Below, one piece after another: positions 1 through 32,000 of a DNA stretch of 32,000 nucleotides. The position numbers and the translations under genes were made by a program. Positions within the stretch are counted from its first letter, which is position 1. Every line of letters begins with the position of its first letter. Below the pieces are notes generated by a model, which worked only from the letters and a program-made list of their open reading frames with translations, had not been told where the DNA came from and made no database searches. This DNA is from Candidatus Electronema aureum (GTDB lineage: Bacteria; Desulfobacterota; Desulfobulbia; Desulfobulbales; Desulfobulbaceae), in assembly GCA_004284765.1 (NCBI GenBank), contig NQJD01000018.1, forward strand, positions 1-32,000. The letters run 5' to 3'.

Positions 1-250
1 AAATTCCCAAAAATTCTCTTGTTGTGATGGACAACGCAAGTTTTCATAAATCAGAAAAAACGAAGGAGCTTGTGAAAAAGTTTTCTTGCAGGCTGCTTTT
101 TTTGCCGCCTTATTCCCCTGATTTAAACCCGATAGAAAAATTTTGGGCTTCCATGAAGGCGAAAATTAAAAAAAATAGCTGACGGCATCAAGAGTTTAAG
201 CGTTTGCGTCGAGACGATTTTCCAGACGATCTAAAAACTGAAATATTATA
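1..250 (+). mobile_element. 3' part of an IS630/Tc1-mariner-family insertion sequence (transposase C-terminus, cut by window edge)
   Basis: Frame 3 (3..182) reads IPKNSLVVMDNASFHKSEKTKELVKKFSCRLLFLPPYSPDLNPIEKFWASMKAKIKKNS*. This is the DNAxxH ... PPYSPxLNPIExxW signature of IS630 DDE transposases. The stop follows an A8 run (168..175). The tail 190..250 is repeated at 11932..11992. Confidence 0.8.
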
Positions 251-444
251 AGACTGAAAGTAGGAACAGACTGTGTACGCGAATAGCCAAAGATTTTTTG
301 CTTGAAAAGATGCCACTTGAAAAAAGCCGGTTTTCTGAGTACGATATCAGCTTTTTTTGTTGCAATTTTGTAAATTCAGATAGAGGTGGAGCGGAAGAAA
401 GGATGAAGAAGATTGCGCTCATTCATATTGGCTAAGGCGGCCTG

Positions 445-3009
445 ATGTTTCCTGTATTGCGCAACCGGCAGCAGGTGCTGGAAGACCTCTGGCAGCAGCA
501 GGGATTGAGCGGCCATGCGCTGCTGGCCCGGCACACTCAGCTGGTCGATGCCTTTCTTTGCGAGCAGTTCCAAGCTGCTCCGGCGGTGCGGCAGGCAGGC
601 GGGGCAATCGTGCTGATCGCCTTGGGCGGTTATGGCCGCAGTGAGCTGTATCCTTTTTCCGACATTGACCTGCTACTCCTTCATGATCGGGCAGCAGAAA
701 AAAAGATGCGCGAGGCGGCTGAGTCCGTCCTCTATCCGCTCTGGGACGCAGGTTTTGCCGTGGGCCACAGCGTGCGCACGGTCAAGGATGCAGTGCGTTT
801 CGCCGGGGAGGACTATCTGTTTCAAGTTGCTTTGCTTGATGCCCGCTTGCTGACCGGTTCAGAGGCACTGTTTCAGGACTTGCTGAACCTGTACCGGAAA
901 AAAGTCATTGAGGGCAGCCGGGATAAGTTTGTCCGCACCATGCACAATCTGCGAGCCGAGCGGCGGCAGAAATATGGCACGCATTCTTACCTGCTGGAGC
1001 CGCAGATCAAAGAGGGCAAGGGTGGCCTGCGCGACATTCAGGCCATGCTTTGGACGGCCAAGGCGGTCTTCGGCTTGGACGGCCTGACTGCGCTGGAAGA
1101 CTCCGGGATGCTCACTGCCGAGGAACGGAGCGGCTTTGCTACTGCGTGGGATATGCTGATCAGCATCCGCGTCCAACTGCACCGCCTCAGTCGTCGGCAG
1201 AATGACCGCTTGTTCTTTGAATATCAAGAGGAACTGGCCGCTGTCTTTGGTTGCCAAGATCAAGATGGAATGCGGGCAGTTGAGCATTTCATGCGCCAAG
1301 TCTATAGCTGCTTGCAGACCGTGGCCGTGACCACTGATCTCTTCTTTGAGCAGGTGCAGGAGAATCTCAGACTTGGCGGCAAGGATAGCCGCGAGCAGGA
1401 ACTTGAGCAGGGCATTGTTGTCCGGGCAGGCAGCCTCCGCCTGACAGCGGCTGATGCCCTGCTCGCTCAACAGCCCCATCTGCTGCTGCGGCTTTTTTTT
1501 CATGCCGGACGCAGCGGCCTGCCCGTGCATCACCGCACCCGGCAGATGATCACCCGCAGTCTGCATTTGGCGGATGAAGCCTTCCGCAGCTCAAAGCGGA
1601 CAGCCAAAACCTTTACGGTCCTGCTGCTGGCGGAGAATCCTTTGCCTGCGTTGGAGACTATGCTGGAGACTGGCCTGCTCACTGCCTATCTGCCGGAATT
1701 CGCCAAGGTGGAATCGCTGGCCCAGCACGATCTGTATCATATCTGCACGGTTGACCGCCATCAGCTTCAGACCGTCGCTGAATTAGCCAAGCTGCGCCGC
1801 ACTGAAGCGGAGCTGTCGGCGGCGGTGGCCGAGCCGCAGTTGCTCTGTCTGGCCGGGCTGCTGCACGACATCGGCAAAGGCCGGGGCGCAGATCACTCGG
1901 TGCTGGGCGCGGAATTAGTCAGCAGCATCGGCCTGCGCTTAGGTCTCGACAGCAACGAGCGCGAGCGGCTTGCCTTCCTCGTCCGCTGGCATCTCTTCCT
2001 GCCGGAGAACGCCCTGCGCCGCGACCTAAGTGACCACGCTTTCATCCGCGAGGCCGCCCGGCTGATCGGCGACCAAGATATGCTGACCATGCTCTACCTG
2101 CTCTCTATTGCCGACTCCAAGGCCACCGGCCCTTCGGCCTGGTCAGACTGGAAAGCAACGTTGCTGGCCAAGCTCTTCCTGAAGGTGCGGGCCTGCTTGG
2201 AATCCGGCTGCACGGCGGAGGAATATTGCGGTCAGAACGAAGCGCAGGGCGCAGCGTGGCTGCGCGAGCAGGCGGCGGCGCGGCTCAAACCGGGTGAAGC
2301 GATCAACATGCCGCTGGCCGAGCTGCCTGCCGATTATCTGACCAGCTTCAACCCAGAGGAAGTGGCGCAGCATCTGCGTCTGCACCGTGATCAGGCCGCG
2401 CTGCTTCAGCAAAAGGTGCTGCTCTTCCCAGAGGAACGGCAGGGGCATTGGTCGCTGCTCATTCTCTGCACTGACCGGCACGGCTTGCTGGCGAAAATCT
2501 GCGGCGTGCTGGCTCTGCACAGCCTTTCTGTGCTGGCGGCGAAGATATTCACCTGGCCGGACGGCACGGTGGTGGATGTCTTGGACGTGACCCCGATTGC
2601 TGCGTTGGAGTTTGCTGATCAGAACTGGCAGGCGTTGGAAAACGACCTTAACCGGGCAGTAAATTACCGGCTCGATGTGGGCCTGCAACTGCACAACAAG
2701 CTGGAGACCTTGAGCCGCAAGCCCGCTGTTCAGCTTGCAAAGACCGAAGCCGTGATCAGCAATGCCGCCTCAGATCAGTACACCGTGATTGAGGTTTATG
2801 GCTGCGATCATCTGGGCGCATTGTACCAGCTTACCCAAACCCTGTCCGACTTCCGCCTGAGCATCCACCGGGCGAGAATCGCCACTGAGGTCGAGCAGCT
2901 TATTGATGTATTTTATGTGACCACCGAAGACCGCCGCAAGGTTGAGGATGCCGCTTTGCTGGCGGAAATCAACCATGCGCTGCTGCACGTCATCGGCGGT
3001 AAGGCGTAG
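445..3009 (+). CDS. glnD: [protein-PII] uridylyltransferase / uridylyl-removing enzyme GlnD
   Basis: 854-aa ORF with nucleotidyltransferase motif [19 protein letters not shown], an HD domain (LLHDIGKG) and two ACT-like C-terminal repeats. It sits next to glnA. The exact start is uncertain because there is no clear SD. Confidence 0.9.
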
Positions 3010-3067
3010 GGGCAGGCCCCCGTGCCTACCCGATTTTCTCAGGGCAACCACAGGGGGTTGCCCCTAC
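3006..3067. repeat. GC-rich imperfect inverted repeat (REP-like) overlapping the glnD stop codon
   Basis: Arm 3006..3031 (gtaggggcaggcccccgtgcctaccc) and arm 3042..3067 (gggcaaccacagggggttgcccctac) are separated by 10 nt. By hand, 19 of 26 positions are complementary and the outer 9 bp are perfect. Confidence 0.5.
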
Positions 3068-3134
3068 AATATCTGCACCTGACTGTCTGGCTCGCCAGAC
3101 GTTATTATTCACCAAGCACAAGGAGACACAAGAG

Positions 3135-4463
3135 ATGACCCGCGACGAGATTATGCAAATCATTGAGGAGCAGAATGTCCACTTCTTCCGCCTTCAGTTC
3201 GTTGACATTCTCGGCTTCATGAAGAACATCGCCGTGCCTTTGAGCCAGATTGAGAAGGCTTTGGACGGCAAGATGATGTTCGACGGCTCCTCCATTGACG
3301 GCTTCGTCCGCATCAACGAGTCCGACATGTACCTGAAGCCGGACTACAACACCTTCACCGTCCTGCCGTGGCGGAACCAGAATGGCACCAACGCGGCCCG
3401 CATCATCTGCGACGTGTACAACCCGGACGGCACCCCGTTCTCCGGCTGCCCGCGCAACAACCTGAAGCGCGTGCTGGCCGAGGCCAAGGCGATGGGTTAC
3501 ACCATGAACGTCGGCACCGAGGCCGAGTTCTTCCTCTTCGAGAAGGACGAGGAAGGCCGCGCCACCACCAAGACCAGCGACGTGGCCGGTTACTTCGACG
3601 TTGACCCGGATGACTGCGGCATCAACTGCCGCCGCGAGATCATCGAGACCTTGGAGGCAATGGGCTTCGAGATTGAGGCTTCCCATCACGAGGTTGCCGA
3701 GGGTCAGCATGAGGTCAACTTCAAGTACGCCGACGCGCTGACCGCCGCTGACAACACCGTCACCTTCAAGTGGGTTGTCCGCTCCATCGCCGCCGAGTAC
3801 GGCCTGCACGCCACCTTCATGCCCAAGCCGGTCTTCGGCATCAACGGCTCCGGGATGCACACCAACCAGTCGCTGTTCAACGCCGACGGCACCAATGCCT
3901 TCTTTGACCCGAACGGCCCGCTGCAACTGTCTGATATCGCCTATAAGTACATTGCGGGCATCAGCAAGAACGCCGCCGGTTTCGCCGCTGTCACCAATCC
4001 GTTAGTCAACTCCTACAAGCGGTTAGTTCCTGGCTATGAGGCCCCGGTTTATGTGGCTTGGTCTGCCTCCAACCGTTCAGCCATGATCCGCATTCCGGCT
4101 TCCCGTGGTTTGGGTACTCGTACCGAAGTGCGCTGCCCAGACCCAGCCTGCAACCCGTATCTGGCCTTCGCGATGATGCTGAATTCCGGTCTGGACGGCA
4201 TCAAGAACAACCTCCAGGCTCCGCCGCCAGTCAACCACGACATCTTCGAGATGACGGCTCAGGAGAAAGCCGCTGCGGGTATCGACAGCCTGCCGGGCAG
4301 CCTGAAAGAGGCCATCGAGGCCCTGAAGGTCAACCCGCTGGCCCGACCGTCCCTCGGCGACCACATCTTCGAGCGCTACATCGAGAACAAGGAGAAGGAG
4401 TGGGATGACTACCGCATCGCCATCACCGACTGGGAGATCAAACGGTATTTGAGCAACTACTAA
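3135..4463 (+). CDS. glnA: glutamine synthetase, type I (short, B. subtilis-like form)
   Basis: 442 aa. The N-terminus [10 protein letters not shown]...[23 protein letters not shown] and the rest match GS-I throughout. SD aaggaga at 3120..3126 lies 8 nt before the ATG. Confidence 0.95.
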
Positions 4464-4499
4464 GCAGTCCGAAGGCCGAAACCGGCCTTTGCCGCTCTT

Positions 4500-4534
4500 G
4501 GGCAGCTCTCACAGGATGAGAGCTGCCCTTTTTT
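4500..4534 (+). terminator. rho-independent terminator of glnA
   Basis: An 11-bp perfect stem gggcagctctc (4500..4510) / gagagctgccc (4518..4528) with a 7-nt loop is followed by T6 (4529..4534). A smaller hairpin lies at 4472..4489. Confidence 0.8.
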
Positions 4535-4647
4535 ATGCTGCTCACGCCACTTTTAGCACCAAGCCACCCCGAATACCCGCGCTCTGTATCATCTCCGGTG
4601 GACTCTTTGCTCAGGCAGGCTGCTCTTGAACGGCGCACGGCCCCATC

Positions 4648-5091
4648 TCACCATCTCATTATGTTCAGCAGCGTCTCATGCTCCTCTGAGCCGGGCGCGG
4701 GGCCGGTTAGCACTGCCTCAATGAAGCAGTCAGGCGGTCTGTACGCGTGTCGGACAACATAATGGTAAACAAGAGCCGGAGCCACATAGACCGCCGTCGT
4801 GCCTATCACCCTGATTTCGCCGTTGCCAATGCTGAGACAAGACGCCCCTTCGCCATATTTGGCCTTTGCCTCGTCATGCCAGCCGCCGCAGAACTCGCAT
4901 TCATGATATCCCCGGCAAAGATGAACTGCATAGCGATCCAAGCAGAACTGAAACAACCGCTCCTTGAATGCCTGCGATGTCTCGCCCTGCGCAAAAGGTT
5001 CTCCCCAGCCGCCAAGCCAGCCCACATTCAGCGAATGCACATCAGGAGGACCCTCACGACATTCATAGATAGTCAAATCTTCATAGCGCAT
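4648..5091 (-). CDS. hypothetical Cys/His-rich protein (147 aa)
   Basis: ORF with SD gaaggaaag 7 nt upstream of the ATG. It contains CRGYHECEFCGGWH and GNGEIRV...YHYVVRHAYRPPDCF motifs. I do not recognise a family with confidence. Confidence 0.6.
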   Translation of the reverse strand: MRYEDLTIYECREGPPDVHSLNVGWLGGWGEPFAQGETSQAFKERLFQFCLDRYAVHLCRGYHECEFCGGWHDEAKAKYGEGASCLSIGNGEIRVIGTTAVYVAPALVYHYVVRHAYRPPDCFIEAVLTGPAPGSEEHETLLNIMRW

Positions 5092-5113
5092 GACTTGCTT
5101 TCCTTCTTGAATG

Positions 5114-5305
5114 TTACTGAGTCTTCATCACCAGCACATCCACCAGCCGGCCCGAATACCCGCTCCGTATCATCTTCACCAAATCAGCATAATTATTCAC
5201 CGTCACGTTCAGGCTGGTCAGAGCCGAGTCGGCAAAGCCCGGCAGGGTGTATGTGCCGTTGGCTGTGATCTGCACCGCCGCGCCTGCTCTGCCGCCTTCG
5301 CTCAT
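5114..5305 (-). CDS. small hypothetical protein (63 aa), or displaced C-terminus of the upstream gene
   Basis: The ATG lies 1 nt after the stop of 5307..6197 (tgacatg) in a different frame. Its frame is open only from about 5340. Confidence 0.4.
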   Translation of the reverse strand: MSEGGRAGAAVQITANGTYTLPGFADSALTSLNVTVNNYADLVKMIRSGYSGRLVDVLVMKTQ

Positions 5306-5306
5306 G

Positions 5307-6197
5307 TCAAAAGATTGACGGCCAAGGTGCCCGCGTGCAGGTCAAGGATGGCCTCTGAATGCGCACGGTTTCGTCCGCGCTTAACGTGCCGCCTGTGACA
5401 GTGACATGCGGAGTCGCGGCTTTGTCTGTCAGGATGCCGACATCAGGCGGATTGGGGTGGCCGAAATTAGTCAGCAGCAGCGGCGTGCGCAGCTTGCGGC
5501 GGTAGATGCCGGTGCGCAGGGTGCCGTTTTCGGTGTAATGAGTGGAGATGGAGACCAAGTACTCGTTGTTCCACGGGCTGGTCTGGGCGGGGATGTCCGG
5601 CAGGAGGGTGATTTCGGTGTTGGAAATTGACCCGAAGCGGCTCTGCACTGTCCTGCCGCTGCGGGTGCCTTCCAGCACGCACTCGCTGACCGCGTCATCA
5701 GGATCAAAGAAGAGATCAGTGCCGGTCAACCGCAGCAGCCCCTGGGAATTCAGCACATTATCCAGCTTGAACACCGTGTCCTGGGCAGAGCTGATCAGCG
5801 GCAGCTTCTCGGTCGGCGGCAGCCGCTCCAGCTGCGCCAGCCGCCGCACCTCCTCCAGAAAGACTTGGGAGGCAATGACCCGGACATTCAGGACTTCCTT
5901 GGTGGGCGGCAGGGGATCGTCCGGCGAGTCCAGCCGGGCGTTCAGGGAGACGCGGAAGGTGAACGCATCCTCCAGCGCGGACTGATTGCCGTTGATGAGG
6001 TCGAGCTGAATTTCCTCCACCAAGGCCTTCAGCGTGATCTTGACCATCTCCTCATCCAGCGCGGAATGCTTCTGCGCAATCCGGGTGGCCAAGTCATTGT
6101 TGCCGCTTGTGCTGCGCGGCAGATGCAGGGGCCGCCAAGACTGCGGCTTGGTCAGGGCGTTGACTTCAGGTCTCCACTGTACGGTTGCGGTTGCCAT
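5307..6197 (-). CDS. putative DNA-binding protein with HU-like N-terminal domain and DUF4469-like C-terminal region
   Basis: 296 aa with SD ggaga 6 nt upstream. The N-terminal ~100 aa (DLATRIAQKHSALDEEMVKITLKALVEEIQLDLINGNQSALEDAFTFRVSL) fit the HU-fold pattern. The segment LLRLTGTDLFFDPDD...NEYLVSISTHYTENGTLR resembles DUF4469. Assignment is by recognition only. Confidence 0.55.
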   Translation of the reverse strand: MATATVQWRPEVNALTKPQSWRPLHLPRSTSGNNDLATRIAQKHSALDEEMVKITLKALVEEIQLDLINGNQSALEDAFTFRVSLNARLDSPDDPLPPTKEVLNVRVIASQVFLEEVRRLAQLERLPPTEKLPLISSAQDTVFKLDNVLNSQGLLRLTGTDLFFDPDDAVSECVLEGTRSGRTVQSRFGSISNTEITLLPDIPAQTSPWNNEYLVSISTHYTENGTLRTGIYRRKLRTPLLLTNFGHPNPPDVGILTDKAATPHVTVTGGTLSADETVRIQRPSLTCTRAPWPSIF

Positions 6198-6304
6198 GGC
6201 TGTTCTCCGGTTAAGTTAACTGCTCGGCATACGTGTGAAACTGCCTGAACAGGCATGGTAAAGAGCGCGGCGTTTTCTGTCAACAGGAAAATATTCCTGG
6301 CAGG

Positions 6305-6419
6305 CATGTACATGGTTGGCGCAGCGTCATGCGCATGACGCTGAGAAAGTCATGCACATGAGTTTCAGACAGTCATGTACATGATCGTCAGGCAGTCATG
6401 AGCATAAGCAGTAGCTTTT
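6305..6419. repeat. five tandem 23-bp units, each starting with a CATGnnCATG-type palindrome (iteron/operator-like array)
   Basis: Units start at 6305, 6328, 6351, 6374 and 6397. They are catgtacatggttggcgcagcgt / catgcgcatgacgctgagaaagt / catgcacatgagtttcagacagt / catgtacatgatcgtcaggcagt / catgagcataagcagtagctttt. An 18-bp perfect palindrome gcgtcatgcgcatgacgc lies at 6324..6341. Confidence 0.65.
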
Positions 6420-6526
6420 TTTGCAAGCGGGCAAGATATTTCCTTGACAGGTACCACGGGGGGGGGATAGCATTCACTTCAATCTAACGAATTTTACGCT
6501 TATAAAAGTTAAACGAGGAGCAAGCC

Positions 6527-7423
6527 ATGAAGCTGACGAAAAGAGTGATGATAGTCCCAGTTGCCAGCTTATTGCTGCTGAGTGGGTGTGCCAGCCGGGT
6601 CAGCCAGTTCAAGACTTTTGGCGAAACCGGAGCAAAGTATGTTGACACCATGAATAAGTTGCTGGGTGCGTCAGGCGAGGTCTCCATTGATGCGAGTTCT
6701 GCATTGCTCATTAATCAGCGAAGTAATGCGATTATCGGAGATGCTGGTAAAGCTTACGAAGAACTTAAAGAAAGCGACAAGCTAATGGACAATCGTTTGC
6801 AGATTCTCAACGATATTGCGGAGCATAATCAACAACTCAAGTTATACTTCAAGGCCCTTGCAGGCTTGGCAGGAAGCAATGCAGGCACGGAGATTGCCAC
6901 AGGCACCAAAAGCATAGTTGATGAACTCAGCAAGCTAAATCCAAAAATCTCCAAGGCAACACTTGGCGAGGCCCCTATTGGCAGCTTGGTCGGACCAGCG
7001 ACAGAATTGGTAGTCGCCAGTTTTCAGCAGGCTGCCTTGGAGAGGGAGCTTAAGACAAATGCCAAAACTATAGAGCGGGAGCTTGCGCTTCAGGTTGCAG
7101 CCATGCAAGCAGTTGCTACTATCTGGAAATCTGATCAGAAAATCATCATTGCAGGAAATAAGAAAATCAACCAAGAGCAGTTCCTTAAAGACAATGCACT
7201 GCCAAGGAATTGGGCAGCGAATCGGAAAGCTGTCCTGACAGCCAGCACCTCTGCCGAACTTGCAGATTCAGCAAGCGAGGCAGCCAGAAAGCTGAAAGAA
7301 GCGTTCGAGATACTGGTAAGCAAAGGAGATAAGGAAAAAGTTGAAAATATTCCGCTCATCGTGAATGACCTTAACAAGGTGCTGGATCTGATAGAGCTGG
7401 TCAAGAAAGGTCCATCTGCTTAA
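6527..7423 (+). CDS. alpha-helical lipoprotein, unknown function
   Basis: 298 aa with signal peptide and lipobox (MKLTKRVMIVPVASLLLLSG|C). SD acgaggag lies upstream. G+C is clearly lower than in core genes (23/60 in line 6721). Confidence 0.75.
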   Translation: MKLTKRVMIVPVASLLLLSGCASRVSQFKTFGETGAKYVDTMNKLLGASGEVSIDASSALLINQRSNAIIGDAGKAYEELKESDKLMDNRLQILNDIAEHNQQLKLYFKALAGLAGSNAGTEIATGTKSIVDELSKLNPKISKATLGEAPIGSLVGPATELVVASFQQAALERELKTNAKTIERELALQVAAMQAVATIWKSDQKIIIAGNKKINQEQFLKDNALPRNWAANRKAVLTASTSAELADSASEAARKLKEAFEILVSKGDKEKVENIPLIVNDLNKVLDLIELVKKGPSA

Positions 7424-7466
7424 GAATTCTCTTTAGTCAATCGAATCAATGCACAAGGTGAATAAT

Positions 7467-7799
7467 ATGGAATCGTCAAAAATTCGCGCGTTGACCATAA
7501 AGTGTCTTCACGAGGCAGTCCTTGAGATGATGTCTTTCGAGTGGCATGAGGAAGTCGCCAAGCTCCCTACAGCAAAAAGGAAGAAAGTCAGCCTGCTGGT
7601 ATTGGATTGCTTCAACTGGAAGGTCAAATTGGAGAACGCCCAGCTTGAGGCTATTCTTGCTCAACTCGAGGAAAATAAAGAGGCGTTAGAGGCCGGAACA
7701 AAGAAGGTGAATGAGGCCTTAAAGAATCTTAAACAGGTGAAGGATGTTCTTGACGCAACAAGCTCACTATTGAACGTCGTCGCCAGGGTTGTGGTGTAA
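7467..7799 (+). CDS. small coiled-coil hypothetical protein
   Basis: ORF track gives 7449..7799. I prefer ATG 7467 because aaggtg lies 7 nt upstream. The C-terminal half is heptad-like (LENAQLEAILAQLEENKEALEAGTKKVNEALKNLKQVKDVL). Confidence 0.5.
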   Translation: MESSKIRALTIKCLHEAVLEMMSFEWHEEVAKLPTAKRKKVSLLVLDCFNWKVKLENAQLEAILAQLEENKEALEAGTKKVNEALKNLKQVKDVLDATSSLLNVVARVVV

Positions 7800-7937
7800 T
7801 ATAGCCTGACTGCCCTTCCTCCCCGCCTTGCTCATCGCCTAGTTCAGCGGCATCCAGTGGGTGCTTATGTGCTGGGTAATGGCAAAGGCGGGGAAGTGAG
7901 AGAGCAGCGCATAAGTTCCAGCAAGTGCGACTGTTGA

Positions 7938-11211
<3,274 letters not shown>

Positions 11212-11228
11212 GGGAGGGTGCGGCTTGA

Positions 11229-11759
11229 TTATGCAGCTAATTTCCTCCTAAAGATGGATATAACTTTATCATCTGGCTGATCAGAAGGAATATCTATTGA
11301 TGTGATCATGCTTAACAGTTTAGGTTGAATCCCAAGAGAACAAGCTATGTCGACAGGTCGTATATTTAAGTGCTTTTCTTCTAAAAGATCAAGTGACCTT
11401 CGTATCAATGTTGGCCGCTCAATTGCTATTAAATCATCGTACCATTCACCTTTGGTCTGGCCGGACTTGTTCAGAAAAACATTAGCACTTCTATACTGAA
11501 GCGATGTGATTTTATCGAAGAAGTGAGCTTTGTATATTAAAGCCTTGACGCTCATGCCCCATCTTGTTTTCAGTCTGTATATTAAATCCCAGTTTATCCT
11601 CCCTCCTTTGAAGTCAGGAAATTCTTGTAAAAAAGCATTTCTTGGAAAAATAAATGCGCTTGCGAATCGGTCAGCTTCGCTCTCTGTAATATTGTCTCCA
11701 GTTTCCATGCCATCATGCAGAACGAAATGACCACACTCGTGCGCTATAGTATTTAAGTT
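11229..11759 (-). pseudogene. 5'-truncated ImmA/IrrE-family metallopeptidase
   Basis: The frame is open only from 11759 and reads NLNTIAHECGHFVLHDGMETGDN...EADRFASAFIFP. The HExxH motif lies at 11727..11741 and only 6 codons precede it, whereas family members normally have a longer N-terminal region. Low G+C (21/60 in line 11281). Confidence 0.7.
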
Positions 11760-11815
11760 TTAAATCAGTTGTGTTATAATTTATAACCTGAGAGGTTATT
11801 TTTTTATTTAACTAA

Positions 11816-11931
11816 TAGGAGTTACGCAGTTGAAATTAGAAATTCAATTATTACAGCAACTTGTTCTTTTGCCGCACAATTCTCCAGTTGAACAAAATCA
11901 ACGGGTTGCAAAACCAACTGCGTAACTCCTA
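11816..11931. mobile_element. MITE copy 1 (116 bp including flanking TA)
   Basis: Perfect 16-nt terminal inverted repeats taggagttacgcagtt ... aactgcgtaactccta, with TA at both ends. It is homologous over its full length to 12041..12156. Confidence 0.8.
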
Positions 11932-11992
11932 AAGAGTTTAAGCGTTTGCGTCGAGACGGTTTTCCAGACGATATAAAAACTGAAGTACTATA
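11932..11992 (+). mobile_element. fragment of IS630-type transposase 3' tail
   Basis: About 60 nt match 190..250 with 4 mismatches by eye. It reads KSLSVCVETVFQTI* in the tail frame. Confidence 0.7.
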
Positions 11993-12040
11993 TTTGTTGC
12001 TTGCAAAGTTCATGCCTAAGTTGCATCTTTTAAAAATTAC

Positions 12041-12156
12041 TAGGAGTTACGCAGTTGAAATGAGAAGCTCAACCATTACAGCAAGTTGTCTTTTTGTTGT
12101 ATAAATCGCCAGTTGAATCAAATCAACGGGTTGGCAATCGAACTGCGTAACTCCTA
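12041..12156. mobile_element. MITE copy 2 (116 bp including flanking TA)
   Basis: Same 16-nt TIRs and length as copy 1, TA-flanked. The internal sequence has diverged by roughly 15-20% by eye. Confidence 0.8.
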
Positions 12157-12317
12157 AATTACTTTAAATCACGGCAAGCTTACCAATGGTTGCGTTGCTT
12201 GCTTCTTGTAGTTTTTTGCAAAAACGTGATTTCCCAAGGCGAAAGCTACATTAATGTGAACCATTCTTCGCAAAGAATGCAGAGAGCAAAATTTGACCGC
12301 CCGCGCTGCAATCCTGC

Positions 12318-12343
12318 TTGACGATTCCAGCAGCGTGTATAAT
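12318..12343 (+). promoter_or_regulatory. candidate sigma70-type promoter for htrA
   Basis: Perfect tataat at 12338..12343 and ttgacg at 12318..12323, but the spacing is only 14 nt. An alternative -35 is tgcttg at 17 nt. It is followed by the leader hairpin aggaaag-n6-ctttcct. Confidence 0.3.
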
Positions 12344-12424
12344 GTAGAGTTGGCCGCAGGTCAGGAAAGGGAAGGCTTTCCTCCCTGCATATTTCACAAG
12401 CCTTCAACTCGTGGAGCTGCAAAC

Positions 12425-13903
12425 ATGATCTTCAAAAAGTACACGTTGACGCGACTGCAAATTATAGCCGCCGGTTTCATCTCCTGTTGCTTTATCTCGT
12501 TGTCCGTACTGCCCGTAGCCGCGCAGCAGGATGATATTCTCGCGCTGGAGCGTTCCGGTAAGGCGTTCACTTCAGTAGTGAAAAAGGCGGGGCCTGCGGT
12601 GGTCTATATCAGCGTAGAGAAAACCGTCAAAGGCGGCAAGCAGTTAGAAGACCTCTTCGGCGGCGACCCGCTCCTAAAGCGTTTCTTTGGCGAGCAGTTT
12701 GAGCAGTACCAGCGGCAGCAGCCACGTCGTCAGGCACCCCGACAGGAAGGCGCAGGTTCAGGCTTCATTATTGCTGAGGACGGTTTGATTCTGACTAACA
12801 ATCATGTGGTCGAAGATGCAGACAGTATCAAAGTCAAATTGGCGGACAAACGCGAATTTACTGCTACTGTAGTTGGCACTGATCCTCAGTCTGATGTTGC
12901 CTTGATCAAAATTGATGCAAAAAATCTACCTACGTTGCCGCTGGGTGACTCCAACGCGCTGGAGGTGGGCGAATGGGTGATCGCTATCGGCAGCCCCTTT
13001 GAACTGAGTCAGAGCGTGACTGTAGGTGTAGTTTCCGCTAAAGGTCGCAACCGAATTGGAATCAACGACTATGAGAACTTCATCCAAACTGATGCAGCTA
13101 TCAATCCTGGCAATTCCGGCGGGCCGCTGCTGAATATCAAAGGCCAAGCGATTGGCATCAACACCGCGATTTTTTCGCGTACCGGAGGCAGCATGGGCAT
13201 CGGCTTCGCCATCCCAATCAACATGGCCAAATCGATTGAGGAGCAGCTGCGTAGCAACGGTAAGGTTGTTCGAGGTTGGCTCGGCTTGATTATTCAGGAC
13301 ATGGATGATGGGCTAGCACAGTCATTCGGTGTGAGCAAAACTGAGGGTGTCCTTGTTTCTGAGGTTACTCCCGGTTCTCCAGCGGAAAAGGCTGGATTCA
13401 AGCAAGGCGATGTAGTTTTTGCGTTAAACGGCGCACCCCTAACTGACGTAAGCGACCTGCGCAACCGGATTGCAATGACCGCACCGGGTACGTCCGTCAC
13501 CTTAGACATTATGCGTGATGGAGACCGCCAGCAGATGAGTGTCTTGATCGCCGAGCAGCCTTCTGATTTCAGTGAAAGCGCAAAAATAAAGCTAAAGATG
13601 CAAAGCGGCTCTCTTTTAGACAAGCTGGGCCTGACCTTGCAGGATTTAACTTCTGATTTGGCTGCCCAGTTTGGCTACAGCAGCGGTCAAGGCGTGATTG
13701 TCACCGAAGTTGAGGCAGGGAGTCCGGCTGAAAGCGTGGGTATTGAGCCAGGCCAGCTGATTGAGGAGGCAAACCAAGTGCGGGTACACAGCTTGACTGA
13801 ATTGAAGGAAGCTCTGAAAAAAGGAAAGAATCCCAAACAGGTGCTACTACGGGTACGAACAGGCGAGTACAGTAAGTATGTAGCCCTCAAGTATGGTATG
13901 TAG
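12425..13903 (+). CDS. htrA: periplasmic serine endoprotease, HtrA/DegP/DegQ family with two PDZ domains
   Basis: Signal peptide MIFKKYTLTRLQIIAAGFISCCFISLSVLPVAAQQ from ATG 12425, with ggag upstream. Catalytic motifs TNNHVV and GNSGGPL are present, followed by two PDZ-like repeats. Confidence 0.9.
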   Translation: MIFKKYTLTRLQIIAAGFISCCFISLSVLPVAAQQDDILALERSGKAFTSVVKKAGPAVVYISVEKTVKGGKQLEDLFGGDPLLKRFFGEQFEQYQRQQPRRQAPRQEGAGSGFIIAEDGLILTNNHVVEDADSIKVKLADKREFTATVVGTDPQSDVALIKIDAKNLPTLPLGDSNALEVGEWVIAIGSPFELSQSVTVGVVSAKGRNRIGINDYENFIQTDAAINPGNSGGPLLNIKGQAIGINTAIFSRTGGSMGIGFAIPINMAKSIEEQLRSNGKVVRGWLGLIIQDMDDGLAQSFGVSKTEGVLVSEVTPGSPAEKAGFKQGDVVFALNGAPLTDVSDLRNRIAMTAPGTSVTLDIMRDGDRQQMSVLIAEQPSDFSESAKIKLKMQSGSLLDKLGLTLQDLTSDLAAQFGYSSGQGVIVTEVEAGSPAESVGIEPGQLIEEANQVRVHSLTELKEALKKGKNPKQVLLRVRTGEYSKYVALKYGM

Positions 13904-13915
13904 CCCTCAAGTATG
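13876..13915. repeat. 20-bp perfect tandem duplication spanning the htrA stop
   Basis: gtatgtagccctcaagtatg occurs at 13876..13895 and again at 13896..13915. Confidence 0.9.
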
Positions 13916-14049
13916 AAAAGTAGAGACTGAGTCTGGCTTTTTCTCTTTTTTTCCGCCGATATCGGTTGCGTGACTGATGTCGGCGGAATGGTTTAACGCC
14001 GCACAGTCCACAGCTCAACACGGAACAATAACAATCTAAGGAAAACCAC

Positions 14050-16170
14050 ATGGCCATTTCACCGGAAAAGCAGGCAGAAGGAAGAATTAAGAGCGTTGAC
14101 AATGCCATCACCCAGATTCACCGGCAGTTCGGTAAAGGTTCCATCATGCGCCTTGGCGCACATGAGCGGCAGAATATCCCGGTCATCTCCACCGGTGTTT
14201 TGGGAATTGATCTTGCTTTGGGCGTTGGTGGCCTGCCGCGTGGTCGGGTGACGGAAATCTACGGCCCGGAATCCTCCGGTAAAACCACATTGGCCTTGCA
14301 CGTCATCGCCGAAGCCCAGCGGATGGGTGGTAATGCCGCCTTTGTTGATGCCGAACACGCTTTAGACACCGCTTATGCTGAGAAATTAGGTGTCGATGTC
14401 GATAATTTGCTGGTCTCCCAACCTGATTTCGGCGAGCAGGCTTTGGAGATTTGCGAAATCCTGATGCGCAGCGGCGGGTTGGATGTCATTGTCGTCGATT
14501 CAGTAGCGGCTTTAGTGCCGAAAGCAGAAATCGACGGCAGTGTGGGCGACATGCACGTCGGCCTGCAAGCTCGGCTGATGTCACAGGCCATGCGCAAGTT
14601 CACAAGCGTCCTCCAACGAACCAACACAGTGTTGATTTTCATCAATCAAATCAGGATGAAAATAGGAGTAATGTTTGGCTGTTTCCACTATGATGCACGG
14701 GTGGTGCTTGCTGACGGAACCTCTGAAAAAATCGGCAAAATTGTCAATCAGAAGATGCCGCTTGAAGTCATGTCGTACAATGTGACGACGGGTGAGTTTG
14801 AACCTCGCCCAATTATTAACTGGTTTAATAACGGTCCAACTGAAACATTTCTCCAATTTACTGTGGATGCAAACAGCGGTAATGGGCATCATGCCTTTGG
14901 TTGTACTCCGAATCATCTGCTCCTTTCAGAGTACGGCTATAGACCAGCGGGAGAACTGAAGGCTGGCGACCGACTGATGACGATGGTTGAATACTATCTC
15001 TCGCCAATCCAAGAGCAGGTGGTTCTCGGTTCAATCCTTGGTGACGGTAGCCTGCGGCAGATCAGCGATTACAACACCGCACTCCGTATCGGACATGGGC
15101 AGGCGCAAGATGCCTACTGTTTGTGGAAACAGTCATTGTTCGAGGGGCTGATTGGTTCCGAGACAACGAATATGCGCGGCGGTCACAGCTTCGACACCAT
15201 CCCGATGTATGAATTAACAAAGCTGAGAGTAGAGAATTATGACGAAAAGGGTAAAAATCCTTCGCAAACACTGATTGACCGCCTTACACCTTTAGCCATT
15301 GCCGTCTGGTATATGGATGACGGCACCTTTGATAGCGAGCGACAAAATCGCTGTTCAATTTCCTGCCCAGGATTTCCGCTGGAGAAGCAGCAGGTCTTAG
15401 TGCGCTGGTTTCATGAGCGCGGAATTATGGCTACCCTGACGGCGCGCGGTTCCATCAATTTCGGTGTTCAGGAGACACCCAAATTCCATGCGATGATCGC
15501 CCGCTACATCCATCCGTCAATGGAGTACAAGCTCCTGCCGACTCTACGCGGACAGTTTGTCCAAGTTGAGGCTGCTGCCCAGCGAACTCTGCAAGCCGTC
15601 CCTATGCCAATTCTCGACATCCACGAAAAGCCTGAGACCCGTGGCATGAACCGTTTCGACTTGGAAATCGACGGCAATCATTGCTATGTTGTCGATGGGG
15701 TGGTAGTTCACAATTCTCCAGAAACCACCACCGGCGGCAACGCGCTTAAGTTTTACAGCTCCATTCGTCTTGATATCCGGCGATTAGCCCAGATTAAGGA
15801 TGGACAAGAGGTGATTGGCAATCGGACCAAGATCAAGGTAGTCAAGAACAAGGTCGCTCCACCGTTCAAGGAGATTGAATTCGACATCATCTATGGTGAG
15901 GGCATTTCCCGCAGCGGCGACCTGCTTGATCTGGCAGTGGAGAAAAACATTATCGACAAAAGCGGTGCTTGGTACGCTTATCAGGATGAGCGTATCGGCC
16001 AGGGCCGTGAGAACAGCAAGAATTTCCTCAAGGAGCATCCTGAGATGCTGTTGGAAATCGACCAGAAAGTACGCCAGAGTTATGCCTTACCGACTGGAGC
16101 AGCGGCATCATCTGTAGAGTACGTCCCGGAAGATGAGTATCCAGAAGATTTGGACAACACAGCAGACTGA
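14050..16170 (+). CDS. recA: recombinase RecA precursor containing an intein
   Basis: The exteins (aa 1-210 and 556-706) are colinear with RecA: Walker [10 protein letters not shown], then ...[12 protein letters not shown] | [24 protein letters not shown] 345-aa insertion lies between them. Confidence 0.95.
14680..15714 (+). mobile_element. RecA intein with LAGLIDADG homing-endonuclease domain (345 aa)
   Basis: It starts with Cys ([13 protein letters not shown]), has block B GCTPNH (TxxH), LAGLIDADG motifs [10 protein letters not shown] and [12 protein letters not shown], and ends VVHN followed by Ser +1. G+C is lower than in the exteins (27/60 in line 14761). Confidence 0.9.
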
Positions 16171-16179
16171 GCGCAAGCG

Positions 16180-16665
16180 ATGGAGCTGATTCTGATTGCA
16201 GCGGTGGCAGCGAATGGGGTCATCGGCAGCAACAATGCCGTTCCTTGGCAGATGCCGGGCGAGCAGATGCGCTTCAAGGAAACTACGTGGGGCCATTGCC
16301 TGCTCATGGGCCGGAGAACGTGGGATTCCATAGGCCGCGCTCTACCCGGACGACACAGCATCGTGGTGACACGAAATACTGCTTTCCAGCCTGATGATTG
16401 CGAGGTTGTCCATTCGCTGGCCGAGGGCATTAAAGCCGCCCGCAGCAGGCTGGAAACTAAGCTCTTCGTCATCGGCGGGGAACAGCTCTACGGCATGGCC
16501 TTGTCGCTGGCTGACACCTTGATTCTCACCCGGCTTGAGCAGGCGTTCGTTGGTGATGCTTTTTTCCCGCCCTTCTCTTCTCCACCGTTCCAGCTCATGA
16601 AGACAGAACAGATCAACGGGCCGATACCCTATCAAATAGAGACGTGGCGACGGCGCAGTGCTTGA
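16180..16665 (+). CDS. folA: dihydrofolate reductase
   Basis: 161 aa with LIAAVAANGVIGSNNAVPW...MGRRTWDSIG...VIGGEQLY, the canonical DHFR motifs. Confidence 0.9.
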   Translation: MELILIAAVAANGVIGSNNAVPWQMPGEQMRFKETTWGHCLLMGRRTWDSIGRALPGRHSIVVTRNTAFQPDDCEVVHSLAEGIKAARSRLETKLFVIGGEQLYGMALSLADTLILTRLEQAFVGDAFFPPFSSPPFQLMKTEQINGPIPYQIETWRRRSA

Positions 16666-16781
16666 CCGCTTCTTTTTTGCGCAAACACGTTGACAGCAAG
16701 CCACTCGGTGGGATATCACTCAGTAATTGTCCGCAAAATAGTTTGCTGGTCATTGCGTCATTCTAAAAAAGGAGAAAACAA

Positions 16782-17504
16782 ATGTGCGTCACCACCAAGA
16801 AGGTTGTTCTATTCAGCGTACTGTCCCTGTTTATCAACGCGGCAGTCTGCAACATGTCTGAAGCAGCTGGTAAACCTGAAGTAAAGGTGCCAGAGGCTAC
16901 CGCACCGCAAGGAAGCGGACAGGTTGAGCCGATTGCCGCAGCGGAGAAGAAGGTCGAAGTTACTGACGCATCTTTCCGCTGTCTTCATAAGATGACCAAA
17001 GTGGGCAACATGTATGTTGACAATCTGCTTGGTGATCTTGAAGGAACACTTGCTGTTGCCAAGTCTTCTGCTGGCGGAGTGTATCCTGCTGGCTCGGTTG
17101 TGCAACTCCTTCCCACCGAGGTTATGATCAAGCGGGAAAAAGGAGCTAATGATGAGACTAATGACTGGGAATTCTTTGTGTTAGAAGTTTCACCAGAAGG
17201 CAGCAAGATCAAACAGCGTGGCTTCAATCCACCAGTGAAGAATATGTTAGGAAGCTGTATTTCTTGTCATAAGCAGGTGGCACCGCAAGCGGACATGGTT
17301 TGCGCGGCAGGTCAAGGCTGCCCGCCCATCGTTTTTCCGGGTGGTATCGATAATGCAAAGCTGATCTCGGCCCTGCAAAAGACAGACAAACGCTGCCCTT
17401 CTCCTGAGCCGCCCACCCCAGAAGAGATGGCAGAGTTGATCAAGCTCAAGAAAATGCTTGAAGCGCAGGCAGCAGCAGCAGCAGCAGCCGCTGGTCAGCC
17501 ATAA
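16782..17504 (+). CDS. secreted c-type haem protein, cytochrome P460-like
   Basis: Strong SD aaggag. It has a signal peptide, a single CxxCH (GSCISCHK) preceded by NDWEFFVLEV...GSKIKQRG as in P460-family proteins, and a poly-Ala C-terminal tail. The family call is by recognition. Confidence 0.6.
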   Translation: MCVTTKKVVLFSVLSLFINAAVCNMSEAAGKPEVKVPEATAPQGSGQVEPIAAAEKKVEVTDASFRCLHKMTKVGNMYVDNLLGDLEGTLAVAKSSAGGVYPAGSVVQLLPTEVMIKREKGANDETNDWEFFVLEVSPEGSKIKQRGFNPPVKNMLGSCISCHKQVAPQADMVCAAGQGCPPIVFPGGIDNAKLISALQKTDKRCPSPEPPTPEEMAELIKLKKMLEAQAAAAAAAAGQP

Positions 17505-17596
17505 CCGTAACATCCAACGCAGGCGGAACGTAGCGTTTCGCCTGTGTTGCAGGCTCTTTCCCCGCCAGAACCCATTTCCCCCACCTATTTGTTAAT

Positions 17597-18262
17597 ATGC
17601 CCAGCAAGAGAATTGCTGTTATTCTGTCCGGCTGCGGTCATCGTGACGGCTCAGAAATCCACGAAGCCACGCTGACCCTTTGGGCCATTCACAAGCACAG
17701 AGCCGAGTATCAATGCTTTGCGCCGAATGTGCTGCAACATCATGTGCTGAACCATCTCACCGGCGAGGCAATGCCAGAGCAGCGCAACGTGCTGATCGAA
17801 TCCGCCCGCATCGCTCGCGGTAAGATCAAGGACTTAGCCTTGTTTGATGCCGCTGCCTTTGATGGCTTGGTTATTCCCGGTGGAGTTGGGGCAGCCAAGA
17901 ATCTCTGCACCTACGCCTTTGATGGCGCAAACTGCACGGTCAACCCAGACGTGGAGCAGGCGATCATCGCCATGCACAAGATAGGTAAGCCCATTGGTGC
18001 GCTTTGTATTGCCCCGGTTATTCTGGCTAAAGTCTTGGGCAAAGTAATTGTCACTGCTGGACAGGACGCAGCCACTGCAGCGGATATCAGCGCAATGGGC
18101 GGCTGTCATGCACCCACGTGGCAGGGAGAGATCATCGTTGATCGGGATAACAAGATCGTGACTGCGCCTTGCTATATGCTCGATTCTCGGCTTGATCAAA
18201 TCAGCATAGAGACTGACAAGGTAATCGAGGCATTGATAGGCTTGATGGAGCCGAGCGCATGA
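17597..18262 (+). CDS. elbB: DJ-1/PfpI-superfamily protein ElbB (glyoxalase / isoprenoid biosynthesis-associated)
   Basis: 221 aa with KRIAVILSGCGHRDGSEIHEATLTLWAI...GLVIPGGVGAAKNL...GALCIAP, typical of ElbB. Confidence 0.85.
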   Translation: MPSKRIAVILSGCGHRDGSEIHEATLTLWAIHKHRAEYQCFAPNVLQHHVLNHLTGEAMPEQRNVLIESARIARGKIKDLALFDAAAFDGLVIPGGVGAAKNLCTYAFDGANCTVNPDVEQAIIAMHKIGKPIGALCIAPVILAKVLGKVIVTAGQDAATAADISAMGGCHAPTWQGEIIVDRDNKIVTAPCYMLDSRLDQISIETDKVIEALIGLMEPSA

Positions 18263-18678
18263 AGAAGAGTCCCGCGCAGCTGTCCGATATCTTCACCTGT
18301 ACCCGCTGTGGTTATTGCTGCCAAGGCGAGACCACGGTTTCGCTTGACCAAGAAGATCAGGCGCGGATGATGGCGGAACTCGGCCTGAGCCGCGAGGAGA
18401 TGGAAGAACAATACTGGCGCGTGACTGAAGGCGTAGTGCAAATGCGAATCGTTGATCATCACTGCATTTTTTATACCGCAGAGAGCGGCTGCGCAGTGCA
18501 TGAAGGCCGTCCTTGGCGATGCGGGCAGTGGCCACTGCATCCCAGCATCTTGGCCGATGAAGACAACTTCCGCACCATCCGTGAATCCTGTCCTGGTATC
18601 AATCAAGAACTGAGCTGGGAGCAGTTCTGTGGGGTCTTCCGGCTGCTGCTGGAACAGGACAAGCGATTGCTCTGCTGA
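18259..18678 (+). CDS. YkgJ-family Cys-cluster (CxxCxxCC) protein
   Basis: FTCTRCGYCCQGE and the later HHCIF...GCAVHEGRPWRCGQWP. ATGA overlap with the elbB stop. Confidence 0.8.
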   Translation: MKKSPAQLSDIFTCTRCGYCCQGETTVSLDQEDQARMMAELGLSREEMEEQYWRVTEGVVQMRIVDHHCIFYTAESGCAVHEGRPWRCGQWPLHPSILADEDNFRTIRESCPGINQELSWEQFCGVFRLLLEQDKRLLC

Positions 18679-18705
18679 ACAAATGCAACTTCAACGAGAT
18701 TCTGC

Positions 18706-19566
18706 ATGGGACAAACTGTCATCCTTTTCCTCGCAGCCAACCCGGACGGCACAGTCTGTCTGCGTGTTGATCGGGAGATCAAAAAGATAGAGCAAGGTCT
18801 GCGTGTTGCCGAGCAGCGCGACTGCTTTGTCTTCAAGACCTGTCAGGCTGTGACTGTGCCTGATCTGCGCCGGGCCATGCAGCAGCACAGGCCGCAGATC
18901 GTCCATTTCAGCGGACACGGCGACGGTGCGGCAGGGTTGTGTTTTGAGAGCGGGCAGGGCAAAATCCAGTTCGTTCAAGACGAAGCTCTGGCAGCCTTTT
19001 TCAGCATGTTTTCCGCCGAGGTGCGCTGTGTTGTCCTCAATGCCTGCTATTCCGAGGTGCAGGCTGAAGCCATTGCCCGGCATGTTGATTATGTGATCGG
19101 CATGAGCGATTCCATTACCGATCAGGCGGCAATCGCCTTTTCTGTTGCCTTTTATGAAAGTCTTGGCAATAGTGAATCTATTGAATCCGCCTACAAATTC
19201 GCCTGCGCTGAAATAGCCCTTCTCGGCCTGAAAGAAGAGCATATTCCCAAGTTGATCCGCCGCCATGCGGCTGAGGAACGGAACATCGTGCAACCCTTTG
19301 TCAAAAGCGAGATTGAACATATCCAGCGGCTCGTTGCGGAAGACAAGCTCGAAAAAGCTCTGGCCGAATTTTTGATTTTCGCCGCATCAGCCGATGCAGA
19401 GATAAAGCAGGAGGTGATCGTGCATCAGGCGGCACTGGCCAAGGCAGGAAAAGAGCGGCGGAAAGGCTTGATGGATACTGACAAGGAAGAGCAGATGCGG
19501 AATAAGGTTCGTTATGCGCTGCTGGAACTGCTGAACGAACAGGCGGCGCGGCAGTTTGAAAATTAA
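18706..19566 (+). CDS. short CHAT/caspase-fold protease fused to a C-terminal helical adaptor-like module
   Basis: ILFLAANPDGTVCLRVDREIKKIEQGL...RPQIVHFSGHG (His71)...VRCVVLNACYS (Cys114)...AAIAFSVAFYESLG is the compact CHAT pattern. Residues ~206-278 are homologous to the next ORF. Confidence 0.8.
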   Translation: MGQTVILFLAANPDGTVCLRVDREIKKIEQGLRVAEQRDCFVFKTCQAVTVPDLRRAMQQHRPQIVHFSGHGDGAAGLCFESGQGKIQFVQDEALAAFFSMFSAEVRCVVLNACYSEVQAEAIARHVDYVIGMSDSITDQAAIAFSVAFYESLGNSESIESAYKFACAEIALLGLKEEHIPKLIRRHAAEERNIVQPFVKSEIEHIQRLVAEDKLEKALAEFLIFAASADAEIKQEVIVHQAALAKAGKERRKGLMDTDKEEQMRNKVRYALLELLNEQAARQFEN

Positions 19567-19583
19567 GCTGACAGTTTTCCCTT

Positions 19584-19862
19584 ATGCCTGCGGCAAATGA
19601 CATAAAAGAACGGCATTCAGAAGTGCAGATGCTGTTTGCTGAGGACAACATCAACGAAGCCGTCAAGCGGCTCATGGATTTTGTCCGTGATTTTTCGCAG
19701 GATAACAGTGACAACTTGAACGAGGTGATTGTCATCAGCAGCAGTTTTAGCCGATTAGAGAAGGCGGAACGACGTGGGACGCTCAGTTATGACGAGGTGG
19801 ATCAGAAACGAAATAAGCTGCTGTATCAGGCTCTCGATCTTATGGAGACTGTCATCGCATGA
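19584..19862 (+). CDS. stand-alone helical module (92 aa) homologous to the CHAT protein C-terminus
   Basis: My hand alignment of aa 14-89 to CHAT aa 206-278 gives 22 identities in 73 columns with one 3-residue gap. Shared strings are Q-L-AED, EVIV, R-G and Q-RNK--Y--L-L. The stop overlaps the next start (ATGA). Confidence 0.6.
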   Translation: MPAANDIKERHSEVQMLFAEDNINEAVKRLMDFVRDFSQDNSDNLNEVIVISSSFSRLEKAERRGTLSYDEVDQKRNKLLYQALDLMETVIA

Positions 19863-21115
19863 ACAAGGAGCAGGCAATGCAGGGTATTGAACAGGCTGCC
19901 GCAGACCTTCGTGCCGCTATTGCCAGCAATCCCGGAGAGCACGGCACTGGTCTGGTGCAGTTTGCTAACACATACGCCTTGAAGAGCAGTCAGCGGCATT
20001 CTGCGGTTCTTCTCAAGCTAAACTGGACCAAAGCAGCGGACGAGGAGCAGCAGCATCGTGTTCTCCAAGACATGCTGGCCTTGCTTGAGGAAATTGTTGC
20101 CGACTCTGCCAGCGGCACGGCGGGCGGGGAGCCGCCGCTGAACCAACTCATTGTCCGCGCTCAGGAACATGTTCCTGAGCCGCCGCATGATGTAGTTTTC
20201 AGCTGCGAAAATCTCGGCAAAACCTACAAAAAATCCGGTTTTCAGCTCAACGGCGTGAATTTGCAGCTTCGCTTCGGCGAAATCACCGGCGTGGTCGGCG
20301 AGAACGGCAACGGCAAAACCACGCTGTTCCGCATCGTTGCCGGTGAACTGCTGCATGATCAGGGCAGCATCGCATATCCGCTGTTCGGTCAGGACAGCGC
20401 GGCAAAAAAGGGCATCAACTGGATCAAAGTCAAGGAGCAGATTGCCTATGTGCCGCAGGAGCTGCCCAAGGTGTATGGCAAATTAGAGGAGATGCTTCAG
20501 TACGAGGCCGCCATTCACGGCATCCGGGGCAAAAAAAATCTGCGGGAAGTGGATTTCATTGTCCAGCGGCTGGAACTGAGCGAGCACTTGGAAAAACGCT
20601 GGAAAGAGCTGTCCGGCGGCTTCAAGCTGCGTTTCGCCTTAGCCTGCGCCTTGGTCTGGAAACCCAAGCTGCTAATCATTGACGAGCCGTTGGCCAATCT
20701 TGATTTCAAGGCCCAGCAGGTGGTGCTAAGAGATTTGCGCAATTTGGCGGAGAGTCTGCGCTATCCCATGTCTGTGCTGATTTCCTCTCAGCATTTGCAC
20801 GAGGTTGAGGCGATTTCTGATCAGATCGTCTTCCTTGACAAAGGCAAGGTTGAATTCAACGGGCCGAAAGAGCAGCTTGGCGAGGAACGCCGTTGCAACA
20901 CCTTTGAGATGCTGGTGTCCTGCAAAGAGGAAGAACTGCGTGAGCATCTCCGGCGGCTTGCGCCGCAGCGGATTCAGCATTCCGGGGTTTCTTATGTGGT
21001 CACGCTGCCGCTGGCGGTGGATGGAAGTAGGCTGCTGCGGCATCTGCTGGAATGCGGCGTGGAGGTGGAATATTTCCGGGACATCAGCCGGTCAATCAAG
21101 CAGTTGTTTCATTAA
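19859..21115 (+). CDS. ABC-type ATPase with ~110-aa N-terminal helical extension and C-terminal accessory domain
   Basis: Walker A GENGNGKT (aa 147-154), signature LSGG (251-254), Walker B LLIIDE (271-276) and H-loop His312. It has no transmembrane segments. The N-terminal 110 aa are not part of the ABC fold. Confidence 0.85.
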   Translation: MNKEQAMQGIEQAAADLRAAIASNPGEHGTGLVQFANTYALKSSQRHSAVLLKLNWTKAADEEQQHRVLQDMLALLEEIVADSASGTAGGEPPLNQLIVRAQEHVPEPPHDVVFSCENLGKTYKKSGFQLNGVNLQLRFGEITGVVGENGNGKTTLFRIVAGELLHDQGSIAYPLFGQDSAAKKGINWIKVKEQIAYVPQELPKVYGKLEEMLQYEAAIHGIRGKKNLREVDFIVQRLELSEHLEKRWKELSGGFKLRFALACALVWKPKLLIIDEPLANLDFKAQQVVLRDLRNLAESLRYPMSVLISSQHLHEVEAISDQIVFLDKGKVEFNGPKEQLGEERRCNTFEMLVSCKEEELREHLRRLAPQRIQHSGVSYVVTLPLAVDGSRLLRHLLECGVEVEYFRDISRSIKQLFH

Positions 21116-21132
21116 TTGGCAGAGCATTTACG

Positions 21133-21918
21133 ATGATTCCTATTTTTTTCAAGAAATTGGATCAGAATTTGAGGGTGAATTATCCGATAGTTTGGCGGAC
21201 GCGAATTCACTATTTTTTCTGGTATCTTTTAATACTTTTAATGTTGACTTTCTTAGCGAAATTATTTAATTCAAATAAGCTGGATTTTTTATATAAATCA
21301 AAAGGAAATCAAGAACTTTGCATGATTATATTGACATTTCTGTCAATCTTTGTACTGCATCCGTTTTATCATCCAATCGGTGACAATCGATTAGTTAAAT
21401 GTATTTTTACTACATTATGCTATAGTTTATGTTTTTTTTCTATGTCGTCAATTATGATCCTGACCATATTACCACGTATAGATTTGTCATATTATATTTT
21501 AATAAATATATCTACGGCTTTAATAGTTACAGTTTCTTCGTCACTTAGAAGAATAAGCGATGACAATATGAAGATTTTATCTTCGTGTTGTTTAAGTGTA
21601 ATTTTTTTGTTTGCTTTCATGTTCATGATTTATTACATAAACGATACAACAATAAAATATAAATATAGTTATATATTTACAATACCTTTGATTACAATGT
21701 TTTACATTGCATTATTTATCGTTTTATCGCGACGCATCGCATCTTTTGTATTTATGTTTTTAACATTCTTCATTCTTATTTTCTTTTTATTGATTCCAGA
21801 GAATTTCTATTTTTTTTATCCAGCGGAAAAATTGAGAGTAATTTATCTGTTTATAGCATTCAATACTATGATTGCTTTTAAAGTGCTGATTCGATATATA
21901 TACTGGCCAAAGCCGTGA
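21133..21918 (+). CDS. polytopic membrane protein (7-8 TM), extremely AT-rich gene
   Basis: 261 aa from ATG 21133; the track start 21052 overlaps the ABC gene out of frame. Hydrophobic segments run throughout. G+C is 13/60 (21241..21300) and 12/60 (21601..21660) by hand count. The stop overlaps the rlmH GTG start. Confidence 0.7.
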   Translation: MIPIFFKKLDQNLRVNYPIVWRTRIHYFFWYLLILLMLTFLAKLFNSNKLDFLYKSKGNQELCMIILTFLSIFVLHPFYHPIGDNRLVKCIFTTLCYSLCFFSMSSIMILTILPRIDLSYYILINISTALIVTVSSSLRRISDDNMKILSSCCLSVIFLFAFMFMIYYINDTTIKYKYSYIFTIPLITMFYIALFIVLSRRIASFVFMFLTFFILIFFLLIPENFYFFYPAEKLRVIYLFIAFNTMIAFKVLIRYIYWPKP

Positions 21919-22379
21919 GATTCATCCTCCCCTTCCTCGGCAAAACCAAGGAAAGCTACCTTGATCACGGCATCCGCGACTACGCCGAACGCCTGCGCCG
22001 CTACGTGCCGGTGGACATCAAGGTGCTGAAAGAGCCAGGCAAAAATGAGCCGGATGCGGTGCTCATGGCCCGCGAGGCGGATTTGCTGCTGAGTCAGGCT
22101 GCCGCAGCTTCTCTGCTCGTGGCCCTTGATCCGGCTGGCCGCGAGCAGACCTCAGAAGATATGGCCGCTGCTTTAGAAAGCTGGGAAAGCCGAGGTCTGC
22201 ACACTATCTGCTTTCTCATCGGTGGCCATCTTGGCTTAGACCCGCGTGTACGCCAGCAGGCCAACGCACTTTGGTCGCTCTCCCGCCTCACCTTCACCCA
22301 CGAGATGAGCCGCTTCATCCTGATCGAGCAGCTGTACAGGGCCTGTTCGATCAAGGCCGGACACAAGTATCATCGATAA
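21915..22379 (+). CDS. rlmH: 23S rRNA (pseudouridine1915-N3)-methyltransferase RlmH
   Basis: 154 aa, colinear with E. coli RlmH from residue 1 (MRFILPFLGKTKESYL...FLIGGHLGLD...LSRLTFTHEMSRFILIEQLYRA...HKYHR). GTG start. Confidence 0.9.
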   Translation: MRFILPFLGKTKESYLDHGIRDYAERLRRYVPVDIKVLKEPGKNEPDAVLMAREADLLLSQAAAASLLVALDPAGREQTSEDMAAALESWESRGLHTICFLIGGHLGLDPRVRQQANALWSLSRLTFTHEMSRFILIEQLYRACSIKAGHKYHR

Positions 22380-22381
22380 GA

Positions 22382-23602
22382 CTACACTTCCCCGCGCAGC
22401 ACTGGCGAAATGATCTCATAGACCTGTTCCACGGTGATTGCCTTTAGGCATTGGTTGTCTGTGCAAGGAGTCTTGCGGTGATTAGCCGCGCTCACACAAG
22501 GCGAACAAGCTAATCCAGCAAAGATAGGCGTGGAATTGCCAAGCGAGCCGTACAGCTTCGGTGTTTCTGGGCCAAAGAGGACAAAGGTAGGCAGCGAGGT
22601 GATAGACGAGAAATGGCCAGGTCCAGAGTCGTTCGTCACCATCAAGGCGGCAATGCTATAGAGCAGCGGCAACTGTCCCAGCGTCACTGCCCCAGCAAAA
22701 TTACTGCAACGTGGATGATTGACACTGAGACGCTGTTGCTCTGCCTCTGCATGTTCTGCGGGCGCACCGGTGATCAAGACCAGCGTATCCGGGGTAGTAA
22801 TCAAGATGCACTGCATCAGCTTGATGTACCGCTCTGATGGCCAGCGGCGCTGCGGCAGCATCTCGCTGGCGTTAGGGTTAATCAGCACTAATCGGTGCCA
22901 CGTGCGATCATAAGCAGGATAATGCCGCGCCACCAATTCGTGCATTGCCGCCAGCTGCTGTTCGGTGAAGCTGACCAATGGTAGGCTGATTTCTGCATCG
23001 TTGATCGTTTGCTTGGAATACGGCAGCTCTGGCGTATCTGCCAGCAGACTGTTGACCAAGGCGATGAAATTCTTGGCAATATGCTGATGCGGATTATACG
23101 CCACCCGATGCGTAAGCAGCTCGCCCCGATATAAGCCCTCGTTGCAAAAGCGGTAAAAACCCACCCGGTTGACGGCTCCACTTGCACCGGTGAGTAGGGC
23201 GGTAAAGCGCGAGAACAGCTCCAGATCAATCACTGTGTCGATCTGGTGTTGCCGTGTCCAACGCAGGAAACGCAGGGTGTCCCAAGCCAAGGTAACAAGG
23301 TTGTCTTCACGCAACGTAAACACGTTCGCGGGCGGGATGGTGCCGGTGAGGTCAAGACTAGCCCGGTTATGAGCGAAGATAACGAAAAATAACTCCGCGT
23401 CGAACTGCTGCCGGGCTTTGCGCAAGGCTGGATCAGCTAAGATAGTTGATCCCATCTCAGACAACTCGATGAAGAGTATCTTCTTTGGCAGCAGCTGCGG
23501 GCTGCGCAGAACAGCCTCTCTCAGCTTCACCGCAACGGTAAGGAGAAAGGTCAGCGGGATACCTATCCAGCGATCCACTGCACGCATGGTGTCAACATTC
23601 AT
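22382..23602 (-). CDS. glycosyltransferase family 9 (heptosyltransferase-like)
   Basis: 406 aa with KKILFIELSEMGSTILADPALRKA at the N-terminus and TNDSGPGHFSSITSLPTFVLFGPETP near the C-terminus, typical of GT9. Confidence 0.85.
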   Translation of the reverse strand: MNVDTMRAVDRWIGIPLTFLLTVAVKLREAVLRSPQLLPKKILFIELSEMGSTILADPALRKARQQFDAELFFVIFAHNRASLDLTGTIPPANVFTLREDNLVTLAWDTLRFLRWTRQHQIDTVIDLELFSRFTALLTGASGAVNRVGFYRFCNEGLYRGELLTHRVAYNPHQHIAKNFIALVNSLLADTPELPYSKQTINDAEISLPLVSFTEQQLAAMHELVARHYPAYDRTWHRLVLINPNASEMLPQRRWPSERYIKLMQCILITTPDTLVLITGAPAEHAEAEQQRLSVNHPRCSNFAGAVTLGQLPLLYSIAALMVTNDSGPGHFSSITSLPTFVLFGPETPKLYGSLGNSTPIFAGLACSPCVSAANHRKTPCTDNQCLKAITVEQVYEIISPVLRGEV

Positions 23603-23682
23603 ACAGCCCTCTCAATAAAAGAACACGGAACATCTTCGATGCTCTCTTGGTAGTTTTCCCGATAAGGCGTTCGGGTTGATAT

Positions 23683-23724
23683 CGAGGCCTGCGTCGAGAT
23701 TACTCCGAGGCCTGCGTCGAGATT
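23683..23724. repeat. 19-nt direct repeat (23-nt period) spanning the stop of the UPF0104 gene
   Basis: cgaggcctgcgtcgagatt occurs at 23683..23701 and 23706..23724, separated by actc. Confidence 0.9.
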
Positions 23725-24659
23725 TCCTCGGCTTCTTTTACCTGCGGCTTGCCTTGTTGGGTCAGATAAATCACCAAGCCGGGCAATGAGGAAGCCAGCG
23801 TAGTCAGACCACAAAGCAGGGAAAAGGCCAGCACCTTGGTCTTGTCTGCGCCTACCAGCATGAAGAAGCCGACCATCGCGCCCTCGCGCACGCCCCAGCC
23901 AGCCAATGATACAGGCAGGATAGTCAGCAGGACAACAGGCGGCACCAAGGCAAGATAGACGTGCAGCGGAAAATCTAACCCAACTGCCAAACCGTTCATG
24001 AAGAAGGCACTGATCGACAGCAGATGGATAAAGATAGACAGCCCCAACTGAAGGCTAATCGCGCTGGGCGAGGAATAGACTTGGAAATACCGTTCTGACA
24101 GATTGCCGAGGAAACCGAGATATTTGCCTTGAGCAAAGAAGGCGAACTTGCGCAGCAGGAAAAGCATGAGCAGCCCGATAGCTAAGGCAACGAGAATCAG
24201 GAGCAGCGGGTATTCCACCTGCGGTGGCAGCAGCTTATGGCTCATGAGCAGGGCCGCAATGTTGAGCAGCAGCAGTCCGGCCAAGCCCACAACTCGGTCG
24301 ATAAAGACACCGAAGAAGGCTTCTTTAGCTGAACCGATCCGAGAGCAGTCAAGAATACGGATGCCGTCACCGCCAATACTGGAGGGCAGTCCTTGGTTGA
24401 AGAAAAGACCTTTGAAATAGCTGCGCAGATAGAACAGGCGCGGCGCATGAAAGCCGAGTCGTTCCATAATCAGTCGCCAGCGGCAGGAGGCAACCGTGTT
24501 GCAGAGTATCTGGACTGCAACAGCGATCAGTAGATACAGGGGCGAGGCAGCACGCAGAGCAGCTGCGGTCTCTCCGGGGTGAATATGGCTGAAGATGAAG
24601 TACAGCAGGAGGCCAGCCACACTCAGCTTGAGGCCGTAAGTCAGCAGAGTTTTCTTCAT
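23700..24659 (-). CDS. UPF0104 / lysyl-phosphatidylglycerol-synthase-TM-region-like (flippase-like) membrane protein
   Basis: 319 aa and multi-pass. The N-terminus KLSVAGLLLYFIF...ALRAASPLYLLIAVAVQILCNTVASCRWRLIM is typical of this family. Confidence 0.75.
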   Translation of the reverse strand: MKKTLLTYGLKLSVAGLLLYFIFSHIHPGETAAALRAASPLYLLIAVAVQILCNTVASCRWRLIMERLGFHAPRLFYLRSYFKGLFFNQGLPSSIGGDGIRILDCSRIGSAKEAFFGVFIDRVVGLAGLLLLNIAALLMSHKLLPPQVEYPLLLILVALAIGLLMLFLLRKFAFFAQGKYLGFLGNLSERYFQVYSSPSAISLQLGLSIFIHLLSISAFFMNGLAVGLDFPLHVYLALVPPVVLLTILPVSLAGWGVREGAMVGFFMLVGADKTKVLAFSLLCGLTTLASSLPGLVIYLTQQGKPQVKEAEEISTQASE

Positions 24660-24661
24660 GG

Positions 24662-26074
24662 TTATTTAAGCTGTTGTTCGCAGCGCGGACAGGGTTTAAA
24701 GCCTGCTGTCCGCGCCACTCTGACATTGATAAATTGCAAGGAGGATTGGGGACTGCGGTGCTGCGGGCAGTCGGGCAGATGAAAGAGGCGGGTTTCTGGG
24801 TTAGCATGAACGAGCAGGCCAAGACTGACTGGCAGCACGGGCCTCTTCCGCCGATGATGTTTTCTCTGCCAGCGGGCGGACAGCTTTTGCCACGGCTTGA
24901 GCAGCATGGCCTCCAGTAGCCAGCGGCCAGCGGCGGTCAGCGGTTCAGGCAATACAGGCCGCTCTTGCTCGACTCGGTGAAAGATAAACAGCACCAGCAC
25001 CGCAAACAGGGCATTGGGCAGCCAGAGACCGATGAACACCGGTACAGCCCGGTCTTCAGCCATCACTTGGCCAATGGTAGAAATTATGTAGTAGAGCACA
25101 AAGAAAGCTAATCCCAGCGGAATACCAATCGCCTTACGGCCCAACCCAGCCTGAAGACCGAGCGGCAAGCCAAGCAGACTGAGGATCAGGCAACCAACCG
25201 GCATGGCCAAGCGATGATGATACTCGCTCATGAAAGTGATCACATCCTGAGGATGCGCGTCAGGACGATGAGCCTCTGCCAAGAGCTGCTCCTGCGACAT
25301 GCTGCTTTTACTGAGCTGGGTGACATCGTCACCGTCAATCTTCGTGGGTGGCTTGAGCGGAATGCTCAACTGGTAGCGACTGAAACGGACGGTTTGACCG
25401 TCAAAGCCGCTGGTGCTGTGTAGGGTACCGTCGTGTAGTACGATGGTGACGGCCATCCGGCTGATATCAGCCTGCATCCGACCGTCTTTGGCCATGATGA
25501 TGATTGGCTGCTGACGACCCCGCATGTCTGAGACATAAACCCCCCGCCAAGCCCCGTCTTGATCTGTCTCATCAACATAGACTACCACCTCGCCCAAGGC
25601 TTCAGTGAACTTCTTCTCTTTAATCCCCTTGTCGATCTTCTCCTTAGCTAACTGATACATGAGCTGGCGCATGGCAATCTCACCTGCTGGGATCAAGCGG
25701 ACAGAGAAATAACCGGTCAATGTCGCAATCGCGGTAGCCAAAAGCACCACGGGCGGCAGCATCTGACGCAAACTGATACCACAGGCTTTGAGGGCCAGCA
25801 TCTCGCGATCATTGGTCAGGCGGGTGAAACCAATGATCACCCCAGTCATCCCGGCCATCGGAATGACATAGAGCAGGAGATGGGGAAAGATGTACGAGAA
25901 GAGACGAATGAAGTCAGAGAGGCCGATGCCTAAGTCCAGCACGATTTCCAGTAAAGGAATCAGCCGAACGAGAAAGAACACGCTGTACAGGATGAGAAAA
26001 CTGGCGAAAAACGGTGCCAGCAGCTCAGATGCAACGTAGCTGTACAGCAGCGGGGACAGGCCGTTACGGCGCAT
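24662..26074 (-). CDS. LptF/LptG-family (YjgP/YjgQ) LPS export permease with C-terminal Cys-motif extension
   Basis: 470 aa. The N-terminus LLYSYVASELLAPFFASFLILYSVFFLV and the overall TM layout match LptF/G. About 100 extra C-terminal residues end in FHLPDCPQH...ARTAGFKPCPRC. Confidence 0.85.
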   Translation of the reverse strand: MRRNGLSPLLYSYVASELLAPFFASFLILYSVFFLVRLIPLLEIVLDLGIGLSDFIRLFSYIFPHLLLYVIPMAGMTGVIIGFTRLTNDREMLALKACGISLRQMLPPVVLLATAIATLTGYFSVRLIPAGEIAMRQLMYQLAKEKIDKGIKEKKFTEALGEVVVYVDETDQDGAWRGVYVSDMRGRQQPIIIMAKDGRMQADISRMAVTIVLHDGTLHSTSGFDGQTVRFSRYQLSIPLKPPTKIDGDDVTQLSKSSMSQEQLLAEAHRPDAHPQDVITFMSEYHHRLAMPVGCLILSLLGLPLGLQAGLGRKAIGIPLGLAFFVLYYIISTIGQVMAEDRAVPVFIGLWLPNALFAVLVLFIFHRVEQERPVLPEPLTAAGRWLLEAMLLKPWQKLSARWQRKHHRRKRPVLPVSLGLLVHANPETRLFHLPDCPQHRSPQSSLQFINVRVARTAGFKPCPRCEQQLK

Positions 26075-27512
26075 GAGTCTCCGCTGCGGGTTGAGACGGC
26101 TGCTGCTCTTGTTGAACAGTCGGAGTCTGTTCAGGCTTGCCGATGATGTTCTTGATATTTACGTTGATCCAATTCTGATCCCACCATTCGACTGGGGTAA
26201 CAAAGATGCCGTGGACGAGCATAGAGAAATGAAGATGGTCGCCTGCGGCCATGCCAGAAGTACCGGAACGGCCTATGATCTCATTCTTTTCAACCAGTTT
26301 ATCGACGGTAGTTTCAATCCGACTGAGATGGGAATACAGGCTGCTGATGCCTTGGCCGTGGTCGAGGATCACCACATTACCGTAAATGCCAAGGTAATCA
26401 GCAAAAGCCACCCGGCCCCGGTTAGCGGCCCGGATTTCCGCGCGCTCATTGGAAGCGATGTCAATGCCGAGATGCGTCTGCTTGTCGATCTCCTGTCCCT
26501 TGTGAAAATATGTACGCTGATCGGCAAAACCAGCCCGACCCGCGCCCGGCATCCGCAGAAAGCGGTCCTGCCAGAGCTGGTCCGCCGCTGTGTTCTGACA
26601 GATTTCACTGATCTTCTCCGCATTCCTCACCCGGACGGACTGATTAACAAAGAGATATTTCTCCAAGTCCGTTCCTTTCATTTCAGGGTAAGCCTGCTGG
26701 AATTCAGGAATCTTCTTTTGCAGAAAACTCTCAGAGATTTCAATCCGATCATGCTTCTCTTTTGCCTGCTTAAAATACACGGAAAATGTCGCCTGTCCCT
26801 CATTGCCGGCTTGGTCTGATCCCACTACCCGCGTATTTTCTGGTTTGGCACTGTCCCACGGTAACGCGATATAGGCGATATAGGTTTTGTCCTTCCCTTG
26901 CAGAGGAAAACCTTGGAAGAACTGTTTTTCGATCATCACCCCGTGCCGAGATAATGGTTCTGAAGAACTGTACAACACCATGCCGCTACCGCCCTGCTGG
27001 AGGTGCATCTGTGCATGTTCGACAGTGAGCATGGGCGGGGCAGAATCAACCAGCACCGAAAAACGGAGTTCGGTGCTGTTGCGCTTGAGCGAGAAGTCAC
27101 AAACAGCCACCACTAATTCAGCTGCGCCTTCCTTCAAGCCGAGGTTCTTTGGATCAATGGTCACAGTTTCTTTCACTTCCGCCGGACCAGCTTTGGCAAA
27201 CCACGACAAGCGAGGATACTGTCGATCAAAGAGCGGAAAAGTTGTGCCGTTCTGGAGTAGATTGATAGTAATCTGGCGGATGCCGCTCTTTTTATCTGCG
27301 GCTTGAACAGGCATATCCATTGCCCCACCGACAAACTTGATTTCCTTTTCAACCGCGACGGTAGGTTTTTCAAATTCAAACAGCACAAACAGTGCCGCGC
27401 CTGCCGCAACTACCAACAGCATCGACAGAGAGATCAGCACTAAGCGAGCTATTTCTTTAGCGTTGGCGGAACGGAAATATGTTTTGAAACCGCGTCGATT
27501 CTGTTTGATCAT
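26064..27512 (-). CDS. M23-family metallopeptidase (membrane-anchored)
   Basis: 482 aa with an N-terminal TM anchor and the C-terminal M23 motifs HLGIDIAS ... GTSGMAAGDHLHFSMLVHG. Confidence 0.85.
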   Translation of the reverse strand: MIKQNRRGFKTYFRSANAKEIARLVLISLSMLLVVAAGAALFVLFEFEKPTVAVEKEIKFVGGAMDMPVQAADKKSGIRQITINLLQNGTTFPLFDRQYPRLSWFAKAGPAEVKETVTIDPKNLGLKEGAAELVVAVCDFSLKRNSTELRFSVLVDSAPPMLTVEHAQMHLQQGGSGMVLYSSSEPLSRHGVMIEKQFFQGFPLQGKDKTYIAYIALPWDSAKPENTRVVGSDQAGNEGQATFSVYFKQAKEKHDRIEISESFLQKKIPEFQQAYPEMKGTDLEKYLFVNQSVRVRNAEKISEICQNTAADQLWQDRFLRMPGAGRAGFADQRTYFHKGQEIDKQTHLGIDIASNERAEIRAANRGRVAFADYLGIYGNVVILDHGQGISSLYSHLSRIETTVDKLVEKNEIIGRSGTSGMAAGDHLHFSMLVHGIFVTPVEWWDQNWINVNIKNIIGKPEQTPTVQQEQQPSQPAAETHAP

Positions 27513-27541
27513 AGTCAGTCTCTTGTTATGGCGTATACTTT

Positions 27542-29098
27542 TTATTCATTCCAGATGATCTCATATCGTTGGACATGGAGATCAGGTACGGGGATCACAG
27601 TGATCCGCTTGCTGATTGACTGCTCCAGCACGCGCACGTGTCCGGCCTCTTCCCGCAGCAACAGGTCGGCGACGCGAGGATTGACCCGCAGCGTGATATT
27701 ATTACTGCCGTTGATCTGCAACGCATCACGGGAGATTTTACGGAAGATTTCGTAACAGATCGTGCGCCGGGCTTTGACCACCCCTTCACCGCCACAGCAC
27801 GGGCAATTTTCATTCAGCGTTCGCGAAAGGTTCTCGCTGGAACGCTGCCGGGTCATCTGCACTAAACCGAAGTCAGACATTCTGAGGATGTTCACCCGGG
27901 TGCGATCTTTTGTCATCGCCTCTTGCAACGTTCGGTACAATGTCTCCCGGTCTTGCTCGGTCTCCATGTCGATGAAATCAATGATGATGATCCCGCCGAT
28001 ATTGCGCAGCCGAAGCTGGGCCGCGATCTCGCGTACCGCTTCCATGTTGGTCTTGAAGATGGTCTCGCTGAGATCATTTTTACCCACATAGCGCCCGGTA
28101 TTTACATCGATTACTGTCAGGGCCTCAGTCGTCTCTATGATAAGATACCCGCCGGAGCGCAGCCAGACTTTTTTATCCGCAGCCCGATTGATAGCAGTCT
28201 CGATGCCGTAGGCTTCAAAAAGCGGCACTTCGCTGTCATAATGGACAATCCGGCTTTTCAACTTGGGCGCAAAGGTGCTGACAAAGGCCAGCAGCCGTTC
28301 ATGCACCTCTTGAGAGTCAATTACCACCTCGTTGACATTGTCGGTGAGTAGGTCACGGGCCGAGCGCAAGGCGAGGTCGATATCTTTGTGGACTATGCCG
28401 GGCACGGGCGACCGAGGGGCGGCAGATTTAATATCATCCCAGAGCAGAAGCAAAAACTCCATGTCTGCTTCAATTTCCGCACTGGTGATGTTCTCCGCAA
28501 CTGTGCGGACAATAAAACCGGTTCCAGCAGGCCGCAGGCTTTCAATCTTCTGCCGCAGTTCCTCGCGCACTCGCTCATCTTCAATTTTACGCGAAATGCC
28601 AATGTGATTGGTTAGCGGCATGAAGACCAGATTACGGCAGGCCAAGGTGATGTGGCAAGTCAACCGCGCTCCCTTAGTCCCAATCGGGTCTTTGGCGATT
28701 TGCACCATGACCGTCTGCCCTTCTTTGAGCAATTTTTCAATACCAGGACGAGTAGTGGCGGTGCAGCGATCGGTCAGCGAAGGATCATCGGGATAATGGC
28801 GACGGCAGCAATGTGGCTCGTCATCAGCCATCCGCTCTTCTAATTGCGGTAAGGAAGAAGCATAAACATCATCTACATAGAGAAAACCGGTGCGATCAAG
28901 ACCGATATCAACAAAGGCCGCCTGCATTCCCGGTAGCACGCGTACCACTCTGCCGCAGTAGATACTGCCGACTAATCCTTTTTCCGCAGGCCGCTCAATA
29001 TGAAATTCAAGCAGATTACCACCCTCGACCAAGGCGATCCGGTTTTCATAAGGCGCGGCGTTGATCAGAATGTCTGTGTACATTGGTTTATTTTTCAT
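27542..29098 (-). CDS. rng: ribonuclease G / RNase E-G family
   Basis: 518 aa. S1 domain GSIYCGRVVRVLPGMQAAFVDIGLDRTGFLY, then DPIGTKGARLT, the DNase-I-like region IIIDFIDM, and the Zn-link CPCCGGEG. Confidence 0.85.
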   Translation of the reverse strand: MKNKPMYTDILINAAPYENRIALVEGGNLLEFHIERPAEKGLVGSIYCGRVVRVLPGMQAAFVDIGLDRTGFLYVDDVYASSLPQLEERMADDEPHCCRRHYPDDPSLTDRCTATTRPGIEKLLKEGQTVMVQIAKDPIGTKGARLTCHITLACRNLVFMPLTNHIGISRKIEDERVREELRQKIESLRPAGTGFIVRTVAENITSAEIEADMEFLLLLWDDIKSAAPRSPVPGIVHKDIDLALRSARDLLTDNVNEVVIDSQEVHERLLAFVSTFAPKLKSRIVHYDSEVPLFEAYGIETAINRAADKKVWLRSGGYLIIETTEALTVIDVNTGRYVGKNDLSETIFKTNMEAVREIAAQLRLRNIGGIIIIDFIDMETEQDRETLYRTLQEAMTKDRTRVNILRMSDFGLVQMTRQRSSENLSRTLNENCPCCGGEGVVKARRTICYEIFRKISRDALQINGSNNITLRVNPRVADLLLREEAGHVRVLEQSISKRITVIPVPDLHVQRYEIIWNE

Positions 29099-29450
29099 CG
29101 CTTATTCGCAACAGGCATAGTCTGACAACGCGGCGCGGGCAACTCAGGCAGGCAGAGGCGGTGAAAGATGTCGTTTCGGATCAGGGAACTCGTTTAGGTT
29201 AACAGAAAAAGCCGAACAGACAAGCTGTGGCTGACTGATAAAACAAGTTATGATACCCGACTTACCTCGCTCTGCCAAGGAGGGATTGGTTGGCTTTGCC
29301 GGTTCTTATAAAAAAAATAAACCTCCTGCGTAACTCATAGAGAGTACAGCCTGAGCTGCGGCCTCTTCCGTTGAGCAGTGACAAATTGACAGACGAGACG
29401 ATCAGCAATGACCGTCCCGGCTGATTGACAGAATGACAGAAACGCTTGCC

Positions 29451-29738
29451 TTATTGCTGCGGTTTATCGGTCTGCTCTCCGCTATCTTTGACCATCTCCT
29501 CCATCTTTTGATTTTGTGCGTTTTGCAAGGCCTGTGAGTCATTGGCCTTATTTAAGGGCTTCTGGATTTGCTCAACCGCTTTTTGCGCTACCTTATCTGA
29601 GGCTTGCTCCACCACGCCTTTTTTTTCCTCACCCGGATTTTCCTCCGAGCAGCCGACCAGCAGCCCGAAAAGTGCTAGCCCACAGGCAGTGGCTTTGAGA
29701 TAACTTATGTTTTTCATTTTGTTGCGCATGGTTCTCAT
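29451..29738 (-). CDS. small lipoprotein, unknown function
   Basis: 95 aa with lipobox LLVG|C after a hydrophobic stretch. The mature part is low-complexity and Q/E/K-rich. Several in-frame ATGs are possible starts. Confidence 0.55.
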   Translation of the reverse strand: MRTMRNKMKNISYLKATACGLALFGLLVGCSEENPGEEKKGVVEQASDKVAQKAVEQIQKPLNKANDSQALQNAQNQKMEEMVKDSGEQTDKPQQ

Positions 29739-29826
29739 CGTATTGTTCCTCTAGTTATAGTTGCAGGAGCGAACCCTTGTGTTCACCCTGTTTTTAAGAT
29801 CAGTTATTCGCGAGGATAGCATAGCC

Positions 29827-31419
29827 TCATTTTCTGAATCGCTGCTTTATTTTTCCGGTGATCTCATCAAACTCTGGCAGCTTGAGAAAATGCAGGGCAG
29901 CGGCATAGAGCAACGATGCGCTGCCGATCAGCAGGGCCACGCCAACAAGCTGCATGGGAAGTCTTCCTTGCAGCAGCGAACTGAGCAGCATCTTCAGTCC
30001 GATGATGCCCAACGCCATGACCGCGCTGGCAGCAATGATCTTGAGCGTGCCTATGGCAAGCTGCTTCAGGGCGAAACCAGCCAGCTTGCGGTTCAAGACA
30101 AAGCCAAGGAAGAGGAAGTTGAGCACCATTGAGCAAGAGGTAGAAAGGGCAATGGCGCGGAAGGAAAGCCGGTCAATGGTCAGGGTGATGAAAAGGACAT
30201 TGACCGCCACAGCGAGGAATGAGCTGATCACCGGGTACTTGGTGTCGTTGAGGGCGTAGAAGACCGGTACCATGATCTTGACGGCTGAATAGGCGAAGAG
30301 GCCGCAGGAGTAGCAGATCAGGGCTTCGGCAGTGCGGGCAGTGTCTTCGGCAGTGAAAGCCCCATGCTCGAAGATCAGGCGGATGATCGGCCCAGCAAGG
30401 AGCATCAGGCCGACTGCTGCCGGGATAGTCAGGCTGAAGACCATGACTAACGAGGACGAGAACGTTTGCCGCAGCCCGGCCATGTCCTTCTGCGCGGCAT
30501 GACGGGCTAAAACCGGCATGGCGGCGATGGAGAAGGCCACGCCGAACACGCCGATGGGCAGCTGGACGAGACGAAAGGCGTAATTCAACCAGGAAACCGA
30601 GCCTTCCTGGCAGGAAGCGGCAAAATTGGTGTTGACAAACACGTTGATCTGGGTGGCAGAGAGGCCAACTGTGGCTGGTAGCATCAGCCAGAGGATGCGC
30701 CGCAAGCCTGGATCGCGGAGATTAAGGCGCGGACGGAAGCGGAAGCCGGTCTTGCGCAGCGCGGGCAGTTGGACAAGCAATTGCAGCAGGCCGCCGAGCA
30801 GCGTTCCCCAGGCCATGCCGACAATCGCAGGCTGGCCAAACTTGGGCAGCAGCCAGGCCAAGGACACGCCGCCGATGATCGAGCCAAGGTTGAAGAAGGA
30901 CGAGGCCATAGCCGGAACAAAGAACTTGCCCTTGGTGTTGAGCATTCCCATCACCACCGCTGCCAAAGCGACCAAGATCAGGAAAGGAAACATGATCTGG
31001 GTCATCAGGGCGGTGAGTTCGGTCTTGCCTGCAACTTGAGCGAAGTCTGGCGCGAGCAGGCGGGCAATGGGTTCAGCCAGCAGGATGCCGACCAAGGTGA
31101 TTAAACTGAGCAGCACGGTGATGAAGGAGAGCACGTTCGAGGCAAGCTGCCACGTCGCCTCTTCACCCTTGTTGGTGTCGTGGTCGGAAAAGACAGTGAC
31201 AAAGGCGGCAGACAGCGCGCCCTCACCGAACAAATCCCGCAGCAAGTTGGGAATGCGGAAGGCGACGACAAAGGCATCATAGGCATAACCCGCGCCGAAC
31301 ATCCCCGCAAAGACTTGCTCGCGTGCCAGACCCAGTACCCGGCTGCACATCACTGCGCCGCTCACCGCACCGGCGGACTTGGCTATCCGCCCAGTTGAAC
31401 TACTTGCTTTTTCTGACAT
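29827..31419 (-). CDS. murJ: lipid II flippase MurJ (MviN)
   Basis: 530 aa. SRVLGLAREQVFAGMFGAGYAYDAFVVAFRIPNLLRDLFGEGALSAAFV is the canonical MurJ N-terminus, and the protein has about 14 TM segments. Confidence 0.9.
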   Translation of the reverse strand: MSEKASSSTGRIAKSAGAVSGAVMCSRVLGLAREQVFAGMFGAGYAYDAFVVAFRIPNLLRDLFGEGALSAAFVTVFSDHDTNKGEEATWQLASNVLSFITVLLSLITLVGILLAEPIARLLAPDFAQVAGKTELTALMTQIMFPFLILVALAAVVMGMLNTKGKFFVPAMASSFFNLGSIIGGVSLAWLLPKFGQPAIVGMAWGTLLGGLLQLLVQLPALRKTGFRFRPRLNLRDPGLRRILWLMLPATVGLSATQINVFVNTNFAASCQEGSVSWLNYAFRLVQLPIGVFGVAFSIAAMPVLARHAAQKDMAGLRQTFSSSLVMVFSLTIPAAVGLMLLAGPIIRLIFEHGAFTAEDTARTAEALICYSCGLFAYSAVKIMVPVFYALNDTKYPVISSFLAVAVNVLFITLTIDRLSFRAIALSTSCSMVLNFLFLGFVLNRKLAGFALKQLAIGTLKIIAASAVMALGIIGLKMLLSSLLQGRLPMQLVGVALLIGSASLLYAAALHFLKLPEFDEITGKIKQRFRK

Positions 31420-31577
31420 AATCCCCCCGACTCTGAACAGCCGGTTTGATGATTATCGCTTGACTTGAAAGGGATTAAGGAGCAGAATGCGACTCATCAT
31501 TTCCCGACAGATGGTTGTTACCATTCTCGGAGAAAAAGGGGAAGCCCTTTTCCGCGCAAAAAAAACAAGCTTTTCAT

Positions 31578-32000
31578 CATGCCAAAAGCCCTCCATCCCA
31601 AAGCCGCCGCCTTTGTCAGCCAGAATTTTTTTGTCGGACTGACTTCTTTTGCCGAACTGGAAAACCGCATCGCCGCTCTGCCTGACAATCAGTCTCGCGG
31701 CGATGCCTTTGAAGTTTTTGCAGAAGCGTACTTATCCACGCAGCGCAGGCATGAGGCAGCGCATGTCTGGCCGTTGAATGCGGTTCCAAGTGCTGTGCTT
31801 CAGCGGCTCAATTTGGGGAGCAAAGATTACGGCATTGACGGCGTGTTCCAAACGCAGCTTGGCCAGCTCAACGCGTATCAGGTGAAATTCCGCACTGACC
31901 GGCCTGCGCTGACATGGCGCGAGCTGTCCACGTTCATGGGACTGGCGGACAGTCCGCAGATTGGCAGCCGAGTTTTGATCACCAACTGCGATGACTTGGC
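31578..32000 (+). CDS. partial CDS: PD-(D/E)xK (Mrr-like) restriction-endonuclease N-terminal domain, probably of a larger helicase/restriction protein
   Basis: The frame is open from ATG 31578 to the window end (141 codons): ...RGDAFEVFAEAYL...SKDYGIDGVFQTQLGQLNAYQVKFRTDRPALTWRELSTF. The D...(Q)xK core fits an Mrr-type nuclease fold. No SD. Not in the ORF track because no stop is reached. Confidence 0.6.

Follow-up and report, generated by a model that had tools for sequence, protein, structure and literature searches.

Prokaryotic conflict systems that are centred on an NTPase and coupled through effector-associated domains (EADs) have been described around vWA-MoxR/VMAP, iSTAND, GAP1 GTPase and AP-GTPase (ROCO-like) cores (Kaur, Burroughs, Iyer, Aravind; PMC7159879, PMC8195603). 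The adaptor logic of the EADs was set out in these two studies (Kaur et al. 2020, 2021, eLife; PMC7159879, PMC8195603), in which EAD11 appears in the supplement only, at the C-terminus of LRR/AP-GTPase/COR proteins. Another described relative is the SAVED-CHAT protease from a type III-B CRISPR/CBASS-like module of Haliangium ochraceum. Oligomerisation switches this protease on, and its H375/C422 dyad was proven by mutation, the H375A/C422A protein being inactive (Steens et al., bioRxiv 10.1101/2023.06.23.546230).

Here we analyzed a four-gene cassette in a 32,000-nucleotide stretch of DNA (the window) from the cable bacterium Candidatus Electronema aureum (Table 1). Like the systems of Kaur et al., it has a small helical EAD on its core NTPase and another copy on the adjacent effector, interchangeable effectors (caspase/CHAT, TIR), one rapidly diversifying component and mostly multicellular or filamentous hosts, and its adaptor, EAD11, is one of their families. 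Unlike those systems, its predicted NTPase is a transporter-type ABC protein with a polytopic membrane partner rather than an AAA+ MoxR, STAND or GTPase protein, and its operon holds three EAD11 subtypes (E, S and X) with a free adaptor in the middle. A first-pass annotation, made from the DNA letters, had suspected that this combination was new. Consistent with this, no EAD system centred on an ABC protein is described in the papers that we searched, and 'ABC' does not occur in the main text of either Aravind-group paper (PMC7159879, PMC8195603). With moderate confidence, we read the four genes as one conflict module (immune or programmed-death) that depends on NTP and is coupled through adaptors; its core would be an ABC-2/ABCA-like ATPase with a dedicated membrane protein. 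Judged from its sequences, the system resembles an immune or cell-death switch anchored in the membrane, and it is from these that we infer a role in defence or cell death.

Table 1. Positions of the cassette genes and of their features in the window
Feature	Position	Strand	Size or evidence
Gene 1: effector, CHAT caspase-fold protease with C-terminal E-type EAD11	18706..19566	+	286 aa; Pfam, PADLOC, PDB
CHAT domain of gene 1, residues 21-162	18766..19191	+	Pfam stretch
Catalytic His71	18916-18918	+	aligned with 8TL0 HFIGHG
Catalytic Cys114	19045-19047	+	aligned with 8TL0 LNACC
E-type EAD11 module of gene 1, residues 195-285	19288..19560	+	in-house EAD11 HMM 8e-27
Gene 2: stand-alone S-type EAD11, putative bridging adaptor	19584..19862	+	92 aa; Pfam 2.1e-15
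Gene 3: ABC ATPase (EAD11-like module X, nucleotide-binding domain, C-terminal alpha/beta domain)	19859..21115	+	418 aa
Module X, four-helix N-terminal domain, residues 3-84, divergent EAD11	19865..20110	+	hhalign, model
Nucleotide-binding domain, residues 112-340	20192..20878	+	alignment, model secondary structure
Walker A Lys153	20315-20317	+	41-sequence alignment
C-terminal alpha/beta domain, residues 346-418	20894..21112	+	model
Gene 4: polytopic membrane partner, about 8 TM	21133..21918	+	261 aa; family HMM 7e-50 and 1e-8
Conserved N-domain of gene 4: amphipathic helix FFKKLDxxLRxxYPIVWRTRIHY, then first TM helices	21133..21465	+	
C-terminal motif of gene 4, LIRYIYWPKP	21880..21918	+	protein alignment; overlaps rlmH start at 21915

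The window sequence contains all four open reading frames at the coordinates first assigned to them, with the ATGA at 19859-19862 joining the stop of gene 2 to the start of gene 3 and a gap of 17 nt between genes 3 and 4. The neighbors had been called housekeeping genes, and Pfam bears this out, with DJ-1/PfpI (ElbB-like, a weak match) and CxxCxxCC (YkgJ-like) proteins upstream and a SPOUT methyltransferase (RlmH) downstream. GlnD, GlnA, MutS, HtrA, RecA, RNase G and MurJ are encoded in the wider window. The cassette is packed within this operon-like string of housekeeping genes, and the stop of gene 4 overlaps the start of rlmH. PADLOC detected no system matching the cassette.

Gene 1 had been taken for a CHAT protease with a His/Cys dyad. 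The Pfam CHAT match exceeds its cut-off (37.8 against 24 bits, E 2e-9), the PADLOC 'chat' model matches at 6.5e-18, and the best solved relative is a CHAT domain-containing protein, PDB 8TL0 (4e-18). The dyad aligns with that of 8TL0 (HFSGHG with HFIGHG, LNACYS with LNACCT), and a uniform numbering offset of +20 puts the aligned 8TL0 residues at the proven H375/C422 of SAVED-CHAT. The accession is not in the preprint text, and we presume that 8TL0 is the SAVED-CHAT of Steens et al. because of this offset, the name of the molecule and the several chains of the entry. The likeness covers the aligned His/Cys of this closest solved CHAT domain and the activation principle that we propose, oligomerisation. 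Unlike SAVED-CHAT, gene 1 lacks a SAVED domain as well as any CRISPR or cyclic-oligonucleotide synthase context, and its recruitment would go via EAD11 instead of a nucleotide ligand.

The helical module that the first-pass annotation saw in both gene 1 and gene 2 is the curated effector-associated domain EAD11 (PF19964). Pfam matches it at residues 202-278 of gene 1 (55.1 bits against a cut-off of 26, E 7.5e-15) and at residues 11-88 of gene 2 (56.9 bits). Gene 2 indeed consists of little else. It is 28% identical to the C-terminus of gene 1 (BLASTP E 1e-9). The two modules were classed as different subtypes, E for gene 1 (score 103) and S for gene 2 (score 134), which hhalign relates at 98% (E 1.5e-13). 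Orthologues of gene 2 at loci L001, L004, L006 and L008 are 61-87% identical to it, and gene 2 has no PADLOC match.

The third subtype lies at the start of gene 3. An N-terminal helical extension of about 110 residues had been noticed there; the helices appear in the AlphaFold model (pLDDT 89.6) at 3-23, 25-39, 43-58 and 62-84, preceding the nucleotide-binding domain, and what had been missed is their EAD11-like nature. We compared this module X with EAD11 (hhalign 94.95%, E 4e-8) and with the S type (95.6%, E 1.3e-8), where reversed-sequence controls gave E 0.04-0.3. The comparison with the E type is not significant alone (E 0.029), so that X is tied to EAD11 solely via the S type. A phmmer search with gene 2 also retrieves X-type N-termini, weakly. 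By these profile comparisons, the N-terminus of gene 3 is a divergent EAD11.

The remainder of gene 3 is a predicted catalytically complete ATPase of the transporter type, ABC-2/ABCA-like. Pfam ABC_tran matches residues 130-279 (89.6 bits, E 3.5e-25). The motifs, previously read as intact, are invariant in a 41-sequence family alignment (Walker A G147..K153 and T154, Q200, LSGG S252-G254, D275-E276), in which H312 is nearly invariant (90% or more). The C-terminal family motif YFRDISxSxKxLF has conserved columns at Y405, R407, S410 and S412. Foldseek and PDB sequence searches returned ABCA1/3/4/7, TM_1403, NosF and PmtCD; full-length fold matches were proteins composed of a nucleotide-binding domain plus a C-terminal domain (4YER, NosF), and BceAB ranked 41 among the fold matches. 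Gene 3 thus resembles the ABC-2/type V exporters and ABCA proteins (ABCA1/3/4/7, NosDFY, PmtCD and T. maritima TM_1403), its best matches, over both of these domains and with all catalytic motifs intact. Unlike them it has an N-terminal EAD11-like module, and the gene 4 family is tandem-duplicated, and lies outside ABC2_membrane and any other Pfam family; no substrate is apparent. PADLOC models of ABC-like ATPases (PARIS AriA, Septu PtuA, Gabija GajA, Lamassu LmuB, MADS mad3/mad8) match gene 3 weakly, via the P-loop and signature regions; those systems have soluble OLD/SMC-like ATPases and nucleases, whereas gene 3 is a canonical ABC_tran protein with a membrane partner.

The cable-bacterium cassette is a member of a widespread gene system. 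Our comparison set comprised 84 loci from many phyla, and the four genes were found together in other genomes besides the source genome. The arrangement is not due to chance: dozens of genomes of several phyla share this order of genes. The proposal that an ABC ATPase takes the place of the NTPase core is supported in that the adaptor is carried by the ABC ATPase. In 32 of the 84 loci the ABC N-terminus bears a direct EAD11 fusion (S-ABC loci); one such fusion, P0089, has precomputed PF19964 and PF00005 domains, and others are P0109, P0084 and P0090. In 40 of the 84 loci the ABC N-terminus is instead the divergent X type. An S-type EAD11 gene stands directly upstream in 39 of these 40 X-ABC loci (script calls) and in none of the 32 S-ABC loci (Fisher p 1e-19). 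The suggestion that the solo gene is an adaptor fits this rule. It also fits seven loci in which TIR or caspase proteins with the same EAD11 subtype occupy the solo's place. That the CHAT-EAD11 and solo EAD11 genes adjoin an unrelated ABC transporter operon by accident is hardly credible: the gene order kept across phyla, the direct fusions, the upstream rule and the ATGA overlap of genes 2 and 3 speak against it, and the comparative data effectively refute it.

Across the loci, the EAD11-tagged effectors are, by their domains, interchangeable between CHAT, TIR and caspase. CHAT is found in the window and at L004, L006, L067 and L068; TIR is assigned by Pfam at L001, L008, L010, L029, L035, L044, L049 and L060 and by TIR-like sequence only at L055; L084 has a Peptidase_C14 (caspase). 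The E-type EAD11 of gene 1 is 59-60% identical to that of the TIR proteins at L001/L008, and between CHAT and TIR proteins generally the E-type modules are 59-67% identical. A membrane gene of the same family lies directly downstream of the ATPase in 69 of the 84 loci, and at 13 loci the membrane gene forms an array of 2-7 paralogues in tandem. [quoted passage not shown] These loci and the tandem arrays would also suit a reading that we consider unlikely, in which the membrane proteins are the effectors (membrane-disrupting or pore-forming) under control of the ABC ATPase. The EAD11 modules would then form the input side and receive signals from EAD11-tagged sensors, such as LRR/AP-GTPase/COR-EAD11, encoded locally or elsewhere, with CHAT and TIR as parallel or upstream components. 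EAD11 is known on ROCO-like GTPases, and a Roc-COR gene adjoins locus L040. However, TIR, CHAT and caspase domains typically serve as terminal effectors in EAD systems, the membrane proteins, with ends that are conserved and a core that varies, resemble a diversifying receptor more than a conserved killing device, and we found no similarity to known pore-forming effector families.

Gene 4 was expected to have 7-8 TM segments; hydropathy gives eight hydrophobic segments, and the model is all-helical, although with a pLDDT of 56.6 it is unusable. The product is 100% identical to Ca. Electronema aureum CDV28_11821 and has no match in Pfam, NCBIfam or PADLOC. Among 1.84 billion representative proteins its relatives match over the N-domain only (10 matches, all at about residues 1-110 to 1-160). 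The N-domain matches its HMM at 4.8e-22, and an iterated HMM found this domain in 73 of the 86 sources, which comprise the window and 85 fetched locus records. The gene is a sharp low-GC island (27.4%) and an intact open reading frame (probability of no stop by chance 3e-9). DNA identity between genes 1-3 and the relative L006 is 94.5% and ends exactly at the gene 3 stop; the ABC proteins are 96% identical, the membrane proteins 33% over 105 aa only, and at the junction of the C-terminal motif with rlmH the DNA is again nearly identical. Members of the family range from about 250 to 800 aa. By alignment, gene 4 is a short member of the family that lies downstream of such ABC genes, and by composition it is foreign; the membrane gene is the fast-changing, hypervariable part of the system.

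These properties bear on the improbable case of an ordinary ABC-2 exporter (of lipid, peptide or drug) without a conflict role, on which CHAT would be a docked processing or quality-control enzyme, as in peptidase-containing ABC exporters. The nucleotide-binding domain is indeed transporter-type, closest to ABCA, NosF, PmtCD and DrrA/GldA-like ATPases, the JGI label of its relatives is 'ABC-2 type transport system ATP-binding protein', and the context is housekeeping in the window and around most loci. Yet no similarity to ABC-2 permeases could be detected in the membrane family, whose swapping and duplication rate is unusual for a transporter. Many loci have TIR, which is not a processing enzyme, instead of a docked enzyme; no conserved substrate, bacteriocin or biosynthetic gene lies beside the system; and the EAD11 family is so far found only in conflict-type architectures.

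For the favored conflict module, we propose that two ATPase subunits would dock to the membrane protein from its cytoplasmic side and contact its conserved N-terminal amphipathic helix and C-terminal RYxYWP motif; this physical complex is deduced solely from conserved adjacency. The variable membrane part would sense a perturbation, such as an attack by phage on the envelope or a different insult to the membrane, which would alter the way in which ATP drives the two nucleotide-binding domains to close. The closing movement would join the two N-terminal X modules, which would nucleate the S-type EAD11 of gene 2, and this in turn would recruit and cluster the CHAT protease by its E-type EAD11. 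Such clustering would switch the protease on by induced proximity (compare the oligomerisation of SAVED-CHAT and TIR enzymes), and the active protease would cut cellular targets, so that the affected filament cell would stop growing or die. In BceAB-BceS, FtsEX and the type VII MacB/LolCDE systems, ATP-driven movement of an ABC-membrane protein assembly signals to or activates a partner enzyme and does not serve nutrient import. The likeness of the cassette to these would be a functional analogy only; the cassette has no FtsX/MacB periplasmic domain, histidine kinase partner or membrane-subunit homology.

The system occurs largely in filamentous or multicellular bacteria (cable bacteria, Saprospiraceae, Microscillaceae, Nostoc, Okeania, Chloroflexia and Polyangiaceae). 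Of the 148 genes that flank it at 80 loci, the overwhelming majority are housekeeping genes, defence islands are not enriched, and a single match was found in 2.9 million viral contigs. The host range, the near absence from viral contigs and the embedding of the window cassette among core genes would accord with a housekeeping switch that serves development or membrane stress in filamentous bacteria and is not directed at invaders, for example for controlled sacrifice or remodelling of damaged cells in a cable-bacterium filament. We regard this as improbable too, given that effector and membrane gene swapping is typical of arms-race loci and that the spread is patchy. The cassette occupies three different contexts in three related genomes of Desulfobulbaceae, those of two named cable bacteria and the UBA5173 MAG, and one of these contexts is a defence-type island with HsdM, a transposase, HepT/MNT, AAA_15/21 and GmrSD.

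The first-pass annotation had proposed a four-gene cassette in the window, and all four ORFs are present exactly where it placed them, all on the forward strand. The overlap that it described between the gene 2 stop and the gene 3 start is seen as ATGA in the sequence itself, and the housekeeping neighbours that it named were confirmed using Pfam: an ElbB-like protein (a weak DJ-1/PfpI match), a YkgJ-like protein with the CxxCxxCC pattern and RlmH. Beyond the cassette, the window is core genome that encodes GlnD, GlnA, MutS, HtrA, an intein-bearing RecA, RNase G and MurJ. A scan of positions 17300-22600 returned no informative promoter or terminator sites for the cassette.

Coordinates of the cassette genes, of two further ORFs in the window and of E-type (effector-like) EAD11 proteins at comparison loci
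Feature	Location	Position	Strand	Description
Gene 1	window	18706-19566	+	286 aa, CHAT + EAD11
Gene 2	window	19584-19862	+	92 aa, EAD11
Gene 3	window	19859-21115	+	418 aa, ABC_tran
Gene 4	window	21133-21918	+	261 aa, membrane protein
ORF without Pfam match	window	6527-7423	+	lower-GC stretch, between glnA and mutS
ORF without Pfam match	window	11229-11708	-	lower-GC stretch, between mutS and htrA
E-type EAD11 protein	L047	9949-10701		
E-type EAD11 protein	L064	10637-11308		
E-type EAD11 protein	L080	10114-10896		
E-type EAD11 protein	L075	9871-10335		Chloroflexia
E-type EAD11 protein	L076	15885-16376		Cytophagales

Gene 1 matches the CHAT family (PF12770) at 37.8 bits, above the Pfam cut-off of 24. 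Its nearest match among solved structures is 8TL0 (4e-18), named as a CHAT domain-containing protein; the proposed His71/Cys114 dyad aligns to it, with HFSGHG falling on HFIGHG and LNACYS on LNACCT. The dyad corresponds to H375/C422 of the Haliangium SAVED-CHAT protein once a uniform 20-residue numbering offset is applied. Three points lead us to presume that 8TL0 is that SAVED-CHAT protein, namely the agreement under this offset, the name given to the molecule and the presence of several chains in the entry; the accession itself is absent from the preprint. In the Haliangium system, the H375/C422 double mutant is inactive and filament formation turns the protease on (Steens et al., bioRxiv 10.1101/2023.06.23.546230).

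The helical module reported at the C-terminus of gene 1 is EAD11 (PF19964, gathering cut-off 26 bits), detected at 55.1 bits over residues 202-278. Gene 2, described as essentially that module and little else, is EAD11 over residues 11-88 (56.9 bits), and the two copies are 28% identical (E 1e-9). We distinguish solo-like (S) and effector-like (E) subtypes of EAD11, whose profiles match each other at 98% with an E-value of 1.5e-13 (hhalign), and a third, divergent module (X) at the N-terminus of gene 3. There, the roughly 110 extra helical residues of the first reading take the form of a four-helix module (residues 3-84) and a linker helix in the AlphaFold model (pLDDT 89.6), followed by the nucleotide-binding domain and a C-terminal alpha/beta domain. 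Pfam finds no match in residues 1-115 of gene 3, its ABC_tran match being confined to residues 130-279. A profile built from 77 X sequences aligned with S-type or mixed EAD11 profiles at 94.95-95.6% and E-values of 4e-8 to 1.3e-8 in hhalign, compared with 0.04-0.3 for reversed-sequence controls. Against the E subtype alone the E-value was 0.029; X thus matches the S subtype and not the effector subtype by itself. In some homologues of gene 3, this N-terminal position is occupied by bona fide EAD11: one (P0089) has precomputed matches to both PF19964 and PF00005, and the N-termini of three others (P0109, P0084 and P0090) contain the motif RLLDFVxDFS and closely resemble gene 2. Since X aligns with EAD11 profiles and homologues have EAD11 in its place, we read the N-terminal extension, at the level of sequence, as an EAD11 relative, so that all three soluble cassette proteins are predicted to bear an EAD11-type module.

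The remainder of gene 3 is an ABC ATPase (PF00005, 89.6 bits). The motifs that had been read as intact are conserved in an alignment of 41 sequences, in which K153, Q200, S252-G254 and D275-E276 are invariant and H312 is nearly so (90% or more). The best PDB sequence and Foldseek matches are ABCA1/3/4/7, TM_1403, NosF and PmtCD, and on the basis of these sequence and fold matches gene 3 belongs with the ABC-2/type V exporter ATPases. Its best NCBIfam models (PQQ_ABC_ATP, GldA and DrrA) all score far under their cut-offs, and it is 84-97% identical to Electrothrix and Desulfobulbaceae proteins.

We scanned one genome per species and obtained at least 577 candidate relatives, of which the best 80 were analysed; 84 loci were classified using in-house HMMs for the S, E and X subtypes. 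Among these best 80 of at least 577, the hosts include Bacteroidota (Saprospiraceae, Microscillaceae, Lewinellaceae and Chitinophagaceae), cyanobacteria (Nostoc, Okeania, Crocosphaera and Xenococcus), Chloroflexia, Gemmatimonadales, Polyangiaceae, sulfur-oxidising symbionts and Desulfobulbaceae. This host list is rich in filamentous taxa, as a raw list of the same best 80 with no background correction. A developmental or stress switch of filamentous bacteria, not aimed at invaders, is an alternative reading of the system that we consider improbable. The expectation that the four genes recur together in other genomes was borne out in Candidatus Electrothrix laxa, which encodes CHAT-EAD11, solo EAD11, the ABC ATPase and a 490-aa membrane protein. 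An Escarpia endosymbiont has the order EAD11-TIR, solo EAD11, ABC ATPase and a 591-aa membrane protein, and an 8.9-Mb ENA/NCBI metagenome contig has solo EAD11, ABC ATPase and a 571-aa membrane protein.

The arrangement of the modules follows a rule. In 72 of the 84 loci, HMMs detected EAD11 or a module resembling it on the ABC ATPase; the ABC N-termini of the remaining 12 resemble shortened S-type modules, as judged by eye only. The ABC ATPase is X-type in 40 of the 84 loci, and an S-type EAD11 gene was called by script directly upstream in 39 of these 40. At the lone exception (L030), a 96-aa S-type ORF lies just upstream, overlapping an over-extended ABC ORF call. Where S is instead fused to the ABC ATPase (32 loci), an upstream S gene is never present (0/32; Fisher p 1e-19). 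At seven X-type loci, S does not stand alone upstream of the ABC gene but forms part of a TIR or caspase protein; Pfam analysis of five of these seven fusions identified TIR_2 in four and Peptidase_C14 in one (L084). Effector copies of EAD11 adjoin the core in 23 of the 84 loci. E-type proteins are encoded either upstream of the solo gene, as in the window, or downstream of the membrane gene, and bear CHAT (in Nostoc), TIR or unknown domains. CHAT and TIR proteins have unrelated catalytic parts, yet their E-type modules are 59-67% identical to each other. We are highly confident that the genes form one functional EAD11-coupled system, and their accidental adjacency is scarcely credible. An ordinary exporter with a docked processing protease is an alternative that we rate as very unlikely; TIR takes the place of CHAT in many loci, which argues against it.

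Some E-type proteins, mostly cyanobacterial, possibly carry new effector domains (see table). In the two tested (L047 and L064), the C-terminal 70-170 residues have no Pfam match. The L047 and L080 proteins end in a hydrophobic AAPxLTI motif.

Gene 4 was annotated as a membrane protein with seven or eight transmembrane segments, and we counted about eight hydrophobic segments. The protein shows 100% identity to a Candidatus Electronema aureum hypothetical protein which, together with the 84-97% identity of gene 3 to Electrothrix and Desulfobulbaceae proteins, identifies the window as cable-bacterium DNA. Gene 4 has no match in Pfam, NCBIfam or PADLOC. Gene 4 and 18 relatives showed neither ABC2_membrane nor any other consistent Pfam match at E ≤ 1, with scattered single matches only. 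An AlphaFold model from an 11-sequence alignment (pLDDT 56.6) was too poor for fold search. Word-indexed searches gave two significant matches with the full-length alignment and none with the N-domain alignment, because hydrophobic low-complexity words swamp the candidate list for this protein. A phmmer search of gene 4 against 1.84 billion representatives returned only 10 weak matches, all within the N-terminal 110-160 residues.

In 69 of the 84 loci, the gene after the ABC gene encodes a member of the membrane family. The family has a conserved N-domain, comprising an amphipathic helix and the first TM helices (consensus PxFLxxxDxxLLxNxPxxWRTRxHY), and a short RYxYWP motif at the C-terminus. 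Each protein has one or two copies of the N-domain (two in 18 of 99 proteins), and lengths range from about 250 to 800 aa. At 13 loci, two to seven tandem membrane paralogues stand behind a single ABC gene. Such arrays are seen at L014 (9259-17209) and at L015, L016, L017 and L021-L024, in Saprospiraceae, Microscillaceae and unclassified Bacteroidota MAGs. The membrane proteins might themselves be the effectors, with EAD11 on the input side; we regard this as unlikely.

The membrane gene is the fastest-changing part of the system. Between the window and the Desulfobulbaceae UBA5173 MAG, the CHAT, solo and ABC proteins are 93%, 87% and 96% identical, whereas the membrane proteins share 33% identity over 105 residues only. 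The DNA is 94.5% identical across 18711-21116 and this identity ends at the gene 3 stop codon. Over its first ~90 nt, gene 4 can still be aligned with its UBA5173 counterpart (76% identity over 66 nt). Identity returns for about 107 nt where the membrane gene meets rlmH, covering 38 nt at the end of the former and 70 nt at the start of the latter. Between these ends, gene 4 is a low-GC island (21117-21900; GC 27.4% compared with 48-59% in the flanking genes, GC3 29%, neighbours at 55-60% GC), with GC in 100-nt windows of 0.61, 0.36 and 0.23 into the gene and of 0.26 and 0.59 out of it. The ORF is intact (chance probability of no stop 3e-9; 11-33 stops in the other five frames). Because identity is lost only between alignable ends and the ORF is intact, the body of gene 4 appears to have been replaced and to be still under selection; the alignment suggests recombination between the conserved ends.

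The cassette occupies three different places in three related Desulfobulbaceae genomes, those of two named cable bacteria and the UBA5173 MAG. In the window it lies between the ykgJ-like gene and rlmH. In UBA5173 it adjoins TelA, XpaC-like and VWA genes and an AF2212-like gene, and keeps a stranded 5' fragment of rlmH. This fragment (L006, 10690-10800) consists of about 70 nt of the rlmH 5' end (VKFILPFLGKTKESYLDQGIRD) after the locus's own 483-aa membrane gene, and then diverges into the AF2212-like gene. Judging from the DNA, the UBA5173 cassette seems to have left a site beside rlmH, similar to that of the window, and to have carried the gene fragment along. The E. laxa site (L004/L007, 1-6500 and 10782-17235) encodes a DDE transposase, HsdM, PDDEXK_2, a HepT/Pol-beta (HEPN-MNT) pair, an AAA_15/AAA_21 ATPase with DUF3696, and GmrSD_N; these surroundings are defence-island-like, unlike those of the window.

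Defence-island location was rejected as a rule. Across 80 loci, the 148 flanking genes (205 families in Pfam) are mostly housekeeping, with only one PIN match and Roc/COR matches in three of the 148, and island context is therefore no general evidence for the system. At L040, a ROCO-like GTPase gene (Roc/COR-A/COR-B, 10624-12687, reverse strand) adjoins the EAD11-ABC locus; in the published record, ROCO-like AP-GTPases are the sole known carriers of EAD11. A phage-borne origin was likewise rejected, there being one weak match among 2.9 million viral contigs. Four Bacteroidia/Bacteroidota MAG loci (L045, L050, L052 and L058) are syntenic, with a like layout of flanking ORFs around a fused EAD11-ABC gene. 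The four HtrA-like Trypsin_2+PDZ matches in the flank census probably come from this layout; if so, that clade inherits the system vertically among housekeeping genes. An HtrA-like gene of the window (12293-13903) likewise lies upstream of the cassette, at a distance of about 5 kb, and this is probably a coincidence.

We compared the cassette to the EAD-coupled NTPase-centred conflict systems of Kaur et al. (eLife 2020, PMC7159879; eLife 2021, PMC8195603). As in those systems, one EAD or EAD-like copy sits on the core NTPase and another on a nearby effector, and effectors vary (here CHAT, TIR, caspase and unknown domains). The fast-diversifying part is here the membrane gene, which forms tandem arrays and was apparently replaced even though the ABC ATPase stayed 96% identical. 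The cassette differs in its core, which is an ABC_tran ATPase and not a MoxR AAA+, STAND, GAP1 or AP-GTPase. EAD11 is annotated in the 2021 supplement only at the C-terminus of LRR/AP-GTPase/COR proteins (PMC8195603) and is absent from the 2020 text (PMC7159879), and 'ABC' is absent from the main text of both papers. The cassette is therefore not a member of a described subsystem: the adaptor was already known and the ABC ATPase core appears to be new. This agrees with the first-pass annotation, which had proposed an ABC core with its own membrane partner in place of a STAND or GTPase core and had put the combination forward as a candidate novel system; we found no description of it in searchable full text, in PADLOC v2 or in the Kaur et al. 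main texts. No single PADLOC v2.0 system was matched by all components: gene 1 matched a generic 'chat' model, gene 3 generic ABC-like models, and genes 2 and 4 nothing. Membership in PARIS, Septu, Gabija or MADS was rejected, as the gene 3 matches cover generic P-loop and signature regions only and the partner genes are missing.

A role in conflict or cell death is probable. In our working model, the membrane protein would offer its conserved ends, in the cytoplasm, as the docking site of the ABC ATPase dimer, and its variable part would sense an event at the envelope. When the nucleotide-binding domains close in an ATP-dependent way, the N-terminal X modules would come to lie side by side; these would bind the S-type EAD11 of gene 2, which in turn would bind the E-type EAD11 of the CHAT protease. 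Clustering would then activate the protease as in SAVED-CHAT, and TIR likewise in sister systems. The position of S as the bridge is argued from the architectures, because S is fused to the ABC ATPase where E effectors lack a solo gene, fused to the effector where the ABC ATPase has X, and free-standing where X and E are both present. The induced-proximity details are tentative, with the balance slightly against them. More speculative still, and doubtful at present, is that the transporter-type ABC ATPase and its hypervariable, swappable, tandemly duplicated membrane subunit form a membrane-embedded pattern-recognition receptor. On this view, ATP-driven closure of the nucleotide-binding domains would nucleate a three-tier chain of death-fold-like adaptors, from X on the ATPase through free S to E on the effector, and the caspase-like or TIR effectors would be activated by the induced proximity within the chain. 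If this is true, multicellular bacteria would have a membrane-anchored equivalent of receptor-adaptor-caspase signalling.

If the broader inference holds, ABC transporter-like machines would be added to the STAND, AAA+ and GTPase switches that form the core of caspase/TIR pathways of immunity or death in bacteria, and the sensing step would be placed in the membrane, the site of phage entry. The cassette is tractable, with four small genes and clear point mutants (C114A and K153A/E276Q). From the natural series of architectures (split S and X, fused S, and effector-S fusions) it can be predicted which adaptor modules should bind one another, and the long-standing idea that bacterial EADs resemble animal death-fold adaptors thereby becomes directly testable. 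Members of the family are present in several hundred species-level genomes, where they are annotated only generically, as 'ABC transporter ATP-binding protein' or 'hypothetical protein'.

Elsewhere in the window, the recA gene (14050-16170, forward strand) is split by an intein with a LAGLIDADG homing-endonuclease domain. In the encoded protein, RecA covers residues 14-210, LAGLIDADG_2 residues 323-468 and RecA_C residues 623-678, and the splice-junction motifs Cys and His-Asn-Ser are visible. Two more lower-GC stretches, at 6500-8000 and 11000-12500, have GC of 0.46 and 0.40-0.43, respectively, compared with about 0.55-0.63.

Follow-up and report, generated by a model that had tools for sequence, protein, structure and literature searches.

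CHAT Protease, Adaptor-Only Protein and Transporter-Type ABC ATPase Sharing EAD11-Type Domains in Candidatus Electronema aureum: A Probable Membrane-Linked Defence Cassette

Organization of the Cassette

Four consecutive genes of Candidatus Electronema aureum encode, in this order, a CHAT-EAD11 protein, a stand-alone EAD11 protein (ORF2), an ABC ATPase with an EAD11-like N-terminal domain, and a polytopic membrane protein. They lie in the window, i.e., the whole stretch of 32,000 nucleotides that was analysed, with the following features.

18706..19566, + strand: CHAT-EAD11 effector protein, 286 aa, with an N-terminal caspase-like CHAT protease domain and a C-terminal EAD11
18721..19212, + strand: CHAT (caspase-fold) protease domain, residues 6-169 (phmmer against 8tl0_A)
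19309..19539, + strand: EAD11 copy 1, effector class, residues 202-278 of the CHAT protein (Pfam PF19964)
19584..19862, + strand: stand-alone EAD11 protein (ORF2), 92 aa, copy 2, adaptor class (Pfam PF19964)
19859..21115, + strand: ABC ATPase, 418 aa (Pfam ABC_tran and intact motifs)
19865..20110, + strand: EAD11 copy 3, diverged and shortened, supported as EAD11-like, residues 3-84 of the ABC ATPase (HHalign and AlphaFold2)
21133..21918, + strand: polytopic membrane protein with about 8 hydrophobic segments, 261 aa when translated from the probable start codon

The stop codon of ORF2 and the start codon of the ABC gene overlap (ATGA) in the junction sequence GCATGAAC. Housekeeping genes flank the cassette, and its last gene, encoding the membrane protein, overlaps the start codon of rlmH. 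A survey of the open reading frames of the operon revealed no vWA, MoxR, STAND, or GTPase gene, and no NCBIfam equivalog was assigned to any of the four proteins, the ABC ATPase remaining under every equivalog cutoff. ORF2 matches CDV28_11819 of Candidatus Electronema aureum with 100% identity. That ORF2 might be a piece of the ABC gene split off by a frameshift was considered and rejected, because it is a separate, overlapping open reading frame whose length is conserved in every related locus.

EAD11 Domains

The C-terminus of the CHAT protein and ORF2 carry homologous modules. BLASTP aligns residues 199-276 of the former with residues 7-87 of the latter (23/81 identities, one 3-residue gap, E=1e-9) and essentially reproduces the hand alignment by which a first-pass annotation, made from the sequence alone, had proposed a module of about 75 aa common to both proteins at positions 19321-19850, a span that indeed runs from residue 206 of the CHAT protein to residue 89 of ORF2. 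The Smith-Waterman score of the CHAT segment against ORF2 (102) stands far above that of shuffled sequences (28.2±5.2, n=2000; z=14.3), none of the 2000 shuffles reaching 102. Both segments exceed the curated gathering threshold (26 bits) of the Pfam family EAD11 (effector-associated domain 11, PF19964), with 55.1 bits for residues 202-278 of the CHAT protein (E=7.5e-15) and 56.9 bits for residues 11-88 of ORF2 (E=2.1e-15), so that the EAD11-type name tentatively given in the first-pass annotation is correct.

EAD11 is a small, non-catalytic, all-alpha domain found at protein termini, C-terminal in the CHAT protein and N-terminal in the ABC ATPase, and it makes up the entire ORF2. The AlphaFold2 model of ORF2 (pLDDT 90) contains four helices (residues 2-19, 23-37, 42-64, and 69-91). 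A Foldseek search of the PDB with this model returned no significant neighbour (best E=0.39), so that a link between EAD11 and the Death fold is not claimable. Searches of plasmid and phage collections with ORF2 (tblastn) gave no match.

The N-terminus of the ABC ATPase had been suspected, on a weak similarity, to be a shortened third copy. Pairwise comparison and Pfam are blind to it, as the Smith-Waterman scores against the EAD11 copies are not significant (z=0.8-1.8) and the Pfam EAD11 model gives no match even at E<=10, its 26-bit threshold not being reached. By contrast, HHalign comparison of a profile of 112 ABC N-termini with a profile of 20 EAD11 sequences yields an alignment of 73 columns (ABC 8-80, ORF2 5-91; Prob 94.3%, E=1e-7) in which the ABC copy carries a 12-residue deletion. 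The alignment scores 39.9, while 100 column shuffles give 11.1±2.4 (maximum 18.2) and the reversed profile gives 13.5. AlphaFold2 places helices of the ABC N-domain at residues 3-23, 25-39, 43-58, and 62-84; the predicted folds are not unrelated, this four-helix layout being that of ORF2 with a shorter helix 3. Moreover, the homologue P0089 displays a canonical EAD11 at the same N-terminal position of the ABC protein (Pfam E=6.4e-12). The HHalign result with its controls and the matching four-helix model thus support the N-terminus of the ABC ATPase as a shortened and diverged EAD11 copy, for which EAD11-like is the best name.

Enzymatic and Membrane Components

The CHAT domain is recognized by Pfam (PF12770, 37.8 bits; cutoff 24) and by the PADLOC profile 'chat' (E=6.5e-18), and phmmer aligns it with residues 288-457 of the solved CHAT protein 8tl0_A (E=4e-18). 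His71 (in HFSGHG) and Cys114 (in LNAC) form the putative catalytic dyad, which is intact, both motifs being aligned identically with 8tl0_A.

In the ABC ATPase, a flexible linker connects the EAD11-like N-domain to a transporter-type nucleotide-binding domain (NBD; Pfam ABC_tran, PF00005, 89.6 bits), which is followed by a C-terminal alpha/beta domain. All motifs of the NBD are intact, including Walker A (147-155, K153), the Q-loop (197-201), LSGGF at 251, Walker B (271-277, E276), and the H-loop (H312). In the AlphaFold2 model (pLDDT 89.6), the linker (residues 85-110) is of low confidence, and the nearest folds identified by Foldseek are the NBD and regulatory domain of ABCA3/ABCA4/ABCA7, TM_1403, and MetN. 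PADLOC returned only weak and partial matches, at the level of the P-loop, to AriA, PtuA, LmuB, and GajA (E=2e-4 to 9e-3). A reading as an SMC-like conflict ATPase of the ABC-3C/Lamassu, PARIS (AriA), Gabija (GajA), or Septu (PtuA) kind was rejected, since the NBD is contiguous and transporter-type by both fold and motifs.

The membrane protein shares an N-terminal motif, P-I/V-W-R-T-R-x-H-Y-F, and a C-terminal motif, RYxYWPKP, with proteins of 490-604 aa encoded downstream of the ABC gene in five related loci (L001, L002, L083, L084, and L087). As it is about half the length of these homologues, it could be degenerate. It belongs, like 13 homologues, to no family of Pfam, NCBIfam, or the PDB and to no recognized permease family; a membrane-protein profile search of the PDB and Pfam and a comparison of the window protein with PADLOC were likewise without match. 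The GC content of its gene is 0.274 vs 0.552 for the ABC gene. The membrane genes of the window and of locus L089 are unalignable at the nucleotide level, whereas their ABC genes are 96.6% identical; with ABC proteins 97% identical, these relatives have a replaced or diverged membrane gene.

Related Loci and Effector Swapping

A profile scan of genome contigs also collected many generic ABC ATPases, and among the matches listed only L003-L034 and L037 are members of this ABC family. Seven full loci, namely the window, L001, L002, L003, L083, L084, and L087, were compared, the contig of L003 stopping before the membrane gene is complete. The order stand-alone EAD11, ABC ATPase, membrane protein is found in every locus with the ABC subtype of the window; L089-L091 display it as well, their sequence stopping inside the membrane gene. 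The gene immediately before the ABC gene encodes an ORF2 orthologue of 92-99 aa in L001, L002, L003, L083, L084, L087, L089, L090, and L091, and the cassette genes overlap or abut in the related loci.

The effector gene upstream is exchanged between loci. It encodes CHAT-EAD11 in Electronema and Electrothrix (window, L087, and L089-L091) and EAD11-TIR in L001 (an endosymbiont of Escarpia), L003, and L084, and the genes added upstream of the core always specify an EAD11-tagged death-type enzyme, CHAT or TIR. The C-terminal EAD11 of the window CHAT protein and the N-terminal EAD11 of the L001 TIR protein are 53% identical, which indicates that the catalytic domain was exchanged and the adaptor kept. 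Two of the seven full loci (L002 and L083) lack an adjacent effector and still possess the stand-alone EAD11. In L004, L005, and L085, no stand-alone EAD11 is present and the ABC ATPase itself carries a canonical EAD11; the stand-alone protein is present precisely where the ABC N-domain is of the diverged kind. Judging from these gene neighbourhoods, the conserved core consists of the stand-alone EAD11, the ABC ATPase, and the membrane protein, the CHAT protease being a swappable accessory. This core, with its downstream membrane protein and exchangeable CHAT gene, had gone unseen in the first-pass annotation. In at least dozens of Bacteroidota loci, the pair formed by the membrane protein and an ABC ATPase with an EAD11-like N-domain occurs with no EAD11 effector nearby, a situation equally compatible with a housekeeping exporter.

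Three unrelated genomic contexts were found for the cassette; in one, it lies beside transposase, HepT/Polbeta, and PDDEXK genes. Its hosts are the cable bacteria Electronema and Electrothrix, which are multicellular, as well as tubeworm endosymbionts, Burkholderiales MAGs, and Bacteroidota MAGs.

The EAD11 sequences of the effector, stand-alone, and ABC classes form three separate clades across genomes, and these classes co-diverge (r=0.93 and 0.94). Identities are 14-31% within a locus and reach 53-76% within a class between genomes; the stand-alone class shares about 28% identity with the effector class and only about 15% with the ABC class. In genomes of Desulfobulbaceae, gamma- and betaproteobacteria, and Bacteroidota, orthologues of each class occupy the same position, which indicates that the EAD11 duplication is ancient and has been maintained. 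Contacts between the modules would probably be heterotypic, among three anciently separated paralogue classes, and not between near-identical copies. Among the best 150 matches of an EAD11 profile search, ABC_tran is the commonest partner of EAD11 (16/52 multidomain members).

Comparison with Known Systems

In described EAD systems, one EAD copy is borne by an NTPase core and another by the effector encoded next door (Kaur, Burroughs, Iyer, Aravind; eLife 2020, PMC7159879; eLife 2021, PMC8195603). The first-pass proposal that contacts between the modules could assemble protease and ATPase corresponds to this principle. The cores reported include vWA-MoxR with VMAP, iSTAND or FtsH, GAP1 GTPase, STAND, AP-GTPase, NucA-trypsin, EACC1, and TRADD-N (PMC7159879, PMC8195603). 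EAD11 appears in the 2021 supplement only as LRR+AP-GTPase+COR+EAD11 (PMC8195603), it finds nothing but itself in the profile network of these authors, and 'ABC' is absent from the main text of both papers (PMC7159879, PMC8195603). As EAD11 and the homotypic adaptor wiring are already published, the finding of the first-pass annotation is a correct rediscovery. The cassette resembles these systems in having a small, non-enzymatic, all-helical terminal domain on both an NTPase core and the effector of the adjacent gene. Indeed, the core-fused copy is represented by the EAD11-like N-domain of the window ABC ATPase and by canonical EAD11-ABC fusions in homologues, and the adjacent effector carries the same EAD and varies between related loci (CHAT or TIR). 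The host of the window cassette is a multicellular, filamentous bacterium, but tubeworm endosymbionts and Burkholderiales and Bacteroidota MAGs have the cassette too. The cassette differs in its core, in which a transporter-type ABC ATPase is paired with a membrane protein and which is none of those described, and in having an extra, obligatory domain-only protein. The published expectation that adjacent copies are closest relatives also fails, three old paralogue classes being found instead.

The layout of a sensor-borne domain, an adaptor, and a caspase-fold protease bearing the same domain is also that of the animal death-fold cascades (receptor-FADD-caspase-8; NLR-ASC-caspase-1) and of bacterial CARD-like gasdermin systems, in which the CARD-like adaptor is needed for protease-dependent anti-phage defence (PMC10312443). 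Activation by induced proximity is presumed for the EAD11 cassette as well. However, EAD11 displays no detectable kinship of sequence or fold to Death, CARD, or Pyrin domains and has four helices instead of a six-helix bundle, and the sensor is an ABC ATPase. The SAVED-CHAT protease (8tl0), which acts in defence by cyclic-nucleotide signalling, has a homologous CHAT domain with the same HFxGHG and VVLNAC motifs (PADLOC SAVED_CHAT, E=1.7e-7), but the window protein has EAD11 as its regulatory appendage and no SAVED sensor domain; with EAD11 in the place of SAVED, activation would depend on recruitment of the protein instead of on a bound nucleotide. As for ATPases of ABC-2/ABCA-type exporters (GldA, DrrA, TM_1403, ABCA), the resemblance lies in the NBD with its full set of catalytic motifs, in the alpha/beta domain that follows it at the C-terminus, and in the translational coupling to a membrane protein encoded downstream, whereas the N-terminal EAD11-type domain and a membrane partner outside known permease families set the cassette apart.

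PADLOC recognized generic CHAT, TIR, and P-loop parts and no system. In the literature searched, no connection of EADs with ABC ATPases and no account of defence systems of cable bacteria was found, and a core made of a transporter-type ABC ATPase and a membrane protein, or a three-tier adaptor arrangement, was found neither there nor in PADLOC.

Proposed Mechanism and Alternatives

The cassette is probably a so far undescribed, membrane-linked defence system with a wiring in the style of death domains. On the functional side, we lean towards reading the operon as a horizontally mobile, EAD-coupled conflict system in which dimerization of the ABC ATPase would nucleate EAD11 assembly and thereby activate the protease. 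At the membrane, the ABC ATPase and the membrane protein would together serve as an NTP-dependent sensor and switch. Upon a signal sensed by the variable membrane protein, two NBDs would close in an ATP-dependent manner and so bring together the flexibly tethered EAD11-like domains. The stand-alone EAD11 may then act as a bridge or nucleator by which CHAT-EAD11, or elsewhere EAD11-TIR, would be recruited and clustered. The resulting proximity-induced oligomerization would switch on the protease or NADase, and the affected cell would stop growing or die. In favour of this reading are the homology of the modules, the constant gene order, the exchange of effectors with retention of the adaptor, the co-divergence of the three classes, the intact catalytic residues, the varied genomic contexts, the changeable membrane gene, and the published EAD and CARD-like precedents. 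Against it count the failure of PADLOC to recognize a system, the ordinary transporter-type NBD, the effectorless Bacteroidota pairs, the possible degeneracy of the short membrane protein, the housekeeping surroundings of the window copy, the distant kinship of adjacent EAD copies, and the lack of a significant structural match for EAD11. A bolder version, offered tentatively and regarded as doubtful, holds that a membrane-embedded, transporter-derived ABC protein serves as the receptor and NTP switch of an apoptosis-like pathway. In this version, the membrane sensor is hypervariable and cassette-swapped, NBD dimerization is the trigger, and the relay runs from the EAD11-like domain of the ABC protein over the adaptor-only EAD11 to the EAD11 of the protease or TIR NADase. 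It would be a functional analogue of receptor-FADD-caspase-8 and the primary evolutionary home of EAD11.

Part of the evidence may also be read as that of a conventional exporter of a lipid, a peptide, or an envelope component, whose EAD11 parts would be regulatory or assembly subunits and whose CHAT and TIR proteins would be occasional hitch-hikers. The transporter-type NBD, whose nearest counterparts are ABC-2/ABCA NBDs that carry a regulatory domain at their C-terminus, fits such an exporter, as do the wide occurrence of the ABC/membrane gene pair in Bacteroidota with no EAD11 effector nearby, the two effectorless loci among the seven full ones, and the location of the window copy among housekeeping genes. 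We nevertheless consider it unlikely, although deserving real weight, because the membrane partner falls outside every known permease family and is hypervariable among close relatives, as housekeeping transporters rarely are. The cassette is moreover mobile, the upstream additions are always EAD11-tagged CHAT or TIR enzymes, and EAD11 is found elsewhere on caspase, subtilase, SIR2, STAND, and LRR-GTPase proteins.

The wiring could also be the same with the stand-alone EAD11 acting as a decoy or inhibitor, capping the EAD11 of the effector or of the ABC ATPase until a trigger removes the cap; in animals, CARD-only and pyrin-only proteins offer a comparison for such a role. ORF2 consists indeed of the adaptor domain alone, is nearer the effector class than the ABC class, and is dispensable where the ABC ATPase carries a canonical EAD11 (L004, L005, and L085). 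This role is quite improbable to us, as ORF2 is kept in L002 and L083, which are without adjacent effector, is translationally coupled to the ABC gene and not to the effector gene, and is found in just those loci whose ABC N-domain has diverged, as though it made up for this divergence. Finally, the resemblance of the modules would mean nothing functionally if it reflected a recent local duplication or a likeness of composition, all three segments being helical and rich in charged residues and the ABC copy being undetectable pairwise. This is hardly credible, given that the CHAT and ORF2 copies each score above the curated Pfam threshold, that the shuffle controls are decisive, and that orthologues of each class occupy the same position in the genomes named above.

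Significance

What is possibly new in the EAD11-coupled cassette is its transporter-type ABC core followed by a fast-changing, unclassified membrane protein, together with an adaptor-only protein always placed before one ABC subfamily. If the cassette is a defence system, an ABC-transporter-like switch would join the known NTPase sensors (STAND, GTPase, MoxR, and SMC-like ABC), and a compact model of four genes would be at hand for the activation of caspase-fold and TIR effectors by death-domain-like adaptors. This model would come from cable bacteria, in which the death of one cell affects the whole conducting filament.

EAD11 modules of the CHAT protein and ORF2

Four tightly packed genes run in the same direction in this region:

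18706-19566 (+), CHAT protein, 286 aa
19584-19862 (+), ORF2, stand-alone EAD11 protein, 92 aa
19859-21115 (+), ABC ATPase, 418 aa
21133-21918 (+), membrane protein (listed start 21052, most plausible start 21133)

The ATG of the ABC gene overlaps the stop codon of ORF2 (GCATGAAC). The next gene (21915-22379, 154 aa), RlmH-like as judged from its N-terminus, starts with a GTG that overlaps the membrane-gene stop codon, so that co-transcription or translational coupling of this housekeeping methyltransferase gene with the cassette is possible. An antisense ORF of 209 aa (18691-19320, - strand), wholly inside the CHAT gene and without independent support, is probably spurious.

The first-pass annotation had aligned by hand two copies of a helical module within 19321-19850, a stretch that indeed reaches from CHAT residue 206 to ORF2 residue 89. 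The alignment is reproduced by BLASTP (CHAT 199-276 vs ORF2 7-87, 23/81 identities, one 3-residue gap, E=1e-9), and none of 2000 shuffles attains the real score (z=14.3); the similarity is thus real and far above chance. The family name EAD11, proposed tentatively, proved right: CHAT 202-278 (55.1 bits) and ORF2 11-88 (56.9 bits) both pass the curated 26-bit cutoff of Pfam EAD11 (PF19964). The CHAT protein also passes Pfam CHAT in its N-terminal part, and the ABC protein passes ABC_tran. With 100% identity, ORF2 matches CDV28_11819 of the freshwater cable bacterium Candidatus Electronema aureum, labelled in UniRef as an effector-associated-domain protein. Its AlphaFold2 model (pLDDT 90) displays four helices (2-19, 23-37, 42-64, and 69-91), for which Foldseek found no significant relative among solved structures (best E=0.39), so that a Death-fold kinship of EAD11 is not claimable.

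A diverged third copy on the ABC ATPase

The suspected third copy at the ABC N-terminus is seen neither pairwise against either EAD11 (z=0.8-1.8) nor in Pfam, where no EAD11 match appears even at E<=10, but it emerges from profile comparison and structure prediction. The N-terminal extension is kept across a large family of ~415-aa ABC ATPases, and a profile of 112 of these N-termini matches a profile of 20 EAD11 sequences in HHalign with a probability of 94.3% (E=1e-7) over 73 columns, essentially the entire domain, from which 12 residues are deleted in the ABC copy. The unshuffled profiles score 39.9 vs 10-11±2.4 (max 18.2) for 100 column shuffles of either profile and 13.5 for the reversed profile. 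The AlphaFold2 model (pLDDT 89.6) begins with four helices (3-23, 25-39, 43-58, and 62-84) in the pattern of ORF2, the third being shorter, joined to the nucleotide-binding domain by a low-confidence linker. A canonical EAD11 occupies the same N-terminal position in the ABC homologue P0089 (Pfam E=6.4e-12) and in the ABC proteins of loci L004 and L005, and the N-domain of the Bacteroidota branch of the family also matches EAD11 in HHalign (82.6%, E=1e-5). The third copy is thus real but diverged, EAD11-like rather than a Pfam member.

Enzymatic domains

The CHAT domain matches the solved CHAT protein 8tl0 (E=4e-18), with which it shares the HFxGHG and VVLNAC motifs corresponding to His71 and Cys114. 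The catalytic motifs of the ABC protein are complete: Walker A (K153), Q-loop, LSGGF, Walker B (E276), and H312. By sequence and fold, its nearest relatives are nucleotide-binding domains (NBDs) of ABC-2/ABCA-type transporters with a C-terminal regulatory domain, and a reading as an SMC-like conflict ATPase was rejected for reasons of fold and motifs. In PADLOC, only weak P-loop matches relate it to AriA, PtuA, LmuB, and GajA.

A constant core and a changing effector

In every readable locus with this ABC subtype, the ABC gene is directly preceded by a gene for a stand-alone EAD11 of 92-99 aa, which overlaps or abuts it, and directly followed by one for a polytopic membrane protein, of 490-604 aa in the related loci.

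Related loci with this ABC subtype
L001: Escarpia tubeworm endosymbiont
L002: 8.9-Mb genome
L003: betaproteobacterial MAG; contig ends ahead of a complete membrane gene
L083: Bacteroidota
L084: Burkholderiales
L087: Ca. Electrothrix laxa
L089, L090: relatives with 97% ABC identity; contigs end within the membrane gene
L091: conspecific with the window; contig stops at the membrane-gene start

Further upstream, cable bacteria encode a CHAT protein with C-terminal EAD11, L001, L003, and L084 a TIR protein with N-terminal EAD11, and L002 and L083 no effector at this position. As the upstream gene changes while the rest stays, stand-alone EAD11, ABC ATPase, and membrane protein make up the constant core, to which the protease is a swappable accessory. 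In L004, L005, and L085, the ABC protein itself bears a canonical EAD11 and the stand-alone gene is absent. L085 (5001-11004) represents another downstream architecture inside the same ABC family, with four unannotated proteins (311, 301, 602, and 310 aa) encoded after the EAD11-like ABC fusion in place of the one membrane protein. A two-gene unit, in which an ABC ATPase with an EAD11-like N-domain of ~85 aa (HHalign 82.6% to EAD11) is paired with a 7-9-TM protein of 440-640 aa, is widespread in Bacteroidota (L006-L034, L037), with neither an EAD11 effector nor a stand-alone EAD11 nearby.

Three classes of EAD11

In a joint alignment covering seven loci, the modules fall into three distinct clades according to whether they are effector-borne, stand-alone, or ABC-borne, and the pairwise identities within classes co-vary over loci (r=0.93 and 0.94). 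The three classes thus go back to an old triplication and have been inherited together. The EAD11 of the window CHAT protein shares 53% identity with that of the L001 TIR protein vs 28% with neighbouring ORF2; the effector has exchanged its catalytic domain (CHAT or TIR) and the N- or C-terminal placement of its adaptor, while keeping the adaptor itself. Whereas adjacent EAD copies have been described as mutual closest relatives (PMC7159879), adjacent copies here belong to separate classes, which suggests specific, heterotypic contacts between EAD11 classes.

A HMMER search of 1.84 billion cluster representatives returned 2180 proteins at E<=0.001. The domain survey covered 146 proteins among the best 150 of these: 94 stand-alone proteins of 77-135 aa and 52 larger ones.

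Domains in the 52 larger EAD11 proteins (best 150 of 2180)
ABC_tran: 16
CHAT: 5
TIR_2: 4
AAA_16: 3
Caspase: 2
Subtilase, SIR2_2, SEFIR, nSTAND1, EAD7, LRR families: 1 each

Among these best matches, the EAD11 clade nearest this locus is therefore combined chiefly with the ABC ATPase. Giant proteins with five or six tandem EAD11 repeats also occur (P0155, 1276 aa, with no other Pfam domain; P0157, 1617 aa; P0161; P0168) and may be multivalent adaptor scaffolds.

Membrane protein and mobility

The membrane protein has ~8 hydrophobic segments and two conserved motifs (N-terminal P-I/V-W-R-T-R-x-H-Y-F, C-terminal RYxYWPKP), and finds no match in Pfam, NCBIfam, PADLOC, or PDB. At 261 aa, the window copy is roughly half as long as its homologues, whose central soluble segment it lacks, and its gene has a GC content of 0.274 (GC3 0.294) vs 0.552 (GC3 0.673) for the ABC gene. 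Nucleotide identity between the window and L089 reaches 92.6% for CHAT, 88.5% for EAD11, and 96.6% for ABC and breaks down at the ABC stop codon, the membrane genes being unalignable at the nucleotide level (best local match 46 nt). Three metagenomic contigs (L089, L090, and L091) break inside this gene. In Electronema (18706-21918), the cassette is flanked by a CxxCxxCC-family gene and rlmH; in Electrothrix laxa (L087, 3854-7738), its neighbours are a DDE transposase, a PDDEXK gene, and a HepT/Polbeta pair; and in L089 (2546-5297) and L090, it follows telA. These three mutually unrelated contexts imply horizontal mobility even between close relatives.

Elsewhere in the window, GC also dips to 0.43 (11001-12000) and 0.48-0.50 (6001-8000) against a background of ~0.50-0.63. 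An intein with a LAGLIDADG homing-endonuclease domain extends the RecA encoded at 14050-16170 to 706 aa; for this gene in L091, the precomputed Pfam matches are RecA_N, LAGLIDADG_2, and RecA_C.

Proposed mechanism

The operon anatomy fits the EAD principle (PMC7159879, PMC8195603), whereby an NTP-dependent core and its effectors meet through the adaptor copies that each carries, and a bacterial CARD-like adaptor in protease-dependent defence offers an experimental precedent (PMC10312443). We infer that the ABC ATPase, together with its variable membrane partner, would serve as the sensor and the switch: when ATP drives the NBDs to dimerise, the tethered EAD11-like domains would come to lie side by side, a bridging or nucleating role would fall to the stand-alone EAD11, and CHAT-EAD11 (or EAD11-TIR) would cluster and become active through proximity. 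Alternatively, the ABC ATPase and the membrane protein may make up a conventional exporter in which the EAD11 parts are regulatory, a reading favoured by the many Bacteroidota loci without an effector, and ORF2 may be a decoy and not a bridge. Chance or meaningless duplication is excluded by the Pfam matches, the shuffle controls, and the class clades.

Neither the EAD11 domain and its name nor the adaptor concept is new. Published data place EAD11 only on LRR-AP-GTPase-COR proteins (PMC8195603), the main text of PMC7159879 and PMC8195603 makes no mention of 'ABC', the literature searched yielded no link between EADs and ABC ATPases, and PADLOC lists no system of this type. What may be new is the ABC core with which EAD11 is combined here.
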